From IMG/VR virus record IMGVR_UViG_3300048762_000252, positions 64,001-128,000 of that record: a DNA stretch of 64,000 nt. One strand, written 5' to 3'. The position numbers and the translations under genes were made by a program. Positions 1 through 64,000 of this stretch are shown in pieces. How positions within the stretch are numbered: the stretch's first letter is position 1; the number at the start of each line of letters is the position of its first letter. The notes beneath the pieces were generated by a model, which saw nothing but the letters and a program-made list of their open reading frames with translations, was not told the origin of the DNA and made no database searches. Source of the stretch: a virus (Duplodnaviria; Caudoviricetes).

Positions 1-102
1 CAAGGCATCAATTTCGTAATCGTTAATGGGCATCAATTTGGATGAATCATTTACATCCAAGATAATGGTTTCTACTAATTCGATTGCGTCAGGCATTGTC
101 AT
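1..102 (-). CDS. hypothetical protein, 5' part only (runs off the window)
   Basis: ATG at 102, open frame MTMPDAIELVETIILDVNDSSKLMPINDYEIDAL to the window edge, directly after the 113 stop. Confidence 0.5.
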   Translation of the reverse strand, partial: MTMPDAIELVETIILDVNDSSKLMPINDYEIDAL

Positions 103-112
103 TTTGTAACCC

Positions 113-499
113 TCAGATTAGGTGATTCGCCCAAATAAAGTGGCGAATATACTCCAGTGTTTCGTCAATGTTGAGAACTAAAATCTTGCTAATAGGTGGG
201 TCTCTGAGTTCTGAAAGTTCTTTCACTACCCAATCTTTCCCAAATGCTGGATTGGCGGTATCTGTTGCGACACCAATAACACAGTCCAACGCATCGAAGA
301 ATGTGACTTCAACTTTGTGTGTTGCATTAAAGCCATTCTCCCAAATAATACTAAGGGCAAATTGTGTATCTTTGATCCGGCTGGCTTCGAGTTTGTGTTC
401 TTCCATGTGTTGAAGAAAAGTTATCAGCCCTTTGGCGTGTTTTTTAAGGGCAAACATTTCTTGCACATACATTTCGATCAATTTAGATGGCGGGAACAT
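113..499 (-). CDS. hypothetical protein
   Basis: ORF 113..583; start MFPPSK at 499 abuts the stop of the upstream ORF. Confidence 0.6.
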   Translation of the reverse strand: MFPPSKLIEMYVQEMFALKKHAKGLITFLQHMEEHKLEASRIKDTQFALSIIWENGFNATHKVEVTFFDALDCVIGVATDTANPAFGKDWVVKELSELRDPPISKILVLNIDETLEYIRHFIWANHLI

Positions 500-500
500 T

Positions 501-710
501 TCACATCCAAAATTCTGTGTCCGGTATTTCCTGTTTACCAGTGGTAGGATTGATACGTACCACAACAGCATCACACTTGGCACATGTGCCTATCGTGACG
601 CCATCGCCACGGGACATGTATACAGAGACGCCGCAGCACGGCGATTCTTTCACTGGCTCTTCTGATTCGGTCCAACCAACCTTTGCCCATGGACTAACTT
701 TTTTCATCAT
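501..710 (-). CDS. small Zn-ribbon-like hypothetical protein
   Basis: CC...CxxC pattern, GAGG RBS upstream. Confidence 0.55.
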   Translation of the reverse strand: MMKKVSPWAKVGWTESEEPVKESPCCGVSVYMSRGDGVTIGTCAKCDAVVVRINPTTGKQEIPDTEFWM

Positions 711-839
711 TTTCCTCTAATTGATTTAGATATTCTAGAGCGTATTTCGTCGTTGTGGTTTTTTCCGCAATTTGCTATCTTTGCCAGTATTTCCGGGCGC
801 AGGCATAAGAGCCAATTTAACATTGATTCAAAATTCATA

Positions 840-1265
840 TTAAATGGTGGTATCCACAATTTCTTCACCTTCCAAATCTTGAAAACGATCTTGCATCTGC
901 TGAACCTTTTCGGTTGGAACGCCATGCAAATTCCTTGCAGCAGCAATCTTCGGATCAACTACGAGACGAATCACCTTCACATCATAGCCATACTTAGCAG
1001 CGAGATCCAGGTAGCCTTTGAATTCCCACAACTTTGTGTTGGTGTTATCGAGTACCACAGTGTTTTCGTTTCGTTGAAGGGCGGCTTCAAATTGATGAAA
1101 GCACCAAGAATGAGCGTTGCCCAATTGCTTCGGATCAAAGGTGTAAACGCCGTCCTTAATGAAGTAGTTATCGGCGCTGCATACAAAAGCATTTGGAAAA
1201 TGTTTTTGAACATATGTCGTTTTGCCACCGCCGCTAATTGACCTCATGATAATTACAGTTCTCAT
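840..1265 (-). CDS. P-loop kinase (AAA_33 / N4BP2-like polynucleotide kinase)
   Basis: Walker A SISGGGKTT, CSADNYF, VVLDNTN, RNLHGVP motifs. Confidence 0.85.
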   Translation of the reverse strand: MRTVIIMRSISGGGKTTYVQKHFPNAFVCSADNYFIKDGVYTFDPKQLGNAHSWCFHQFEAALQRNENTVVLDNTNTKLWEFKGYLDLAAKYGYDVKVIRLVVDPKIAAARNLHGVPTEKVQQMQDRFQDLEGEEIVDTTI

Positions 1266-1273
1266 ACAAAACC

Positions 1274-1303
1274 AGTATACCACGTACATCTATTTCTTGT
1301 CAA
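1274..1303 (-). promoter_or_regulatory. sigma70-type promoter, leaderless start
   Basis: TTGACA-18-TATACT with extended TG, ATG 8 nt downstream. Confidence 0.8.
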
Positions 1304-1901
1304 GGGTTGGAACCCGTTGAATTTTTCCAAATTCGTATTGAAGATTCACGGTAGTGCAAGGCTCCAAATTGAACACGATTCCTATGTTCTTTCCGCCCCA
1401 AAAGTCGCTATTTTCTCGGATGTGGGCAAGCTCCAAATCTCCATCGTATAAAAATAACGAGATGCTGTTTTCGTCTTCGTCTGCTCTAAAAATCTTACCA
1501 CATTGTTTACGAAGCATGGTTTCACAACTTCGGACGATAATGGGAAAATAACGAGCGCCAGTCGTTTTCGAAAACAGAATTTGGTATTCAAGACTGTAAA
1601 TTTCTTGGGATCGTTCAATTTCAAATACTTTTCCGTGTTGCCAGATCACCAACGGCAAGCGATATTTTGGTCCGGTCTTAGATTCCAAAAACTCACGGGC
1701 GGCGTCGAATGCTGCCGGTGCCATGTTTTGACGTGGAATTAGATTTGGTCGAAGTGATGCGCTTTTTCGTATCGACAAAACTGGAGTTTCGATTTGGATG
1801 AACCTAAAGGCAGGGTTCACCTTATTCATCTCAAGACCTAAATACCGAGTGAAATATCGAATCAGCGTTTCCCGAGTTTCTATTTCGTTATTACTATACA
1901 T
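1290..1901 (-). CDS. class II aminoacyl-tRNA synthetase-like protein (GlyRS-type catalytic core, degenerate motifs)
   Basis: IETPVL (motif 1), WQHGKVFEIE...YSLEYQ (motif 2-like, cf. QIGKAFRNE...FEQME), ELAHIRENSDF (cf. ELxGIAxRTDF). Confidence 0.6.
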   Translation of the reverse strand: MYSNNEIETRETLIRYFTRYLGLEMNKVNPAFRFIQIETPVLSIRKSASLRPNLIPRQNMAPAAFDAAREFLESKTGPKYRLPLVIWQHGKVFEIERSQEIYSLEYQILFSKTTGARYFPIIVRSCETMLRKQCGKIFRADEDENSISLFLYDGDLELAHIRENSDFWGGKNIGIVFNLEPCTTVNLQYEFGKIQRVPTLDKK

Positions 1902-2057
1902 TTAGGGACCGTAATAAACAAGCAAAAATTGAGCGCAAGCGCAATGCTTATACCAAGCGCAATGACGAGCGCCCATTGCTTTCTCGTCATCAAAAAATTG
2001 TTGTTCTTGGATTCATTCTCTTTTTTGCTACCCGCCACTGCGGACAGCGTTGTGAAC

Positions 2058-2342
2058 TCAGTACCAAATTCCATGCGAATGTTCTCCTATACTCATTATA
2101 CCCAAAAACAGCAAAGCACCGACAACAATCACGGCAGAGAAGATTGTCAGCTTCACGATCAAAGAAGCCTTTTCCCAACGATACTTCCAAGATTTCCATC
2201 CAGTTACCGGACGGAAATAAACATTGATGCCTTCGATTTTTTCTACGACAAGAAGTTGTCCGTCGATTTCTGTAAATTGTCCAATGGAAATTTGGTCAGC
2301 ATCCAAAACGGCGGTAGATCCGAGATTTACTAATTGCTCCAT
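2058..2342 (-). CDS. hypothetical membrane protein
   Basis: C-terminal hydrophobic helix. Confidence 0.55.
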   Translation of the reverse strand: MEQLVNLGSTAVLDADQISIGQFTEIDGQLLVVEKIEGINVYFRPVTGWKSWKYRWEKASLIVKLTIFSAVIVVGALLFLGIMSIGEHSHGIWY

Positions 2343-2349
2343 TACAATA

Positions 2350-2535
2350 TCACCGATTTGCTGCCACTTTTTTACAATGACTTACAAAGACTTTTGATGA
2401 CATAGCTCTTTTCATGGAATTGCATGTCCAGCAACACGAGACACAATTTTTAATAGTGTACCCATCGTTATTATCAACTCTATCAATTCCATTACAATAA
2501 ATCATATTTTTTGCGTAATCCTCTGCCATAACCAT
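2350..2535 (-). pseudogene. C-terminal remnant of HNH-type homing endonuclease
   Basis: NGIDRVDNNDGYTIKNCVSCCWTCNSMK motif without an N-terminal domain. Confidence 0.7.
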
Positions 2536-2536
2536 G

Positions 2537-3097
2537 CTACATAATAATATTTTTTGAATATATAACAGATTCGTATAATAACATTCCTTGTGTTATCGTG
2601 CGATAACTAGCGCCGGGATTCTCACGCATCCCTTTGTAAAACTCAGGGAGATTTTCTGGTATGTAGCCTCTTTTTACATCATTCAAATACGTTTGGTCAA
2701 CTGACATAGCATACATACCTTCTGTTTTGAAGTCACCAAAAAATTCATCGGCAATGTCTTTTGGCTGGCGATTTGGATTTTGAGAGAGAAGCCAACAGAA
2801 ACCGATCATTGGTGAACGGTGCTTTCCAGCAGAACAACACAGATACACAAGTGGATACTGCATCTCTAAGCACCAGAAGTCCAGAATTTTTTTCGTGGCA
2901 AAAAAAGGAAGATATCCCCAAGATTTTGAAATTTCGTTGATAGGAATCCATCGAAACAATGGATGCTGCATAAGGGACCAATCGAAATCGTCCGTTGTGG
3001 AAAGAATTGCAGTCGGGTTGTATTTTAGGGCATCCTTTTGTGGTCCAATTTGAATATTGAACTTTGGGATGCCCCGTGAGATGCGAATCAAACTCAT
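2537..3097 (-). CDS. dual-specificity/tyrosine phosphatase-like protein
   Basis: CX5R loop VYLCCSAGKHRS. Confidence 0.75.
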   Translation of the reverse strand: MSLIRISRGIPKFNIQIGPQKDALKYNPTAILSTTDDFDWSLMQHPLFRWIPINEISKSWGYLPFFATKKILDFWCLEMQYPLVYLCCSAGKHRSPMIGFCWLLSQNPNRQPKDIADEFFGDFKTEGMYAMSVDQTYLNDVKRGYIPENLPEFYKGMRENPGASYRTITQGMLLYESVIYSKNIIM

Positions 3098-3282
3098 TAC
3101 AGCTTTTTTATCCCGGCACGAGTTAACTGGCCGATTTCGGCAGGTGACAGATCGTAGACGTAAGCAGTTTTGCCGTTCGTTCCACGAATCGTTAGGTTTG
3201 TTCCGACATATTCACCAGAACCACGAGCGTATTCACGAAACATCATCAAATCGGGTGTAGCAACAGCTTTACTTGTTTTCAT
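3097..3282 (-). CDS. hypothetical protein
   Basis: ORF preceded by TGcTATACT-6nt-ATG. Confidence 0.65.
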   Translation of the reverse strand: MKTSKAVATPDLMMFREYARGSGEYVGTNLTIRGTNGKTAYVYDLSPAEIGQLTRAGIKKL

Positions 3283-3301
3283 GCTTTCAGTATAGCACGG
3301 A

Positions 3302-3802
3302 TTACGACGCTAATCCAAGGTTAGCTTTGCGCTTCAGGAATTCCAATTCCCATGGCGTGTATTTGCGTAGAAGAAGAACATCTTCAAAAACACCACCAAC
3401 ATAATCCATCCAGTTAGCGCTAGAATCAGCTTCGGCTTTCAGCATCGCTTTTCCAACGGACTGTGCAACTTCACCATACATTCGTTCCGGCAGAATAATG
3501 CCTACAGCAGTATTGGCGTAGTTGAGGCCGGGTTCCTGGAACATAGTGAACGGATATGTGGTCTGGCCGGTCATGAATTTGTATAGGTTGCCCAAAGCCA
3601 ACGAGTCGCCACCATTCAAAATAACCCAAGTTTTGTGGTTCTTCGAAAACTCCCGAAGCATGGCGAATTTGGCTTCTGCGCTTTTCGTTCGCTTGCCCTT
3701 CAGTTCGGTAAGGGTAGACCAAAGCTGATCTAAAGCGTGTCCCGCTTGAATTCCAGCCTGGATTCCTTTACAGTAAAAATTGGAGAACGCTATATATCTC
3801 AT
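3302..3802 (-). CDS. putative peptidyl-tRNA hydrolase-like (Pth2-fold) phage protein
   Basis: GIQAGIQAGHA, HKTWVILNGG, FQEPGLN..TAVGII motifs. Confidence 0.55.
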   Translation of the reverse strand: MRYIAFSNFYCKGIQAGIQAGHALDQLWSTLTELKGKRTKSAEAKFAMLREFSKNHKTWVILNGGDSLALGNLYKFMTGQTTYPFTMFQEPGLNYANTAVGIILPERMYGEVAQSVGKAMLKAEADSSANWMDYVGGVFEDVLLLRKYTPWELEFLKRKANLGLAS

Positions 3803-4807
3803 ATGAGCAATTTTACCACAAATCACAAATCAGAGTCAATAGCAAAAATTTATATTATTGAAAACCTGATAAATCATAGAAAATACATCGGTTTTACAAC
3901 GGCATCTTTACAGTCCAGGTGGCGCAAACATGTTTACAGTGCCAAAAAATCGAAATATTATTTGCATCGAGCAATCCGAAAATATGGGAAGGAAAATTTC
4001 TCAATTGCCGAAATCTACAGTTCTAAAAATGTCGAACATACCTTACATGAAATGGAACCATTTTTCATTAAGCAATTTGACACATACGAAAATGGCTACA
4101 ACATGACAATTGGAGGCGAGGGCATAATTGGGTGTAGAAGTGTTCGCCATCCACATTCTCCAGAGACCATTCAAAAAATGAAAGATGGCTGGACCCCAGA
4201 ACGCCGTGCCGAAGCATCAAAACGATTTTCAGAATTACCACGCACTGATGAACACAACGCTCGTATTGCTGCTGCACACAAAGGTTGTAAAAAATCTCCT
4301 GAAGCAATTGAAAAACATCGCAAAGCAATGACTGGTCGTAAATTATCAGCCGATCAAATTCAAAAAATGAGAGAGCGGGTAGTGACTGAAGAAACACGGA
4401 TGAAGATGAGTAAAGCCAAAAAAGGACAGCCGCAATCAAGTAAGTCTGTTGAAAAACGTGCAGCAGCAAATCGTGGGCAAACTCGCACACCACATCAAAT
4501 TGAAGCCAATAGACAAACACAATTAGCATTACATAGAAAGCATACAGAAACAGAAATTCAAAAAATGAAGAACGCAAGGCGGCTGTATTTGGAACATAAT
4601 GAAAGCAATGCTACGAAAAATTGGATTTTGTGGCACAAAAATGAATCAACTCCATTTTTTGTTAGAAATCTTGAAAAGTGGGCCGCTCAAAAAGGCTTGC
4701 GTGGAGACTCTTTACAAAAAGTGGCTAAAGGCATCCGAAACAGCGATCATGGATATAGAGTGTGGAGAGAAGATAAGTGCCCAGAAGAAATTAAATGTTC
4801 ATGCTAG
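3803..4807 (+). CDS. GIY-YIG homing endonuclease (Seg-like) with NUMOD3-type repeats
   Basis: IYIIENLINHRKYIG, RW..H, GYNMTIGGEG, repeated basic helices. Confidence 0.9.
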   Translation: MSNFTTNHKSESIAKIYIIENLINHRKYIGFTTASLQSRWRKHVYSAKKSKYYLHRAIRKYGKENFSIAEIYSSKNVEHTLHEMEPFFIKQFDTYENGYNMTIGGEGIIGCRSVRHPHSPETIQKMKDGWTPERRAEASKRFSELPRTDEHNARIAAAHKGCKKSPEAIEKHRKAMTGRKLSADQIQKMRERVVTEETRMKMSKAKKGQPQSSKSVEKRAAANRGQTRTPHQIEANRQTQLALHRKHTETEIQKMKNARRLYLEHNESNATKNWILWHKNESTPFFVRNLEKWAAQKGLRGDSLQKVAKGIRNSDHGYRVWREDKCPEEIKCSC

Positions 4808-4839
4808 AATGTTCGGGCTGTGCCTGCGGAGGAAGAAGT

Positions 4840-6687
4840 TCAATCTTCGTAGTATGGAAATTTTTTGAGATGGTCAATCAAAGAATCTTGACTTTCACCT
4901 TTGGCTGAATGTTTATTGCCTTTGTATTTCCAATTTTGAGAATCTCGATTTAGATGAATTTCATGCCCACTCTGCGGATGTTTGTAAATTTCATGAGTGG
5001 GTGTCGCTTCATGAAATTCAAATCCATGCGACCAAGGAGTTTTCCACATAGGATGTCTAGTGCTTTCATATACTCGTGCCATGGCTAACTCAACCAAAGC
5101 CTTTTTGAAGTTCATATCTTTATCAGATTCAAACACAAATTCAACGCCTTCACCCTCCACTAAGCGCACAGAAACGGCGTTGATGATAGCGTTCATTTTT
5201 GCGGCTTCTTTGGCTTCAATTTTGGAATGCATCATTACGGCATTGCCAGTGACTACAAAGCTCTCTTTCATATATGGAGCGTTTACATCTTTGACAGTAT
5301 AATCTTTTGTTTTTGGATTTTGCTCTTTGAATTTTTCAATTACATCTTTTGGTGTCCAATGTGGCGTATCGGCGGCGTCACCTGTATAACCACGAACATG
5401 AAGAGTTTTGCTTGGATGGTGAACATGAATGTAACCACGTTTCACTTTATCAAATTTTTCTCCTGATGTCGGTATGCTTTTACCATGAAACCAATTAGCA
5501 TGTGCGGGACTAGCATGGAAATGATATGCTTTTGAAACAAAGGCTTTGCCATTATGATGCGCCCAAATATGTTCTGGCATTTCTTCTTCAATTATAAAGC
5601 TCTCCGCTTGATTTGCTGCGGTAGTGCCTTGCGGTTTTCCATTTCCAGGTTGCTCCTGATCTACAATTTTCATATGGTTTGCACCGTAACCTTTTTCTTG
5701 AAGCCAGCGCAAAATATCCATCGGGCCTTTTGCACGATAACGATCAATTGCGTTACCACTTTTGTCTTTTACCGCAATTGAGTAGTCCTTACCAATCTCA
5801 ACTGTCAAACCACGTTTTGATGTCGCACTCTGCTTAATTGGAGTTTCATCTGCGGATTGAAAGGCTGGATTATTTGGGTCTTCTTGTTTTTCGTTCCCTT
5901 GTGGCTCATCACTTGGTTTTTGTGGTTCGGCGGCAACTGCATTAGCATGACTGATTGGTTGCTGTTCTGGCTTGGCAGATCCTTCATCACCCATTTGTTG
6001 TCGAGCTTGCGCTTGAACTTGTGATGCGCCACCAGTGGATGCTATCGGACTTGCTTGATTTGGTGGCTGTGTATCACCTTCGATATTTTTATTGCCAGCT
6101 ATAGAGTTGCCAAATGCCGACTGCGTTCCAGTTTTTTTAACCTGGAAGAAAGTACGATAATGATGTTTTTGGGTTTGTTCAATTTCGTACTCTGGGTTCG
6201 CTGCCACAGTGTCCATGGAGATTGAGCGCAAAATCATTTTTAATTTTCCGTTAGAAAGATCGTCTAAGATGAGATTTCCCGGCTTTGCCTTTTGGACAAA
6301 ATCAATAATGCAATGAGTAATCGTAATCCAAATTGTGAGGGAATCTTCATGCGAAAGAGATATGTCCCACTTCATGAAAAATTCAGGACTTCGATTGCTG
6401 AAGAAGGTGACATAAAAAGTGGCATCACTTGTTTGATCTGTATTAGGTTGTCCCGGTGGTGCAAAAGCGTCTGGTGCTGGCGGCATTCCTCCTTGTGCCG
6501 GTTCTGGTTGACCGGAAACATCACCAACTTGATGAAATGTGACTCTTACTTCGCCCCCATCAGGGGCGATGAACCCACATTTCCAGATGGAAGTTCCTTT
6601 ACCATCTGTCTCTGGTTGTCGCTGTGCAATCCATGTCCATTGGATCGGCGTGGGTTGAGGTGGCGAATTTTGTTGATTGATGTTCAT
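4840..6687 (-). CDS. late-expressed modular protein, probable virion internal protein
   Basis: ATAAATA late promoter 6 nt before ATG; Q/P-rich linker; His-rich modules following xxE sites. Confidence 0.6.
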   Translation of the reverse strand: MNINQQNSPPQPTPIQWTWIAQRQPETDGKGTSIWKCGFIAPDGGEVRVTFHQVGDVSGQPEPAQGGMPPAPDAFAPPGQPNTDQTSDATFYVTFFSNRSPEFFMKWDISLSHEDSLTIWITITHCIIDFVQKAKPGNLILDDLSNGKLKMILRSISMDTVAANPEYEIEQTQKHHYRTFFQVKKTGTQSAFGNSIAGNKNIEGDTQPPNQASPIASTGGASQVQAQARQQMGDEGSAKPEQQPISHANAVAAEPQKPSDEPQGNEKQEDPNNPAFQSADETPIKQSATSKRGLTVEIGKDYSIAVKDKSGNAIDRYRAKGPMDILRWLQEKGYGANHMKIVDQEQPGNGKPQGTTAANQAESFIIEEEMPEHIWAHHNGKAFVSKAYHFHASPAHANWFHGKSIPTSGEKFDKVKRGYIHVHHPSKTLHVRGYTGDAADTPHWTPKDVIEKFKEQNPKTKDYTVKDVNAPYMKESFVVTGNAVMMHSKIEAKEAAKMNAIINAVSVRLVEGEGVEFVFESDKDMNFKKALVELAMARVYESTRHPMWKTPWSHGFEFHEATPTHEIYKHPQSGHEIHLNRDSQNWKYKGNKHSAKGESQDSLIDHLKKFPYYED

Positions 6688-7427
6688 AATTAGTATTTAT
6701 CTTAACTGCAAGATACCCTTTAGTGCCATTTGATTTTGCACAATGCCCTTCATCCAGGTTATGATTTCTACAGAATTTACGAAGATTCACATGAACTTCT
6801 TTGTGACCATCAGGAAATGTAATTTCCCATGTGTTAGACAATTTCGTTAATGTTTGTGCTGATGGCTTTTTGCCAAGCTTCATAACAGATATTTTTGCTC
6901 GTATTTCTTCTGATCGAGGTTTACCAAAATTTGGATTTTTCACCACTGTTTGCAGCAGACATTTTTCTTTTTGTTTCTTCTGATGCTTTTTTACCTTTTT
7001 GTGCTTCAGACATATTGCGTCTCGTTTCTTCAGAGCGTTTTTTATGGATTCTTTTTGTCAATGCAGTAGATATTTTTGCTCGTGTTTCTTTTGATAGTTT
7101 AACACCAAAGGTGTTTCCAGCAGTCGGTGAGAAATTGTAAAGAGTATTTTTACCCCATTCGGCATCAATGTACATTTGTTCGATTTTAGTCAGTTGTAAT
7201 TTGTCATCGACATATTCAATTACAACAAATTCAAAGGCATTTGCACCGTACTTATTCCAGGCTCGTTGAAGATGTAAATTATTATGTTTGTGTTTATTTA
7301 AAAGGTGTTTGTGTGCGTTCCATCTTTTTCGAAAACACACGGCGCTCCCAATGTAATGCTTCAATGTAACCAGACAAATGATATTATAAATGCCACTTTT
7401 CGAAAGATTGTAAATAGAAGAAGACAT
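6599..7427 (-). pseudogene. GIY-YIG homing endonuclease, frameshifted near 6936-6940
   Basis: GIYNI...HYIGS; frame ends GEKSKFW while the adjacent frame continues NPNFGKPRSEE (NUMOD3) across an A5 run. Confidence 0.8.
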
Positions 7428-7502
7428 CGGAAACCAACTCCGTTTGTTTAGGCTGTGTTGCGAAGCTATGAACTTCACATACAGCCGTTTCTATTTATAC
7501 TT

Positions 7503-7985
7503 CTATTTAGTTTCTTTTACTTTGACTTGCGGCATTGGTGCCCAAAACTTTATACGGGCACGAAGTCGTTCATTTTTGATTTGTTGGACCACACAAATTG
7601 CAGAAATTTCTCCATTATAAGTACTATCCCAATCCGTTTCACTTGGGCTAGTATCACTAAAATGACTTGACTTTTGGTCATATTGATATGGATGACTATG
7701 GCAATCCCCTAGAATTTGTGTACCAGTCTGTTTTGCTTCCCGTTTTGCTTCAGATCTCCAATTCGGCTGTATATTGACATGACACGGCGTACAATGAGAA
7801 TCAACATTTGTGGGATAAAACAGACTATCAATTACAATTTTTTCTTCATTGGTATGACCTAACAAATATGCAAATACTTCACGAGGAAAATTCTCCTTGG
7901 CTTTTTGTTTGAACGCACCAATAATTTTTTTGGAAACATAAATTGTAACTGGTTTGTAGACTTGCGCTACCGCTTGGCTTCCCAT
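7503..7985 (-). CDS. JAB/MPN (JAMM) metalloprotease
   Basis: E (REVFAYLLG) ... HSHP ... SPSETD motif; late promoter ATAAATA plus AGGAG RBS. Confidence 0.85.
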   Translation of the reverse strand: MGSQAVAQVYKPVTIYVSKKIIGAFKQKAKENFPREVFAYLLGHTNEEKIVIDSLFYPTNVDSHCTPCHVNIQPNWRSEAKREAKQTGTQILGDCHSHPYQYDQKSSHFSDTSPSETDWDSTYNGEISAICVVQQIKNERLRARIKFWAPMPQVKVKETK

Positions 7986-8057
7986 GTGCTCTCCTACAAA
8001 GGTATTTATGGTTTGAGAGCTAGTTTTATGTTTTCAACGACTTACAAAGATATACAT

Positions 8058-8717
8058 TTATTGCGTATCATCGGCATCATAGACAGGAGCAAAAGGATAA
8101 GCCACTGCGCCATGAGGTTGTGCAAACAAATCTCCAAATGCTTTCTTCATAGAAAGATGAATAAACATTTGTTCTTTGGAGTCATCCAAAGCATTATGCG
8201 TGTGTTTCAGCGCCGGATTGAACCAGGATCTTGGAAACCGTTTTTTAGATGAATCGTGATATGACTTCTGAAGCAAACACATAGCCATTGTTTTCATATC
8301 TAATGCGCTAAAACCTACACAGGACTGCCCCAAAAATTTGCAAAGATACCAATAAAGCCAAGTAAAGTCGAAGCCGCTCGGATAACAAACGATTAATGGA
8401 GATTCTTTTCGTTCTTTTGCAATACAATGCACAACAGTCTGAAATCGCTCCATCGCCAACTTTGGTGCGATATGATTTTCCGTCATGCGCCGCCATAAAC
8501 CAGGATTTTTGCTTTCCTGTACGGCCCACCATTTCATTGTATCTGGATTTTGCACAGCATCTTCAAGCGGAAAAATGTTCTCCAAATACTCGTAGAGCAC
8601 ATTGCCTTCGGAGTCATAGAATACTGCCCCAAGTTGCAACATGGAGTTGATGCCGGGGCATGGACCATCAGCCTCTACGTCCACTGACACATAAAATTCA
8701 CGAATCCTCTTTCCCAT
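8058..8717 (-). CDS. DEDDh 3'-5' exonuclease
   Basis: SVDVEADG, FDF, HNALDD. Confidence 0.85.
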   Translation of the reverse strand: MGKRIREFYVSVDVEADGPCPGINSMLQLGAVFYDSEGNVLYEYLENIFPLEDAVQNPDTMKWWAVQESKNPGLWRRMTENHIAPKLAMERFQTVVHCIAKERKESPLIVCYPSGFDFTWLYWYLCKFLGQSCVGFSALDMKTMAMCLLQKSYHDSSKKRFPRSWFNPALKHTHNALDDSKEQMFIHLSMKKAFGDLFAQPHGAVAYPFAPVYDADDTQ

Positions 8718-8940
8718 ATTCTTCATTATACCATAGTTTAGAAAACGAAAGGTTCGTTTGAATTACCGATGACACGGAGCATGTCCGTGCCTTCCGTGCG
8801 GCACAATTCAAGCATCCGTTCACGCTTCTCTTCATACGTGTCTTCAATAATCATATCTGCCTTTCTGTTAATACCAAGCTTCCCATAGAATTCTCTCAGT
8901 AATCATACCGGCTTTGTGCATCAAGAATAACAATTCGTAA

Positions 8941-9351
8941 TCAGGCTTTGATAAATCCTGGGAATGCGACATTGACAAGTTCCTTTGTGATACCGTATTT
9001 CGATAAATCCTTGTTGACAACATCTATCAAAGCTACGGCATCTGCTCTGTCAATTGCTTCCAAAATTTGTCCCAATAGAGCAGTCTTACGTTCTGGTTTA
9101 AGTTCATACGAATCCAAAAAAATGTAAAGCCGACGAACTTCTACATATAGTGAATTCGATGCGTAACCATCTGTTTCTAGGTTTTCACGATATGGTAGAA
9201 TTTTTACATCAAACTTAATTTCTGGATCGAGCGCCATTGAAAGCAATTGGCGCAACATTGTTGTGTCGTTAGTCCGAAGTATTTTTACTTTTTCTTCTTG
9301 TGTGGATGCTTCAGACACTTCTTTCAAAATATCGGCAAAAATTTTTCTCAT
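8941..9351 (-). CDS. conserved T4-like phage hypothetical protein next to RNase H
   Basis: EKVKILR...LYVEVRRLYIF...QILE pattern and gene position. Confidence 0.65.
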   Translation of the reverse strand: MRKIFADILKEVSEASTQEEKVKILRTNDTTMLRQLLSMALDPEIKFDVKILPYRENLETDGYASNSLYVEVRRLYIFLDSYELKPERKTALLGQILEAIDRADAVALIDVVNKDLSKYGITKELVNVAFPGFIKA

Positions 9352-9363
9352 ATGTATTCTCTT

Positions 9364-10281
9364 TTAGAAGTCTTTAATTTCGGAGAGTAGATTTTTCATC
9401 CTATTCTTAATCAAGTAACCATAAATCATTTCCCGGCTTCCGATTACCGGAATGTTGAATTCATCTAAAATGGCAGTTTCAACGGAGGCGGGAATTTCAT
9501 CCAAATCTATAAGTTTCTTGTTTCTATAGTAGTTAGACTTTGTGCTTTCATCTGGGCAGAAAGTTTCTATCGGCTGGCCGTACCAGACATTGACTTTGGC
9601 TTGATAGATGGATTTTTGTTTGATGTTATTGACCAAGGAGTCGTCGGCACTAAGAAAATTAGGGACGCCATCACCTTTATCACCATGTAGAATGTGCTCA
9701 AAGAGAAACTTAGCCGGGTCTGTGGTTATTAATAATTTGTCTTGCACTGGCCCATATTGATGGACATTTGAATATTTTTGAAGCTGTTCGAAGTCGTGAT
9801 CGCCTGATACAATCAGGATTCCTTCTTGTTCGTGATGATGTTTTGCAAGGACACCAATTACATCATCTGCTTCAGCACCAGGAACATCCATGACTTTATA
9901 CGGAAAGTTTTCTTTGATTTCTGTGCGAAGATCATTCAAGATACGGAACACGAGTGACCAGTCAATGCCAGAATCATCTCGATCCTTTTTACGATTGGCT
10001 TTGTAATATTTGAACGCAGACTTGCGCCAATAATTCACATTGTCTGTCGCTATGACAAGCCGTCCAAATCGTTTTCTGAATCCTTTGTTGATTCGTCTAA
10101 TAGAACTAAGTGCCATATGACGAAGCATAGGTGGGTTAACTTCGCCAACATCTTCGGAATATTCACCATCTTGCTCGGCAAGCCAACGACGTTCAACAAT
10201 TCTAGCAGGATCATTTTTGCTTTGTTTAAGCTGAACATGAAGAGATGCTACAAAAATTTGAGAAAAATCAACCAAAATCAT
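9364..10281 (-). CDS. rnh: T4-type RNase H (5'-3' exonuclease)
   Basis: MILVDFSQ, YWRK...YKANR, EADD, SGDHDFEQL, GDKGDGVPN. Confidence 0.95.
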   Translation of the reverse strand: MILVDFSQIFVASLHVQLKQSKNDPARIVERRWLAEQDGEYSEDVGEVNPPMLRHMALSSIRRINKGFRKRFGRLVIATDNVNYWRKSAFKYYKANRKKDRDDSGIDWSLVFRILNDLRTEIKENFPYKVMDVPGAEADDVIGVLAKHHHEQEGILIVSGDHDFEQLQKYSNVHQYGPVQDKLLITTDPAKFLFEHILHGDKGDGVPNFLSADDSLVNNIKQKSIYQAKVNVWYGQPIETFCPDESTKSNYYRNKKLIDLDEIPASVETAILDEFNIPVIGSREMIYGYLIKNRMKNLLSEIKDF

Positions 10282-10300
10282 AATTGCTCTATATACTTAC

Positions 10301-11128
10301 ATGATTATCTATACAATCACAAACACGGTTAATGGTAAAAAATATGTTGGGCAAACAATTTTTTCGTTGGAAAAGCGAATTGCTGCTCATAAAAACACGG
10401 CCAAAACCAAAAATTATCCATTATATCGAGCATTTAAAAAATATGGTCTTAATTTATTCTTAATCGAACAAATTGATGCTGCGATAACGAAAGAAAGTTT
10501 AGACGAAAAAGAAAAATTTTGGATAAAAGAATTTGATACAGTAGTTCCGAATGGATATAATGTGCAATCTGGTGGAGAAGGTGGCAGCATTCCAGGCACC
10601 ATGTCTGATAAAGGTCGTCGCCGAATTGGAGAAGCCGCCAGAAAACGAATGACAGGGCGGATTGTTTCCCGAGAAACACGAGAAAAATTACGCCAAAACG
10701 CTACTGGAATTGTATTTACAGAAGAACGTAAACATCGCATCAGTGAAGCAAACAAAGGTAAGTCCAGAAATAAAGGCCACATTATGTCCGAAAAAACAAA
10801 AGCAAAAATAAGTGCGGCGCATAAAGGCTTACCAATTTGGAATAAAGGAAAAACACTTGGTCCACTTTTAGAAAAAACAAAAGCTAAAATTAGTGCAGCT
10901 TTAAAAGGAAAATACAAAGGCAAACCAAGTCCACTCAAAGGACGAATAATTGGTCCATATTCAGAAGAAAGAAAGCAAAAAATGAGAGGCAAACCAAGTC
11001 CGCTCAGAGGGAGAAAATTTGGACCGCTTTCAGAAGAAAGAAAAGCTAAGATTAGTGCGGCTTTAGCTGGCAAAAACCGTGGTCCATATAAAACATCCAT
11101 CACAAAGCCATTATGTCACAAGTTCTAA
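10301..11128 (+). CDS. GIY-YIG homing endonuclease with NUMOD3 repeats
   Basis: IIYTITNTVNGKKYVGQT, PNGYN, repeated EKTKAKISAA. Confidence 0.9.
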   Translation: MIIYTITNTVNGKKYVGQTIFSLEKRIAAHKNTAKTKNYPLYRAFKKYGLNLFLIEQIDAAITKESLDEKEKFWIKEFDTVVPNGYNVQSGGEGGSIPGTMSDKGRRRIGEAARKRMTGRIVSRETREKLRQNATGIVFTEERKHRISEANKGKSRNKGHIMSEKTKAKISAAHKGLPIWNKGKTLGPLLEKTKAKISAALKGKYKGKPSPLKGRIIGPYSEERKQKMRGKPSPLRGRKFGPLSEERKAKISAALAGKNRGPYKTSITKPLCHKF

Positions 11129-11133
11129 TTTTG

Positions 11134-11331
11134 TCAATTCTTTTTTAGAAATGCTAACCAAGCGGAGAAAACAGGCCAAGCATTTTGAACATATAAGATT
11201 GTTCCCACCAATAGGAATGCATACACTAAAATTACGATGGGACCATATTTATTTTCTAAGTAAGCACCAATGATTCCACCAATGAAACCTGCAACCATTG
11301 TCATAAAAATTGTCATACTTCTCCCATCCAA
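11134..11331 (-). CDS. small membrane protein
   Basis: two hydrophobic segments. Confidence 0.5.
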   Translation of the reverse strand: MDGRSMTIFMTMVAGFIGGIIGAYLENKYGPIVILVYAFLLVGTILYVQNAWPVFSAWLAFLKKN

Positions 11332-11687
11332 CCATTACGACAGACAGCCTGTAGAGTACGCTTTGTTGGCGCTACAAAGGGCGTAGACGACACGTATACA
11401 TCTGAATCGAGTTTGGATACGTCTGCCCACGGTAAAGCAAATTTACGACCACAAGAACACTCATAAAATTGATCGCCACGCCGGTAATGCGGAGCTTTAT
11501 GGAAGGTGTGACAAAAGTAGACACCAAAATTTTCAATCACTTTTTCCCACTGCATTAATGGCTTCAATGGAAGTGTAGTTTTCGGTAATGATTCGTCTAG
11601 ATGTTCCGTGATGTGAGCAACTGCAAGTTCTCGCCCAAGAGTCATTTGATGAATAATCAAATAAGTTCGTGCCCACCGTTCTCTCAC
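11313..11687 (-). CDS. hypothetical protein with Cys/His motif
   Basis: FCHTFH...YECSCGRKFALPW. Confidence 0.55.
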   Translation of the reverse strand: MRERWARTYLIIHQMTLGRELAVAHITEHLDESLPKTTLPLKPLMQWEKVIENFGVYFCHTFHKAPHYRRGDQFYECSCGRKFALPWADVSKLDSDVYVSSTPFVAPTKRTLQAVCRNGWMGEV

Positions 11688-11789
11688 TTTCGCCGGGTAG
11701 TTTCACGGCGCACTAAGTGTGCATCATTATTAGAGCCGGTTTCCCATTTCTCTTCCCAAGTTTCTTCAAATAGTTCATCCATAGATGTA

Positions 11790-11818
11790 AGTATAGCAAG
11801 AAATATAAAGCATGTCAA
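11790..11818 (-). promoter_or_regulatory. sigma70-type promoter, leaderless start
   Basis: TTGACA-17-TATACT, ATG 7 nt downstream (11782) opening a 32-aa ORF. Confidence 0.8.
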
Positions 11819-11819
11819 G

Positions 11820-12620
11820 CTAGTGCAAGGTTCGTAAAATAATGGAATCCCGACTTAAACGTGGACTAATTTCTTGCGGCACGGCCCTTATAGAATCCCA
11901 ATATTTTTGCATTTCGGATGGAGTCTTTTCAATAAATTCGTTAATTTGAATTTTTGGTTTGCGAATGGTTTTCGTGGTGGATTGTTTTTCGTCGTAATTG
12001 AGAATTGTTGTACCTTTGGCTGAAAGACCGGCATCACTTTTGGCAACGTAGCAACCCAATTTTCGAACCTTGACATTATATACCCACAATTTTATAGCGC
12101 CAACCAACTCCGCTGGTTTTAAACTGAAGATCCCGGTTTCGTTGTCTTTTTCAAGAAATAACACTTTCTTCACAATTTGCCCTGGTGTTTTTTCTTTGCG
12201 CTTGCGACTGCCATTGTTGAATCTCCCTTTAGCGGCATCGTCGTGTTTCAACGCCTTAATGCCTTTGAAGAGAGCGAGAGTCAACTTCATTTGCGCCTTG
12301 TCATAGTTGGAATATGCTTCAATAAAAAACGTATCGCCAGCTAACGCAGCCTTTAGATCTTCACAGGTCTTGGCATACTGATGATTTAGGATTTTGATTT
12401 CTTTCGTAGAGAGCTTACAAAGCTGTGTGATAAGAGATGGCTCGAACGCCTTCAGCTTGCGGATGCGAATGCGTTCGAGCAAAGTGTCAACATGCATCAT
12501 TGCAAGAACTAAAAGTTCATTTTCCGCACGAAACGGTTCTTGCGGCTTCGGTTTAGATACTTTTTCATCGGTTACTATCATACTCGACTTTTGAAAACTG
12601 TCAAGCCAATTTAACATCAT
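11820..12620 (-). CDS. conserved T4-like phage hypothetical protein
   Basis: LWVYNVKVRKLGCY...KGTTI...KTIRKP. Confidence 0.7.
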   Translation of the reverse strand: MMLNWLDSFQKSSMIVTDEKVSKPKPQEPFRAENELLVLAMMHVDTLLERIRIRKLKAFEPSLITQLCKLSTKEIKILNHQYAKTCEDLKAALAGDTFFIEAYSNYDKAQMKLTLALFKGIKALKHDDAAKGRFNNGSRKRKEKTPGQIVKKVLFLEKDNETGIFSLKPAELVGAIKLWVYNVKVRKLGCYVAKSDAGLSAKGTTILNYDEKQSTTKTIRKPKIQINEFIEKTPSEMQKYWDSIRAVPQEISPRLSRDSIILRTLH

Positions 12621-13194
12621 TTAGCATTTGCATTATTTTGTCAGCATATAGATGGTACCGCCGATGAACATTATATACCCGTATTTTTTGTGTTGGAGTT
12701 TTATTTTTATATGGTCCTAATGTTAAGGCTCTTCCAACATAACGGATTCCGTCTTCGACGGTTTTGAACCGAGCTTTACCGGAATTCCATCCAAAAATAT
12801 TATTGTGGCGATGAACTCTTCCGCAACCAGATTCAATAAATGCAAAAGTAGGAAGAAGTTTCCAATCAATTTTGTTTGCGTCCGCAACCTGTACGAATAG
12901 TTTTGCGTACTTAGCTCCCGGTGAATTGTTCTGAATGAAGAAACGTCGGATCTTTTCAATACGCAGATCAACGTCTTCTGCTAAGATAGGTACTGTAATT
13001 TGTGCTTTTATTGCACAAATTGTTGCTGTCTCATAACAGATTGTTGCATTAAGAAAATGCGATAGGGAAGCGACCTCCTGTTCACAATTCCCGGCACAAA
13101 TTTCTTCTAAATCTTTATAAGCACTAGCGGTGATACTGCCATAAAACCCCATAAAAAACAGGAGTATTACTGCACGAAACATCGTTTGTGACAT
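12601..13194 (-). CDS. lysozyme-fold glucosaminidase-like cell-wall hydrolase with N-terminal hydrophobic segment
   Basis: IDWKLLP..AFIESGCG...NNIFGW; late promoter CTAAATA. Confidence 0.7.
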   Translation of the reverse strand: MSQTMFRAVILLFFMGFYGSITASAYKDLEEICAGNCEQEVASLSHFLNATICYETATICAIKAQITVPILAEDVDLRIEKIRRFFIQNNSPGAKYAKLFVQVADANKIDWKLLPTFAFIESGCGRVHRHNNIFGWNSGKARFKTVEDGIRYVGRALTLGPYKNKTPTQKIRVYNVHRRYHLYADKIMQMLNDVKLA

Positions 13195-13198
13195 AGTA

Positions 13199-13417
13199 TT
13201 ATTTAGCTGGCATGGAATTTTCTACGTTAAAATGGTTATATAACTTCTCCAGCGCAGCGCACAATTCTGTAAAATTTGTACGGGCGAGATACACATCATG
13301 CGCTAGGTGCTTTATGTCAAGCAACTCGTTATATGTGCCTGTAGATATGACAGGCGGAAAAGTATCAGTTATCATTATTTTCTTTCCGTGACTCTTACGG
13401 TCACTACAATACATCAA
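13199..13417 (-). CDS. hypothetical protein
   Basis: ORF tightly packed in the operon. Confidence 0.5.
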   Translation of the reverse strand: MMYCSDRKSHGKKIMITDTFPPVISTGTYNELLDIKHLAHDVYLARTNFTELCAALEKLYNHFNVENSMPAK

Positions 13418-13661
13418 TTATCCGATCTGTGCGAATGGTTCGCCATCCTTCGACATTCAGATCCCATAAGGTTATAAGATTCGGAGATGGCTTTTCAAGC
13501 TTCACCGTTTCTCCTTTCTTTTTTGGAAGCAAATCTTCTTTTAGTGTTCCTTGCAATACACGGACTTCATCATCTGCTTTGCGATATCTTATTTCTACTA
13601 TTCTACTATGCAGCATTGCCAACAAAGTGTCCCTATTGTAGCCAAGTGTTTCTGTACTCAT
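13404..13661 (-). CDS. SH3/WYL-like beta-barrel protein
   Basis: YRKADDEVR...GTL...WDL..EGWRTIR. Confidence 0.75.
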   Translation of the reverse strand: MSTETLGYNRDTLLAMLHSRIVEIRYRKADDEVRVLQGTLKEDLLPKKKGETVKLEKPSPNLITLWDLNVEGWRTIRTDRIIDVL

Positions 13662-13665
13662 GAGA

Positions 13666-14508
13666 TTATTGTCTCACGATTTTCAATTTCGTCAACTGGA
13701 CATCATATGTTATAGGCAATTCGTCATCGTCATCAGTTCTCTTTCCTGCATCAATTGGGATGTTTTTTGTAAACTTACCATTCGTTGAATCGTTTGTTCG
13801 GTTCACTTTCTGTTTGCCTGAAATAACGGTGTCTAGAAGAACCTTGATAGTACGAAACACTGTACGCTTTTCACCATTTGGTTCTAGCTGAAACCGAGTC
13901 GGCGTAGCGTGCATTGCAAAGCAATCGCCAAGCCAAATCTTACCTTCCAATCTAGTTGGTAATTCGTAAAAAATACCATTATTGCCGTTACGATCAGTCA
14001 CGTGGAATATTGTACCGCCCTTTGTGGCATCATGTTCTCCAACTTTAATAAGCTTTACGAAGAAGCGATCTTCCACATTAAGCGTGCCCATGTATTCATC
14101 GGGTTTGGTAATTTTGGCTTCGCTTTTCAATGGGTTTAAAGACTTTGGCTTTGCAGGTTTCAGCTTTGCATAAAGGGTGGGCATCGCCACCACATATGGA
14201 AATGTGAGAGGCGTCACTTCATCCGCTTTAACAGTTTTCACACATGTCTGATACATCGCTCCATCATCTGATGCACAAATTTTTTTGTAATCTGGAAGCG
14301 TGTCTAAAATGCGGAAAAATTCGATCATTTCATTTGCGAATTGCCAGAATTCTGGCTCCACATCGGGAAGCGGATTTGCTTTAAGTGTTGCTAAAACTTT
14401 TGTTATCGTATTGGTGGTAGCGTTTTTCGTCGGTGCAATGTAGCCGCCATCAGCATGAATCACATGCAATGTGGTCGCAACAACGGTTCGAAGAGGATGA
14501 TTACTCAT
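13666..14508 (-). CDS. hypothetical protein (possible OB-fold C-terminal half)
   Basis: 280-aa ORF coupled to neighbours. Confidence 0.65.
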   Translation of the reverse strand: MSNHPLRTVVATTLHVIHADGGYIAPTKNATTNTITKVLATLKANPLPDVEPEFWQFANEMIEFFRILDTLPDYKKICASDDGAMYQTCVKTVKADEVTPLTFPYVVAMPTLYAKLKPAKPKSLNPLKSEAKITKPDEYMGTLNVEDRFFVKLIKVGEHDATKGGTIFHVTDRNGNNGIFYELPTRLEGKIWLGDCFAMHATPTRFQLEPNGEKRTVFRTIKVLLDTVISGKQKVNRTNDSTNGKFTKNIPIDAGKRTDDDDELPITYDVQLTKLKIVRQ

Positions 14509-14930
14509 ATCGAAGTCTCTAAGTATGTGATTGCATGTCGTAGAATTGTGGGATTGTCCTTTACTAATCCTATCATAAGATTACAATTGCCACATAACAA
14601 TCCTCTAATTTTTCCAGTTTTGTGATTATGGTCAACACATAAACTTTTGTGTTCTGGTGCTTTTTCTGAACAGATAGCGCACCCGCAGTTTTGGCACATT
14701 AACATTTGTTGGTAATTGTTTTCCGTGATACCAAATTTCTTTTTAAGCAGATGCTTTCTATAAACAGCTTTGCCAGCATCAGATTTTCTATATGCTGTCC
14801 GTAGCTTTTTATCAACGACTGATGTTCTTTTACAAAATACACAATTACGATTACAGTTGTACCGCAAAGTGTTGCCGCACTTTTTGCAAGGTAAACCGTC
14901 GTATGTATTTTCATTATGCTGCTTCGACAT
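14505..14930 (-). CDS. endonuclease VII-type HNH nuclease, probably mobile
   Basis: CAIC...LCVDHNHKTGKIRGLLCGNCN; N-terminal Zn finger. Confidence 0.9.
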   Translation of the reverse strand: MSKQHNENTYDGLPCKKCGNTLRYNCNRNCVFCKRTSVVDKKLRTAYRKSDAGKAVYRKHLLKKKFGITENNYQQMLMCQNCGCAICSEKAPEHKSLCVDHNHKTGKIRGLLCGNCNLMIGLVKDNPTILRHAITYLETSI

Positions 14931-15004
14931 TATATTTCATTCTAGCACACCACCGCAAATTTAGCAATCTAAGGCATTGCCGCCCATGACGAGTGGGCCG
15001 ACCA

Positions 15005-15748
15005 TCATATGAATTTAATTTTTATGCTTCCATTATCCACTTCAATAACGTGGCGCAAATGGGTATCAATGCAATAGTTGATGCTGTCCGGTATTTGCTT
15101 ACATCGAACTTCTTTGCCGTAGCTATGCCCAACAATTTGGTTCAATCCATTGATGGGAATAAATTCAGTTGACCAATCCAACCAGTCCACGCCGCCCACA
15201 CGAGCGGGACCATCACGGCCCCGACCAGCAGCAAGCAAAGACGTGACCTGTTGACAATAACGGAGTTTCCACATTGCTTCTTCTTCAAGTGCGAGAAGCG
15301 ACTGTTTATCAAATCCCAAAAATGGATTGAGTAATGATGGATGAATGCCAGCGTGTGATATCAACCATTCCTTCGATTGCACATTACCAAGTTCTTCATC
15401 ATTGGCGGGCGTGCCGATCCAGTGCATGAGTTTGAACTTTTTCCAATGATCGTTGTCATTCAGATGTTGGCGAACAATTGCCAACTTGTTTTTATCAAAC
15501 CCACTGCACATCACACCATCGAATGGAAAGGCATAATGCATATCATGGTTGCCCCAAAGAAAAACGTACTTTGGGTTGCCGATATTCTCTGCTAACCATT
15601 TCACTGTTTCATGCGTCTGCCATGTAAGACCAGCCCATGAGTCGAACCAATCTCCGAGAAAAATTATTTGATCTGCATTCGGGTACTGTTTAAGAATACT
15701 TTTTAGCCGCACTATCTCTTCATGGACATCACTTACTATAAGAATCAT
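15005..15748 (-). CDS. calcineurin-like metallophosphoesterase
   Basis: DVH, GDWFD, GNHD, SHAG, GHS motifs. Confidence 0.9.
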   Translation of the reverse strand: MILIVSDVHEEIVRLKSILKQYPNADQIIFLGDWFDSWAGLTWQTHETVKWLAENIGNPKYVFLWGNHDMHYAFPFDGVMCSGFDKNKLAIVRQHLNDNDHWKKFKLMHWIGTPANDEELGNVQSKEWLISHAGIHPSLLNPFLGFDKQSLLALEEEAMWKLRYCQQVTSLLAAGRGRDGPARVGGVDWLDWSTEFIPINGLNQIVGHSYGKEVRCKQIPDSINYCIDTHLRHVIEVDNGSIKIKFI

Positions 15749-16141
15749 GATTCACTTAAATTTTCATCTTCTACCACAATTCGGGCATTTCACTTTCAGG
15801 ACGTTGTACACCGTCTTACATCGGCTGCAACGCCGATGCCAAATGGGTGGATGTGGACGTTCTATTTCAACATCCCCATCTGCTTCATCAAGCGGTTCAA
15901 CTTCTGTTTCTTCGATACTGCCGATCTCCACAAAGCATCTCTCTCGCATTCGAGCCTCTTTAAAACAGGAATTACTTCGTTTGACCACAGCCGGTATTCT
16001 TTGGCACGTCCAGCGTAATGCCCATGCCAAAAACCAAGAGCATAGCCCGCCAGCATGGGCAACGAGAGCCATGCATGGTCCAGAGCAAACTTTATTATAG
16101 CACAATTTGACAGATCCGGTATCATGTGTTAATATATCTAT

Positions 16142-16393
16142 ATGGGACGGATTTGGACTTGGCCACGCAAAGATTTATCAAAATTCGTTTATCAAGAAAT
16201 TGCTGACGAACTCAACCACGATTTTCACACAGTTCTACATGCCGATGCAACTGCGGTTGGGATTTCCATTGTGCCTGTTTGCCCATTAGATTTGCGACGA
16301 TTGGCTGCAAATATAGAAGCTTCTCGTGTGTTAGCAAAGAGACCAAAAATGACGGTAACAGTAACCGACTGTGGGATTATATGTATTCGGTAA
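16142..16393 (+). CDS. hypothetical protein
   Basis: TTGACA(16107)-17-TAATAT-6nt-ATG supports expression. Confidence 0.6.
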   Translation: MGRIWTWPRKDLSKFVYQEIADELNHDFHTVLHADATAVGISIVPVCPLDLRRLAANIEASRVLAKRPKMTVTVTDCGIICIR

Positions 16394-16550
16394 ATCTATA
16401 TATTGGAGAGGACATCTCCAATGACAGTAAAAGTCGTATTTAAAAACCCAAACGGAAAAACAGATTCCGGTCAATCATTTCTAGTAAGCAGGTTTGAAGC
16501 TCACAACACATTTTTGAGCTTTGCTACTATTTTCGGAACGCCGTGCTTTA

Positions 16551-17360
16551 TTACTTTTTAACTCCATGCTTCGGATATTTCCATTTGTACTTATACTGTT
16601 CTATCTCAGATGAACCAATATAATCCAAGAATGTCTGGACTGTAAGTGCCCTGGCACTTACAAGAACTGGCCCATCATTTACATTGAATTTTAATTGCGG
16701 ATCAATTTCTAATAATTTTATACGAAGCATTTCGACTTCATCTTTCGTAAAGCCATTTGTTGCAAAAGTCATTCGCACCTTATTGTTTTCTATCCATGAT
16801 GTAGAGCCATCACCATAAAACCAATGTATACAAGTTACCGGAGTTAAAGTAAGAGACTGTGGAATAATTTTTTTATCGAACGGGTACCAAAATGTCCGTA
16901 TTTTGTTAAGCGACAAATCTGTTGAAGTTCTGTAATGATAAGACGTTTGTCGATAAATTTGTCTATTCTGAAAGTATCCATTTCCGCCAGGGCGAACACG
17001 TATTTTTGCTTGAAATGGAAGAATTTTCTGTAATTGATCGCTATATTCTTTGACAATTGTTCCAACACTTAATGAATTTGTTTGTCTTTTTGATTGCTTT
17101 CCTATATAACCATCACCAAGCATAAGACCATTAATAATTTCTATCGCTGTTGAAGTTAATTCCGTCTGTCGCCGACACACTTTTCCTTGTTTCCGTAAAG
17201 GAATTTTCCATCGATGAAGAGCATTCCAAATACTTACATTACAAATAATGTGGTCTAAACGAGTTGCAATGCTTTGTCGAATCTCATCTAAACTATTACC
17301 TGAATTATAAAGATCGATAATAGTTTGTTTATAGTCACTACAGAATGCTTGTTGGTTCAC
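16551..17360 (-). CDS. LAGLIDADG homing endonuclease
   Basis: GLMLGDG and HWFYGDGS motifs; GTG start. Confidence 0.85.
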   Translation of the reverse strand: MNQQAFCSDYKQTIIDLYNSGNSLDEIRQSIATRLDHIICNVSIWNALHRWKIPLRKQGKVCRRQTELTSTAIEIINGLMLGDGYIGKQSKRQTNSLSVGTIVKEYSDQLQKILPFQAKIRVRPGGNGYFQNRQIYRQTSYHYRTSTDLSLNKIRTFWYPFDKKIIPQSLTLTPVTCIHWFYGDGSTSWIENNKVRMTFATNGFTKDEVEMLRIKLLEIDPQLKFNVNDGPVLVSARALTVQTFLDYIGSSEIEQYKYKWKYPKHGVKK

Positions 17361-17365
17361 ATCAA

Positions 17366-18451
17366 CTATTTAGACACCATTAATTTTTCAATTCTTGGTT
17401 TGAAGATTTTTTGATCATTTTTGTCCGTTAGAGCAACAGGTTGATTATTTTCATCCTTATCGAATCCTTTAATCTCAGCCCTACGGTTTTTGAACTTCCC
17501 AACTCGTAAAATATCTCCAACATTCAAATCAGGAAGTTTTAGTGTGTCTTCTGCCTCTTTAATTCCATGTTTTGGACAAGGACCACTACTTACCCTCCAG
17601 AGACATTTAGGGTTCTTACAATATTTTTCGGGATGCGCTTCTTTGTGTTTTCTAACGTCACCTTGAACATTTTCTTTCTGTAGACTATGTGCAAGATCTT
17701 TCATCGCATTGGATTTTCGACGCATTTCTTCATCATGTTTATCTTGTGCTACGCCTCGACAATTACTGCATACCCCATCTTTCAATTTTCGATTTTTATG
17801 ACATACATTACATTTTATGCTTTCGCTCAATTTTTCAGCCGCTTCAGCAAGTTTTTCATCATGAATACCAGCCAAATGAGAATCCAGTTCTTTGTGCCCT
17901 TCACCACTTTTGCTTACGGAGAGATCTGGATTATAATGCTCCCACTTATTATGTCCATTCCAATACGTGAGAACATGTCCGGTCGTTGGTTGTGCGTAAA
18001 TAGTGGTTTTTGAGTTTGACTTGCGGGACCGCACATAGCCATGTTTACGTGCTGCTGCACTTATTTGATATTGTTCAGCCGCTTCCATGAGCTTCTTTGC
18101 TTTTTTTGGATCAGTTAGGACTTCCGTTAAAGTTTCATCCAAAGATTTGCTGTATGCATTCTCAACTACCAAATCTCCAGTCTTGGAATTATAATGTTCT
18201 ACAGCTAGTGTCACAAGCGCCGAAAGAGACTCCATGCGTTGCGGATCTACCAGGACATTTGTAGACGATTTCTTGAGACCGCTTTTTACATCTTCGTTTA
18301 TACGTGCCTTAATTATATGAACTGTCGCATCTTTTCCATGTGTGTTGACGACCTCAGAAATATGTTTCAATATAGGTGCGATCCGGCCAGTAACAGATTG
18401 CGTCACAATACACTTTCCGGCTTTGTTATGGAGTTCGTAGAGAAAATTCAT
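17366..18451 (-). CDS. modular late protein, probable virion internal protein
   Basis: short His/Cys-rich modules separated by L/IxE sites; ATAAATA upstream. Confidence 0.55.
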   Translation of the reverse strand: MNFLYELHNKAGKCIVTQSVTGRIAPILKHISEVVNTHGKDATVHIIKARINEDVKSGLKKSSTNVLVDPQRMESLSALVTLAVEHYNSKTGDLVVENAYSKSLDETLTEVLTDPKKAKKLMEAAEQYQISAAARKHGYVRSRKSNSKTTIYAQPTTGHVLTYWNGHNKWEHYNPDLSVSKSGEGHKELDSHLAGIHDEKLAEAAEKLSESIKCNVCHKNRKLKDGVCSNCRGVAQDKHDEEMRRKSNAMKDLAHSLQKENVQGDVRKHKEAHPEKYCKNPKCLWRVSSGPCPKHGIKEAEDTLKLPDLNVGDILRVGKFKNRRAEIKGFDKDENNQPVALTDKNDQKIFKPRIEKLMVSK

Positions 18452-18882
18452 AATGGTTGGTCCTTATTTGTATTTATCTGAAAAAATTTTCCTAAAATGC
18501 TCTTATTATAATATTCAAAAGAACCATTTGGTAATTTGGCTCTAAGTACATTCCTTTTGAATTGCTCTTCGATTTCGGCATAAGTCACTTCTTTTTTGGT
18601 TGGATAAAAATTTAGAATTTCTCTTGTGAATTTGTCTTCGCCTAGTCTAGCAACATCATCCAAAAGAAATTCACTTGATCCAAAATATTTCTTCCAATTT
18701 GACTCTGCAATGATGACTTTACGATTTACTCTACCGGGCACTTTCTTTCTTCTGCGAGTCTGGACGTATTTTTTCCCCACATAGCGCATTCCTGTATCAT
18801 CATTTTTAATACAATACACAAAGCCTACGCAATTTTCTGGTATTTCTTCCACTTCTTTGTCATGATACATCCAAGGCTTCAT
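18448..18882 (-). CDS. GIY-YIG nuclease conserved in T4-like phages
   Basis: GFVYCI...YVGKK...ESNWKKYFGSS. Confidence 0.8.
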   Translation of the reverse strand: MKPWMYHDKEVEEIPENCVGFVYCIKNDDTGMRYVGKKYVQTRRRKKVPGRVNRKVIIAESNWKKYFGSSEFLLDDVARLGEDKFTREILNFYPTKKEVTYAEIEEQFKRNVLRAKLPNGSFEYYNKSILGKFFQINTNKDQPL

Positions 18883-18890
18883 GCCCATAT

Positions 18891-19082
18891 TTAGGCATAC
18901 CTTTCTTCATTCCTTTCGTCATCAGTATAATCCAAATCTCCATCATCATCTTCTTCGTCTATCTGTTCTAGATCTTCTGAACAAAAAGCACAGAAAGATG
19001 GTGTAGGCAAATCTTCTGTAAATTTGATATGATATTTTGCCCCACAGTAATTGCAGGACACATTTCTCCGCACATCCAGCAT
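18891..19082 (-). CDS. small Zn-ribbon protein with acidic tail
   Basis: CxxC...FCAFC, GGAG RBS. Confidence 0.7.
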   Translation of the reverse strand: MLDVRRNVSCNYCGAKYHIKFTEDLPTPSFCAFCSEDLEQIDEEDDDGDLDYTDDERNEERYA

Positions 19083-19205
19083 GTTTCTCTCCCAACCAGT
19101 TGGTTTAACTCAATTTAGCAAGAGAGATATTTTGACCTACTTCTAAACTGCCTGCCTTACAGCATGATAACCTTTTGTTTTATACACGAAGCGTCGGTTT
19201 GAACA

Positions 19206-22200
19206 TCACTTCTTTCCAGAATTAAAGTCCACAGGACAAACTCCGGTATCGCACCCTATATGCTCACGACCAATGTCTTCAGTGAGTTTTGCAGCCTGTA
19301 TTTTTTCAACGATGGATGAGAATTTCTTTTCACTGATTGATTCTTCCGGTTGATATTCATAGCTGGAAGTATCTTCTTGTGGCATAATCGAACAGCATCG
19401 TACTTGTGACTGATATTTCAAAATCATCTTTTTAAAATGGTCGAAGTCCGTCAGATTCGGCTTATATTTGAGCGTATATGAAATTTGCCCACCGTAAATG
19501 TCTTCTACCGGCTTGCCATCAGGAGTAACGCCGCAAATCCAATACTTCTCACCAAGCATGAGCCATTTGAATTGTTCTTCAGGTGTGGCATTCGCCGCTG
19601 TAACCAACTTATCACCCATACCAAGCGTTGTGATTGTCGGTTCGGTTGGAAATCCTACAATAGTTGTATTTGTATATTGCGTTAATTTTCTAACAGGGTA
19701 TCCAGCTTTCTTGTATACTTCTACAAGAGGGTCGTCATTACTGAATTGAACCCATCGTAGAAAATATTCCATTGACGGAAGGTGCCATCCTTCCGTCAAA
19801 CCAAACAATTTACTAACAGACCCACTCGGTTTAACGGTAGTGATTGTATGTGGCGGTTTCACCCCAAGTTCTTTTGCATAGCTTTGTGCTTCTTCATACA
19901 CAATATTGTTGAAACGAGCCATTTGCATCCAAAATGGTTTGGATTTTTCTTCATCAATCAGATCCTTAAATCCAAATCCGAAAAATTTGTACGCAAATTC
20001 ATGCACGCCTGTTATACCTACTCCGATACGATTGGTGCGTTGAACTTCTTTGCTATAGATTGAATCCATAAGGTTCACACGCATAAGCGCACGAGTTGAT
20101 ACTCTAAACGCTTCTTCAGCTTCTTCAATTGTGTTAGCATGAAACGGTACAACATCTGCCAAACAACAAAAACCACCAAGTACATTTAATGGGATTTCTC
20201 CGCACGGGTTTACGATGGTATGGTACTTCTTTTTCTTGGCACGCTTTGCTAGTCTAGACATCAATATTTGTGTATCATCATTAATCTGATATTTTTTTGA
20301 TCCAACATAATCACCACGATTCAGATCATTCCATCCATCGTCTTTCTGAACAAGCAAATGAGAGTTGATAAATCCTGGTTCACCAGTACCGTCTGCGTAT
20401 GCTGCACTACAGACCATCTTGAACACTTTTTTAGCGTGCTTGGCACGTGGAGTTTTGTCTTTAGGATTCTTCACAAGTGTCCAAAATTCATCATCAACAG
20501 TAACAGAGTTGTTCGATGACCAAAGAAATGCGTTTGGATGATTGTTCTTACGGAAATCTAAAATTTGAAACGTATCTTTACCATGAAATTCCAACGGACG
20601 TTTGATTGTGATAAAATCGAAGCTGGTAGAATCGCTCCAATGCTTTGTGGACATGCGTGCTGAATTGTGTACCAAAACGCCTTGACAGACAAAACAATTA
20701 CCATCAGCAACTTCCAAATCGTAAGTTTTAGACGGCATCCCACCAGAAATAGCAATGACTTCTTGTGGGTAATAACACGTAGAAATTAATGTATTATTCT
20801 TCCAAGCATCGTATGAGCTATTATTGTTAGTCGCAATCCGACCTTTTATGTCACTGTATGTGAGCTTTCTTTCAAAAATTGCTTTCGTTACAAATTTACA
20901 AGGGTAGGAATCTTGATGCCCCCGATGTTCATTTGTTGTCAGAGCCTTTGCGCCTGATGTCAAAGTTGAAAATTGAATTTTATTACAATTATTGATGAAA
21001 TTCAAACTTCTCTGAGGTTTCCATCCTTCTCCTTTCGGTTCAGATTCATTTAGCCGCAGCATTACACCAATTGATGCTGCGAGGGCTTGTAAATCTTCAA
21101 CCCAGGAAAAATAAATTGAAGTTACCAATTTTTGTGGTCTGTTTTTTGTACACCCATCGCTGTCCATCACTCCTTGCAGATATGCTGCACGTATTTCTGG
21201 AGAAGCCGACTTAATAAAATTGGGAATTTTCAACAGTGTATTGGGTTGTTTGATGTGCTTGAAGAAATATGAAGCAAGAGATTTGCTACTCACTCGCACC
21301 TGTTTCATGTTTCCTACATCACTAATAACTGCTTTTACACCAAATCGTGATAGTACATCTGCCGCCCGTAACGCAATATTTTCGTATTCTTTGTCTTGTG
21401 AAATTCTAATGTTTCCGTGGGTGTCAGTCAACTCTACGTATCCATCACCATGAATCAGACCAATCAACCACGCAACATCAATATCAAGAGCAGGAATTAT
21501 AATATCCATCAACGTAGTAGCATGTGGCGACCGGACATAATCATCAGAAGGCAAGTGCGTCAAACCGCCCTCATCTATAGTAGGAATCCAAAACAGTCGA
21601 TCACCAACCGATAACTCACTTGCTAACTTCCATTCATAGGAATCAACACCGGTAAGAATGGCAACTCTATGATTTGGAGTGCATACAAGTTTTCCATTCT
21701 TATAAATTACAGTAATTGTTTCTTGTTCTCCTTGATTGAAAGTTGCAGTGACAGGCTTCCATCCATTTGGCGTCGATACTAAATCACCTATAGATACATT
21801 TTCAATGGCCTTAAAACCTGCATTCTTCACCAGGACTCGTTGGCCTTCAGCAATACATCTTCTTGCACCACCGACAAGCACGCATTCGGCAAAGTAGTGG
21901 TCCAGGTACATCGCTTGCTTCCAGGGCGATAAACCGGCTCCCTTGAGGCTTGCAGCCTTGTTAAACGCATCCATAAGAGCAACAGGACCGCTGGCTGGCC
22001 GATTTTGCATTCCTTTGATTGGTAGACCTTTGGCACGAACTTTCGAAAAATCTAAAATGAGCATTTTCTCTGCATGAATTTTTTCAAATGCAGCATTCTC
22101 CCAAATTTCCAGACCCTTAGCCCACCCTTCTCTGGAATCTGGAATTTCATACCACATAACATTGGGACCTTCTTTGCCATACTTATGGCGGGCATCACGC

Positions 22201-22682
22201 ACACATTCATGCGCCGATTGGTTAAAATCTGGATGAGAGGAATCCAATACACAACGAAGATTTGGTGCGTTATCCCAATTCACTAACATCATATCATCGT
22301 CATAACAGCGACCTACACCAGAGCCATTAAGTAGAAGATAAAAGAGAAGGAATGACGAAGATGCAGTACTGCAATTGGTAAAGCATTCCATATTCCTATT
22401 GGGTTGTGTTTCATCACCATGTTGAAGATGTCTTCCAGACATGAGTGTGTTGCCATTGGCTATGTGTTTGCGAAGTAAAAGATATTCGGCTTCAGATGAG
22501 TGAATTGAACCATCAAAAAGAAGACTGTTACCACGAGCAACACGAGTAGCAACATCCAACCATGTTTCCCATTCTCCATTTTCTTTTTTTCTTAGCACGG
22601 TTCTCTCGGCGATAGCGAGACCCATACCTGAAGAAATAGGACGAAATGAAATAGATGGAACGGTGTTCTGTGATTGCGACAT
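19206..22682 (-). CDS. nrdJ: ribonucleotide reductase, class II (NrdJ-like), intein-containing
   Basis: TNCST, GGARR/SA, NPCGEI, TVKPSGS, C-terminal CDTGVCP; no beta subunit nearby. Confidence 0.85.
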   Translation of the reverse strand: MSQSQNTVPSISFRPISSGMGLAIAERTVLRKKENGEWETWLDVATRVARGNSLLFDGSIHSSEAEYLLLRKHIANGNTLMSGRHLQHGDETQPNRNMECFTNCSTASSSFLLFYLLLNGSGVGRCYDDDMMLVNWDNAPNLRCVLDSSHPDFNQSAHECVRDARHKYGKEGPNVMWYEIPDSREGWAKGLEIWENAAFEKIHAEKMLILDFSKVRAKGLPIKGMQNRPASGPVALMDAFNKAASLKGAGLSPWKQAMYLDHYFAECVLVGGARRCIAEGQRVLVKNAGFKAIENVSIGDLVSTPNGWKPVTATFNQGEQETITVIYKNGKLVCTPNHRVAILTGVDSYEWKLASELSVGDRLFWIPTIDEGGLTHLPSDDYVRSPHATTLMDIIIPALDIDVAWLIGLIHGDGYVELTDTHGNIRISQDKEYENIALRAADVLSRFGVKAVISDVGNMKQVRVSSKSLASYFFKHIKQPNTLLKIPNFIKSASPEIRAAYLQGVMDSDGCTKNRPQKLVTSIYFSWVEDLQALAASIGVMLRLNESEPKGEGWKPQRSLNFINNCNKIQFSTLTSGAKALTTNEHRGHQDSYPCKFVTKAIFERKLTYSDIKGRIATNNNSSYDAWKNNTLISTCYYPQEVIAISGGMPSKTYDLEVADGNCFVCQGVLVHNSARMSTKHWSDSTSFDFITIKRPLEFHGKDTFQILDFRKNNHPNAFLWSSNNSVTVDDEFWTLVKNPKDKTPRAKHAKKVFKMVCSAAYADGTGEPGFINSHLLVQKDDGWNDLNRGDYVGSKKYQINDDTQILMSRLAKRAKKKKYHTIVNPCGEIPLNVLGGFCCLADVVPFHANTIEEAEEAFRVSTRALMRVNLMDSIYSKEVQRTNRIGVGITGVHEFAYKFFGFGFKDLIDEEKSKPFWMQMARFNNIVYEEAQSYAKELGVKPPHTITTVKPSGSVSKLFGLTEGWHLPSMEYFLRWVQFSNDDPLVEVYKKAGYPVRKLTQYTNTTIVGFPTEPTITTLGMGDKLVTAANATPEEQFKWLMLGEKYWICGVTPDGKPVEDIYGGQISYTLKYKPNLTDFDHFKKMILKYQSQVRCCSIMPQEDTSSYEYQPEESISEKKFSSIVEKIQAAKLTEDIGREHIGCDTGVCPVDFNSGKK
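20664..21857 (-). mobile_element. intein with LAGLIDADG endonuclease (398 aa) in RNR
   Basis: ARR|CIAEG ... VLVHN|SAR; TPNH, GLIHGDG, GVMDSDG. Confidence 0.95.
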
Positions 22683-22689
22683 TTTTATA

Positions 22690-22896
22690 TTATCCTAGTG
22701 GTAATTTCCACTTATATTGCATTGAAGATACTTCTGAATTTCCTATGTGTTGAAAAAATTTACAAACTGTTTCGTCTCGTTTTGTTCGCATTACATGAGA
22801 TTTGTTGACATGCAATGGAAGTTCTACTTGTTTCAGTTTTTGTTGTAACATCGTACACCAAGTCTTGTTTTTAAGGTTGGCGCATTCTGTTGACAT
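22690..22896 (-). CDS. hypothetical protein
   Basis: GGAG RBS; lies directly upstream of RNR. Confidence 0.45.
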   Translation of the reverse strand: MSTECANLKNKTWCTMLQQKLKQVELPLHVNKSHVMRTKRDETVCKFFQHIGNSEVSSMQYKWKLPLG

Positions 22897-22919
22897 TGAT
22901 TATTTTTTCTCCGATAATG

Positions 22920-22958
22920 AAAAAGGTGAGTGTAATTTTAATCGGCATTACACTCACC
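22920..22958 (-). terminator. intrinsic terminator or attenuator hairpin
   Basis: perfect 12-bp stem GGTGAGTGTAAT/ATTACACTCACC followed by TTTTT on the minus strand. Confidence 0.75.
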
Positions 22959-23019
22959 GATTGTTATTTAGGTAAGATTCATTCTTCTAAAATCACTATT
23001 GTAAACAGTTATGAGTCAT

Positions 23020-23889
23020 CTATTTACAGCAACCAATTTTTTGAACCAGTTCTGAATGATTTGGAACAAAATCTGTAACATATTCACGGGGTAATGAATT
23101 TCTATACGCTTGCCAACCAGTGTATTTGGCGTATCGTAAATCGTTTCCCATTGCCATACAGACATGTTCAAAAGGAGAGGCGTGTAGTGGGGTGTGATAT
23201 CGTAATCTGTCGTGAAGTTTAATGTCTTCGCTAAAATCTCTAACACCTTCTTGTGTTAAATATGATGTTCGAGCACATCTTCCGACCGATACTTGAATCA
23301 CAGTATCTCCACATTGTTTTTTTTCATCATCGGAAACATATGGTGTATGCCAATCACCAGAATTTAGTTCTTGTGGTATAGATGTGAAGTAAGCATATTG
23401 GGCCATGTATGCTTGTTCCTGAATGTCTGGTTGGGCATCCTTTTCGCAACGCAGTGCAAAATAATTTGACCATGCACCGCTATCACCGGTTACACAAACA
23501 GTTATCCAGGACCAAGGCTCTAACAGCCGATTGACGATTTGTTTATGAACATTCAAACCATCTTTATCAGCCATTGTTTTGGCGATTTCAATTGCTTGAT
23601 CTCTAGCACGCAACCAATAACGAATAGCAGCTTCCCGGTTGTCACCTTCTAAATTTTCTGCTGCTTGCATTCCACTTTGATTCACTCCCCAATGTTTCGG
23701 AATGAATGGGTCATCAATAACTCGTTGAAGAACTTTAGAAAATGGAATAGCTCGACTAGAACTTGCATTTCGAGCAAACATGCAGTGTGTATTAAATTCT
23801 GCATGAACAATCCGAGGATGAGTCAATTGCATTGTTGTCAGCCGGTGTCCATTACAGATTGAATCTTTTATAATTTTAGCTTCGTACAT
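23020..23889 (-). CDS. thyX: flavin-dependent thymidylate synthase (ThyX family)
   Basis: RLTT...HAEFNTH...RNASSSRAIP, HKQIVNRLLEPW, RCARTSY, HASPFEH. Confidence 0.85.
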   Translation of the reverse strand: MYEAKIIKDSICNGHRLTTMQLTHPRIVHAEFNTHCMFARNASSSRAIPFSKVLQRVIDDPFIPKHWGVNQSGMQAAENLEGDNREAAIRYWLRARDQAIEIAKTMADKDGLNVHKQIVNRLLEPWSWITVCVTGDSGAWSNYFALRCEKDAQPDIQEQAYMAQYAYFTSIPQELNSGDWHTPYVSDDEKKQCGDTVIQVSVGRCARTSYLTQEGVRDFSEDIKLHDRLRYHTPLHASPFEHVCMAMGNDLRYAKYTGWQAYRNSLPREYVTDFVPNHSELVQKIGCCK

Positions 23890-23898
23890 ATTTTCTCT

Positions 23899-24684
23899 TT
23901 ATTTGTTTGTCATCTTCCTTTCTATTTGATATAAAGAAAATTCGTATTTTGAAATCTTTGTGTTGCTTCTTGTCTCTACGGACATTTGATTGTATTGAAG
24001 ATCAAATGTATACGATATTGGTCTGATCGGCGTGCCGCATCTAACGATCCGTTTTTTCTCTACAAAGGTCGGCGTAATCGGTAAGCAATTAACGGGAACG
24101 ATCAACGAAAAGTTTTCGTCCAATACAGGCCCAACAAGAGAATATGGCGTTGGGATAACGTACATTTTTCTGTCACGAATTGCGATGTCACCAAACGAGC
24201 CAAACGCCGGAATACTTGTGTTCAAATGGGCATAGCGATTTGTGTTGAAAAAAGAACCATGACAGATTACTACATCTAACACGGGAAATGATTTGCTCTT
24301 TGTTTTTGGGTATCTACCAAAGGCATAGAACAAAGATTTGTCTTCAAAGATGCCTGATGGCAAGTGGCTGTTTGCGTCAAATGTATTATCTCTACCAGGA
24401 ACTTCCAATCCTTTGACCTCATATGCTTCGTTTGAAGCATGAAGAAGGAAATCTGGAAACAAATTTCTACCTTGTGGATCTACAGACGAAGCAATCTTTG
24501 TTAAGCGATCATGAAACCAATTTTGAAAATGGAACTCTTTGTCATTCGCCTCTGTTCGGTGTATTAAGCAACCAGTGTGGATGGCATCAAAACACTCTTG
24601 CAGTAATTCAAAACAAACGGTTGAAAATTGTGGTATGGACTCAAATTCACTCTCGTCTTCATCATCAAATGGGTTGTAATTCAT
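23899..24684 (-). CDS. type II restriction endonuclease-like PD-(D/E)xK nuclease
   Basis: FPDFLL...AYEVKG catalytic pattern; AAGGAG RBS. Confidence 0.65.
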   Translation of the reverse strand: MNYNPFDDEDESEFESIPQFSTVCFELLQECFDAIHTGCLIHRTEANDKEFHFQNWFHDRLTKIASSVDPQGRNLFPDFLLHASNEAYEVKGLEVPGRDNTFDANSHLPSGIFEDKSLFYAFGRYPKTKSKSFPVLDVVICHGSFFNTNRYAHLNTSIPAFGSFGDIAIRDRKMYVIPTPYSLVGPVLDENFSLIVPVNCLPITPTFVEKKRIVRCGTPIRPISYTFDLQYNQMSVETRSNTKISKYEFSLYQIERKMTNK

Positions 24685-24772
24685 ACTCCTTTCTGTGCCA
24701 ACTGTGCCAAACAAAAAGGGAATCCCGAGCGAGACTCCCTCATTGCAATACTTAAGCCCTTGGTAGTTACGT

Positions 24773-25144
24773 TTACGCTGCCAAAGCAGCTTCACGCTGA
24801 CGGCGGCGAAGAGCCTTTGCTGCTTCCCGGTTGTAAACGAGCCTTAAATTTGATGCCCGATTGTCAAAAATATCACCGTTCTTATGACGAACGGAAACTC
24901 CACGTCGCAGCGCTTCTGGGCCAAAATGAACAAACGCTACTGCCTTGTGGACACGTGCGTTATACTTCTTGCCTTCAAGATGCACTGTTACTCGTGGTTC
25001 GTATGTAAATCCGCCGATTTCTAGGCCCTCTTTGTTAAAGACGCAGCCTGTACGTGGGTCAATGTAATAATTTCTTGCAAGTTGTTGGACGGCACGGAAA
25101 TGTGTGCTTCGTGGGCGTCCGTTCATGTACGTAGTTTGTTTCAT
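24773..25144 (-). CDS. HNH endonuclease
   Basis: VHKAVA...VRHKNGDIFDNRASNL. Confidence 0.8.
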   Translation of the reverse strand: MKQTTYMNGRPRSTHFRAVQQLARNYYIDPRTGCVFNKEGLEIGGFTYEPRVTVHLEGKKYNARVHKAVAFVHFGPEALRRGVSVRHKNGDIFDNRASNLRLVYNREAAKALRRRQREAALAA

Positions 25145-25155
25145 ATTTTTACACC

Positions 25156-25389
25156 TTAGACAAATTTTTTGTCTTCGATTTTAGCGTATGGTGTGATCGC
25201 AACGTAAGCGTCTACTTTTTCAATTGCTTCTTCTTCAGAATCAGCATGTGTGAATAGAGTTTTATATGTCGGTTGACCGTTCGAAAGGATCGAACGAGTT
25301 AGCGAATTTGGATCGAAATCCTGTTGCTCTTGGAGAGCTTTCAACTCATCTTCTGAAGCGTAGGCAATGCGAAAAGAGTAAACGTTCAC
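25156..25389 (-). CDS. hypothetical protein
   Basis: ORF in operon. Confidence 0.55.
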   Translation of the reverse strand: MNVYSFRIAYASEDELKALQEQQDFDPNSLTRSILSNGQPTYKTLFTHADSEEEAIEKVDAYVAITPYAKIEDKKFV

Positions 25390-25402
25390 GGTTTCACTTT
25401 CT

Positions 25403-25762
25403 TTAGAATAACATTAATTCTGAATATGTCAAGTTCTGCGGGCTATGCTCCCATGCTGTTACCTGAGATAAAATTTCTGTAGGCAGTTTGACAGTGATTT
25501 TTTTTCTGGATGCTTCGTCCTTCATCTCTTCTACCATCATGTCGATTTCATCTCGCCGATCTTGAAGAACTTCGAGTAGTATCGCCACTTCATAATCAGA
25601 AAGATCGAAATTAGACACTTCAAGTAAATCTTCTGTATCAAGTTCACAGAAATATACATAAAGATCTTCATCGAGGCTCCAAGAAAATCCTTCGGAGCTT
25701 TTTGGCTGCTTCGGAGTGATGTTTACCAAAGTTTGCAATGTGAAGTTTTTCTTTGTGTTCAT
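25403..25762 (-). CDS. acidic hypothetical protein
   Basis: ORF in operon. Confidence 0.6.
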   Translation of the reverse strand: MNTKKNFTLQTLVNITPKQPKSSEGFSWSLDEDLYVYFCELDTEDLLEVSNFDLSDYEVAILLEVLQDRRDEIDMMVEEMKDEASRKKITVKLPTEILSQVTAWEHSPQNLTYSELMLF

Positions 25763-25813
25763 ATACCAAGCGTCGGTTATGTTTGGATAATTTCTAACTT
25801 TGAATAAGAACCT

Positions 25814-26398
25814 TTATTCGCCACCACTTACTGCCATCAAAATGTGCATCAAGCCAACCCCCTGTTGTCTCGCATCATCAAGAGCATTATGATTAATTTC
25901 AAGTCCTTCGCTCCATTCGTCCGGTAGAAGACTACGTTCCGCTTCAGAATACGGAACAGCGAACAAAATTGAAATTGCTGTACGGATATCAAATGCCCGA
26001 TTGCGTTTAAATAGATCATTTACTGCATCTTCACCGATAAATTTGTAAAGATACCAAAATAGGAATGCTGAATCAAAGGCTGATGGATTCGCTGCCAAAA
26101 TATGAGGTTGTGGTAAAGCAATGCACCAATCGTAAAACTCTTTCATAACTACAACTGGATCACGGCGTTCCTTGCGAATGCGTTTCCATTCTGCCAAATT
26201 TTTCATCCAAAATTCCATTGTGCCTTGACTGCGTTCGGAACCATCCCATTCTTCTAATGCGGCATAAAAATGACTGATTTCTTTGCCGCCTCTGTATGCA
26301 ACGGCTCCTAAAGCAATCATTGAGTGAACGCCTGCTACAAGCCCTGTTGTTTCTATATCAAAACTAATGATCGTATCCTTTTCTAATAATCTATGCAT
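25814..26398 (-). CDS. DEDDh 3'-5' exonuclease (paralog of 8058-8717)
   Basis: SFDIETTG, AFD, HNALDDA. Confidence 0.85.
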   Translation of the reverse strand: MHRLLEKDTIISFDIETTGLVAGVHSMIALGAVAYRGGKEISHFYAALEEWDGSERSQGTMEFWMKNLAEWKRIRKERRDPVVVMKEFYDWCIALPQPHILAANPSAFDSAFLFWYLYKFIGEDAVNDLFKRNRAFDIRTAISILFAVPYSEAERSLLPDEWSEGLEINHNALDDARQQGVGLMHILMAVSGGE

Positions 26399-27488
26399 GT
26401 CCTTTCCTGGCGTTCCCTTTACGATTCGCCCAATGCTGAAGTTCCAATTTCGCACGCTCTCCGCTAAAAAGATTCATGTCAATAAGCTCACGAATCTTTT
26501 CTGGTTTGTATCCATTCATTACCATCAAGTTAATATCTTTTTCTTTGATGTTTTCCGGCCAAATGCAGACAGAATAACCATTTTCAATAGCCCTAGCAAT
26601 TTTTTTTATAGTGTCAACTTTGTGTTTTTCGTTGTCGTAAACAATGGCGATTCTGTCCCGTGGAAATCCAGATGGAATATCGCTACCCGCCATTGCTATA
26701 GCATGTGGTAAAAATAAGCTGTCAAGGGGTCCTTCCACACAGTAAATCCGTTCCTGACTCACCAATGAGATTTTATGCATCCCAAAAATTCGTGGCGCAT
26801 CTTTGTCTGCCTTGATTGTGATGTATCGGACGGCTCCGGGTGCATCCACCCACTTATTCAATGCTTTGTCATACTTTGGTTGTGATCGGCCTTGCATAGC
26901 AATCAATTGATGCTTGGTGTCAAAAAATGGAATGATGATACGGCCTTCTTTTATCAAAGCAAACTGGTGTCCTGGCAAAAATTTGTCAACTACTGCTGGA
27001 AAATCATCAGTCCAATAGAGTTCTTTCAGTGCATCTGCCGGTAGTTTGCGCCAATCTAGATACGCACGGGCAGGATGATCCGGTCCAAGCGTTGCGATAG
27101 CAGGACATCCGACAAGGGCTGTAGGTTTGGCTGGTTTGTACTCTTTCTTCTTTTGATAATTTTTGACTACTTCAGCAGGATCTTCATCTTTTTGTCTTGG
27201 ATGTGCTTGACCTTTGTCAAGATACGACTCGTAGATGTATTCTTTGTAAATTGATGAATCTAATTCTTGGATTAATTTGCCAAACGGCAAACAAATTCCG
27301 CAATTATGACATTTGTAATATAATCCGTCGTCTCCTCGAAGTATATAACCTCTAGTTTTATACTTTTTCTTTTTTGAATCGCCGCAAATAGGACAGGATA
27401 CTGTATAAATATAATCAGCTTTCTTTTTAAAATTGCGAAGAAGTGGACGAATTTTCATTACATATTGTTCGTCAACATATAAGCTCAT
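26391..27488 (-). CDS. 61: DNA primase (T4 gp61-like)
   Basis: CPICGDS...YKCHNC Zn finger; VEGPLDSLF, YDNE, KDIN TOPRIM motifs. Confidence 0.95.
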   Translation of the reverse strand: MSLYVDEQYVMKIRPLLRNFKKKADYIYTVSCPICGDSKKKKYKTRGYILRGDDGLYYKCHNCGICLPFGKLIQELDSSIYKEYIYESYLDKGQAHPRQKDEDPAEVVKNYQKKKEYKPAKPTALVGCPAIATLGPDHPARAYLDWRKLPADALKELYWTDDFPAVVDKFLPGHQFALIKEGRIIIPFFDTKHQLIAMQGRSQPKYDKALNKWVDAPGAVRYITIKADKDAPRIFGMHKISLVSQERIYCVEGPLDSLFLPHAIAMAGSDIPSGFPRDRIAIVYDNEKHKVDTIKKIARAIENGYSVCIWPENIKEKDINLMVMNGYKPEKIRELIDMNLFSGERAKLELQHWANRKGNARKGHA

Positions 27489-28254
27489 GATAGCCTCAAT
27501 TTATAAAATCACCAATATCGACAACGGCAAACAATATATTGGATACACAAAAGGAAATATTAATTTTCGTTGGAAAAAACATTTATCAAATGCGGTACGT
27601 GGGTCTAAAAACATATTACACCGAGCAATTAGAAAGCATGGTGAAAATTCCTTTATAGTAGAAATTATTTACCAATCGTGGGAACCAAAATACTGTTTGA
27701 ATGTCATGGAAGAATATTTTATCAAAGCGTACAACACTCATTATATTGATGGCATTGGATACAATATGACTCATGGTGGAGACGGCAGCGATGGGATGCT
27801 TGGTAGACATCATTCCTTTGCTACACTTCTTAAATTGAGAAAACCACGCATCAATAAAGGTAAACTTAGACGACCTTATAGTGCCGCATACTGTGAAAAA
27901 ATGAAAGGAAAAAATTTGGGAGAAAAAAATGGAATGTTTGGCAAAAAACCTGCCAATTATGGAATTCCAATGAGTGAAGAGCAAAAGCAAAAATTGAAAC
28001 AAGTATGGAAAAATCGTTCTGATTTGAGACAAAATTATTCTAAGAGGATGAAGCAAAACAATCCCATGCACAATCCCGATGTGGTACGCCGCACAATAGA
28101 AACTATAAAACAAACCGGAGCCTGCGCTGGAGGAAATAATGGAAGAGCAAAACCATGTAGCATCAATGGAATTACATATGCTACCATTGGCGATGCCGTT
28201 AAAGCTTCCGGGAATTCTCGATACGCAATCAAAAAGCGTTGTACATTTATTTGA
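27487..28254 (+). CDS. GIY-YIG homing endonuclease
   Basis: SIYKITNIDNGKQYIG, GYNMTHGGDG, GEKNGMFGK. Confidence 0.9.
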   Translation: MIASIYKITNIDNGKQYIGYTKGNINFRWKKHLSNAVRGSKNILHRAIRKHGENSFIVEIIYQSWEPKYCLNVMEEYFIKAYNTHYIDGIGYNMTHGGDGSDGMLGRHHSFATLLKLRKPRINKGKLRRPYSAAYCEKMKGKNLGEKNGMFGKKPANYGIPMSEEQKQKLKQVWKNRSDLRQNYSKRMKQNNPMHNPDVVRRTIETIKQTGACAGGNNGRAKPCSINGITYATIGDAVKASGNSRYAIKKRCTFI

Positions 28255-28308
28255 CATCGCTCTTTTATTAAAACACGAAACCGAATAATGTCAAGACGGT
28301 AGGTGTAC

Positions 28309-28797
28309 CTATTTCACTCCAGTTTTGTGAATTGTATCGGCCAGTTTGGAATGCCCAAAAATTTTGTCCGCAAATATACGTGGATCAACCGGGTCTGGGC
28401 CTACAATTTCGAGTTTTCGGCGTACTGGCACCCCAGGTTCGGCAAAACTAGGCTCACCTTTGCGCTGGATGCCGATTCCTGCGATTTGGGCGTTCCCGGC
28501 TGCATTTGTTGGCATGGGACCGCCCATAGAGCCACCTTCGTCTTCGGACACCTTCTTGGGCTTCTTAGGCGGCTGCAAAGCAGGATTCCAATTGTGCTTG
28601 CAATTACCGCATTCACGAAACGGTCCAGACTGCTTTACATGTCCTTTTATTCTACAGATTGGACAAGTTTCTGCGCTCTCTGAAACATCTTTGCAACGGC
28701 GGCAATGCTCGTTATCGGCTGGTGCATAACTGCTTTGCTTTCGACTTTTGGATTCTGATAAGGTTGCGTCTTTTTTAAACTGCCTAAATGTCTTCAT
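28309..28797 (-). CDS. probable internal head protein with capsid-targeting-like N-terminus
   Basis: MKTFRQF...LSE N-terminus; Cys-rich module; late promoter upstream. Confidence 0.6.
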   Translation of the reverse strand: MKTFRQFKKDATLSESKSRKQSSYAPADNEHCRRCKDVSESAETCPICRIKGHVKQSGPFRECGNCKHNWNPALQPPKKPKKVSEDEGGSMGGPMPTNAAGNAQIAGIGIQRKGEPSFAEPGVPVRRKLEIVGPDPVDPRIFADKIFGHSKLADTIHKTGVK

Positions 28798-28834
28798 ACT
28801 TTTCCTTAATATCTTCTCAAGTCTAAATACCAAT

Positions 28835-29354
28835 ATGAATATTTATCATACACGTCAAGAAGCGTTGTCAAATGGAAGCACCTTCTATCAAGGAAAGCCT
28901 TGCAAAAATTGTTTTTCTATTTTACGGTATGTTAGTACTTATGCTTGTGTTAACTGCTCTAAAGCACCAAATGATAATAAACGAGCAGCATCAAAACGTT
29001 GGAAAAACAAAAATAAATCTCATATTAAAGAATATCGAAAACAATGGCATGTCCTTCATAAAGAAGAAGAAGATCAATACAAAAAAGAATGGCGTTTACA
29101 ACGTCTAATCATTGATCCAGAATATACTTGATACTCCACAACATAAACAACAGTTATTATATTTTGCTTTCAAAACCTTCCAATCTTTTACTGAATGAGT
29201 TCCTTCCGCCGCATGTATTTCTGAAGATCATATCATCCCTTTGTCCGCTAACGGAACTAATTACATCACAAACATTCAGCCGTTATGTATGTCTTGTAAT
29301 TCAAAGAATTTTCAACGGTTTCGTAAATTTGGAATACAAATCGATTATCGTTAA
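28835..29354 (+). pseudogene. HNH homing endonuclease disrupted by an internal inversion
   Basis: N-terminal part on +, central HAAEGTHSVKDW...CCLCCG on -, EDHIIPLS...NIQPLCMSCN on +. Confidence 0.85.
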
Positions 29355-29932
29355 ATTTCAACGACATCATCACGACTCACTACAACTATTTTGTTGGGAT
29401 AACCTTGGACCGCCAGTTGGAATACTTCAACACCCAAAATCTTTGTAATTGGTTTCAAATTCTGCTTTGCAACGATAATGGTTCCTTTTCGTAACTCATC
29501 TCCCTTTACATCTAACATGTTGTTGTTGAGCTTGTACTTGCCTTGCTGTAAAAGCTCTTCTTCCAGATATTCTTCTGTAATAAGTGTTTCGTCAACCGCA
29601 TCGTTGTCTCGCAAAAAGCTCATGAATGTTTTTTCCATAATCAATACTCCTTCATCATCTCCTAACTGTTCTTTCAACAAGAACAATGCGGCTGCGTAAG
29701 TTCCAATTTTTGATTTTCCACCAGGAATCTTTTCAATGAGCCTTTTGATATTCATTACAAGTCGATGAAATAGTGTGTATGAATTTGCTTGTTCAGAAGT
29801 CATTTTATCAGTTTTAATTAATAACTTTCCTCTGGCATCAATAACTCCTAATTTGAATGCTTCAGTTTCGTCAAAAGGAGTTACTAACAATTTGATAAAT
29901 TTATACACTAACCAAGCATCAATCAAACCCAT
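29351..29932 (-). CDS. conserved T4-like phage protein (gp30.3-like)
   Basis: YKFIKLLVTPF...AFKLGVID..G; YAAALFLLKE. Confidence 0.65.
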   Translation of the reverse strand: MGLIDAWLVYKFIKLLVTPFDETEAFKLGVIDARGKLLIKTDKMTSEQANSYTLFHRLVMNIKRLIEKIPGGKSKIGTYAAALFLLKEQLGDDEGVLIMEKTFMSFLRDNDAVDETLITEEYLEEELLQQGKYKLNNNMLDVKGDELRKGTIIVAKQNLKPITKILGVEVFQLAVQGYPNKIVVVSRDDVVEI

Positions 29933-29933
29933 T

Positions 29934-30326
29934 TCAAATACCTCGTAAAACTGTAATCAACCTTGCGTCGAGCGCAATATCTGATGATATGATGTCTTTT
30001 CCATTAATTCCAATTACTCGATCAGACATAAAATTCAAAAAAACTAACACCGTTTTCAGCATTGGCCACAAATCCGGTTCTAACCGAAAAAAAAGAATTC
30101 GAGTCGCTGCTTCAATACCAAATACATTAAACAAAATAATAGTGTGGTTAAGAATCAACCTTTCTTTCAATACACCTTTTGTCTGATAACGTTTAAACAA
30201 GCGTTTGATATATTTGATACGATCATAGTCTTCTACAAATTCCTGCGTGCCTCGGCTAGCCGGATTGTCGTAACACTTCGCTGCATAAAGAAGGATGTTT
30301 TCTTCTGTTAAATTTTGAAAAATCAT
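29934..30326 (-). CDS. conserved T4-like phage hypothetical protein
   Basis: LTEEN.LLYAAK.YDNP...IKYIKRL...ERLILNH...NVFG. Confidence 0.75.
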   Translation of the reverse strand: MIFQNLTEENILLYAAKCYDNPASRGTQEFVEDYDRIKYIKRLFKRYQTKGVLKERLILNHTIILFNVFGIEAATRILFFRLEPDLWPMLKTVLVFLNFMSDRVIGINGKDIISSDIALDARLITVLRGI

Positions 30327-30327
30327 A

Positions 30328-30633
30328 CTATATCGTGTACAATCTCCCACTCACCGCTGTGTCGGATGGCACGATCTTCTTATTGAGATTATCATCTTCG
30401 TTGCCATCAACTTCAAGTTCAGTAAACAACCGATCATCAATTCCGATGTCAGGAACGAGTTTTTGTTTTTCGGTCATATCAAAATCAGGCACGGTGTCAG
30501 GGACTCCTGCTGTATCTATATCATCTTCGGTGGTCAATTTTTTCTTTAGTTCGTTAAATGTTTTGGGATGACTTTCGACAACGCCACCGACAATGACTTT
30601 TTTACGTTTGATGGTAGGAAGATGACGAGTCAT
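30328..30633 (-). CDS. hypothetical protein
   Basis: ORF in operon. Confidence 0.55.
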   Translation of the reverse strand: MTRHLPTIKRKKVIVGGVVESHPKTFNELKKKLTTEDDIDTAGVPDTVPDFDMTEKQKLVPDIGIDDRLFTELEVDGNEDDNLNKKIVPSDTAVSGRLYTI

Positions 30634-30662
30634 GCCCGCCGAAATTTCATTTTCAGTAGTTA

Positions 30663-31892
30663 TTACTTTTTTTTTTCTTTCTTGAGTTGGTCTGTTAACC
30701 TTTTTGCCGAAGCCAATGCACTATCATAAACATTCTCACCTGGAAACGCACCACCACTACCCTTTTCTACTCCATTGTGTTCATGCCAAAAGTTATCCCC
30801 CTTTTTAGTGAGATAAAACGAATGTCCAGATGGGTGATGATAAGTATCGTCTCCATGAAGAGGAGAATACTCAAATCCATGGCTGGTTAGATGTTGATGA
30901 ATGTCGCCCTTAGTTGCTCTAGCTTCAGTTATTCTTTTTTTTACAAGTGGCTTTTTTTCATCCATATGATAACCGCCGCAGCCACATCCCGGAAAAGTTT
31001 TTTGTGTACATTTAATCATGGCATTCTTTTTGGGAAAATGCTTTTCTAATTCTTCCTTAGACCATATTTCTGTTACTGGCGAAGAAACATGACTAATGCT
31101 ATGGTGTGTTCCCGAAAATCCTTTTCCATTTGCACCACGGTTTACATCGAATTTATGACCTTTGTATTCAAATTTAGAACTACCGCTTCCAGCGAAACCA
31201 GATTTTCCGCCTGGAAGTTGTTTTACATCCGGTTCTGATGTAAATTGGGAATTTCCACTTTTAGCATGTTTTGCATATAAAGACTTGAATTTTTTGACTA
31301 CTGGATGATCTGGAGTCGGAGAATCCATACTTACAGTTTGTGATCTTGCCCATTCATCATTTTGTGATTCGGATACAATTTCTTCACCAAAACCAACAGC
31401 CTGTGCGCCGTGTTCAATCGTTGCATCGAGTGTGTAGACACCGCCAGTCTTCTGGTATGTCACCACAAGATTCAGCCCGCCAGGAACACGATCTTTGATG
31501 CCATCATCGCCGCTTACAAAGCCGTCAGGAGAACCAAGCACACCAAAGCGGCCACCAAACTGTGAAAGCGGAACTTCTACTCTTCCTTGTTCGCCGGTCA
31601 TGAGAATCTTTTTTAAATCGAAGTTGATACCAATCATCATGAGTTTCTTCCATAGAGCATTTAATGGCATATATGGATTAAGATATTGTTTATTTGCAAT
31701 ATCATGGCAATAAGCATTCAGCTTTTCTAACATTTCCGGTCTTTCGACGGAATGCGCCGCACTATCTACATCGTCCACAGCTTGAACTGATGGGACACCC
31801 GCTGAACAGTCTGGAGAATTCCATCCTAACCACTCGTTAAGTTCTTTTTCAATAGGATGTAATTCATCTTGTAATTGTCTATAAGTTTTCAT
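30663..31892 (-). CDS. probable internal head polyprotein
   Basis: MKTYRQL N-terminus; modules after VSE, VTE, ITE sites. Confidence 0.6.
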   Translation of the reverse strand: MKTYRQLQDELHPIEKELNEWLGWNSPDCSAGVPSVQAVDDVDSAAHSVERPEMLEKLNAYCHDIANKQYLNPYMPLNALWKKLMMIGINFDLKKILMTGEQGRVEVPLSQFGGRFGVLGSPDGFVSGDDGIKDRVPGGLNLVVTYQKTGGVYTLDATIEHGAQAVGFGEEIVSESQNDEWARSQTVSMDSPTPDHPVVKKFKSLYAKHAKSGNSQFTSEPDVKQLPGGKSGFAGSGSSKFEYKGHKFDVNRGANGKGFSGTHHSISHVSSPVTEIWSKEELEKHFPKKNAMIKCTQKTFPGCGCGGYHMDEKKPLVKKRITEARATKGDIHQHLTSHGFEYSPLHGDDTYHHPSGHSFYLTKKGDNFWHEHNGVEKGSGGAFPGENVYDSALASAKRLTDQLKKEKKK

Positions 31893-32736
31893 AATCCGGC
31901 TCCGGCAGTTTCCATTTGTAATTGAAACACTCCAAGTTAAAATACGGTTTTATATGTTCAAAGAAACATTGAACAGTTTTTCTCTTAGATGCTTTTATTA
32001 AATGATGCGTTTTTGTTTTGTTTGGTCGATATTTTTTGTCTATCACCAATCCAAACTGTAGATCATTATCAAAACTGTGAAATTTTTCAATTAACATATC
32101 ACATTCATATTTAGAAAATGAATTGGTACAAAATGTTAGGTGTACTCGATTCTTATTGTTACTAAATGAAGTCGAACCATCTCCATAAAACCAATGTGTA
32201 AGCATTAAAGGTGTTAATTGTAATGTTTCTGGTACTTTTTTTCTTCCATCAGCATACCAATCGTTATAATAATCCGTAAGTGTCAAATCGACTGTAGATT
32301 GAACATGATATTTTGCTTTTGTATTATACATATGTCCACAAATGTTGACATCTTTTTTTGGCGGTTCAATACACATCTTAAAAAATTCAAATGGAAGCGT
32401 GTGTTGTATAAATTTAGCATACTCTGGTTCAGTAGATGAAAAAGAAAGATGTGCATTCCTGCAACCATTAGTCACATGAAGACAACCATCACTTATTATA
32501 ATTCCAGTTAGAATTTGATGTTGATCATTTGTCATCTGTGTTCTTCGATAGGAAGAATTGGATAAAGATGTTGCAATTTCTCTACTGCGGAGAGCGACAC
32601 CCCAAAATTTCAAATATTGACGAATGGTACTTCTATTTGTGTTACTGTTTAATAAGGACGCAATCTTTCCACAACCAATTCCTTGTTGATAAAGTTCGAT
32701 GATTTTATCTTTCGGTAATTCTACTTTTCTTGACAT
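31879..32736 (-). CDS. LAGLIDADG homing endonuclease (paralog of 16551-17360)
   Basis: GIIISDG, HWFYGDGSTS, YKWK. Confidence 0.85.
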   Translation of the reverse strand: MSRKVELPKDKIIELYQQGIGCGKIASLLNSNTNRSTIRQYLKFWGVALRSREIATSLSNSSYRRTQMTNDQHQILTGIIISDGCLHVTNGCRNAHLSFSSTEPEYAKFIQHTLPFEFFKMCIEPPKKDVNICGHMYNTKAKYHVQSTVDLTLTDYYNDWYADGRKKVPETLQLTPLMLTHWFYGDGSTSFSNNKNRVHLTFCTNSFSKYECDMLIEKFHSFDNDLQFGLVIDKKYRPNKTKTHHLIKASKRKTVQCFFEHIKPYFNLECFNYKWKLPEPDYENL

Positions 32737-33188
32737 TCTCTCAACCATGTACCAAAACTTTTCACTTCAACCGTCAATCTAGGCTGGTTTGGGTGCGTGT
32801 AGAAATGGTCAACTCTCATGACCGTCTTTGCAACCATTTCCAACTCCTTTTTCTCTTTGTTCCATACAACCACAACCGGCGAATTTATCTTGGTAGACAA
32901 ATCTGTAAGCACCGAATCAAATTTCTTCTCCGTATCAGGATTTACTTTGTGAGCAATCATCTCTCCAAACTGCTTGTATACATCAGTAAATATCTTGACA
33001 AGCTCTTTGGCTTGAATCTGCTTCCTGTTACGTGGATCATTTACACGTTCAAAAAAGTGCTTAGTGAATTCAAAGTCGATTCCTAAGTGATCCCACACAG
33101 CGTTCAAGTATTTCTCTACATGCCGAAGTTCCCCATCTGAAATAGGCGAGTCAGGGCTATTCTCCGTCAAAAATTCTTGGAAGTTCAT
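32721..33188 (-). CDS. probable internal head protein
   Basis: MNFQEFLTE N-terminus, FTKHFFERVNDPRN; CTAAATA promoter. Confidence 0.65.
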   Translation of the reverse strand: MNFQEFLTENSPDSPISDGELRHVEKYLNAVWDHLGIDFEFTKHFFERVNDPRNRKQIQAKELVKIFTDVYKQFGEMIAHKVNPDTEKKFDSVLTDLSTKINSPVVVVWNKEKKELEMVAKTVMRVDHFYTHPNQPRLTVEVKSFGTWLRECQEK

Positions 33189-33221
33189 TGAATATACAAC
33201 CTTCTCACATATTTAGATAAA

Positions 33222-33260
33222 CAAAAAAGAAGGGCTATCCAATTGGACAGCCCTTGTTTT
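33222..33260. terminator. intrinsic terminator, probably bidirectional
   Basis: AAGGGCT...AGCCCTT stem flanked by A- and T-tracts after the 33280 stop. Confidence 0.75.
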
Positions 33261-33279
33261 GATCGGAAACTCACGAAAA

Positions 33280-36200
33280 TTAGTTAAATGTGCAAGCACT
33301 CGTCGTTGGAGGGTTAAAGCTCAATACTAAGTTATTTCCTGCTACATCCTTAATTGTTGTGCCCGAAGCCAAAATGATTGGAGAAGGTGCAGTAACACCA
33401 GTACCAACAGCAACATCACCAGCAACAAGCTGATAAGTAAAGTGAAGCGCTTGAGAACCGCTGCCGCTGAAATATGTCAGAGCTTTGGCACCAGTTGTAA
33501 TTCCCAAAACTGAAGTAGCACCAGAACCGACAACAAATACCGGCTTTGTGGTGTTAAATGTGACAGTAAAGAAATCACCTGTGTGAAAGGCCGTCTGTGT
33601 GATAGCATCACCAAAACGGTCAAATAATATGCTTGCCGAAGAAATAGTAGGAGCTACACCGTCAACGTAAGAATCGCCAACGATCTTGCTACCCATAACT
33701 GCGGTCAAAACAACATCAACCAACAAAGTCCAGAACAACGGAGTACTGCCTGGGACATTGTTTTGGTTGCTGTTTTGAAGCGATACGTATCTTGCGGATG
33801 TTCCAGTGTGGTAAATGATATTACCCTTGGAATAAGTTGTAGTGTAAACCCATGTTGGTGGTGGAGCGATTGTAATGGTTGGAGCAGAATCATAATCACC
33901 ACCATTGGTAATGACTGCGCCAACTACATTTCCAGCTTGATTAACTGTGATTGTACCAGCACCAGCACCAGTACTGAATACTAATGCTTGTCCGTTTTCA
34001 TAACCTGTTCCCGTACCAGCAATTGTAACACCTGAAACATATTGATTAGTGTCAAATGTCAATGTTGGAGTACTTGCTACTGGAGTAAATGAAACAGCTT
34101 GAGATGTATAGATTGGTGCGCTGGCTGGAAGGGTAGCTATATAACCACTTCCACCAGATGCACCAGAAATGACCGGGGTGAAAGTCAATCCTGCGCCCTC
34201 TCCAGGTAGAGGATAGTAAACTTTAGGTTCTGATGTGTATCCAGAACCGCCACTGTCAACTACGACAGTAATGGTTTGTGCAGTAATCGTTTGGACACCA
34301 TTGCCTGAATTAGTTGTAACTGTATTCACAACATGAAGATGAGCTTTGGCATTGCCGTCAATTATCAAAGGTTCGCCGTCAATATATTTCAAATTAGATG
34401 TGCCACTTACAGCAACAGATGCTACTGTACCATTTGTCGAAATAGCAACAACATGACCACGATCATCAATTGTTGCGGTTGCGGTTGCACCACTACCAAC
34501 ACCAGCACCGATGGTCACAGTTGGAGCAACATAATATCCGCTTCCACCATTCGTAACAACAAACGATGAAATTTCTCCACTGACCACTGGAGTTGCGGCT
34601 GCGAGTGTTCCGCCGCCACCAGAGAATACTGCGGCTGCGGCTACGGCTACATATCCAGATCCTTCTGTAACCGGCTGAACTGATGCTACCGTTTGAAGAT
34701 TGGTAAGAGTTACTGTTGGATTAATTACTGCGGCTCTCAATGTGACAGATGCGGTTGTTGTAACCGAAGTTGCGGTAGGTGCAGCAACCGAAAGCGTTGG
34801 AACAATCGAAGCACCAGTTGTAGCATTAGTGTATCCTGTTCCTGGAGTAATTATGTACGAAGCGATAGGCTTACCCAGAACAGCAGTAAGAACTCTACCT
34901 GTACCCGAACCGCCTCCAGTTGGAGCAACAAGAGTTGGCACAGCAGAATATACACCAGCATTAGTAATATTTACGCCTGTTACATCTCCTCCAACTACAA
35001 TAATTGTTCCAGCAAAACCACCAGCACCAGTTCCACCAGATACAGTAATAGCATCACCATTAGTATAAGTTCCGCCTGTAAGAGAACCACTAATTGCCAC
35101 GTCGCAAACAATTCCAGTTGCGCCCAAAACTGCGGTAACAGCAGCGCCGCCAGTTGCGGGAGTAACTGTTACAACAGGAGCAGATCTATATCCAGATCCA
35201 GCGATGCCACCAACAACAGTACCAATACCCTGATCGAGCACTGCTACTGCGGTTGCACCTGTACCAGTTGCGGATGTAACTTGAACAGTAGGAGTAGATG
35301 TATAACCAGAACCAGGAGCGGTCATGGTATAACTCGTTACTCCACTTGCTACAACTGCGGAAGCTGCTGCGTCGGCACCAGAACTGCTATCTACCGTCGT
35401 CCAAGTTGTAGTTCCAGAACTTGCAATTGGACTAGTAAGTGTAATTGCATTCGATGCAGCAAGTGCATTTGATAAAATTTGATACCGGAAAAGAATACGA
35501 TTTGTTCCTTTTCCATTTGCCGGGGTTCCAAGCACTGCGGTAAGACTTGCAGTAGCTCCATGTGAAGTTACTGCCGTCAAAGTTACGCCAGAACCAAGAG
35601 CGCTCGTAACAGTAACAGTCGGGACACCAGTGTAACCAACACCACAATTTGTAAGAACTACACTTGAAATATTTCCTACTGCCGGGGTTGTTACAGTTGC
35701 TTTTGTGTGTGTTCCATCGGTAATAACATAACCTGCTGCTTGAACTGTGTTTCCAACAGTAGTGAAACTAAGAACTTCTCCATCCACATAGAGACCGTTT
35801 TGAGATCCACCTACAGTCACGCTCTTTACATAGCCAGTGTGAACAACAGCCGTTGGAGCAATATCATAGCCAGCACCGTTACTGGTCATCGCAATTCCGC
35901 TGATAGCATTGCTGCCACCAACAGAAGTCACTACTGCTTCTGCGCTAGAGCCAGTATGACCGGCACCAGTGTTGACGGTAAAGGTAATTTTGTCGCCAAC
36001 TTGATAATTGGTTCCGCCGCCGCCAATCGTTACAGATGTGACCTTATCGGCTGTATGCGATAATACATCAGTTGTGTCTTGATAATAAGCGAAAGTTACA
36101 GCACCAGGAGTTGTTCCAATATTTGCTGTAATTTGTGGTGCATCATTAGGCCAAGTTACAGGTTCATTGAAAAGGGCTTCAAGAACCATATATTCATCCT

Positions 36201-36417
36201 TAGCATACGCTTCTGATTGAAGAGATTGACCTGTATTGAAAGGATCTACTTTTGTTAAAAGTCGAACCTGTGTTAGTTCAGCGGTACCGCCCTTAGCGGT
36301 GGATAGATCTGTAATGGTGACATAAAGTTCACCAGTAATCGGATCTGCCCAACCTGCGGGAGTGCTCACCGCATTCGGATATAGAATCGGTGGGTTGTTA
36401 TCATTCCATAAAGCCAT
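33280..36417 (-). CDS. virion structural protein (tail fibre/decoration-like) with Gly/Thr/Val-rich repeats
   Basis: repeated GSGY..P.V units; a short Trp/Tyr carbohydrate-binding-like module (WVYTTTY...PLFW). Confidence 0.75.
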   Translation of the reverse strand: MALWNDNNPPILYPNAVSTPAGWADPITGELYVTITDLSTAKGGTAELTQVRLLTKVDPFNTGQSLQSEAYAKDEYMVLEALFNEPVTWPNDAPQITANIGTTPGAVTFAYYQDTTDVLSHTADKVTSVTIGGGGTNYQVGDKITFTVNTGAGHTGSSAEAVVTSVGGSNAISGIAMTSNGAGYDIAPTAVVHTGYVKSVTVGGSQNGLYVDGEVLSFTTVGNTVQAAGYVITDGTHTKATVTTPAVGNISSVVLTNCGVGYTGVPTVTVTSALGSGVTLTAVTSHGATASLTAVLGTPANGKGTNRILFRYQILSNALAASNAITLTSPIASSGTTTWTTVDSSSGADAAASAVVASGVTSYTMTAPGSGYTSTPTVQVTSATGTGATAVAVLDQGIGTVVGGIAGSGYRSAPVVTVTPATGGAAVTAVLGATGIVCDVAISGSLTGGTYTNGDAITVSGGTGAGGFAGTIIVVGGDVTGVNITNAGVYSAVPTLVAPTGGGSGTGRVLTAVLGKPIASYIITPGTGYTNATTGASIVPTLSVAAPTATSVTTTASVTLRAAVINPTVTLTNLQTVASVQPVTEGSGYVAVAAAAVFSGGGGTLAAATPVVSGEISSFVVTNGGSGYYVAPTVTIGAGVGSGATATATIDDRGHVVAISTNGTVASVAVSGTSNLKYIDGEPLIIDGNAKAHLHVVNTVTTNSGNGVQTITAQTITVVVDSGGSGYTSEPKVYYPLPGEGAGLTFTPVISGASGGSGYIATLPASAPIYTSQAVSFTPVASTPTLTFDTNQYVSGVTIAGTGTGYENGQALVFSTGAGAGTITVNQAGNVVGAVITNGGDYDSAPTITIAPPPTWVYTTTYSKGNIIYHTGTSARYVSLQNSNQNNVPGSTPLFWTLLVDVVLTAVMGSKIVGDSYVDGVAPTISSASILFDRFGDAITQTAFHTGDFFTVTFNTTKPVFVVGSGATSVLGITTGAKALTYFSGSGSQALHFTYQLVAGDVAVGTGVTAPSPIILASGTTIKDVAGNNLVLSFNPPTTSACTFN

Positions 36418-36544
36418 TTATTTTCTCCGTTCCTGAAAATAACTCAGGTACGATTATTATATAGCATCACTAAAAATTTGATTTGCATAATAGTAATGCA
36501 ATCTGAAAATAAAGGCTTCAAAGCCAAGAATGATAAATAACTTT

Positions 36545-36823
36545 ATGAATATTCAAAATCTACCAGCATCGCTATTACAAGCATCCAAAAAAATAGTCGA
36601 GACACAAAAAGTCCTTGAATCATGCCCTTCGTGTGGAATGGTCGTTGGGAGTTGCTTGCACACAGAAGGTCAAGTATTAGAAGACGAAATGGTAGAAGAT
36701 GCACTATCGGCAAGCAATGTTCCTGACACCGACGAGCCTGAAGAAAAACTCAGCGGCGAGGTCGAAGATGTGGTCATCAATCCTCCGTACTTAACTTTCA
36801 CTAACCGCAAACCACAGATTTGA
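36545..36823 (+). CDS. acidic late protein
   Basis: ATAAATA-5nt-ATG. Confidence 0.6.
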   Translation: MNIQNLPASLLQASKKIVETQKVLESCPSCGMVVGSCLHTEGQVLEDEMVEDALSASNVPDTDEPEEKLSGEVEDVVINPPYLTFTNRKPQI

Positions 36824-36888
36824 AAGAAGTTATAAGTCAGCAATTGCTGTGTTTAAAGAAAAGCGGCGCTTGTATAAATATGAAGTAC

Positions 36889-37647
36889 ATGAAGGAAAAA
36901 TCATGCAAGATTTACTATTGTTATAAAGCAACAAATAAAGTCAACGGAAAGACTTATATTGGATTCGCTACAGATCCACAGAAAAGATGGAGACAACATA
37001 AAGCTGACGCCATTAAAAATAAAGGTTTCGTTTTCGCTGCTGCAATTCGTAAACATGGATGGGAGAATTTTGAATTTGAAGTGATATGTGGTGGAAAAGA
37101 AAAGCGAGCGATGCTTGAAATTGTAGAACCTGCGTTAATTGAACAATATCATAGTAGCATTGATCAAAATGGTTATAACATACGACGTTGCCCGGTAATA
37201 GGGTTTTGTGGATTTACAAAGAAAACAATTGAAAAATTGAGAGATGCTTCCACTGGTGCTAATAATCCTTTTTATGGGAAGCGTCACACAGAAGAAACTC
37301 GACAAATAATGTCTGCGCTGAAAAAAGGAAAACCCAGTCATCGAAAGGGAGCCACACACACAGAAGAATCTAAACAAAAAATGAGAGCGGCACACTTAGG
37401 AATTATTTGTTCCGAAGAACATAAAGCAAAAACAAGTGCTGCTTTGTTGGGAATAAAACGATCCGATGAGTTCAAGCAAAAAATGAGAGTAGTAGCTGCC
37501 AATCGGCCAGCAGAACATTACATCAGAAAAATTCAATGTAATAGAAACATAGCAAAATTGGCAGGGTTGCAATTTTTTGAAGACAAACCTCATATTTGTG
37601 GTAACATAAAACGCTATACAAGCCAATGGGCAATGCGTAAATTGTAA
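36889..37647 (+). CDS. GIY-YIG homing endonuclease (last residues probably frameshifted near 37621)
   Basis: YCYKATNKVNGKTYIG, NPFYGKRHTEE; alternate frame gives ANGQCVNC Zn-finger end. Confidence 0.85.
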   Translation: MKEKSCKIYYCYKATNKVNGKTYIGFATDPQKRWRQHKADAIKNKGFVFAAAIRKHGWENFEFEVICGGKEKRAMLEIVEPALIEQYHSSIDQNGYNIRRCPVIGFCGFTKKTIEKLRDASTGANNPFYGKRHTEETRQIMSALKKGKPSHRKGATHTEESKQKMRAAHLGIICSEEHKAKTSAALLGIKRSDEFKQKMRVVAANRPAEHYIRKIQCNRNIAKLAGLQFFEDKPHICGNIKRYTSQWAMRKL

Positions 37648-37670
37648 ATTAGAAAAAGGAAAATCCCGTT

Positions 37671-38060
37671 ATGAACACCATAGAGTCCAAAAAGCAAATC
37701 AATAAACGCCATGAGTCGCCTCATTACAGAGCACAGACTTTATTTTGGGCCGCACAACGAGCAGCCAGGAAAAGTAAATTGCCTTTTGACTTAGATATGA
37801 AGTGGATTGAAGAAAAATTAATAACTGGAAAATGTGAAGTTAGTGATATTCCATTTACATTTTCGTCGTTGCAAACCGGCAAAGGTGGCTTCCCATCTCA
37901 AAACCCATTTGCACCGACACTTGATCGTACAGATTCCAACAAAGGCTTTACAAAAATCAACACAAAAGTTGTCCTATGGGCCTATCATGCAGGTAAAGGA
38001 ATTGCATCACACGAGACATTTTTACAATTGTGTCGAGCATTGGTTCGAAAAGATAAATAG
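37671..38060 (+). CDS. HNH-like endonuclease, possibly degenerate
   Basis: LPFDL...CEVS...PTLDRTDSNKGFTKIN. Confidence 0.7.
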   Translation: MNTIESKKQINKRHESPHYRAQTLFWAAQRAARKSKLPFDLDMKWIEEKLITGKCEVSDIPFTFSSLQTGKGGFPSQNPFAPTLDRTDSNKGFTKINTKVVLWAYHAGKGIASHETFLQLCRALVRKDK

Positions 38061-38065
38061 CGGTA

Positions 38066-38602
38066 ATGGCAAAACTCCAACAACCATGGCCTGATGTGTC
38101 AGACAAAGTTTCCATCGAGCAAGTCTACGAAAAAGCTCAAGGCCGTGCTCATGAACTTCTACCACGCTTCAAAGCGCTTCTCGAACGATATACTCCTAGT
38201 GATAGCAAACTTCTAGTCAACATCAAAAGCCTTTCGTCATTCATCCGCAAATCAAATCGGAAGCCAGTGCAAAAAATTCATGATGTTCTCCGGGCGGCAA
38301 TTCTCACTCAGACAAAAAAAGAAGCTGCGAAGGTCGCCAACGAAATAAAGCGAAAACTCCCAATTGTAGAGTTCGATAAAAAAGACGATCCCGAAGAGAC
38401 AGAAACCGGATATCACGGGTCATATCATTTGAAGATGCGAATTGAAGATTTAATTACAGAAGTCCAGATAATGCCGGAAACTTTATGGGTTTACAAAGAG
38501 CAGAACCATCGAATATACACGGACACAGAACTCCAGCAAGACAAGACCGTGTTGACGTTCTCCAGGTGGCTCTATAAAACAGCGAATAAAGAGAGCGGCT
38601 AG
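38066..38602 (+). CDS. RelA/SpoT-type small alarmone synthetase domain protein
   Basis: IKSLSS..RK, IHDVLRAAI, GYHGSYH, EVQI; ATAAATA late promoter. Confidence 0.8.
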   Translation: MAKLQQPWPDVSDKVSIEQVYEKAQGRAHELLPRFKALLERYTPSDSKLLVNIKSLSSFIRKSNRKPVQKIHDVLRAAILTQTKKEAAKVANEIKRKLPIVEFDKKDDPEETETGYHGSYHLKMRIEDLITEVQIMPETLWVYKEQNHRIYTDTELQQDKTVLTFSRWLYKTANKESG

Positions 38603-38701
38603 ACCGTAAAGAAGCCTGTTTCCTGGCGTTAGGAAGCCCTACAGCGCATCGGAATGGGGGTTGGCGGTGGGTTGGGCAGGCTGTAAGCAAAGCCGGTCTA
38701 C

Positions 38702-38729
38702 TTGACAAATCCTAAAATCGTGAGATCAT
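38702..38729 (+). promoter_or_regulatory. sigma70-type promoter for the tRNA-like/mom unit
   Basis: TTGACA-16-GATCAT with extended TG; tRNA-like 5' end 6 nt downstream. Confidence 0.6.
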
Positions 38730-38735
38730 AAAAAA

Positions 38736-38809
38736 GCGTGGATAGCACAAAGGTAGTGTGTTCGATCCCAATCGAAAGGTGGCGGTTCGACTCCGACCTC
38801 CACGCTCCA
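38736..38809 (+). tRNA. non-canonical tRNA-Gly-like RNA (6-nt anticodon loop UCCCAA, bulged T-stem, encoded CCA)
   Basis: GCGTGGA/TCCACGC acceptor + T73 + CCA; GCAC/GTGT D-stem; TTCGA/TCGAA anticodon stem; GGCGG-TTCGACT-CCGACC T-arm. Confidence 0.85.
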
Positions 38810-38813
38810 AACA

Positions 38814-39608
38814 ATGGAAAAAGCACATCAACGAAAAATTAGAGAAGAGCAAGCACGCTACGATTCTCCGCTGGCAGAATGGCATGACATTGACACGTCT
38901 ATTCAAAACGGTATCGTTCATGAAATAGATTTCGATGTCGCAAAACCTATTATTCTCAAATACGAATGGCTTGGAAAATTGCGTGCCGGAATGCTACATG
39001 CTTTTGGCATATTTTTTGATGGTGTCATCGGCGGCGTTGTGATCTATGCCAATGACTACTCCGAAAATCTTGGTACCTGGGATGGCTACGGATACACGGG
39101 TAAGATTATTTGCTTGGCAAGAGGCACTTGTGTTCATTGGGCGCATGAACATACCGGCAGCAAGCTCATCAGACAGTCAATGAAGATGCTGCCCGACAAA
39201 TATAAAATAATTTCTTGCACCGTAGACGAAAATGCAGGAGAGATCGGTACGATTTATCAAGCATGTGGTTTCAACTACGTTGGAATCATGGGACCAGGAA
39301 AACGTGTCGTTTTTATAAAACCAAATGGTAACCAAATCTCTGAACGGACGGCTCGTGACCTATATGGCACAGGCAACATCAAACTGCTGGAAGAGAAGGG
39401 ACTGAAAGCAGAATATGTGAAACGCAAGGCTCGTTACTTCGCATTCCGTGGGTCCAAGAAAGAACAGAAGGAACTACGCAAAGCTATCGAGTCTCAAATA
39501 AAACCATATCCTAAACGGCAGCGGCATTCTGACGACGAGTTGCAGCAGCTTTGTGACCAGCCTGAACCATCGTCTCATGACGCTCCTGCTTCGCACGAAG
39601 ACGAGTAG
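38814..39608 (+). CDS. mom: Mom-family DNA adenine modification enzyme (GNAT fold)
   Basis: IILKYEWLG...FGIFF...GVVIY, LARG, SKLI..SMK, D..AGEIGTIYQACGFNYVG, K.RY, PYPK. Confidence 0.8.
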   Translation: MEKAHQRKIREEQARYDSPLAEWHDIDTSIQNGIVHEIDFDVAKPIILKYEWLGKLRAGMLHAFGIFFDGVIGGVVIYANDYSENLGTWDGYGYTGKIICLARGTCVHWAHEHTGSKLIRQSMKMLPDKYKIISCTVDENAGEIGTIYQACGFNYVGIMGPGKRVVFIKPNGNQISERTARDLYGTGNIKLLEEKGLKAEYVKRKARYFAFRGSKKEQKELRKAIESQIKPYPKRQRHSDDELQQLCDQPEPSSHDAPASHEDE

Positions 39609-39750
39609 CAGCGGCTTTGAAACCAGCACGGACCTGAGTGGTGTTTTTGCCTTCCGCAGCGGCGTGCGCTACGATGGCATTGATCTTCTTGGTGACAGCG
39701 GACTTGAGTCCCGGTGTCGTTGCGTTTATGAGTTGTTCTGCGATTGTCAT
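39511..39750 (-). CDS. small basic Ala-rich protein, paralog of the C-terminal domain of 39747-40697
   Basis: GKNTTQVRAGFKAAATR versus GKNPTMVIAGFKAAATR; AAGG RBS. Confidence 0.75.
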   Translation of the reverse strand: MTIAEQLINATTPGLKSAVTKKINAIVAHAAAEGKNTTQVRAGFKAAATRLRAKQERHETMVQAGHKAAATRRQNAAAV

Positions 39751-40697
39751 TGTGTTATACCTTCCTGTTGGTGAATTCGTGTAGCAGCCGCTTTAAATCC
39801 TGCAATCACCATTGTGGGATTCTTCCCATATGCGGCAGCAATTGCAGCTTCGTGGTTCATCTTCCGCCACACAGCCGATCTTTGAGCGGACGTGGTGGCA
39901 AAAGCAAGTTGACGAGAGATTGTGTTATAGTGTGTCATTTCGTGCGTGCTAATAACTTTTTCTATCGGTTCTGCGTTGAGCACATCTTGAATGACGGTAC
40001 GAACTGCATTCAGATTTCTGTCTTCTAGGCGATGTCCTGAGCGTACAATATTGGTACATCCCCATACCAACATCGGAGATCCATCGTTGTACGGTTCCAA
40101 TTTGTACGTAGCATCATAACCATCCAACAGATGAAGACGGATAAGTAAATACATCATACATGCCGCATTGCGGTAAGCTTCTGTCGATAGGTTTCGGAAT
40201 TCTCTCCGTTTCATGGTATCGAAAAATTCTCCAGTGCTGGTCTGCATGGCTTCCAGGAGACTTGGGTAGAATGGATTACCACGAAACGCCGGGGAACCTG
40301 TGATGAACACATTGGCATGAGGTTTAAGAGCCGGTAATAGAAACTTCGTGAACCATTGTACATCCACTCGCCGCATATTGCCTTGATAGTCCAAGTTGGC
40401 AAGGTCAAGAGAGCCGGAATTTAGCGGCACAGTCACCAGATCCCCAAAATAGGGTTCGACGGCAACGGAAAGTTCGGATAGCACTTTGCTCATTGCCAAG
40501 AAAGTATCAGCTTCACGTTCCACTGCAATCACACTGGAGTGGCTGTCAATTGTGTTCTGTTCAATAGCGTATTTGACATCTTCGCATTGAGCACTTGGTA
40601 GTGTCAACACTCTATCGAAGTGACGCTTACTTTTCCAGATAAGCGGTCTGACGATAGACGCCTTAGATGTTCGATTTGCCCAATTGATTGTTGCCAT
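39747..40697 (-). CDS. class I SAM-dependent methyltransferase-like protein
   Basis: VLTLPS, VIAVERE, GDL, SLDLANLDYQG Rossmann-like motifs. Confidence 0.6.
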   Translation of the reverse strand: MATINWANRTSKASIVRPLIWKSKRHFDRVLTLPSAQCEDVKYAIEQNTIDSHSSVIAVEREADTFLAMSKVLSELSVAVEPYFGDLVTVPLNSGSLDLANLDYQGNMRRVDVQWFTKFLLPALKPHANVFITGSPAFRGNPFYPSLLEAMQTSTGEFFDTMKRREFRNLSTEAYRNAACMMYLLIRLHLLDGYDATYKLEPYNDGSPMLVWGCTNIVRSGHRLEDRNLNAVRTVIQDVLNAEPIEKVISTHEMTHYNTISRQLAFATTSAQRSAVWRKMNHEAAIAAAYGKNPTMVIAGFKAAATRIHQQEGITQ

Positions 40698-40698
40698 G

Positions 40699-43128
40699 TT
40701 ATTGCACCAGCCCGTTGTATAGTGGCATCGGTTTTTCAATTACCATCGGAATCAGCGTAGAGCGTTTGTTTTTTTCGGTTGGGTTGAATTCTAAGTGAGT
40801 TTCTAGTTCTCGTTGTTCTCTCATGTAGTCAATTTTGGCGAGAGGAAGAGCGGTACCAACAACTCTAATATTAGAATAGTTAAACCACTCTTGCGCTTCC
40901 AATTCAGCCTTTGTGAGCTTGTTCTTTTTGCCTTTGCCGTTACCGAATAACTGGGAGCGAAGGACGCCACAAGTGATTCCTACTTCACCTTTAGGAGAGT
41001 ACTTACCATCTGCCTGACTGATAGTGTACAATTGGTCGGCGTTGCGCCCACCAAAATTCTTGTACTTCATATTGTCACTTAGATGCCAGATGAGAGAATT
41101 TTTGGTTTCCCCATTGTTCTTAGCTTTTCCAGCAGGATCATGAATCCCGTGAAATGTTGCCTTTGTACCATGACGAAAAGACCAATCTTTCCCGGCAAAG
41201 CGATGTTCACCAGCCCGGTTTTTACTTTCCACTTCTTGTCCAATGCTTGCAATTGATAGACCAGTTACGTCAGCCACATGTTTCCGCATTATAGCATCAA
41301 GCACGGAGTTTGAGAAATAATTCGCCGTATCTTCTACATTACCGATAACATTTTTGTCACTTTGTAATCTAGCCGTGAGCGAAGAGAACAAAAACGTTAC
41401 CATCGGGTCGTGTGTCCATTCTTCATTCCACAGAAGGCAGTTGCTATGATTGGAATAGAGCGACTTACCATTTTCCAAAACCCATGCCAGACGACGAGCC
41501 GGACAACGATCTTCTTCGTAGCACACACCTTTATCTTGAATAGTCTTGTGAATTTCGTAAGATCTGTTCGTCAACAACAGCCGAGTGCGTGCAGTCTTGT
41601 ATCCACTCAGGCGTGCGGCGAAGCTCTGTTTGACTGACTCATCACCTTTATTTGCCGGAGCAAGATCAATGGCGATGTCAATCAACTTGTGATACCGATG
41701 AGCCATTTTGCAGCGGTCTACAATAATGGTAATGACCTTCATACCTTTCATGTAGTAATAATCTTGAATGTCTCTGATAGACCTAAACTTTTTATGCTGC
41801 GCCACAACCTTGGGATCTCCAAGATTTATAACAGCAATTTCTGGATTGTTGTTTATAACAGCAGAAAGTTCTTGACAAGCCCGCATTTCTTCTTTGGGTT
41901 GTTTCCGGTCCACACGAATCATAATAATGTCGTTGTCAACCATCATCCGCTTAATAACACGCTTCAACAACAGTAGATGCTTGCGTCCATAAGGACCATC
42001 TTCTTCGGCATCGTTACCGGTTTCTACCTGATTACGATAGTATTCCGGCTCTAAGGTTTCTTTTGGACCAAGACCATACTTTGCACGGCACTCTTCGTCC
42101 ACGATACAGAGCGGAAGCCGATGATGTGTTTTTAACGCACCGGGCATGAAACGATAAATTACTCTTCCTTCTGACAAACATTCGCCCGTCTTTTTGTTGA
42201 TATCTCCTATGAAAAATGATTGATAACCGGGATCAATCCATCCCGCTATGTGATGGATAAGTCCATAAACTTTGGGTTGCAAGAACTCTGTAGGTGTGGC
42301 GTCTACGGCAACGAGTGTATGCTCTACATTTAAATCACGAATCTTGTTCTGAAGCTTGGACCAGATGCCGTTTTCTGCGCTGCCATAATGTGGTTCATCC
42401 AATGCAGCGAATACGCTATAATCTGCCCCAACGCACAATTTTTTTATCAGTGCGTCAAATGCTCCAAGCACTATCGTGTTCGTATCTTTGACCATTCTGT
42501 CCGCAGCAAATTGGTGCGTTCTTTGAACAACTCGATCAAATTGATTTGGAGATCCAATGTGAAGTTTGTTGCGGTAGTAGTCAATGACTTTGTATTTTTT
42601 GCGCTGATAAACCACGGAGAGACATGACATCAAGGCCGCACGAAGCCGAATCTCATCGAACATGGTTTTTTCGTGCTTCTCAAGATTTGGAATGATGGCG
42701 ATTGGATAAACTGTCTTTTTCTTCCCATTATTCAACCACTCCAACATTGGGTAAATGGTTAGAAGAATTTGTTGAATAGCGCTTTTTGTGCTCTGTGTGG
42801 GCGACGTAATAAGATGCAATGGCTTCTCTTTGTAATCGTCGTATTTATCCGCAAGAAGACACTTCATAGCGTCACTGAGGGTACGAGTGCCACCAGGATA
42901 CGGAACGCCATGGTTATCATCAATATCATATCCACCACAAAGAACATCATCTTCGCATTCCGGGAGGACCCCCGAAAACTCCAGTTTAAAGCCTGGAAGA
43001 ATCAACTGTTTACAAAACCTTTTGAGAGCCTTCGTCACTGCACGAATTCTGTAGCGACGAATTTGCCTAGAAAGCTGCGAAAGGGTGAGCGCCGATGCGC
43101 TCAGTTCGTAATTGTTTGAATCGTCCAT
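40699..43128 (-). CDS. SF2 helicase-like ATPase
   Basis: SPTQSTKS (motif I-like), LDEPH (II), DATP (III), QSFAARLSGY (VI). Confidence 0.7.
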   Translation of the reverse strand: MDDSNNYELSASALTLSQLSRQIRRYRIRAVTKALKRFCKQLILPGFKLEFSGVLPECEDDVLCGGYDIDDNHGVPYPGGTRTLSDAMKCLLADKYDDYKEKPLHLITSPTQSTKSAIQQILLTIYPMLEWLNNGKKKTVYPIAIIPNLEKHEKTMFDEIRLRAALMSCLSVVYQRKKYKVIDYYRNKLHIGSPNQFDRVVQRTHQFAADRMVKDTNTIVLGAFDALIKKLCVGADYSVFAALDEPHYGSAENGIWSKLQNKIRDLNVEHTLVAVDATPTEFLQPKVYGLIHHIAGWIDPGYQSFFIGDINKKTGECLSEGRVIYRFMPGALKTHHRLPLCIVDEECRAKYGLGPKETLEPEYYRNQVETGNDAEEDGPYGRKHLLLLKRVIKRMMVDNDIIMIRVDRKQPKEEMRACQELSAVINNNPEIAVINLGDPKVVAQHKKFRSIRDIQDYYYMKGMKVITIIVDRCKMAHRYHKLIDIAIDLAPANKGDESVKQSFAARLSGYKTARTRLLLTNRSYEIHKTIQDKGVCYEEDRCPARRLAWVLENGKSLYSNHSNCLLWNEEWTHDPMVTFLFSSLTARLQSDKNVIGNVEDTANYFSNSVLDAIMRKHVADVTGLSIASIGQEVESKNRAGEHRFAGKDWSFRHGTKATFHGIHDPAGKAKNNGETKNSLIWHLSDNMKYKNFGGRNADQLYTISQADGKYSPKGEVGITCGVLRSQLFGNGKGKKNKLTKAELEAQEWFNYSNIRVVGTALPLAKIDYMREQRELETHLEFNPTEKNKRSTLIPMVIEKPMPLYNGLVQ

Positions 43129-43135
43129 CACCTAT

Positions 43136-43228
43136 AGCATAGCAAACAACTGCCGGTGCTGTCAATAGATGCACCTTCAATATTTTTTTAAATTGCTATT
43201 GACAAAGTAGATACATCTATGGTACTAT
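43136..43228. promoter_or_regulatory. divergent sigma70-type promoters
   Basis: minus: TTGACA-18-TATGCT-7nt-ATG; plus: TTGACA-18-TACTAT. Confidence 0.7.
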
Positions 43229-43248
43229 GAAGATAAGGAAAAGAAAAT

Positions 43249-43780
43249 ATGCCCCATTACGAGTATAAGAAAACGCCGGTCATTGTGTTTGAAGAAGGCT
43301 CCAAGCTCACGCAGGTGTGCTATGTTGGAGCAGACCCGGAATTTCCAGATGTTTTCTGAGTAGACACGAGCAAAATCAAGCTAGTGCTTTCCAAAGAAGA
43401 GAAATTTCAGAAAAAACTGCGAAGCCAACTTGACATCATTGAAGCGTCTGACGTTTCGTACCAAGTGGCGGGGCATTTAGCATCTCACCCATCGAAATTC
43501 AATATTTCTTACCCACCGAGTCAACGAGACCTAGCTGTCGATAGCATCATGAAGTAAGTATGGGGTAAATTTAACCGACGAAATCCTTACGGAGTCTACC
43601 GATGCCAAGCAAGGTTGGTCATGTTCTGTTGTAACAAGCGACCACGGATTAACCCAACAATTACTAGAGCAAACAGCAGTCAACTCCACTCGGTATTTTG
43701 ACACGAGTAAGGTATCAATGCACGCTCGTGAATTCGTCCTCGGATTTCTCGGCGGCGTACTGAAATTCAGTTCAGTGTAA
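43249..43780 (+). pseudogene. disrupted hypothetical gene
   Basis: promoter and AAGGA RBS; in-frame TGA at 43357 and AAGT duplication near 43551; repairing both gives about 175 codons. Confidence 0.65.
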
Positions 43781-43888
43781 AGAATCAGAACATCGAAGAA
43801 ATCCGTTCGCATGTGCCTTCGGAATTTCTGGCAGCATTTGATACTGGGGTTCTCGCCACAGCTTGAAAAGTTTCAATATTGAAAACTT

Positions 43889-44788
43889 TCAAGTAACATA
43901 CATCGTCTTTCCAAATTTTTTCGCCATATCCAGCAAATCTTGGATCGACAAATTCACTCGGTATGTATTCACAGAGTAGTGCGGGTCACGATTGAGAATC
44001 GCCAGCCAACGGTGGTGTCCATCGAACACATAGTTGTCCTTTGAGACGATGAACGGCTTCGTAGAGAGCGCCGTAGAGTTCTGAAGTGCTGACACCTTCT
44101 CATGATCCACATCTTCTTGACCTTGAGCACTCCGAAGCAAAGCCACGGGCATAGAAAGATATTGAACCGTGACGCCTTGATTTTCAAGCCAGTCAATGAA
44201 CTCCATCGTATTAGCGGCTGTAATCTGTGGCATTTTTTCTCGTGGCATATTCAGACTTGTCTGCGGCACATAGATGCCGGGACCGCCGCCAAGCGTCATG
44301 TCTCCAATCGTGTACTCGTTGATTGAAGTGTGCGTATCATTCGTTTCTATTTTACTCTCTTCACCCTGCAACACCATGAATGTCGGTGGTGGCTTCAATT
44401 CGGTGTAATCATACTCTATTGGCACTTTATAGGACAGCGTGATGTGTGGGATGAATGTGGGAAATCTGCTCTTGCCGCCCAGGTTCATAGCACGTTGCCA
44501 TTGATCCACCAATGGATCGGATTGAAACTGAACAGTCAATGCTTCATTCATTATGACGATTTTGAATGTCGCCGGATAAATCATGACTGGAGTAGGGTCT
44601 ACTGTGTATCCGGGTATGACAATTTCAGATTGAATAATTGTGCAATGTAATTCGCTGATTGGAAGTGGATTTGGAATGCGGTTCTCTCGCATCCAGCCAT
44701 AAAGAAATTCTGAGCTTTGTTGATTCAATCTTCGGAATGTGTATAGCCCAACGGAGTTTTCCGTTAGGAATTGCATGTATGTTTTCAC
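43889..44788 (-). CDS. acb1: anti-CBASS 2H phosphodiesterase Acb1 (T4 57B-like) fused to a ParB/Srx-like domain
   Basis: GLY...IPNP...LHCTI and FIPHITLSY 2H motifs; IVSKDNYVFDGHHRW ParB motif; MKTYMQFLTE N-terminus. Confidence 0.85.
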   Translation of the reverse strand: MKTYMQFLTENSVGLYTFRRLNQQSSEFLYGWMRENRIPNPLPISELHCTIIQSEIVIPGYTVDPTPVMIYPATFKIVIMNEALTVQFQSDPLVDQWQRAMNLGGKSRFPTFIPHITLSYKVPIEYDYTELKPPPTFMVLQGEESKIETNDTHTSINEYTIGDMTLGGGPGIYVPQTSLNMPREKMPQITAANTMEFIDWLENQGVTVQYLSMPVALLRSAQGQEDVDHEKVSALQNSTALSTKPFIVSKDNYVFDGHHRWLAILNRDPHYSVNTYRVNLSIQDLLDMAKKFGKTMYVT

Positions 44789-44801
44789 TATACGAAAGTC
44801 T

Positions 44802-45185
44802 CTAACTATTTAGAGTCCTTTCTCCGATGTTGATAATGGCCGGATTCAATACTCCACCATTTTCGTTGGCATCGTCGCCTTCAGTTCCGATTTGACATTC
44901 ATGATTGTGCCAACGACGAAGTGTTTCACCATGCTCCCAAAAATGAGCTAACGCAGAAACAGCACACCCGTACATAAATCCAGTAATCCCATCGGTGTCT
45001 GTTGTATGACTTGTTTCATCAGCAATACTGGGAATTTCACAACCGTCTGCAACTTTTTCTTCCATCAAATTGGCCCAACGTTCGGTGTAATCAATAACAA
45101 CCTTGCTGTAACCATCATGAGAATTAATCTCAACATAGTCAGCATATTCTTGTTCTTTTCCTGGTATGATTTTCATTGTTTCCAT
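44802..45185 (-). CDS. conserved phage hypothetical protein
   Basis: GITGFMYGCAVSAL...W.HGE.LRRWHN. Confidence 0.7.
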   Translation of the reverse strand: METMKIIPGKEQEYADYVEINSHDGYSKVVIDYTERWANLMEEKVADGCEIPSIADETSHTTDTDGITGFMYGCAVSALAHFWEHGETLRRWHNHECQIGTEGDDANENGGVLNPAIINIGERTLNS

Positions 45186-45646
45186 CCTAACTGTCTGTAT
45201 TTCACTGGAATATTTTTCTTGTAAGAATCTTCAATTCCCATTTGCATACCTGGACTAATACCCAAGTCTTCATAGACTACGGTGTAGTCACTCGCTTCAC
45301 GAAATCGGAATCCAGCTTGAATACCACGTTCTCGTTCTTCTGGAATAGTATCATCAAGACCTTGTGTATAAAGTCCATGACTTGCGAATGGAGCTTCTCC
45401 ACGCATAAGAGAATCATGTATGGCCGCACGTAAATAGGCGAGGTTGTTCTCTACATCGCCAGCATATGGACTTTCTATGATTACGATAGGAACATATGGT
45501 TTTTCTTCTGAAAATATTTCTTTTTCTGAAAACAAAGGTTGTAAAAAATTCACCACTCGCCACTTGATTTCCATTTCTTCGCATTCGGCGTCACCACATG
45601 TACCTTTACAGCGTGGTCTTTTTATCTCTTCACTCATTGTTTCCAC
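45173..45646 (-). CDS. nucleoside deoxyribosyltransferase-like fold protein
   Basis: VIIESPYAGD...RGEAPFASH.LYTQ...DLGISPGM. Confidence 0.65.
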   Translation of the reverse strand: METMSEEIKRPRCKGTCGDAECEEMEIKWRVVNFLQPLFSEKEIFSEEKPYVPIVIIESPYAGDVENNLAYLRAAIHDSLMRGEAPFASHGLYTQGLDDTIPEERERGIQAGFRFREASDYTVVYEDLGISPGMQMGIEDSYKKNIPVKYRQLGWKQ

Positions 45647-45788
45647 TCTTCTTCAGCCATTTCATAAATCGAGTACACTTTAATCGTCTTTGGATCAATA
45701 TTCTTTTCTTTGATCCACACATTCAAAGCGTACAGAGAAGCAAATCCCCATTGGTCATCTTCAAGTTCAACTTGATACTTTGGTAGTC

Positions 45789-46370
45789 TCATTTTTCATC
45801 AAGCCAATGTAAGTAGGTCAACAATTGGTATGAGCTATCACTTACTGGATGCTCTACAGAATACGGCCAGGGCCACAAAGATGGAAACATCGTCAAACGA
45901 CCCTTGCGAGGTTTGATTTTCACATTTGGATGTGGAAAGAAAATTTCACCACCTTCAGCATCATTTAAAAACCAACACAAAGCCAAATACCGCCGGGCGC
46001 TTGAATGACTGTTGACATCAGTATGATAAGCAAAGTAATCTTTCGAGTCCGGTCCACCACGATATTTTTTCACACGAAATACTTCACAACCAATTTGCGC
46101 CGGGAAGGTTCGAACTGGCAGTTCCGCTTGATACTTACTCACTGCAAGCTCTGTAATCTTCATAAGAACCGGCTGAAGCGATTCTTGAAAGCCTTGAACT
46201 TTGGAGAGATTCAATTCTAGGTGAGAACGAACCATTAATTTTCCATCTGATGTATGCTCAATCTCTTCAGTAACATCTGGTGATTGATCAAATTGAGCGA
46301 TTAATCCATTGCAAAGATCATCGGGCAATGCATTCTCGTATACCTTAATATAGTCACAAATGAAACTCAT
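45789..46370 (-). CDS. 2OG-Fe(II) oxygenase-like protein (distal His apparently replaced)
   Basis: YHTD, LND.EGGE..F, FPSLWPWPY. Confidence 0.75.
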   Translation of the reverse strand: MSFICDYIKVYENALPDDLCNGLIAQFDQSPDVTEEIEHTSDGKLMVRSHLELNLSKVQGFQESLQPVLMKITELAVSKYQAELPVRTFPAQIGCEVFRVKKYRGGPDSKDYFAYHTDVNSHSSARRYLALCWFLNDAEGGEIFFPHPNVKIKPRKGRLTMFPSLWPWPYSVEHPVSDSSYQLLTYLHWLDEK

Positions 46371-46372
46371 AT

Positions 46373-48004
46373 TTATCCACTAACCTTATGCTTTTTCTTT
46401 TCTCGTTCCAATCGTTCCCTTTCATGAAAAGGACTCTCTGCAATGCGTTTCGGTTGGAACCCCAATGTTTCGCTCTTGATAGATTCCCGGCGTCTTTCAG
46501 CTTCGTCTTCGAGTGAATTAAACGACCGATCCTTTGTAGGTAGGTCGATATCAAACACAGCAGGCATTGATGGTTCTATAGTTTCTGTATCATCTATGGT
46601 ATCTGATTCGTCGCCCATCAATACAGACTTCTCTGCGGCAGGAGAAACATACGGTTCATCTGCTTCCTGACCGTTTTGTGCAGATTCTTCTACATTGAAT
46701 AACTTCTGTTTGCTGCGATCAATGCCCACGGCAAACTTTGACATGATTTTGCCAGTCTCTTTATTCCGCATATGAATGTCGCCGTAACGATTTTTGAGAA
46801 TCTTAACAAGCAACTGATTCAAACCAGCTAACTCTTCACTATTGACAAGAACAAATGCAAAATCTGCTGTAGCTGCTAGGCCGAAACTTTCTGATATGTT
46901 AGTCAAATCTGGATCACTGCTTGCAAATCCGGCTCGATTCAATTGGGTAGCGCTCCATATCGGGAGATTTTGTTCAACAGCCAATCCACGAAGTTCTTCC
47001 GCAATACCCTTAACCATTTCATACATTCCGGCGCTGGCCTTCACACGGTTTGAAGCGCAAATGTTCAAATAATCAATGAAAATCACATCTGGTTTGAATT
47101 GTTTTTTGAGGTTCAATTCGCTCAATAAAAACCGAAAATGACCCACATGTGCCGATGCAGTTGGATATTCTTTGATAATGAGTCTTCCACCATTCGCACG
47201 CTGATTGATCTTGACAATTTGCTTCATGAACAATTCTTTCGACATGAATGGCAGATCGTCCACAGGCCGGTTCATCATATTTGCATCAATGCGTTCTGCA
47301 ATACGCTCTTCCGCCATTTCTAAAGTGATGTACAAGACATTCTTACTTTGACCAAGATAATTCGCAGCCAAATCACACATGAAGAGCGATTTGCCTACAT
47401 TCGTTCCGGCCATTACAATGTTCAATGTTTTATTCGGCACGCCATTTTTGGTGATCTTATTAAAATAATGTAGATGAAATGGAATTCGAGCGTCCACTTT
47501 ATGATAAAACTCGTACCGAGTCTCCGCATCATCCAAATAGTCATGACCAATGTGTGGATCAAATGAGACCGCTAGTGCATCTTGTAGCATCTTCGGAATC
47601 ATGCCCCGTGACGTGTTCTTTTCTTTACCATCCAAGATAGCAATGACTTCAATGACAGCGATATGAATAGCCTGTTCCTGACACCATTCTTCGGTACGTG
47701 CAGTCAGCCAATCTGAATTGGGTACATCATCCTTTTCTTCTTCTAATGCGTTCAGGTAAGTAACATACGCATCCAAATCATCCTGGTCGATTCCTTGTGT
47801 GTTACTTAAGTCGATAATGATGGATTCTTTTGTAGGTAGTGTGTTGTACTTGTCGATGAATTCCTTCATCTTTCGGAAGAGGATTTTTTCCACCTTATCC
47901 GGTGTGATAAAGTATTCTTCCTTGATGAATGGCAACACCCGACGCATATAATTCTCGTCGTACATGATGCCTTTAAGTATAACCATTTCTATTCTGTCGC
48001 TCAT
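46373..48004 (-). CDS. 41: replicative DNA helicase (T4 gp41-like)
   Basis: AGTNVGKS, LEMAEE, IDYLNIC, SATQLNR, SESFG, KNRY. Confidence 0.95.
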   Translation of the reverse strand: MSDRIEMVILKGIMYDENYMRRVLPFIKEEYFITPDKVEKILFRKMKEFIDKYNTLPTKESIIIDLSNTQGIDQDDLDAYVTYLNALEEEKDDVPNSDWLTARTEEWCQEQAIHIAVIEVIAILDGKEKNTSRGMIPKMLQDALAVSFDPHIGHDYLDDAETRYEFYHKVDARIPFHLHYFNKITKNGVPNKTLNIVMAGTNVGKSLFMCDLAANYLGQSKNVLYITLEMAEERIAERIDANMMNRPVDDLPFMSKELFMKQIVKINQRANGGRLIIKEYPTASAHVGHFRFLLSELNLKKQFKPDVIFIDYLNICASNRVKASAGMYEMVKGIAEELRGLAVEQNLPIWSATQLNRAGFASSDPDLTNISESFGLAATADFAFVLVNSEELAGLNQLLVKILKNRYGDIHMRNKETGKIMSKFAVGIDRSKQKLFNVEESAQNGQEADEPYVSPAAEKSVLMGDESDTIDDTETIEPSMPAVFDIDLPTKDRSFNSLEDEAERRRESIKSETLGFQPKRIAESPFHERERLEREKKKHKVSG

Positions 48005-48639
48005 TAATAACCTCCTTGTTTATTAATAATTCTATAAATAGTTCCTCTGGATATTTTGTATTCATTCGCAAGTAAAGTTTGCTTTTCTCCATTTAAAATT
48101 CTTTTTCTAATGTTATTTGCCTCTTCCGACGTGAATCGTCTTTTTAATTCACTTAATCTTTGCTTAGTTTCTAATGTGTGGTGCTTTCCCTTTCTAAAAG
48201 TATTACCTTTGACATATTGTTTGCCTTTACTTACTGCACCAATTCGTAATTTAGTTTCTGAAGTATGTTTATAACCTAAAGCACATTGATTTCCTTTATG
48301 TGCATTACTCATTTTATTTTTTGTTTCAAAAGAATGCTTCATTCCAAGAGAATTCCCTGCGGTAGTACATAAATTATATTGTTTTCCACTAGAAAAAGCC
48401 GCATCAAGATACGATTGTTCCACAACAATTAATTTATTTTTTGCAACATATTCGACCACAACAAATACAAATGCATCGTATCCGTCTTTATCCCAAGCCC
48501 GTTGAAGGTACTTATTGTGATGAACCCCTTTTGACAATTGGGATCGATGCTCATTCCATCTTTGTCGCAAATCGATTGTAGAACCAACATAATATTTTGT
48601 TGATTTTGTATTGACGATATTGTAAATTCCAGATTTCAT
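48004..48639 (-). CDS. GIY-YIG homing endonuclease
   Basis: SGIYNI...YYVGS, NUMOD3 repeats, C-terminal HTH. Confidence 0.9.
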   Translation of the reverse strand: MKSGIYNIVNTKSTKYYVGSTIDLRQRWNEHRSQLSKGVHHNKYLQRAWDKDGYDAFVFVVVEYVAKNKLIVVEQSYLDAAFSSGKQYNLCTTAGNSLGMKHSFETKNKMSNAHKGNQCALGYKHTSETKLRIGAVSKGKQYVKGNTFRKGKHHTLETKQRLSELKRRFTSEEANNIRKRILNGEKQTLLANEYKISRGTIYRIINKQGGY

Positions 48640-49151
48640 CAAACACATTGCCATATGCCGTTTTGTGAGATATAGAATTTAAACAAAGTTTTCTCTACTT
48701 TGAAAAATGGCTCATTTCTTGTGCCAATTCGAGTGTCTTTGTTTCTCTGATTTGCTTCAAGAACATTTTTCATCTCTGTCATGCAGAGAGCATCATATGT
48801 GCGGTTGCACATGATAAAAATATCTGCTTTGCTCTTCTTCTTTCGTTCTGAAACATCTACAGTTGAATAGATTCGGCCTTCTGGATATTTTTCTGAAGTA
48901 ACTAGAAATGTGCCATCAGTGGAAATCCATCCAAGTTTATGTTCCGTTTCCACGTGATTGGGTTTACCGGTATATAGAATTTCAAAATCCCAATCTCCAT
49001 AGCAATTTGGTTGATTTTCGATTGGTACAGCAAGGAAATACTTGCTGCTTCTCTGCATCAAAAACTCTGCGGAAATTTTCTTGCACATCGGATCGCTATA
49101 ATCGCTATCTTTCTGTGAATATATTTTGTGTTGTCCGTCTGTGTAACTCAC
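48639..49151 (-). CDS. PD-(D/E)xK nuclease-like protein
   Basis: WDF...VETEHK..W pattern. Confidence 0.55.
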   Translation of the reverse strand: MSYTDGQHKIYSQKDSDYSDPMCKKISAEFLMQRSSKYFLAVPIENQPNCYGDWDFEILYTGKPNHVETEHKLGWISTDGTFLVTSEKYPEGRIYSTVDVSERKKKSKADIFIMCNRTYDALCMTEMKNVLEANQRNKDTRIGTRNEPFFKVEKTLFKFYISQNGIWQCV

Positions 49152-49170
49152 TTAGCACGCTCCATATTTC

Positions 49171-49282
49171 TCTTATTAAACCACGGAATTTAAATCTGTC
49201 AATCGAAGAACTCAGACAAAGAAGCCCGTGGCTGTGTGCCCCATCCAATAGCCGATAAAATTAACTGAAGAGGGTCTAGGAA
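49171..49282. repeat. diverged second copy of the DNA polymerase 3' end plus downstream promoter
   Basis: 112 bp, about 15 mismatches to 49920-50031; encodes FLDPLQLILSAIGWGTQPRASLSEFFD*. Confidence 0.95.
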
Positions 49283-49599
49283 GCACGTCCAGGACATTTG
49301 TCAATTGCACTCAGTGTCGTCTTAGCATTTTTGAATAGGAACAATTCTATTCCAATATCGGGATAACCACGCTCTCTAGATTTGGATTGGTGCTCGTCTC
49401 CATCAATAAGACCGTCCGTACCACCGAAATCATCTTGGTCTAGAACATGTTCTAACGACGATCCGTTGCGTTTTGCAAGAACCTCTAACACCCTCCATTC
49501 GATACTTTTGCCTATGCGAACACGATCTGGTTTTGGGAGTTTTGCGAATGATGCACCGTATTCTGGTGGTATCGGCATTCCGGGCATTGGACTACTCAT
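49276..49599 (-). pseudogene. probably truncated PD-(D/E)xK-like gene
   Basis: GTDGLIDG...QSKSR; frame ends at the repeat junction. Confidence 0.45.
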
Positions 49600-49916
49600 T
49601 TGGTCCTCTCAATATAGCCCAATGCTATATTCGCATCCAGCATCAAAGCGCAACCACCGGTTTCCTGGTCATCCCAGTCCGCATGAATTTTATTTCCCAC
49701 AAAGACGCCATTCCTGCGAAGGTTCTTCATGAATTTGCGGCGGCGGGTCTCAGGAATTTGTACCGTCTTGTTTGCTCGATTTGGGCCATCTACAAGCGCC
49801 CCTAACAGAAGAAGAACGGCATCACGAGAGTCTTCATTTTCCTTCTCTTTCAGTGTCGGGTCCATCCGGTACACTTCTTTCAAGATTTGGGTTTTAGTCA
49901 TTTGTTTTTGATTCAT
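49596..49916 (-). CDS. hypothetical protein
   Basis: ATG 7 nt after TTGACA-16-TTTAAT promoter overlapping the pol stop. Confidence 0.6.
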   Translation of the reverse strand: MNQKQMTKTQILKEVYRMDPTLKEKENEDSRDAVLLLLGALVDGPNRANKTVQIPETRRRKFMKNLRRNGVFVGNKIHADWDDQETGGCALMLDANIALGYIERTK

Positions 49917-49947
49917 AGTTCTTATTAAACCACGGAATCCGAATTTG

Positions 49948-52900
49948 TCAATCAAAGAACTCAGACAAAGAAGCTCGTGGTTGTGTGTCCCATCCAATAG
50001 CCGATAAAATCAATTGGAGTGGTTCTAAAAAACTTTTAGAAAATTGTGTTTCCCAATCAATATACTGATGCATTCCAAACTCAGTAGGAACAGAAGTAGA
50101 AAACGCCATTGCATTAACATTCACCGAATTAGGTTCCAAAAGATAGAAGAACTTTATCTTCTCACCATCTTTGATTTTTGAATACTTGCCGTCCAGATTG
50201 TATTTGTCGATAAGACTGTTATAGACCAGCACACCTTTAGTATGGAATGGAGTGCCTTTGGTGTAGATAGTTTTTGGATCGCCATACTTTTCCAAACCAT
50301 TAACACTACGTGGAAAACTTACATCTTCAATGCGCTGCTGTTTGAACTTTTTCTTTGTGTCTTTTACAAACTTAAAGATAGCCTGTTGATCTTTCTCCAT
50401 GATGATAGTCACAGCTTCTTTCATAGCGTCTCGACAAAATTTTGGCACGCTAGACTTAGCAATTTCTACACCCATTATTTTTAATTCTGCCGGGTCTTTA
50501 CGGATGCCTTCCTTGTCACGAACATTCACAAGGTAACGCTTTTTTGCAGTCCAGATGCCCTTGTCGCCAATGACTTCACGGTTCATGAGCAAATACTCAC
50601 CCACGCCATTTAAATAGCGTTCGGTAAGCAGCCGGAATAAACGGTTGATCTCTTTCTGAATGGCTTCTTTGCAAAGATTATCCACAAAGTCAACTTTCTC
50701 CATTGTGGTTCCATTTGGACAGAATTTGTCCACCGCAGTTTTAAGTGCAAGGTACACTGAATCTGTATCACTATAGATAACGAATTTTTGTGGCGGGTCA
50801 CATTTTAATTTTTTGTTCAAATACGCATCTAAACCACGCCCGATGTATTGAATAATGAACTGACCGGTAGTGGTAACTGCTTCAGCATTTTTTACATCAA
50901 ACCAGCGTGCATACTCGTTTCCTAGACTGCCATAAAGCGCATTCAACATAATTTTCATGGCGTGCTGTTTCAGATCATAGATAGAAATTTCCGTCTCTAA
51001 TTCTGATTTGCGGGTTTGATACACCATTTGCACATCGCCATCTACTTCGGAGTCTGATGGTGCTACCAATTGTGCCAGTGTTTTTTTGGCTTCCTTCAAT
51101 TTCTTCCTATACTCCAACCGATTCTGAAACAATTCTTCTATCATGACGCTGTAAAATGATTTTGGATCACGCCGATAGAATACACCATTAGCACCTACAG
51201 CAACATCTTTTATCTTCAATTCTTCCCATAATTCTTCTGTCATGCCTGCTACAATGGCATCTGGGTTAACATTCATCTTGCCTTCATCGTCAGCAATCAT
51301 AAGATGAGAATCCAAGTATGTCTGATACTTTCGCATAAGCGGCGTCAGTTCTTTATATGTTAACTTGGTTTCCATACCAATATTAAGTGTCTGCATAAGC
51401 CGTGGATAAAGCGATTGTACATCTTCGGCTACAATCCACTCATACATACCCGGTACTGGCTGCATTACAAACGCACCTGTAAATTGTGCAGTTTTGCTAA
51501 CTTCGCTTTTCTGTGGAATGACCACACCTTGTGCCAATAAGTGATTACAAATTAGCGTATCCCATGTTCGTACCTGTGAAAGTACATCCACAACATTGAC
51601 ATGAGCGTGATAGGCAACAATCAATTGAAGCTCAATTAGTTTGCGCTTGGCATCAATACGATCTACCAACCGGACATCATGAATGTTGTACTCAATAAAT
51701 TTCTTGAAATCGTTCTCGTAGAGCGCACTCAAGCTGCCGTATTCGCTGTAGTCTAACTTACGTTCCTTTAATTCGACTTCAGCAATGTAATCGAGACGAT
51801 AGCTTTCCCGTGGTTCCAAGACATTCTTGCGATAGATTAACAGGTAGTCGAGTACAGACAGACCAACCACATCATAAACTACTTCGACTTTGTTGTAGAC
51901 ATTAATAGTAGATTCCCTAATTTGATTCCACGGAGACAGGCGCTTGGCATCGTCTGAAGACATGATGCGAGAGATACGATTGATAAGATACGGAATATCA
52001 TAAAGACGACAATTATGAACATGAACCCCTTGTGTGACAAAATAGTGTGTTGAAGTTTCAATATCTTGCATTTCAACATACTTTGTGGTCGGAGTAACAC
52101 TGTCGATTTTCACCCAGTACGATTTCAAATCTTCTGCAAAAGCAAGTTTAAGTTTTTTGCTGCTGCTTCTCTGTCTTGAAAAAGGAATAATAGATGTTAA
52201 ACGATCCGCCTTAATGGGATGATGTAAACACAGTCCGTCTAAAAATACTGAATTTATTGTGTCGTGCGGAATACTAACTCTATTGTTATACACATAAGCA
52301 ACGACACCATTCCAATTTAGTAATTCTTGAATTGCTTCACGGTTATGCCGATGAACATTAGCAATACTTACTTCGCCATCAATAGTAATATGACCATCCC
52401 CATCAATCAATCCAGAAACGAACGCTTGAAATTGTTCATTTGATAAAATTGACAATGCAGAGACATTTAATCGTTTGCAGCCTGTCACTGTATCAAAGAT
52501 TAAAGGCAGCAATGGTTTGAGTGGACACCGATCATGTATGTTGATCCTTGTGCGTTTCACATTATCTTTATCTTCTGTTATGCCGTCGCCGGATCTACAT
52601 GTCATTCGAGCGGGATTTTTCCATGATTGAAATATGCTGTGTATTTGCTCAAATAATTTTGGCTGTTTGTTGTAAAAAGACACAATTTTGTTTGTTAGGT
52701 CATACGAACCGTCAGTAAACAAGCATCCAATTAAATGACAGATTTCATTTGATACTGGCTCTTTCGTAACAGGATGACAGAAGGCTTTGTTGTCATTCGT
52801 ACCAAGAAAAACTTGGCAATATACATCCTCGTTTTTTAATAGCTGGCAAATGTCTCGTACAGTCAGATCACCCCCAATTGACTTGTCTTTCAAAGTTCCA

Positions 52901-53715
52901 GTAAGTTTTGAATAATTTTGCGGATGCTTCCACCTTATAGGGAAGATGTGATCTTTAGAAGATTCAATTGTACGGCCATCTGATAACTTAATTTTCCAGA
53001 TTGCCTTTTTTGATCTTGGAAACACCTGTCGCACTTCACCATTGAATAACTGGGCATTAGATTCAATTTCAGAAAGTTGTTTTATTTCATTCTTCGCCCA
53101 GACATGAGATGTGAGTGGCAAACAATTCCACCCGGTTACGATATCCGGCTCTACTGTCTCCCACAAATCCAAAAATTTGTCGAACAGGTCAAGCTCGTCT
53201 TCACATTGGTGATACTTGATTACAGTATCTTTATGCTCTTCGTTGTAAACAGATTCGTTGAATGGCTGGCAAGCAAATACATGAAAAACACCATCGGTAC
53301 TACATTTCATAGTGATGGCTTGGACTTCATTCAACGCATCTTTTGCTTCAGAGAACCCATGCTTGGATTCAACTTCAATATCCAGATTGCAAACGACTAA
53401 CTCACTCAATTTGTAGTCGATGTGAATTGGGTAAGTTTCGTTGATGTAGGCATATTCATAGCCGGTGTTGCCGTACACTCGGAAGTTATCTACACCTTTG
53501 TACTTCTGGAGAAATTGATAACATTCCTGCATTGTTCCCGGTTGGATTGGTTCTACAGGCGTGCCATCTGGTGCGTGAAGAGTGGATTTCTTGGTTGTGG
53601 TAATATAGAGTGTGGGTTTGTATTCGGTTTTGAACTTTCGACGTTTGCCGTCTTTGATCTCACGAACTAAAATGTGATTGCCTTGTCTTGCAACATGACT
53701 ATAGTACGAACTCAT
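49948..53715 (-). CDS. 43: family B DNA polymerase (T4 gp43-like), intein-containing
   Basis: LDIEV, TGWN..YDIPY, YNIHD, DVQSLYP, KIMLNALYG, YSDTDS, KKRY. Confidence 0.97.
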   Translation of the reverse strand: MSSYYSHVARQGNHILVREIKDGKRRKFKTEYKPTLYITTTKKSTLHAPDGTPVEPIQPGTMQECYQFLQKYKGVDNFRVYGNTGYEYAYINETYPIHIDYKLSELVVCNLDIEVESKHGFSEAKDALNEVQAITMKCSTDGVFHVFACQPFNESVYNEEHKDTVIKYHQCEDELDLFDKFLDLWETVEPDIVTGWNCLPLTSHVWAKNEIKQLSEIESNAQLFNGEVRQVFPRSKKAIWKIKLSDGRTIESSKDHIFPIRWKHPQNYSKLTGTLKDKSIGGDLTVRDICQLLKNEDVYCQVFLGTNDNKAFCHPVTKEPVSNEICHLIGCLFTDGSYDLTNKIVSFYNKQPKLFEQIHSIFQSWKNPARMTCRSGDGITEDKDNVKRTRINIHDRCPLKPLLPLIFDTVTGCKRLNVSALSILSNEQFQAFVSGLIDGDGHITIDGEVSIANVHRHNREAIQELLNWNGVVAYVYNNRVSIPHDTINSVFLDGLCLHHPIKADRLTSIIPFSRQRSSSKKLKLAFAEDLKSYWVKIDSVTPTTKYVEMQDIETSTHYFVTQGVHVHNCRLYDIPYLINRISRIMSSDDAKRLSPWNQIRESTINVYNKVEVVYDVVGLSVLDYLLIYRKNVLEPRESYRLDYIAEVELKERKLDYSEYGSLSALYENDFKKFIEYNIHDVRLVDRIDAKRKLIELQLIVAYHAHVNVVDVLSQVRTWDTLICNHLLAQGVVIPQKSEVSKTAQFTGAFVMQPVPGMYEWIVAEDVQSLYPRLMQTLNIGMETKLTYKELTPLMRKYQTYLDSHLMIADDEGKMNVNPDAIVAGMTEELWEELKIKDVAVGANGVFYRRDPKSFYSVMIEELFQNRLEYRKKLKEAKKTLAQLVAPSDSEVDGDVQMVYQTRKSELETEISIYDLKQHAMKIMLNALYGSLGNEYARWFDVKNAEAVTTTGQFIIQYIGRGLDAYLNKKLKCDPPQKFVIYSDTDSVYLALKTAVDKFCPNGTTMEKVDFVDNLCKEAIQKEINRLFRLLTERYLNGVGEYLLMNREVIGDKGIWTAKKRYLVNVRDKEGIRKDPAELKIMGVEIAKSSVPKFCRDAMKEAVTIIMEKDQQAIFKFVKDTKKKFKQQRIEDVSFPRSVNGLEKYGDPKTIYTKGTPFHTKGVLVYNSLIDKYNLDGKYSKIKDGEKIKFFYLLEPNSVNVNAMAFSTSVPTEFGMHQYIDWETQFSKSFLEPLQLILSAIGWDTQPRASLSEFFD
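52012..53124 (-). mobile_element. intein with LAGLIDADG endonuclease (371 aa) in polymerase Exo II motif
   Basis: GWN|CLPL ... VHVHN|CRLYD; GCLFTDG, GLIDGDG. Confidence 0.95.
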
Positions 53716-53787
53716 GATTTAGTCTACCATCGAACAAAAATTCGTCAAGTGCTGGACAAAATCAAAATCTATGGTAGGCTAAAGAAC

Positions 53788-54279
53788 GTGATTGAAATTG
53801 GCAAAGTATATTGTGATATGGATCAGGTACTTACCAACTTTTTGGGCGGCTCCCGCAAAGCACTTGGCCAAGAGTTTAACGATCCGTGTCTCGGTACTGA
53901 CCATGAAAAGTGGCTCATCCTCGCCAAAAATCCAACATTCTGGTTAGACTTGAAATGGATGCCCGGTGCCCATCAAATATGGGACCGAATTAAAAACAAA
54001 AATACATACATCTTGTCTGCGTGCCCACCCAAAGATGAAAATCCGCTTTGTCCTTCACAGAAAAAAGAATGGTGTCAACGTGAACTTGGCATTAGTTCAG
54101 ATCGGGTATTCACCGTTCAACGCAACGATAAGAAAAAATTTGCAATGAATGGACTGCCAAATCTTTTGATTGATGACCATTATGAAACCGTTGATGTGTG
54201 GCACCGAGCGGGAGGTTACGGCATCTGGCATCAAACTGTACCGGAAACTCTTATTGAACTTCAGCAATTTGGTTTATGA
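53788..54279 (+). CDS. HAD-family 5'(3')-deoxyribonucleotidase
   Basis: YCDMDQVL, ILS, K..W, LLIDD; GTG start. Confidence 0.85.
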   Translation: MIEIGKVYCDMDQVLTNFLGGSRKALGQEFNDPCLGTDHEKWLILAKNPTFWLDLKWMPGAHQIWDRIKNKNTYILSACPPKDENPLCPSQKKEWCQRELGISSDRVFTVQRNDKKKFAMNGLPNLLIDDHYETVDVWHRAGGYGIWHQTVPETLIELQQFGL

Positions 54280-54688
54280 GAGAATTCGATTCCTTCCAAA
54301 GCTGTATCAAACCTTTGTGAAAATTTGATGGCTTCTCTGCGATCATCATCTGAATTTGGTGAAAAGTGAACCATTCAATGAAGCTAGTTTCCCATTTGAA
54401 CATTTCATCAGGATTGAAATAAAACATTTCTGGAACCACGCCAATGAAATTATGGTACTCGAACCCATGCAATCGACAAACGAACGCCTTGTAGAGCTTT
54501 ATAGCGCCAATGTAGCCAGTTTCTTCGATAACCTCGATCACAGCGCTGTCTTCCGGCGACGATCCAGCTTTACACATGCCACCAATGACACACCAGCAAT
54601 TTCCTTTGTTGACTCTAGAAGAACGCCACGCTAGACAGATTTTTCCAGTGTCTTTTGCGATAGGTAAAATTCCACTAGCTGTGTTCAT
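54251..54688 (-). CDS. NUDIX hydrolase
   Basis: GG.....SPEDSAVIEVIEETGY Nudix box. Confidence 0.85.
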   Translation of the reverse strand: MNTASGILPIAKDTGKICLAWRSSRVNKGNCWCVIGGMCKAGSSPEDSAVIEVIEETGYIGAIKLYKAFVCRLHGFEYHNFIGVVPEMFYFNPDEMFKWETSFIEWFTFHQIQMMIAEKPSNFHKGLIQLWKESNSLINQIAEVQ

Positions 54689-55212
54689 CGTCTAAACCTT
54701 TTTTGCATTTCGGAATCAATCTCTGAAACTTTGTAACTTTCACCAGCATTTGGGCTTGCTCTAAATGTCGCAGTTCTCCAGGCTAGTGGCGAATCATCAT
54801 TTTCAGATGCACAATGAAGAGAAAACTCTTTGAGAATTTCGGCAAATTTTCGATAACCAGCGCCTCTTGTATCAAAAACAATTTTCTGTTTGTCCACCCA
54901 AATTAATAATGCAGCTTCGCCCCACTGATGCCAAGAATAACCGGGCAAAAGATTGGTTACGATATTGGTTTCTTGAGCAACAGCTTTCTGAAGACATTCG
55001 GCTAAGTACGGAGCTTTGGCGTCTTTGAGTGCCATCACTTTCAATTCTGCATCAATGCGGCTCCTACCTTGTTTCCACAAAGCAGCTTGTTCTAATGGAG
55101 TAATAATTGTGGTGAGAACTTCGATCTGAAGACCTTGACTTTTGGCCGCATCAAGGGCACAAATTAGTTGCTTACGAAATTGTGGGATGAGCAATGAGAT
55201 TTCTGAAGCCAT
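54685..55212 (-). CDS. peptidase M15-like protein (catalytic residues apparently incomplete)
   Basis: EQAALWKQGR...VTN..PGYSWHQWGEA; CTAAATA late promoter. Confidence 0.7.
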   Translation of the reverse strand: MASEISLLIPQFRKQLICALDAAKSQGLQIEVLTTIITPLEQAALWKQGRSRIDAELKVMALKDAKAPYLAECLQKAVAQETNIVTNLLPGYSWHQWGEAALLIWVDKQKIVFDTRGAGYRKFAEILKEFSLHCASENDDSPLAWRTATFRASPNAGESYKVSEIDSEMQKRFRR

Positions 55213-55230
55213 ACACCTATTTAGGTGAAA

Positions 55231-56157
55231 TCAAACTAGTTTTACACCCCAACCAAGTTTCTGCCGCAAAATTTGGTAGTATGTGAAAGACGGATTTACA
55301 ATTTCCATGCGATGAGAATTGCAGAAAACATCAACATTGCCATGCATCGGGCAAATTTCTTGGCCGTCTACCGAGACATAAAGATCATCACTTAATGGCT
55401 TGATGCGAATACGCACATCATTAGAAAGAACGAGAGGTCGTTGGGATAGACCTTGTGGACAGATCGGCGTGATTACGATGTTCTCGCAACTTGGGTGAAT
55501 AATTGGCCCGCCAGCGGACAAGTTGTATGCCGTGCTGCCGGTAGGAGTCGAAACAATCAAACCGTCTGCTCGATATTCACAAACAAGCTCCAGTTTGGCC
55601 TGCTGCACGCTTGCAATAGTTCGATCAGCAGCGTCACGAGCCTTGTCTTCGGCAACGCCCAGTTTAGTCCTGTTGAAATCGTACTTCGCTCGCCATAGCT
55701 CATCGAGTGCGCCGGGTTCCTGGTAATCTGGACCATCTCGATCCATGACATAAACGCCCACCTTTACCAATTTGGCAAGCTGATTTTTCGAAATGACAAC
55801 TTCGTTTACGGCGTTGTATTCTCTGAACTTGTCCAGCGGTCTGAATGGCACGACCCGGACTCGCAATGTACGTCGCTTTGTGAGCGTATAGGAGCCTTGT
55901 AGGAAACTTTTGATAGCTTCCTGGTAGTTTTCCTTGTCCGTGCTTGTCAGGAAGCCTAGATGCCCTGTATTGATCACCAAAATGGGATTGGGAACACCTT
56001 TCCGGCCAGCCGCCAACACGGAGCCATCGCCACCAAGCACTATGGTAAAATCGGCAGCGTCCATATCATAGGAACAGGCCACACCCATTGTTGAAAGAAA
56101 CGACACGACATCCGCTTCAATAGTGGAGTTCTTTAATGCAAAAATGTACGCTTTCAT
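55231..56157 (-). CDS. nadK: NAD kinase
   Basis: LGGDGS, INTGHLGFL, VNE, DGLIVSTPTGSTAYNLSAGGP, VDG. Confidence 0.95.
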   Translation of the reverse strand: MKAYIFALKNSTIEADVVSFLSTMGVACSYDMDAADFTIVLGGDGSVLAAGRKGVPNPILVINTGHLGFLTSTDKENYQEAIKSFLQGSYTLTKRRTLRVRVVPFRPLDKFREYNAVNEVVISKNQLAKLVKVGVYVMDRDGPDYQEPGALDELWRAKYDFNRTKLGVAEDKARDAADRTIASVQQAKLELVCEYRADGLIVSTPTGSTAYNLSAGGPIIHPSCENIVITPICPQGLSQRPLVLSNDVRIRIKPLSDDLYVSVDGQEICPMHGNVDVFCNSHRMEIVNPSFTYYQILRQKLGWGVKLV

Positions 56158-56468
56158 TTTCCAGCCGTCATCACCATCGTCACGGCGGCATTCACGGGTA
56201 CGCCGTTGCCTTCCTTCAGCCATTCCACCACGGAATTCTGAATGATGGTGAATGTGATAAACTCCAGACTTTTGGAATGCTGTTCTTTGAGACATGCCAG
56301 CAATTCGGACGGCCATTCCCGGTAATCCGACTGCAAAATGCGAATGCGCTGGCGCTCTTGTTGGACCGTAAGGCCCCATCTCTCCGCACCGGCTTCAAGC
56401 TCTTCGTCGGTGTAGAGTTCCCATTGCGGTTTTGCTTTCTGAATCACAACGCTCCTTTGTAGAAACAC
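56154..56468 (-). CDS. hypothetical protein
   Basis: TTGACA-17-TAGGAT upstream; ATGA coupling to nadK. Confidence 0.55.
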   Translation of the reverse strand: MFLQRSVVIQKAKPQWELYTDEELEAGAERWGLTVQQERQRIRILQSDYREWPSELLACLKEQHSKSLEFITFTIIQNSVVEWLKEGNGVPVNAAVTMVMTAGK

Positions 56469-56520
56469 GAATCTACAATCCTATCACAATGCCGCAAGTT
56501 CTGTCAAGCGGCTTTCCACT

Positions 56521-56706
56521 TCAAATCGTCACCACTTCCAAAGCCTTAACGTAGTCTGCGGATTCCTGGACCGAAAAACCATTTTCGCCGAGATATTCCA
56601 AGGCATCGTCAGGAGTGAAGAGGACATCGCTCAACCGGATATGGCCGAAAGAGTACTCACCCGAAAAGCGGATTTTGGCGTCTGGAAGGACTGCTGTAGT
56701 AGTCAT
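56521..56706 (-). CDS. hypothetical protein
   Basis: TTGACT-17-TATTCT-6nt-ATG. Confidence 0.65.
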   Translation of the reverse strand: MTTTAVLPDAKIRFSGEYSFGHIRLSDVLFTPDDALEYLGENGFSVQESADYVKALEVVTI

Positions 56707-57033
56707 GGTTTAAGAATAGCAGAAACCACGAAGAAAGTCAATAGGTACATCTAACTTTTACGGCTTTTACCGGCTTGGAAATCGTTGCAGGATATGGAGT
56801 TGCCGGTTGGACCAACACCCAAGAGAGTTCTTGCTTTATTTCGTCCACATTTTTCCGTCCAGGTTTAACTTCACCATGTGCGACAATTTTTTCCATGAAA
56901 GCGATGCGAACGATGACGACCATCCGATTAAATTCAACATTTTTTCACGGGTAAACTTATCCGAAGCGGCCCATTTCTCTTGAGCCGAAACGGTCTTTTC
57001 TTCTTGCATAATAGCAATCATATACCTATTTTA

Positions 57034-58068
57034 TCACAACTGAAGTATATGTGTCAACTTCAAACCATTTTTAACAACCGGTCGATTTTTCCAGCCATGT
57101 GTCGTTTGAACATGGTGTGCTCGAACATATTTTGCCACAGATTTTCTAAAGCTGCCGTAAGGAAATGACTCGGCAACTCGAACCACATAGCCTTCGTGGT
57201 GATCCGTATCTGTTGGTGCCAGGGAACGGACTTTCTCTTCGTCCCAAATGCCACGCCAAATTACCGGCACAGTGGCTAAGTCAAGCACAGCGGCATATTC
57301 AACAGTGTCGTCCCAAGATAGACAAATATTGTTTTCATCCCAAATCGAGAACACCAAAAAGTATGATAGCAAATCGCTGTATGGAATTGAATGGAGTGCA
57401 TACACATTTTCTCCACATATTCTCAAATCACCTATATCGTAACAAATTCGACCATGAAGATTTTTTACCCATCCTCTACTTTCGTGGTTGTCTGTGTCGA
57501 GAGAACGAGCATGAATATGATCGTTGTACATGGTAGTGTTTTCGCCGTCCATTTTTTCAGTGACCACAACTTCCCGACCTTCAAATACTGAGGTTGAAGG
57601 AAGTACTCTATCGTCAGATGTTAGGCCGGGAGAATTTGGTAAGTGGAATGTCCTTGGGTACTTCACATACTTTCGAAAAAGCAGCAAAACTCCACCAGCC
57701 TTCAAAACTTTTTGAACGGATTCGTCGTTGAACAATTCGCCTTTAGTTCTTGTGCCATCGGCGTGGATGATGTTGCTCCATTTATCATAGTTGTATTCGT
57801 CGTACAAGTGCTCTGGTAAATGGATTTTTGTGATACCAACTGCCGCTCGGAGTTCATCACACGAAAGAATAGTCATCTCTGCTTTCATATGGCACGTTGG
57901 ATCACAGAGCGTAACGCCATTGTCTAGGTAGTAGCCGCCATCGTCCCACAAGCGACGTTCCAGAATGTGATGAGAGTCGAGTTTGCCAGTATTACCACAA
58001 ATGACACACTTATGGTGATCCCGTTCCAATACTGCATTTCGAAATGTATCACGATCCAATAGTTGCAT
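57034..58068 (-). CDS. ATP-dependent RNA ligase with N-terminal HNH domain
   Basis: RD.HKCVIC...DSHHI...NGVTLC; KYPRT.HLP, EKMDGEN, GEN, EGYVVR, KYVR. Confidence 0.85.
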   Translation of the reverse strand: MQLLDRDTFRNAVLERDHHKCVICGNTGKLDSHHILERRLWDDGGYYLDNGVTLCDPTCHMKAEMTILSCDELRAAVGITKIHLPEHLYDEYNYDKWSNIIHADGTRTKGELFNDESVQKVLKAGGVLLLFRKYVKYPRTFHLPNSPGLTSDDRVLPSTSVFEGREVVVTEKMDGENTTMYNDHIHARSLDTDNHESRGWVKNLHGRICYDIGDLRICGENVYALHSIPYSDLLSYFLVFSIWDENNICLSWDDTVEYAAVLDLATVPVIWRGIWDEEKVRSLAPTDTDHHEGYVVRVAESFPYGSFRKSVAKYVRAHHVQTTHGWKNRPVVKNGLKLTHILQL

Positions 58069-58765
58069 AACCTATTCCTTGCGTAATATATCGACGCAAC
58101 TTTTCTATTATATCAAGTGTTAGCTCACTTTTCAATGTGTTAGCTTTGTGCGATATAACAGCCACATTGCCTTTTTCATATCCCTTCGTATTGTCAATTC
58201 GATCCAATGAAGGACTATAATTTGTCGATTGTTTGTCTGATGGACATAATTGAATGCCCAAAATAGGGCACCGTAATGGGATTACTATATCGGAGAGTTC
58301 AATCGTAAACGGTAATCCATATCGTTTAGCCCTGGCTTTAGCTGAATAATACAAACATCTTTCGGGGTGTTGTCGGCGCAGAATTTTGTTTCTTGCTCTG
58401 GTGGAGTCACTTCTCGATTTGGCACGCACAACATCAATATGAGCAATCCTCCAAAGGTTATTACTGACTTTATGTTTTTCACGACACACTCCACAAACGG
58501 TCAAATCATCAACAACAAGATTGAGTCCACAGTCAACACACAAACCTTTTGACTTCAATTCTTCTCTACGGCGTTTAGATATTTCTGCGTAACTCAAACC
58601 AGAATTTTTATTCTTACATTTAAGCGAACAAAATTGTCGATTGTTCTTAACTTGCCAGGGTTCAGCATAAAATATTGCTCCACACCGCCGACACTTTAGA
58701 GTTATTGTTGTTCGTTGACCGTTTTTTGATCCTTTTATCCTTCCCATAATATCCAAGAACCTCAT
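58049..58765 (-). CDS. HNH-like homing endonuclease
   Basis: CPILG...SPSLDRIDNTKGYEKGNVAVISHKANTLK; N-terminal Zn fingers. Confidence 0.85.
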   Translation of the reverse strand: MRFLDIMGRIKGSKNGQRTTITLKCRRCGAIFYAEPWQVKNNRQFCSLKCKNKNSGLSYAEISKRRREELKSKGLCVDCGLNLVVDDLTVCGVCREKHKVSNNLWRIAHIDVVRAKSRSDSTRARNKILRRQHPERCLYYSAKARAKRYGLPFTIELSDIVIPLRCPILGIQLCPSDKQSTNYSPSLDRIDNTKGYEKGNVAVISHKANTLKSELTLDIIEKLRRYITQGIGYATIGS

Positions 58766-58814
58766 CGTTTTTATTTATACAAACGATGATTTGTTAATGG
58801 ATATTTCCTTCTTT

Positions 58815-59825
58815 TCAAACAAACAACCCGCTTATCGATTCGTCGTCATGAATCGCCTTAATTGCCGAAGCAAAAATCGGCGCTACGCTCAATGTACGAA
58901 TCCTTGGAGACGATTTTTGTAGTGTAATTGGAATTGTATCCGTAAATAGAACTTCTTCTAACGGAGATTTCTCAATTTTTTCAACCGCAGTCATTCCGGC
59001 TTTGTCATCATACGAAAGCACACCATGAGTAGCAGCCGCACCCACCCATATTGCGCCACGATCTACAAGTGCCTGTGCGCCTTTACACAGCGTCCCGGCA
59101 GTGTCTACCATGTCATCAACCATAAGACACTTTCGTCCTCTTACATGGCCGATAACATTCATTACTTCACTTGTATTAGCAGCTTCTCGATACTTATCAA
59201 TAATCGCCAACGGCACGCCTAACTTCATTGCCATTAGTCTCGCACGAGTTACACCACCAGCATCCGGCGATACAATAGCCAAATTGTCGGTGCCATAATT
59301 TTTGCGAACATAATCTACAAAAATTGGCAAGGCATACAGGTTGTCTACTGGAATTTCAAAGAAGCCGCCAATGGAACCATTATGAAGATCCATCGTAAGC
59401 AACCGATCCACGCCAACACCTTCAAGCATGGTTGCTACTACCTTGGCCGATATTGGCACACGGGGCCTGTCCTTACGGTCTTGACGAGCATACCCGTAAT
59501 ACGGTATCACGGCTGTTGTTCTTGCAGCAGAAGCCCGCTTTAGAGCATCTGCAATCAACATAACCTGCATGAGATTGTCATTCGTAGGAGCGCATGTAGG
59601 CTGCACAATGAAGCAATCAGTGCCACGAACATTTTCACCAACTTCTACAAAGATCTCATCGTCCGCAAATTGCTTGATGGTGATTACTCCAGGTTTAATG
59701 GAAGTTGAAGCTGGCGCATCATACAATTTTCGATTTGGAAAAAACAGCGAAGTCAATTCTTTACAAATCGTTGTGGTGAATGCTGGATTTGCAGTCCCGC
59801 TGAATACTCGAAGATCTTGTGGCAT
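58815..59825 (-). CDS. prs: ribose-phosphate pyrophosphokinase (PRPP synthetase)
   Basis: PYYGYARQDRK, DLH, SPDAGG, VDDMVDTAGT. Confidence 0.95.
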   Translation of the reverse strand: MPQDLRVFSGTANPAFTTTICKELTSLFFPNRKLYDAPASTSIKPGVITIKQFADDEIFVEVGENVRGTDCFIVQPTCAPTNDNLMQVMLIADALKRASAARTTAVIPYYGYARQDRKDRPRVPISAKVVATMLEGVGVDRLLTMDLHNGSIGGFFEIPVDNLYALPIFVDYVRKNYGTDNLAIVSPDAGGVTRARLMAMKLGVPLAIIDKYREAANTSEVMNVIGHVRGRKCLMVDDMVDTAGTLCKGAQALVDRGAIWVGAAATHGVLSYDDKAGMTAVEKIEKSPLEEVLFTDTIPITLQKSSPRIRTLSVAPIFASAIKAIHDDESISGLFV

Positions 59826-59833
59826 TAAATTTA

Positions 59834-60052
59834 TTATTCCTCTTCGTCTTGCGCCAACATTGCGTTGTATAAGCGTCCACACTTCGGACATTTGTCCATT
59901 GGAACCCACAATAACGCTAATGATTCCTGTTTACAAAACTGGCAGCGATAGTTGTCTCCACATTTAATCTGATATAAGTGGTTCTGTCGGGAGATGCGCT
60001 CTGCCAGTTGCTCGCCCGTCTCCCGTTGAACCTGTATCTGATCGCTTTTCAT
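59834..60052 (-). CDS. small Zn-ribbon protein
   Basis: CxxC...CxxC. Confidence 0.55.
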   Translation of the reverse strand: MKSDQIQVQRETGEQLAERISRQNHLYQIKCGDNYRCQFCKQESLALLWVPMDKCPKCGRLYNAMLAQDEEE

Positions 60053-60222
60053 TACGCTTCGTGTTCCACGTAATGCAGATCTTCATGCGGATCTACTTCA
60101 ACGCTGGCTGGATACTGCACTTGACAAGACACGCACTTGAGGATGGTTGTTCCATCATCTTTGTGAATAACTTCCCAGTGAGCACAATCACCGCACTTAC
60201 AAATCAAAAGTTTCGCTTTCAT
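60052..60222 (-). CDS. small Zn-ribbon protein (56 aa, below ORF-track cutoff)
   Basis: MKAKLLICKCGDC...KCVSC; AGGAG RBS. Confidence 0.6.
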   Translation of the reverse strand: MKAKLLICKCGDCAHWEVIHKDDGTTILKCVSCQVQYPASVEVDPHEDLHYVEHEA

Positions 60223-60259
60223 TTAAGTTTTCTCCTTTCTTTAAAATTTGGATGTTATT

Positions 60260-61840
60260 TTATTCAGCATCAAGTAACCTTTTTGCATCTACGATATCTT
60301 CTTCCGTAGGCAAGGCAGGTTCTTGATCCATCCATTCGTTCGCACGAGCACGAACCGTCTCAAAAGATTCATGAATCAACATATCGCCATTACGGAAAAT
60401 CGGGCGAAGTAAGTTGCCTTTTGGTAAAGGCTCACCCTGCTTCAAAGTTTTGGTGACAAAACGATGTTCGCCGGTTTCTTTATCATATTCCTTGACCACC
60501 GCAAACCGACCAGCCTTACTGCCCTTACCAGGGTCCGTGATTGGGTCCTTCATAACTTCACGCCAATTGCCACTGGCATCAGTCAACGAAGATAACTTAA
60601 CGGCCATTTTCTGTGTGTCCCTAGTGGACGCCTGAAGCAATGCACCGCCCATACCAAAAGCAGCGATGTTATCGAGAGACCACTTTGCGCCTTCGGTGGC
60701 TGCGACCATGTTGTAGATCGCATCATAATCGTTTTTGTCACCCTGCAATGTGCGGACATGATTGAGAACACGATAACCCTTGGCATTGACGGTCCAACCG
60801 AATTTCTCGCCCAAAATCCACAAAAGTTTCATCATCGTGGGAATCGATTCGCCACTATCCGGGCGCACCACAACGATACCTTCACGTTCCACAACTTCTG
60901 TGTGCAACTCCGTGCCAAGGATCTTCTCTGCGAAGTCAAAAATGTTGTAACTATCGCCTACCATAGCGATAATTCCAGTAGGGCATTTATTCAAGATATC
61001 ACGCACCACTTCGACTTCAAGCTCACGCCCTCGCTGAGTCATGACACTGTGCTCTGTCGCACGCACAGAGTTACCCGGCATATAAGTGGGATCGCCATCT
61101 TTGTCCATCACGCCATCGCCGTAAAATTCATTTACATAGTCGATGGCTGGAACAGTATCAGTTCCCCTAAAATTGACTAAGTGAGCAGCGCCAGCAATTT
61201 CTGCGCTTTCTTCGGAACTTACACCACGGTAGCCGAAGTCATGCAACTTCCAGATGATGTCAGCTTCGGTGCCGCTTCGTTTCAATCCTTCATGTAGAAC
61301 GATTTTGCAGTGCTGTGAGAGTGTGCAAACCGTAATTGGATTCCAAGTTTTGAACATCAATGGCTCAATGTAACCTGGAAGCCAAGCGCAATTGGGATCG
61401 GTGTTGAAGTACGTCATCAACGGTGTCTGAACCGGCACACCTGTCTGGTTGCGATTTTTGGACTTTTTACTGAGACCTTCCGGCAGCGCCCAAACTTCCA
61501 ACGGCAGACGACCACCCAACTTTTCGGCAATGTACATCCAGCCGTCGTAGTTGAATACACCATCCATACCATAATATTGAGTATAGAACTTACGTGCTTT
61601 TTTCACCTGTTCTGGTGTGATAACCCGACCACAAAGATACTTCATGGCAAAGCCTTGAAAGCCAAATGGAATCATGGTCTGAAATTGCCCGCCTCGGCTG
61701 GTAAGGTAATCATAAGTCTGACTGATTCCAGGTTCGTAGAAAAGCCAGTGAGACGGCTTATATCCGTCTGTCTTTTTGGCAAAGATTCGTTCGCTTGGTC
61801 CACGTAAGATATGTGGAATTTCGGTCGCTGTTGCACTCAT
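60260..61840 (-). CDS. nadV: nicotinamide phosphoribosyltransferase (NAMPT/NadV)
   Basis: TDGYKPSH, LHDFGYRG, AHLVNFRGTDT, ATEHS, RPDSG, QGD, KDPITDPGK.SK.GR. Confidence 0.93.
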   Translation of the reverse strand: MSATATEIPHILRGPSERIFAKKTDGYKPSHWLFYEPGISQTYDYLTSRGGQFQTMIPFGFQGFAMKYLCGRVITPEQVKKARKFYTQYYGMDGVFNYDGWMYIAEKLGGRLPLEVWALPEGLSKKSKNRNQTGVPVQTPLMTYFNTDPNCAWLPGYIEPLMFKTWNPITVCTLSQHCKIVLHEGLKRSGTEADIIWKLHDFGYRGVSSEESAEIAGAAHLVNFRGTDTVPAIDYVNEFYGDGVMDKDGDPTYMPGNSVRATEHSVMTQRGRELEVEVVRDILNKCPTGIIAMVGDSYNIFDFAEKILGTELHTEVVEREGIVVVRPDSGESIPTMMKLLWILGEKFGWTVNAKGYRVLNHVRTLQGDKNDYDAIYNMVAATEGAKWSLDNIAAFGMGGALLQASTRDTQKMAVKLSSLTDASGNWREVMKDPITDPGKGSKAGRFAVVKEYDKETGEHRFVTKTLKQGEPLPKGNLLRPIFRNGDMLIHESFETVRARANEWMDQEPALPTEEDIVDAKRLLDAE

Positions 61841-63003
61841 TTTGCTCTATTCTCCTGTATCTCATTACGAATGTTTGATGACGAAACATCACGAAAATTC
61901 AATGGTTCCGTGACTTCTTTACAAAGCGCAGCAAACCGTTCCGGCAATCCGTCCACACCAGCATGATACACTCCGTTCACTTTTCGACCAAAAACCAAGA
62001 AACGGGTTCCACAATCCATAAAGGTTTTATAAACCTCATCTACATTTCCGTACTTAGGATTTACAATGCGAATTATTGTATCATACCCAACAAGAAATGT
62101 TGTGTTAGGAAAAATTCTAGCTTTCTCCGCAAAGGTGGGCGCATTTGTCAACCACACCCGCCGATCACCCACAGTCTTCAATCGCTCTTCAAGAGAAATA
62201 AAATCCAAGATCGGCTTGTCAGCATTACGGATGCTTAATTCGTAATCACAGCTACCAATACCATGCCGCTCCACATAAGCAGCCATTTCTTCATGACCGG
62301 CGTGCGCCGGATTGAAGCTGCCAGGGAGCAAGTATCGTGGCATATCACTCCGACCAAACGGTAGAAAAATGCCCATGTTTGGAGTGTAGGCCAACGCTTT
62401 GACTTTGCTGTCCAACAATTCCGGGAAGTAGCCGCTGTAAATTGAAGACTCCCGGCGTACAACATCAACAGCAGGAAGCGCCAAACGGCCTTCGATACCA
62501 CAACCTTCCGCCACCAGATTCAACAGCAAATCCGCATTGATGCCTTCTTCCCATTCACGGGTCTGAATGGCATTCCAAGGTGTGAACTTTTTCGGATCAA
62601 TCGTGACGGAAAGCGAAACTGTTTTGCTGCCAGTTTGGAGCGCTGCGTGGATGTAGTGAATACGTCCTTCCCGCTCATTAGGGGTCTTCTGGAGGGCCGA
62701 AGAGCAAGCCACACCAATGACCGGGGCATTGTCCGTTGATAGCGCCAACGCCTTCTGGTACGCAGCCATAGCCAATTGGCGAGTAGTCGCCTCACTGACG
62801 AACTTTTCCGGCTCCCCACCCAAAAGTTCCACCGTTTCGGTATTAGCATAAGGAACACGGGCGGAAAGAAGCGTGGCCGATCCACCACCACGCCTCAAAA
62901 GCATCGGAAGAACATCTGTGCCGCCACCAGTGATTATCAGCACAACTTTCGTGCTAGTTTTGTGAATCAGCGGTACTAATTCTTCTGGCGTCATCATTCT
63001 CAT
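61837..63003 (-). CDS. CinA-like domain fused to NMN adenylyltransferase-like (HxGH) domain
   Basis: TGGG...PY N-terminal domain; PGSFNPAHAGH, VGYDT, VSSSNIR. Confidence 0.8.
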   Translation of the reverse strand: MRMMTPEELVPLIHKTSTKVVLIITGGGTDVLPMLLRRGGGSATLLSARVPYANTETVELLGGEPEKFVSEATTRQLAMAAYQKALALSTDNAPVIGVACSSALQKTPNEREGRIHYIHAALQTGSKTVSLSVTIDPKKFTPWNAIQTREWEEGINADLLLNLVAEGCGIEGRLALPAVDVVRRESSIYSGYFPELLDSKVKALAYTPNMGIFLPFGRSDMPRYLLPGSFNPAHAGHEEMAAYVERHGIGSCDYELSIRNADKPILDFISLEERLKTVGDRRVWLTNAPTFAEKARIFPNTTFLVGYDTIIRIVNPKYGNVDEVYKTFMDCGTRFLVFGRKVNGVYHAGVDGLPERFAALCKEVTEPLNFRDVSSSNIRNEIQENRAK

Positions 63004-63085
63004 ATTTTCATACTTCAAATTCCAGTATGGCACAAATTCAGATTGTTGTCAATTTAGATGCGACATTGTGGGGCCGAGAGTACCA

Positions 63086-63421
63086 TCATTTAACTTGTCG
63101 CACGCTATCAAGCATCTTTCCGCATTCGGGACATTTGCCTTCGTCCGCAAGAGCCTGCACTTCCCGAATTTCTTCGGCTTCTTCAAGCTCTTCCTCGTCT
63201 TCGTCGCCAAAAGCGTTACCCATGAAGTCGATAAAGATTGCGCCTACACGCCTGCCCCAAGTGCCTTCATCTGATACATGAGCATAAACATTGTAGCAAC
63301 CATCTCCAAAACCCGTAGAGACACAGACGCCCAAACCCAAGGCTGGCAGGAAGACCTTCTGGTGTTTCACCGGGGTCGGCTTTATCTTTAATTCGTCTCG
63401 ATTCAATGTTGGTTTACTCAT
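63086..63421 (-). CDS. hypothetical protein
   Basis: TGtTATACT-6nt-ATG; STGFGDGCYNVY; C-terminal CPECG. Confidence 0.65.
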   Translation of the reverse strand: MSKPTLNRDELKIKPTPVKHQKVFLPALGLGVCVSTGFGDGCYNVYAHVSDEGTWGRRVGAIFIDFMGNAFGDEDEEELEEAEEIREVQALADEGKCPECGKMLDSVRQVK

Positions 63422-63518
63422 ACTTTCAGTATAACACAAATTGAAAGGTATAAATAAAACAGGCGACAGAAACGCTTTCCACGCTTTTGTCGCCCTAATC
63501 ACAACGGAGTGACCCGTC

Positions 63519-64000
63519 ATGCCTGAGCCTATTTATCAATCGACCAAAACTTTTGATGGAATTCCTTGTTCAAACTGTGGAGGAACATTACGATATATCA
63601 GTAATAAAAATTGTTATAAATGCGCTAAAGCACGACGAAAGAAATATCTTCAATCACCAAAAGGAAAAGCAACACGAAAAAATTATTATCTCTCTCCTAC
63701 ATACAAAGCATCCAGAAAATTATACCATCAAACAAATGGAAAAGAAATAAGACAAGAGACTGTACACCGATATAAAAATTCTTCAAAAGGAAAATTTACT
63801 TATGATCGGTGGCTTCGGTCTCAAGCAAGAAAAGAATATCTAAAATCATCAAAAGGAAAATCTGTTAAGGCAGTCGCAGCCCAAAAGCGACGAGCACTTA
63901 TTAAAAATATTGAAGGCTTCTATACGACTCAAGAATGGCTTGATCTTAAAGAACAATATGGCAACCGATGTTTATGTTGCGGACGACTTGGATCTGAATT
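63519..64000 (+). CDS. HNH homing endonuclease, 5' part (runs off the window)
   Basis: GGAG RBS; GIPCSNCGGTLRY Zn finger; RRALIKNIEGFYTTQEWLDLKEQYGNRCLCCG. Confidence 0.85.
   Translation, partial: MPEPIYQSTKTFDGIPCSNCGGTLRYISNKNCYKCAKARRKKYLQSPKGKATRKNYYLSPTYKASRKLYHQTNGKEIRQETVHRYKNSSKGKFTYDRWLRSQARKEYLKSSKGKSVKAVAAQKRRALIKNIEGFYTTQEWLDLKEQYGNRCLCCGRLGSE

Follow-up and report, generated by a model that had tools for sequence, protein, structure and literature searches.

Aminoacyl-tRNA synthetase scaffolds have been recruited for binding and regulation in HisZ, PolgammaB, SLIMP and the HisRS-like domain of GCN2. HisZ is a class IIa synthetase paralogue without an anticodon-binding domain and serves as a non-catalytic subunit of ATP phosphoribosyltransferase. 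PolgammaB, the accessory subunit of mitochondrial DNA polymerase gamma, is a dead, nucleic-acid-binding class IIa pseudo-synthetase. The amino acid:carrier-protein ligases are derived from SerRS and are active; they still have the arginines of motifs 2 and 3, as well as a zinc site. In class II enzymes the Arg of the motif 2 fRxE signature binds the alpha-phosphate of ATP, the motif 3 Arg binds the gamma-phosphate, and the motif-2 loop touches the acceptor end. Searches of Pfam, PHROGs, NCBIfam and the literature gave no description of a dead or repurposed synthetase paralogue from a phage, nor of a stand-alone one derived from GlyRS, and the family considered here is nowhere described in the literature searched.

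The window, the whole stretch of DNA that was analysed, comprises 64,000 nucleotides of a Caudoviricetes virus record. At 1290-1901 on the (-) strand it carries a 203-aa gene which a sequence-only reading had picked out as a degenerate GlyRS-like protein. The ORF was confirmed at exactly these positions: it is real by the frame check and by its homologues, about 30 of which, each of about 200 aa, align with the window protein along its full length. Since R10, L13, F17, N29, A31, I37, E38, P40 and R57 are invariant in these homologues and lie N-terminal to M60, the start was assigned to the ATG at 1901. A 144-aa version starting at M60, given by the gene caller and by the ESM Atlas, was rejected as a mis-call because conserved residues precede M60. 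The ESM Atlas entry consists of this mis-started form only and yielded a poor model and no usable match.

Direct sequence searches with the window protein were negative. No match was found in Pfam (PF00587 included, at E<=1), PHROG, PDB sequences or NCBIfam, where the GlyRS models NF003211 and TIGR00389 and the hisZ model TIGR00443 were all without a match. A weak match to uS13 (E 0.37) was taken as chance. Megablast of the first 6 kb of the window against GenBank phages found nothing. The AlphaFold (AF2) model, with a pLDDT of 90, showed the catalytic core of a class IIa aminoacyl-tRNA synthetase without any further part. Foldseek against the PDB gave matches of 2e-8 to 1e-6, all of them to class II cores, and VIA-align over residues 1-203 gave Z scores of 12-17 to such cores, with 15-17 for PolgammaB, HisZ, HisRS and GlyRS. 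The likeness to class II synthetases that had been suspected from traces of the motifs is therefore found in the fold as well. The model has a single domain and the protein stops 22 residues past motif 3. As the catalytic core takes up the entire protein, the anticodon-binding domain is missing, as the earlier reading had said.

PolgammaB (PDB 5c53, 8d33) was the best structural match, with Z 17.2, rmsd 3.0, 186 residues aligned and an identity of 14%. It differs from the window protein in having a C-terminal anticodon-binding-like domain and a family A polymerase partner. HisZ structures (PDB 3od1, 1z7m, 1usy) were also among the top fold matches, at Z 17.0, 15.6 and 14.3. However, HisZ comes from HisRS and the window protein from GlyRS, so a fold similarity of Z 17.0 alone does not make the window protein HisZ-type. 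The catalytic domain of alpha2-type GlyRS (PDB 8u2q/8sld, 1ati, 2pme, 5z5e; models NF003211, TIGR00389) has the class IIa fold in common with the window protein (Z 15.5 and 15.4 to GlyRS structures), and the two share the motif 1 Pro, the LR..T remnant of LRPET, the WQxGK strand and the E..LE strand. Unlike alpha2-type GlyRS, the window protein has neither the anticodon-binding domain nor the insertion domains, and it lacks the motif 2 Arg, the loop Arg, the motif 3 Arg and the Glu of RPE.

The ancestry was traced through relatives in which the motifs are intact. The family set contained 52 clusters, 35 degenerate and 17 intact. When a profile of the intact clade was compared with the PDB, the top 14 matches were all GlyRS, the best at 1.8e-16, with PylRS next at 2e-4; the intact relatives match GlyRS first by at least 10 orders of magnitude. 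In NCBIfam, too, the intact clade was matched best by glycine--tRNA ligase models, with scores of at most 53 bits on the GlyRS equivalog models against a curated cut-off of 312. PF00587 was matched by all 17 intact relatives and by gp258 of Sinorhizobium phage Phosso, and the window protein is linked to it only transitively. The degenerate and intact clades matched each other by hhalign with probability 100 and E 5e-47, and the window protein matched the intact clade in BFVD by Foldseek at 2.9e-12. The earlier description 'most like alpha2-type GlyRS' was upheld by this indirect route and, on sequence comparison, the window protein is a stand-alone paralogue of the alpha2-type GlyRS catalytic core.

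The family is small and essentially phage-only. Examples of the intact, 'mini-GlyRS', clade are Phosso gp258 (XYS97415.1), hypothetical proteins of Caulobacter Bertelyvirus and BFVD A0A6J5M2P2. Like the degenerate clade these are stand-alone cores of 200-250 aa, present as a single copy per phage genome, but they keep all GlyRS catalytic residues, are acidic, lie in tRNA arrays and have no phosphatase neighbour. All known members of the degenerate clade come from metagenomes, and tblastn of GenBank phages found the clade in no cultured phage. The ten tblastn matches of the window protein were all below 29% identity, and one that was looked at, Phosso gp258, was of the intact type. A single branch with SH-aLRT 100 splits the 35 degenerate from the 17 intact sequences. 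The tree was midpoint-rooted because a scan of genome contigs gave 7 phage-like copies and no cellular GlyRS, and on this tree the degenerate branch is assigned a single origin. One family copy per record was found in the window's record and in 15 others checked, the copy in G018 being split in two. An intact second copy acting as a heterodimer partner was rejected, as every record checked had a single copy. The family forms a natural before-and-after pair, an intact mini-GlyRS branch and a single-origin dead branch accompanied by a phosphatase and a kinase. It raises the questions of phage tRNA-Gly charging by a GlyRS core without an anticodon-binding domain and of what a synthetase core does after catalysis is lost.

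Column comparison of the two clades showed which motifs survive; all are on the (-) strand. Motif 1 (F32-L42, FRFIQIETPVL, 1776-1808) is retained: I37, E38 and the invariant P40 are present in 35/35 degenerate sequences and are common to the intact clade. Together with the N-terminal helix this is the best-conserved portion of the window protein. The remnant of the class IIa LRPET motif is R57-Q-N-M (1722-1733), in which the Arg is kept (35/35) and the Glu is lost. At the position of this Glu the degenerate clade has T12/N11/S5/E2/G2, the window protein N59 and the intact clade E in 100% of its sequences. Motif 2 is a degenerate hairpin, W87-F110 (1572-1643), with a shortened loop. FEIE (residues 93-96, 1614-1625) stands here in place of FRNE and falls on SFRNE in the profile alignment with the motif-intact relatives. 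The motif 2 Arg column is E10/K8/Q6/R3/D2 in the degenerate clade, E94 in the window protein and R in all 17 intact sequences, and the motif-2 loop Arg is deleted in 35/35 degenerate sequences. W87, G90, E100 and L104 of the hairpin are found in 35/35, Q88 in 28/35 and E105 in 29/35. In the degenerate motif 3 (G170-P181, 1359-1394), NLEP (residues 178-181, 1359-1370) replaces GLDR, on which it falls in the same alignment; the Arg column is A10/T8/R3/H3/V2 in the degenerate clade, P181 in the window protein and again R in 17/17 intact sequences. The readings of motif 2 as FEIE and of motif 3 as NLEP were therefore correct to the letter. Two segments of the active-site loops, 13 residues, are deleted in 35/35 degenerate sequences. 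The degenerate clade has a conserved motif of its own, MLRKQCG (M129-G135, 1497-1517), in which M129, C134 and G135 are each found in 34/35 sequences; these are not conserved in the intact clade.

Loss of the ATP-binding residues, together with a glycine-binding Glu, would prevent adenylate formation and charging by the class II mechanism. The window protein is thus probably non-catalytic, making no glycyl-adenylate and charging no tRNA in this manner. The shortening of the motif-2 loop makes canonical docking of an acceptor end doubtful too. Unsaturated pairs gave dN/dS of 0.074 and 0.15, and the ratio stayed below 0.3 in every case in which dS was estimable. These close-pair values indicate that the degenerate clade is being maintained as a pseudoenzyme and that the gene is not decaying. 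A catalytically dead paralogue, one of two possibilities raised by the sequence-only reading, is well supported by the purifying selection and by the clade-wide loss of the ATP-binding arginines, the motif-2 loop Arg and the RPE Glu. For the other possibility, a protein that binds only the acceptor stem of a tRNA, the observations point both ways, since the motif-2 loop is shortened but the clade has become basic. Among the degenerate-clade copies none was seen to be disrupted. That the gene might be a decaying remnant without function would fit the lost catalytic motifs and the start mis-placed by the gene caller, but it is contradicted by dN/dS of 0.07-0.15, by intact frames in 35 clusters, by the new invariant residues and by the confident fold, and is barely credible.

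The new motif could instead mean that enzyme activity persists, in a ligase or transferase of non-canonical type in which K91, R131/K132 and C134 would replace the class II arginines. Truncated synthetase paralogues that act on non-tRNA acceptors (amino acid:carrier-protein ligases, EpmA, AsnA) would be a precedent, and active ones were among the fold matches: the ligase Bll0957 (PDB 3mey), a SerRS-like truncated class II core that lacks the tRNA-binding parts, at Z 14.9, GenX at Z 11.7 and AsnA at Z 11.4. The invariant Cys-Gly motif and the partly retained pocket would also suit such an activity. Nevertheless both the motif 2 and the motif 3 arginines are lost along with the 13 loop residues, and all active class II paralogues known to us keep both arginines. 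We consider residual enzyme activity to be quite improbable.

The glycine pocket has decayed less evenly. Its three glutamates, which we take from GlyRS structures to be the RPE Glu, the motif-2 strand Glu and the Glu before motif 3, are kept in 2/35, 29/35 and 29/35 degenerate sequences, respectively. The window protein has N59, E105 and G174 at these positions, the Gly at 174 being typical of its subgroup. The partly conserved amino-acid pocket (Q88, E105 and E174, the last in 29/35) would fit a small-ligand sensor and an RNA binder equally. A sensor in the manner of HisZ, that is an allosteric subunit binding glycine or a similar small ligand and controlling the phosphatase or kinase encoded beside it without binding RNA, would be in keeping with the HisZ fold matches, with the tight synteny with enzymes and with the retention of R57, Q88, E105 and E174 while the ATP subsite decayed. 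However, the RPE glutamate has gone in 33/35 sequences, E174 is Gly in the window's subgroup, and the shift to a pI of about 9 would be unexpected for a glycine sensor. Such a sensor is improbable on this evidence.

The charge has changed as well: 27 of 29 close relatives have a pI of about 9, versus 5.1-7.7 (about 5.5) in the intact clade. The window protein ends in a basic, conserved C-terminal tail, FGKIQRVPTLDKK (1293-1331, (-) strand), for which the consensus among homologues is EFGKIRRxxPxDKK. The model is of low confidence here, with a mean pLDDT of 65 over residues 191-200 and 50 over residues 201-203.

The conservation of motif 1 and the N-terminal helix might also be explained if the protein formed a heterodimer with the host alpha2-type GlyRS via the motif 1 interface and so altered or blocked the host enzyme, by analogy with the T4 Vs protein, which acts on host ValRS. 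The single family copy per genome, which excludes a phage-encoded intact partner, also fits this idea. On the other hand, many bacteria use the unrelated alpha2beta2 GlyRS, and the synteny with RNA-end enzymes would be left unexplained. This role is very unlikely.

The synteny is extensive. On the (-) strand the genes for a Pth2-like protein, a CX5R phosphatase, two small membrane proteins, the pseudo-GlyRS and a PNK-like kinase follow one another. From the phosphatase through the small membrane protein(s) and the pseudo-GlyRS to the kinase, this order is kept down to 35% identity, and the genes are packed stop-to-start. The phosphatase (2537-3097) is a 186-aa cysteine phosphatase of PTP/DSP type with an invariant CxxGxxRSP loop: all of 8 homologues share C88, G91, R94, S95 and P96, and the match to Pfam DSPc is weak (0.06). 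It is syntenic in all degenerate-clade loci with sufficient upstream flank. The complete degenerate-clade genome G002 has an orthologue; none was found in four complete intact-clade genomes. A 'tyrosine phosphatase' of Phosso shares a CxAGxxRSP loop and was rejected as a homologue (hhalign probability 3, not significant).

Between the phosphatase and the pseudo-GlyRS lie a 94-aa protein with a C-terminal hydrophobic helix (2058-2342), found immediately upstream of the pseudo-GlyRS in twelve other loci, and a predicted small membrane protein of 64 aa (1880-2074), which overlaps the pseudo-GlyRS start by 22 nt. The C-terminal segment of the latter is hydrophobic in translation, and homologues occupy the same position in five other loci. 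The two small membrane proteins are left unexplained by an RNA-repair reading of the cassette. The P-loop polynucleotide-kinase-like kinase (840-1289) was identified by Pfam AAA_33 (1e-13), phrog_2071/505 and a bacterial Pnkp kinase model (5.6e-6), and its P-loop, Asp and DNTNT are invariant among homologues. Its ATG abuts the stop codon of the pseudo-GlyRS in a TAG-ATG junction, and the true start is likely the ATG at 1265. The kinase is directly downstream of the pseudo-GlyRS in seven other loci. In a subgroup of 43% identity (L004/G002) it is not adjacent, the G002 orthologue being 82 kb away, an arrangement that also tells against RNA repair.

The first gene of the cassette (3302-3802), called Pth-like in the sequence-only reading, encodes a 166-aa phrog_3668 'hydrolase' (PHROG 9e-29) that is possibly Pth2-like. 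Of 30 feature hits in the ESM Atlas, 22 were in sets carrying PF01981, with TM 0.56 to eukaryotic PTH2. VIA-align gave Z 4.7 to archaeal Pth2 (1wn2) and no Z of 5 or above, from an AF2 model with a pLDDT of 71 only. No significant match was found in Pfam, NCBIfam or the PDB by sequence or profile, and hhalign with the Phosso PTH2 gave a probability of 0.2. The hydrolase assignment and the PTH2 lead thus lend the Pth-like label weak support, which sequence matches do not extend.

Arrays of tRNA genes lie 4-10 kb downstream of the cassette on the same strand in the window's record and in three others, including G002, and the window's record encodes two Rnl2-type RNA ligases. As its operon also encodes a phosphatase and a kinase and is followed within a few kb by a tRNA array, we favour, on balance, a non-catalytic pseudo-GlyRS that binds RNA or tRNA, or has a regulatory part, in a cassette for RNA-end healing or tRNA maintenance. 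Beyond the observed identity, ancestry, loss of catalytic residues, selection and synteny, we infer a non-catalytic binding role, RNA as the ligand and cooperation with the neighbouring enzymes. The degenerate branch arose once within a phage family whose other branch keeps the GlyRS catalytic residues. It lost the ATP binders (motif 2 Arg, motif-2 loop Arg and motif 3 Arg). Of the three glutamates that bind glycine, one is gone in the branch at large and two are gone in the window's subgroup. Motif 1 and the fold were retained, the branch turned basic and the invariant MLRKQCG residues were gained. The resulting pseudoenzyme, which would act by binding instead of catalysis, is fixed in a tight operon together with a CX5R cysteine phosphatase that looks active and, in most cases, a PNK-like P-loop kinase.

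A more specific form of this proposal is tentative and rather unlikely. The pseudo-GlyRS might be the tRNA-recognition subunit of a split end-healing system, in which the dead core would dock broken or damaged tRNAs and offer their ends to the CX5R phosphatase and the PNK-like kinase, the breaks then being sealed by the phage Rnl2-type ligases. If true, this would serve the phage as a counter-defence to host nucleases that cleave tRNA, and an aminoacyl-tRNA synthetase scaffold would be put to a use not described before.

The sequence-only reading had instead suggested a hypothetical link of the protein to mom, a Mom-family gene at 38736-39608, 4 nt upstream of which a tRNA-Gly-like RNA is encoded. 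The gene for this RNA is scored as a tRNA (Rfam, 34.6 bits). Its acceptor stem is G1-C72/C2-G71/G3-C70, U73 is present, the CCA is encoded and the anticodon loop has 6 nt; no other tRNA-Gly was found in the window's record. Phage Mu Mom uses Gly-tRNA-Gly as co-substrate (PMC13219725). A pseudo-GlyRS dedicated to binding, chaperoning or charging the tRNA-Gly-like RNA would provide or retain the donor of the glycyl group for momylation of DNA, and its GlyRS ancestry, the chemistry of Mu Mom and the presence of this sole tRNA-Gly-like gene in the same record all make the idea attractive. However, no Mom homologue was found in the 40 other viral records bearing the family. These include 13 that are 90% complete or more, as well as the complete 405-kb record G002 with its degenerate-clade copy. 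Co-occurrence was read from the family-bearing records, Mom-bearing viral contigs being 31 kb or shorter. The window's own record is the only one with the tRNA-like anticodon-arm pattern, which is absent from G001-G003. Furthermore, 37 kb separate the pseudo-GlyRS from mom, which is on the other strand, the window protein has lost the ATP-binding residues that charging requires, and the conserved neighbours are the phosphatase and kinase, not Mom. A partnership with the tRNA-like/Mom unit is highly improbable, a distribution independent of mom being what the sequence-only reading had itself named as evidence against it, and the tempting link to the newly established tRNA-dependent chemistry of Mom was dropped as unsupported.

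The intact clade has a tRNA-Gly association of its own. Its genes lie within the tRNA arrays of jumbo phages, often directly after a tRNA-Gly gene and with no phosphatase neighbour, and one of them, Phosso gp258, is annotated as a 'serine-tRNA synthetase'.

The 203-aa product of window 1290-1901 (-), referred to as pseudo-GlyRS, is a GlyRS-derived core of single origin, kept under purifying selection, which has gained positive charge and new invariant residues. The open frame was borne out by direct reading, as were FEIE (residues 93-96, nt 1614-1625) and NLEP (residues 178-181, nt 1359-1370) in place of motifs 2 and 3. Among 5.8 billion proteins, a word-indexed search gave 30 relatives, most of about 200 aa and alignable from residue 1. 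R10, L13, F17, N29, A31, I37, E38, P40 and R57 are invariant among 29 sequences and all precede M60, which places the true start at the ATG at 1901. Both P0001, the source gene call, and the ESM Atlas entry instead begin at M60; this truncated 144-aa form gives a poor fold (pLDDT 0.39, ESM Atlas), which is probably why the fold escaped notice. Public records of the protein lack the 59 conserved N-terminal residues, including motif 1, encoded by 1722-1901 (-). The window protein has no match in Pfam, PHROGs, NCBIfam or PDB sequences.

An AlphaFold2 model using the 29-sequence alignment was confident (pLDDT 90, pTM 0.85). The class II synthetase character proposed by the sequence-only reading was confirmed with Foldseek against the PDB, where the matches are exclusively class II synthetase cores or paralogs: PylRS (2e-8), PolgammaB, GlyRS 8slh, SepRS, the PheRS-beta catalytic-like domain and ProRS. 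Among viral proteins the top match was a 222-aa phage protein with a 'class-II aaRS profile domain' (2.9e-12). An all-against-representatives structural alignment, independent of Foldseek, gave PolgammaB (Z 17.2, rmsd 3.0, 186 residues), HisZ (Z 17.0), HisRS (16.3), GlyRS (15.5 and 15.4), the aa:carrier-protein ligase Bll0957 (14.9) and ProRS (14.8). Since all these alignments cover residues 1-203, the protein consists of a single class IIa catalytic core and no further domain; the anticodon-binding domain is absent, as had been proposed. A rival reading is a HisZ-like small-ligand sensor.

Scanning 1.84 billion representatives exhaustively with phmmer gave 38 family clusters in total. The more distant ones, of 224-250 aa, have the textbook motifs of class IIa/GlyRS: LRPETT, WQxGKSFRNEQD...RLKEFYQLEFQ (motif 2), SDRLPxYSxxTxD, SxRxD and EVAIGLDR (motif 3). 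The profile of this intact clade (17 sequences, every one matching Pfam tRNA-synt_2b) found only alpha2-type GlyRS in its top 14 PDB rows (best 1.8e-16), with PylRS next at 2e-4, and its best NCBIfam models are glycine--tRNA ligases, with scores far under the equivalog cut-offs. Profile-profile comparison joined the degenerate and intact clades with probability 100 and E 5e-47. With these matches the likeness to alpha2 GlyRS noted from the sequence was right. Another rival has pseudo-GlyRS as a modifier of the host GlyRS. A phage-encoded intact heterodimer partner is excluded because each phage record has a single family copy.

In a maximum-likelihood tree, midpoint-rooted and built without a cellular outgroup, all 35 degenerate sequences lie beyond one branch (SH-aLRT 100) with a single change of state; the catalytic residues were therefore lost once. 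The losses were read from a 52-sequence alignment of 35 degenerate-clade and 17 intact sequences. The RPE glutamate is replaced in most of the degenerate clade (T12/N11/S5/E2/G2; N59 in the window protein), as are the motif 2 Arg (E10/K8/Q6/R3/D2; E94) and the motif 3 Arg (A10/T8/R3/H3/V2; P181). The Glu two residues past the motif 2 Arg is variable (E96 in the window protein), and the motif-2 loop Arg and LPxY segment are deleted in 35/35, the window protein included. Motif 1 (I37, E38, P40) and R57, W87, G90, E100, L104, T114 and Y118 are retained in 35/35, Q88 in 28/35 and E105 and E174 in 29/35 each, the E174 column being Gly in the window's subgroup. Near-invariant residues new to the clade are F17, R19, R33, P120, M129, C134, G135, G170 and E190. 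The pI is also shifted from acidic to basic, the calculated value being ~9 with net charge +3 to +9 in 27/29 degenerate-clade sequences versus 5.1-7.7 in the intact clade.

The motif 2 and motif 3 arginines hold ATP in class II enzymes. As both are gone and the motif-2 loop is shortened, canonical adenylate formation by the degenerate clade is not to be expected, and with the loss of these arginines we infer that canonical ATP binding has been lost. A non-canonical enzyme is a further rival. The term 'catalytically dead paralog' is apt as regards the ATP-binding arginines, yet dN/dS in unsaturated pairs is 0.074 and 0.15, dN remains 0.2-0.6 where dS is saturated, and reading frames are intact across the clade. 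Pseudo-GlyRS is not a dead gene.

The source record, from IMG/VR, is 166.6 kb (CheckV completeness 79%), and the window covers its bases 64001-128000. In minus-strand order, the window has a 615-aa protein (4840-6687, -), an inserted 356-aa GIY-YIG/NUMOD3 homing endonuclease (3737-4807, +), a phrog_3668 'hydrolase' (3302-3802, -), a 61-aa ORF (-), a CX5R cysteine phosphatase (2537-3097, -), a 61-aa HNH/endonuclease VII remnant (2350-2535, -), proteins of 94 aa (2058-2342, -) and 64 aa (1880-2074, -), each with a hydrophobic C-terminal helix, pseudo-GlyRS, and an AAA_33/PNK-type P-loop kinase (-) whose ATG abuts the pseudo-GlyRS stop (TAG-ATG). Small ORFs and DUF6011, radical-SAM and NADAR proteins (-) follow, and a tRNA array (Ile, Lys, Ile, Arg, Val, Lys, Arg; -) lies 4-10 kb downstream of pseudo-GlyRS. 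The NADAR-domain protein (8.5e-26; L096:642-1232, -, record 61041-61631) and the radical-SAM-like one (L096:1290-2144, -, record 61689-62543), whose match of 9.6e-6 falls short of the Pfam cut-off, both lie between the cassette and this array. The two endonuclease genes break up the cassette, and the same junctions in L062 and L063 are without them.

Near a tRNA array, pseudo-GlyRS has a fixed operon partnership with an active-looking (predicted) cysteine phosphatase and, in most cases, with a PNK-like kinase. Down to 35% identity, every degenerate-clade contig with sufficient flank (L003-L005, L059-L070, L076) has phosphatase, small protein(s), pseudo-GlyRS and kinase in this order, except that the kinase is not adjacent in the 43%-identity subgroup (L004, G002). 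Among homologues there is no variation in the phosphatase P-loop, C88-x-x-G-x-x-R-S-P, or in the P-loop, Asp and DNTNT of the kinase. In G002, a complete record of 405 kb, the phosphatase adjoins pseudo-GlyRS and the kinase orthologue is 82 kb off. L003, L065 and G002 likewise have tRNA arrays 7-10 kb downstream. No phosphatase orthologue was found in four complete intact-clade genomes (0/4). Two Rnl2-family RNA ligase genes are in the window's record (window 57124-57576, -, and G000:C1:161294-161806, +; PF09414, 112 and 76 bits), and a T4 Rnl1-type search of that record had no match, although its control matched nowhere either.

These observations suggest that pseudo-GlyRS would work through binding, RNA or tRNA being the most likely ligand, or alternatively as a regulatory or scaffold subunit of the adjoining RNA-end enzymes. 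Pseudo-synthetase paralogs as such are already known; this family has no entry in Pfam, PHROGs or NCBIfam, and literature searches found no paper describing it. The significance would be greater if the dead core docks damaged tRNAs for phosphatase and kinase, with Rnl2-type ligases sealing, or if the intact sister clade is a GlyRS lacking the anticodon-binding domain.

The sequence-only reading had proposed a partnership with a tRNA-like/Mom unit. Phage Mu Mom takes Gly-tRNA-Gly as co-substrate (PMC13219725), and the window has a tRNA-Gly-like gene at 38736-38809 (+) (Rfam tRNA score 34.6 bits; acceptor stem G1-C72/C2-G71/G3-C70, U73, encoded CCA, 6-nt anticodon loop UCCCAA) before a Mom-family ORF (38814-39608, +) whose ATG is 4 nt past its end. 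However, a Mom homologue occurs in 0/40 other family-bearing viral records, 13 of them at least 90% complete and including complete G002, so the family is distributed independently of Mom. The tRNA-like anticodon-arm pattern was found in 0/3 degenerate-clade records searched, 37 kb separates the two loci, which lie on opposite strands, and pseudo-GlyRS is without the residues required for charging anything. The partnership is thus very improbable.

The 'Pth-like gene nearby' fared less clearly. The 3302-3802 product has the PHROGs label 'hydrolase' (9e-29), ESM Atlas groups it with viral clusters partly carrying PF01981 (TM 0.56 to eukaryotic PTH2), and its shallow AF2 model (pLDDT 71) has a best Z of 4.7, to archaeal Pth2 1wn2. 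However, searches of Pfam, NCBIfam and the PDB (the last by sequence and by profile) were negative, as was hhalign against bona fide phage PTH2, leaving Pth2 likeness as a lead.

Intact-clade genes, in contrast to the degenerate clade, are located inside jumbo-phage tRNA arrays. A tRNA-Gly is directly upstream at L009:10001-10660, L012:1687-2337, L016:10001-10639, L017:10001-10651 and L095:3001-3687, some of these loci being closely related and so not five independent events. With all GlyRS catalytic residues in 224-250 aa and no anticodon-binding domain, this clade may be an active phage GlyRS. At three other intact-clade loci a tRNA with a CTA anticodon (amber-suppressor type; ARAGORN: Pyl; tRNA at L021:9500-9574, L022:9836-9912 and L037:9504-9578) directly precedes the mini-GlyRS gene. 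Sinorhizobium phage Phosso gp258 (L001:3965-4717, PV764938.1), annotated 'serine-tRNA synthetase', is by its hhalign match (E 1e-69) an intact-clade member, which makes that annotation probably wrong; nearby genes encode, among others, RNA ligase, CysRS, a tRNA, a CxAGxxRSP phosphatase and PTH2. Family copies occur in just 7 of about 185,000 species genomes. An intact-clade copy in the isolate Paraburkholderia sp. BL21I4N1 (L092:3001-3711, NZ_PVEN01000001.1) is close to the end of a 1.43-Mb contig and may be prophage-borne.

What the first reader, a model, noticed from the sequence alone, without database searches (positions are those of the whole stretch)
38702..39608. Dedicated non-translating tRNA-Gly-like RNA co-transcribed with a Mom-family DNA modifier: candidate self-supplied glycyl donor for DNA hypermodification
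Seen: a 74-nt cloverleaf with encoded CCA ends 4 nt before the ATG of a Mom-like GNAT, behind one promoter. It keeps the bacterial tRNA-Gly identity set (G1-C72, C2-G71, G3-C70, U73, CC in the anticodon loop) but has a 6-nt anticodon loop and an extra bulged A in the 3' T-stem strand. Established: T-stem pairs 49-65, 50-64 and 51-63 set EF-Tu affinity, and staphylococcal non-proteinogenic tRNA-Gly species feeding FemXAB GNATs deviate there. From memory, recent biochemistry reports that Mu Mom uses glycyl-tRNA-Gly as donor; verify this in the literature. Inference: the RNA is charged with Gly, escapes EF-Tu and the ribosome, and is reserved for Mom. Alternatively it is a cis-regulatory leader coupling mom expression to tRNA processing. 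The T-arm/acceptor also reads in frame with mom as GGSTPTSTLQ, so gene callers could absorb it into the protein and hide it.
Basis: partly seen in the sequence, partly recalled or inferred. Interest (0 to 1): 0.95.

Follow-up and report, generated by a model that had tools for sequence, protein, structure and literature searches.

The report
Private glycine tRNA beside phage Mom
Four bases ahead of its Mom DNA-modifying enzyme gene, a T4-like phage carries a glycine-tRNA look-alike that seems chargeable but unfit for the ribosome. The same odd RNA sits against Mom genes in well over a hundred other phage and bacterial sequences, so these enzymes probably travel with their own glycine carrier.

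Summary
Window 38736-38809 (+) is a 74-nt cloverleaf: ARAGORN calls it tRNA-???, and Rfam tRNA scores 34.6 bits. It ends 4 nt before the ATG of a Pfam Mom gene (38814-39608).

It belongs to a large, apparently undescribed RNA family. A search by its T arm alone returned 154 elements, and 146 have a gene within 150 nt. Of 134 distinct neighbouring proteins, 131 are Pfam Mom.

- **Conserved:** G1-C72, C2-G71, G3-C70 and two loop Cs. In a protein-first sample, where the search fixed nothing, the bulged-A T stem was kept in 7 of 9 and U73 in 8 of 9.
- **Variable:** the other stems covary strongly. The anticodon loop varies from 3 to 9 nt and has no conserved U33.
- **Position:** the element lies 5' of Mom, 3' of Mom, or on the opposite strand.

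Together this favours a trans-acting glycyl carrier over a 5' leader. Mu Mom is published to use Gly-tRNA-Gly (PMC13219725).

One feature is new and unexplained. In most 5' relatives the element is read in frame as Mom's N-terminus. The window and its closest kin are exceptions.

Charging, EF-Tu escape and use by Mom are inferred, not shown. This scan has noted the same pairing on other genomes (41 notes, at least 36 genomes). No paper in the library describes it.

The parts
38702..38729 (+). Candidate sigma-70-type promoter: TTGACA, 16 nt, GATCAT with an upstream TG. It would start transcription at or within about 2 nt of G1 of the RNA.
   Evidence: Consensus scan, (10 of 12 matches; site density is not above shuffles). 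The close relative L305 has a similar TTGACA...TGcGATGAT layout, there with a 13-nt leader. Not verified.
38736..38809 (+). 74-nt tRNA-Gly-like RNA, a member of the Mom-associated family (model R1).
   Evidence: ARAGORN tRNA-???; Rfam tRNA 34.6 bits; R1 80.3 bits; cloverleaf as the minimum-free-energy fold.
38736..38742 (+). Acceptor stem 5' strand, pairing with 38799-38805. It gives G1-C72, C2-G71 and G3-C70.
   Evidence: Sequence. Family-wide, pairs 1-72 and 2-71 are invariant and 3-70 is G-C in 123 rows and G-U in 11. Pairs 4-7 covary.
38766..38771 (+). Anticodon-loop equivalent UCCCAA (6 nt, or a CCCA tetraloop). The two Cs at 38768-38769 are conserved in at least 90% of the family.
38781..38798 (+). 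T arm GGCGG-UUCGACU-CCGaCC. The bulged A is at 38796, between pairs 51-63 and 50-64.
   Evidence: The bulge was kept in 7 of the 9 elements found by a protein-first search, where it was not imposed by the pattern, and in L017 with a compensated stem change.
38806..38809 (+). Discriminator U73 and encoded CCA.
38814..39608 (+). mom: a 264-aa Mom-family GNAT. Its ATG lies 4 nt after the CCA, with no Shine-Dalgarno-like purine run in between.
   Evidence: Pfam PF25680, 6.7e-19. A profile of this protein and relatives matches PDB 8bv8 'Methylcarbamoylase mom' at 3.5e-45. R103 and S116 are invariant in alignment A2 and sit 13 residues apart, like Mu R111 and S124.

Best explanation
The RNA is a dedicated, non-translating glycine carrier for the adjacent Mom enzyme.

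**Proposed pathway in this phage.** The RNA is transcribed together with mom, because only 4 nt separate them. It is released as a CCA-ended tRNA-like molecule. The host GlyRS charges it with glycine, using G1-C72, C2-G71, G3-C70, U73 and the two loop Cs. The bulge in the EF-Tu-contacting part of the T stem, and an anticodon loop that cannot decode, keep it away from EF-Tu and the ribosome. Mom then uses it to put glycine on N6 of adenine in double-stranded phage DNA, which rearranges to N6-carbamoylmethyl-dA as in phage Mu.

**Shown here.** The RNA exists. It belongs to a large, structurally constrained family. That family is almost exclusively found against Mom genes.

**Inferred.** Processing, glycylation, EF-Tu exclusion, use by Mom, and DNA as the target.
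For: 1. **Specific association.** A search with the T arm alone gave at least 120 IMG/VR hits and 35 genome hits. Of 154 elements, 146 have a Mom-like ORF within 150 nt. Of 134 distinct neighbouring proteins, 131 match Pfam Mom. In a protein-first sample of 80 Mom loci, all 9 R1 hits abut the Mom gene on its strand, and nothing else in 274 kb scored.
2. **Selection on RNA structure.** 96.3% of cells are paired, against 40-47% when partners are slid. There are 660 double-sided changes against 69-137.
3. **What is fixed is the published GlyRS identity set** (G1-C72, C2-G71, U73, C35, C36; PMC7826273). U73 is almost exclusive to bacterial tRNA-Gly (and tRNA-Cys) and shields Gly-tRNA-Gly from DTD (D-aminoacyl-tRNA deacylase; PMC6097841). 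The two loop Cs lie far from the end that Mom recognises, yet they are conserved. This argues for recognition by GlyRS.
4. **What decoding needs is not kept.** Loops run from 3 to 9 nt and position 33 is U in only 16 of 55 seven-nt cases.
5. **Placement suggests action in trans.** The element lies 5', 3', or on the opposite strand (4 cases) relative to Mom.
6. **Mom's donor is known.** Mu Mom needs Gly-tRNA-Gly, accepts all three isoacceptors and rejects Gly-tRNA-Ala (PMC13219725).
7. **The bulge sits where EF-Tu binds.** EF-Tu affinity for tRNA bodies is set by the first three T-stem pairs, which is where the bulge lies. Low EF-Tu affinity is how staphylococcal non-proteogenic tRNA-Gly is reserved for FmhB (PMC7826273).
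8. **It is an extra RNA species.** Host genomes that carry the element also have canonical tRNA-Gly without the bulge. The phage's own tRNA set lacks Gly.
9. **The enzyme looks active.** Mom's catalytic residues are conserved.
Against:
- Mu Mom works with ordinary host tRNA-Gly, and about 89% of sampled Mom loci lack the element. A private carrier is therefore not required for the chemistry.
- In most 5' relatives the element lies inside the mom reading frame. Excision would then remove the start codon.
- In 47 of 67 distinct 3' members the ORF runs through the element, so excision would leave a non-stop mRNA.
- The effect of the bulge on EF-Tu is inferred from its position only.
- The T arm, U73 and CCA were fixed by the search pattern in the large sample. 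They could be judged only in the smaller protein-first sample.
- Eleven members have G3-U70, the AlaRS mark.
Confidence: 0.62

Rival explanations
1. It is a cis-acting tRNA mimic that controls mom expression. Mom (or GlyRS, or RNase P) binds or cuts the tRNA-shaped part of the mom mRNA. This would limit synthesis of a toxic enzyme or tie it to tRNA processing. The RNA would not serve as a glycine donor.
For: - In the 5' class the start codon lies 4-25 nt upstream of the element or inside it. The element then forms the first roughly 25 codons, so folding or cleavage and translation should exclude each other.
- In the window the ATG is 4 nt after the CCA with no Shine-Dalgarno sequence.
- Mu mom is known for elaborate transcriptional and translational control (Hattman review, cited in PMC13219725).
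Against: - About half of the distinct elements lie 3' of Mom, and four lie on the opposite strand. A mimic there cannot gate initiation.
- The two loop Cs, U73 and (where present) the CCA are kept, although Mom is reported to read the 3' end and the amino acid.
- Terriglobia copies stand alone without Mom.
Confidence: 0.15
2. It is a trans-acting inhibitor or decoy. One version is an uncharged or poorly charged tRNA-Gly mimic that holds Mom inactive, like an RNA antitoxin. Another is a decoy that soaks up a host factor aimed at tRNA-Gly, such as a GNAT toxin or an anticodon nuclease.
For: - It is tightly linked to Mom and has a tRNA-Gly-like acceptor end.
- GNAT toxins that act on Gly-tRNA-Gly are known (discussed in PMC13219725).
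- A RelA/SpoT-like gene sits beside the pair in the window and in L017.
Against: - Conservation of the full GlyRS identity set, including the loop Cs, is what a chargeable substrate needs, not what a pure Mom-binding decoy needs.
- No cognate toxin or defence gene is consistently linked. The only constant neighbour is Mom.
Confidence: 0.08
3. It is a decoding tRNA-Gly variant (for example a frameshift suppressor with an 8-nt loop), or a decaying tRNA gene or integration-site remnant with no role linked to Mom.
For: - ARAGORN assigns Gly(ccc), Gly(acc) and similar anticodons to some members.
- 8-nt loops occur in many 5' members.
- Some members lie in bacterial chromosomes.
Against: - Loop length ranges from 3 to 9 nt and U33 is not conserved.
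- The bulged T stem is kept across distant lineages.
- Covariation excludes decay.
- 146 of 154 elements abut a Mom gene.
- The window is a lytic-type T4-like genome with a separate canonical tRNA cluster.
Confidence: 0.03

Closest known systems
Phage Mu Mom with host Gly-tRNA-Gly (Silva et al. 2026, PMC13219725; PDB 8bv8)
   Same: - The enzyme family is the same: Pfam PF25680, and a profile match to 8bv8 at 3.5e-45.
- The R111 and S124 equivalents are conserved.
- The donor is expected to be a glycyl-tRNA-Gly-type molecule.
   Different: - Mu scavenges ordinary host isoacceptors and has no tRNA gene at mom. The paper mentions no tRNA-like partner (0 occurrences of 'tRNA-like').
- Here the enzyme gene carries a non-canonical tRNA-Gly-like gene against it or inside it.
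Non-proteogenic tRNA-Gly isoacceptors of Staphylococcus feeding FmhB/FemAB (PMC7826273)
   Same: - Extra tRNA-Gly species that keep the GlyRS identity.
- They bind EF-Tu weakly through T-stem changes.
- They are reserved for a GNAT-fold aminoacyl-transferase outside translation.
   Different: - Those are full, canonical-shaped host tRNAs with 7-nt loops, and they are not adjacent to the fem genes.
- Their acceptor is a peptidoglycan precursor, not DNA.
- Here there is a bulged T stem and degenerate loops, and some members lack the D arm.
- Here the RNA is carried on phages and physically fused to the enzyme gene.
tRNA-mRNA co-transcripts such as E. coli thrU-tyrU-glyT-thrT-tufB (from my own knowledge, not checked here)
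   Same: tRNA(s) and a protein-coding message lie on one transcript and are separated by RNase P and 3' processing.
   Different: Those tRNAs are canonical and lie in the leader, never inside the reading frame. The protein does not consume that particular tRNA as a dedicated co-substrate.
Aminoacylatable 3' tRNA-like structures of plant RNA viruses, and the tRNA-mimic operator of thrS mRNA (from my own knowledge, not checked here)
   Same: tRNA-shaped elements that are part of a longer coding RNA and are recognised by aminoacyl-tRNA synthetases.
   Different: They serve replication and translation, or synthetase autoregulation. They are not linked to a tRNA-dependent transferase, and their sequence and architecture are different.

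Membership tests
Mom-associated tRNA-Gly-like RNA family (defined here, model R1) | Cloverleaf with acceptor stem starting G1-C72, C2-G71, G3-C70(U70) | tested here: met
   Window sequence. In the family, pairs 1-72 and 2-71 are invariant in 134 of 134 rows, and 3-70 is G-C in 123 and G-U in 11.
Mom-associated tRNA-Gly-like RNA family (defined here, model R1) | T stem GGCGG/CCGaCC with an A bulged between pairs 51-63 and 50-64 | tested here: met
   Window A38796. The feature was kept in 7 of 9 independently found elements.
Mom-associated tRNA-Gly-like RNA family (defined here, model R1) | CC kept in an anticodon loop of otherwise free length and sequence | tested here: met
   Window loop UCCCAA. 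The CC columns are at least 90% conserved, and loops run from 3 to 9 nt.
Mom-associated tRNA-Gly-like RNA family (defined here, model R1) | Lies within about 150 nt of a Mom-family gene | tested here: met
   The window has 4 nt between the CCA and the mom ATG. In the family, 146 of 154 elements meet this, and 131 of 134 neighbouring proteins are Pfam Mom.
Canonical elongator tRNA-Gly (Rfam RF00005; decoding tRNA) | 7-nt anticodon loop with U33 and a purine at position 37 | tested here: not met
   The loop has 6 nt, or 4 if closed. ARAGORN cannot assign an anticodon.
Canonical elongator tRNA-Gly (Rfam RF00005; decoding tRNA) | Regular 5-bp T stem | tested here: not met
   There is a 1-nt insertion in the 3' strand. 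Canonical tRNA-Gly in five host genomes have no bulge.
Canonical elongator tRNA-Gly (Rfam RF00005; decoding tRNA) | GlyRS identity nucleotides G1-C72, C2-G71, U73, C35, C36 (PMC7826273) | tested here: met
   All are present in the sequence (list). Numbering of the loop Cs as 35/36 is by analogy.
Canonical elongator tRNA-Gly (Rfam RF00005; decoding tRNA) | Aminoacylation with glycine and delivery by EF-Tu | not testable with these tools
   Needs biochemistry.
Mom protein family (Pfam PF25680) | Significant match to the family model over its full length | tested here: met
   68.8 bits (cut-off 27.1), model positions 3-202 of 202.
Mom protein family (Pfam PF25680) | Residues essential in Mu Mom (R111, S124) | tested here: met
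   R103 and S116 are invariant in A2 and 13 residues apart. They sit in the ELNR and NSExR motifs aligned to 8bv8. That chain is numbered about 9 lower than the paper and carries A at the Ser position.
Mom protein family (Pfam PF25680) | tRNA-dependent glycyl transfer to N6 of adenine in dsDNA | not testable with these tools
   Shown only for Mu Mom and two metagenomic homologs in PMC13219725.
Non-proteogenic tRNA-Gly (staphylococcal type) | Member of the staphylococcal NP lineage of canonical-shaped tRNA-Gly | tested here: not met
   The architecture differs (bulge, short loop) and the context is phage or metagenome. This is an analogy of role only.

The most novel reading that the evidence does not exclude
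The element is a truly bifunctional sequence. In most 5' members the same roughly 75 nt are both the first codons of mom and the enzyme's own co-substrate RNA. Each transcript would then be partitioned between translation (enzyme) and excision (glycine carrier), giving a self-contained, self-limiting DNA-hypermodification module. In the 3' members, alternatively, the mom mRNA itself may end in a chargeable tRNA-like structure from which Mom draws glycine. Either way it would be a new class of phage-borne, non-ribosomal aminoacyl-carrier RNA, fused to the gene of the enzyme that consumes it.
Probability: 0.3. Interest if true: 0.92.

Novelty: new variant of a known kind. Interest (0 to 1): 0.85.

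Why it matters
That Mom uses Gly-tRNA-Gly to modify DNA was established only in 2026. The authors read this as scavenging of host tRNA.

A widespread, dedicated tRNA-Gly-like RNA welded to Mom genes would have several consequences:
- Phages would be shown to solve the competition with EF-Tu and the ribosome for an aminoacyl-tRNA the way staphylococci do for cell-wall synthesis, but with a minimal, mobile RNA.
- It would offer a natural, compact 'orthogonal' glycyl carrier.
- It would define which tRNA features GlyRS and Mom really need. Nature has here stripped away the D arm, loop geometry and T-stem regularity in different members.
- It would flag a systematic annotation error, because the RNA is swallowed into Mom ORFs or called as tRNA-Xxx.
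- The in-frame embedding poses a new problem in RNA processing versus translation.

Tried and rejected
- **Close Mom relatives without the element.** ARAGORN and R1 found no element in the 15 IMG/VR loci holding Mom relatives of 29-49% identity (L001-L015). None turned up in the 28 closest loci of the protein-first sample either. The element is therefore not universal.
- **Failed or unavailable searches.**
  - A single-sequence PDB search found nothing; only the profile reached 8bv8.
- **Chance hits.** L033 and L035 from the metagenome pattern are chance hits, with no CCA and no cloverleaf.
- **Check on my own model.** My iterated local Mom HMM could have drifted, so neighbours were re-scored with Pfam. 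131 of 134 hold.
- **Promoter.** Promoter-like sites in the region are not enriched over shuffles, so 'one promoter' rests on geometry alone.
- **Integration-site remnant.** Considered and rejected: the cloverleaf is full, stems covary, and the context is a lytic T4-like genome.
- **The N-terminal peptide as the selected feature.** Considered and rejected:
  - The peptide changes wherever stems covary.
  - It is not translated in the window, L305 or L306.
  - It is absent in 3' members.
- **Literature.** Searches for a described Mom-linked tRNA-like RNA found none.
Full report
**What is at the coordinates.**
- The window is part of a 166.6-kb T4-like virus record.
- ARAGORN finds a single tRNA-type gene in the 64 kb, at 38736-38809 (+). 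It cannot name it ('tRNA-???, anticodon (cc)').
- Rfam's tRNA model matches at 34.6 bits (E 2.5e-5).
- The sequence gives a perfect 7-bp acceptor stem beginning G-C, C-G, G-C. It also gives U73, an encoded CCA, the T arm GGCGG/CCGaCC and the loop UCCCAA.
- RNAfold returns the cloverleaf with the bulge. It can close the loop further to CCCA.
- Four bases after the CCA, an ATG opens a 264-aa ORF that is a full-length Pfam Mom.
- A profile of this protein and relatives hits the crystal structure of Mu Mom (8bv8, 3.5e-45). R103 and S116 are invariant and spaced like the essential R111 and S124 of Mu Mom (PMC13219725).
- A TTGACA-16-GATCAT site ends 6 nt before G1. It is only a consensus match.
- With 4 nt between the RNA and the ATG there is no room for a terminator, so co-transcription follows from geometry.

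**Literature basis.**
- Silva et al. 2026 (PMC13219725) show that Mu Mom transfers glycine from Gly-tRNA-Gly to N6 of adenine in dsDNA. It accepts all three E. coli isoacceptors and rejects Gly-tRNA-Ala and Ala-tRNA-Ala.
- The paper treats this as scavenging of host tRNA. It contains no mention of a tRNA-like partner.
- Searches for 'tRNA-like'+Mom, 'momylation', DUF4338+tRNA and related terms found no description of one.

**The element is conserved next to Mom.**
- Among the 120 best homologs of the window's Mom, eight have N-terminal extensions that read the tRNA in frame, ending ...GGS[INT]PTSTLQ.
- Their contigs hold the same cloverleaf. It has the identical acceptor stem and bulged T arm, covarying D and anticodon stems, and loops of 5 to 9 nt. 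ARAGORN calls these Gly, Trp, Leu or '???'.
- A two-anchor DNA pattern found more copies in IMG/VR and in metagenomes. In one pair, L025/L026, the element overlaps the 3' end of a Pfam Mom ORF.
It also found 35 contigs of GTDB genomes from Terriglobia, Chloroflexota, Clostridia, Ignavibacteria and others.
- Of 171 elements in all, 166 have a perfect 7-bp acceptor stem, and 143 sequences are distinct.

**Strength of the association.**
- Of the 154 elements in loci chosen by the RNA pattern alone, 146 have a Mom-like ORF within 150 nt.
- Of the 8 without one, 4 lie at a contig edge and 4 are stand-alone chromosomal copies.
- The Mom calls came from my own iterated HMM, so I re-scored the neighbours with Pfam. 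Of 134 distinct proteins, 131 match PF25680 (also 26 of 26).
- I also sampled 80 IMG/VR Mom loci by protein alone and searched them with the covariance model R1. There were 9 hits, every one abutting the Mom gene on its strand (2 upstream, 7 downstream). Nothing else in 274 kb scored.
- About one Mom locus in nine therefore carries the element. The 28 loci closest to the window's Mom in that sample, and L001-L015, do not.

**What is conserved and what is free.**
- On the 135-row alignment, 96.3% of cells form pairs, against 40-47% with slid partners. There are 660 cells with changes on both sides against 69-137, and no shuffle reaches the observed values.
- Pairs 1-72 and 2-71 never vary. Pair 3-70 is G-C in 123 rows or G-U in 11. 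Pairs 4-7, the D stem and the anticodon stem vary freely with compensation.
- Two adjacent Cs in the loop are at least 90% conserved.
- The loop itself is 3-9 nt. When it is 7 nt, position 33 is U in only 16 of 55 cases, and positions 32 and 38 can usually pair.
- In the large sample the T arm, U73 and CCA were imposed by the pattern. In the protein-first sample the bulged GGCGG/CCGaCC stem recurs in 7 of 9, even where the T loop has changed. U73 occurs in 8 of 9, and an encoded CCA in 5.
- L017 shows a compensated change inside the bulged stem.
- Some members (69-70 nt) have no D arm.
- The fixed positions coincide with the published GlyRS identity set (G1-C72, C2-G71, U73, C35, C36; PMC7826273).
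- U73 is nearly exclusive to bacterial tRNA-Gly (and tRNA-Cys) and protects Gly-tRNA-Gly from DTD (D-aminoacyl-tRNA deacylase). Those authors stress this for tRNAs that EF-Tu does not shelter (PMC6097841).
- EF-Tu's affinity for a tRNA body is set almost wholly by the first three T-stem pairs. Glycine contributes little, so tRNA-Gly bodies normally bind tightly (PMC7826273). The bulged A sits between the second and third of those pairs.

**The element is an extra species, not the host's or phage's tRNA-Gly.**
- Five bacterial genomes that carry the element score it at 71-79 bits with R1. Their canonical tRNA-Gly (UCC, GCC, CCC), with regular T stems and 7-nt loops, score 60 or less.
- The phage has seven canonical tRNAs 40 kb away, and none of them is Gly.

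**Position relative to Mom.** Among distinct elements with a same-strand Mom there are two classes:
- 65 lie 5' of the Mom core.
- 67 lie 3' of it.

Four more face Mom on the opposite strand. A device that only gated initiation of mom translation could not work from the 3' side or the other strand. This is the main argument against the 'cis leader' rival. The conserved loop CC is the second argument, because Mom is reported to read the acceptor end and the amino acid.

**An unexpected twist: the element is usually inside the reading frame.**
- In 63 of 65 distinct 5' elements the Mom frame is open through the whole RNA.
- 61 have a length of 73, 76 or 79 nt (1 modulo 3), against 40 of 67 in the 3' class (Fisher p = 3e-6).
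- 60 use the same frame.
- 50 have an in-frame start within 30 nt upstream of G1. Others have one inside the D or anticodon loop.
- 42 have no ATG, GTG or TTG in frame within 30 nt after the CCA.
- The Mom core begins one or two codons after the CCA.
- The exceptions are informative. In the window (74 nt), its 88%-identical relative L305 (75 nt) and L306 (74 nt), the frame is broken and mom has its own ATG 4-7 nt after the CCA.
- So 'absorption by gene callers' is the real gene structure in most relatives. RNase P release of the RNA would cut off the start codon.
- In 47 of 67 distinct 3' members the ORF runs through the element, so excision would leave a message without a stop codon.
- I cannot explain this. 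The simplest reading is that transcripts are partitioned between translation and RNA release.

**Verdict.**
- The element is a member of a large family under strong structural selection, with a near-exclusive link to Mom genes.
- The rivals are a cis-regulatory mimic (about 0.15), an inhibitor or decoy RNA (about 0.08), and a decoding tRNA or decayed remnant (about 0.03).
- Every biochemical step remains inferred.
- This scan has noted the same pairing before on other DNA: 41 notes in at least 36 genomes, several with follow-up reports that reached the same reading. I found no publication of it.

Noticed in passing
window 38066-38602 (+); L017 3794-4336 (-): A 178-aa RelA/SpoT-like ORF lies directly upstream of the RNA-mom unit (Pfam RelA_SpoT E 1.1e-4, below the cut-off). 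It has a 59%-identical homolog next to mom and the tRNA-like RNA in L017, in a different orientation. L016 has none. Some small alarmone-synthetase-type enzymes act on tRNA 3' ends (first-stage note e1-5753632), so a functional link is possible but untested.
   Followed up: partly
L043, L064, L070, L078, L092, L100, L106, L107 and others (alignment A1): Eleven of 135 family members have G3-U70, the alanyl-tRNA synthetase identity pair, instead of G3-C70, while keeping U73 and the loop CC. They might be charged with alanine, or with both amino acids.
   Followed up: no
L161 6925-7002, L168 3566-3643, L194 1464-1541 (Terriglobia MAGs): A 78-nt member has the bulged T stem, a 7-nt UUUCCAG loop and the host tRNA-Gly acceptor stem. 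It sits in a conserved chromosomal context (Kelch-repeat gene, small ORF, element, SpoIIE/HAMP gene) with no Mom nearby. The same genome has canonical tRNA-Gly UCC and GCC. This may be a host-borne stand-alone version with another partner.
   Followed up: partly
L068, L079, L104, L109, L135, L142: These family members of 69-70 nt lack a D arm altogether, and all lie right after a Mom ORF.
   Followed up: partly
L306 10-1525: One tRNA-like element is followed by two tandem Mom paralogs. The first is nearly identical to the window's Mom; the second (P0002) is 68% identical.
   Followed up: no
L025 3388-3474 (+): There is a second, weak R1 hit (25.7 bits) with a long insertion. It lies on the strand opposite the main element of that contig.
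   Followed up: no
G000 contig 55.6-60.6 kb (outside the window): The phage's canonical tRNA cluster holds Arg x2, Lys x2, Val, Ile and a long-arm 'Ile(tat)'. All have an encoded CCA, and there is no tRNA-Gly.
   Followed up: partly
window 39511-39750 (-) versus mom 3' end: The mom ORF continues about 60 codons past the conserved PYPK(R) end of the family. It overlaps a convergent 79-aa ORF by 98 bp. The tail may be untranslated or non-functional sequence.
   Followed up: no
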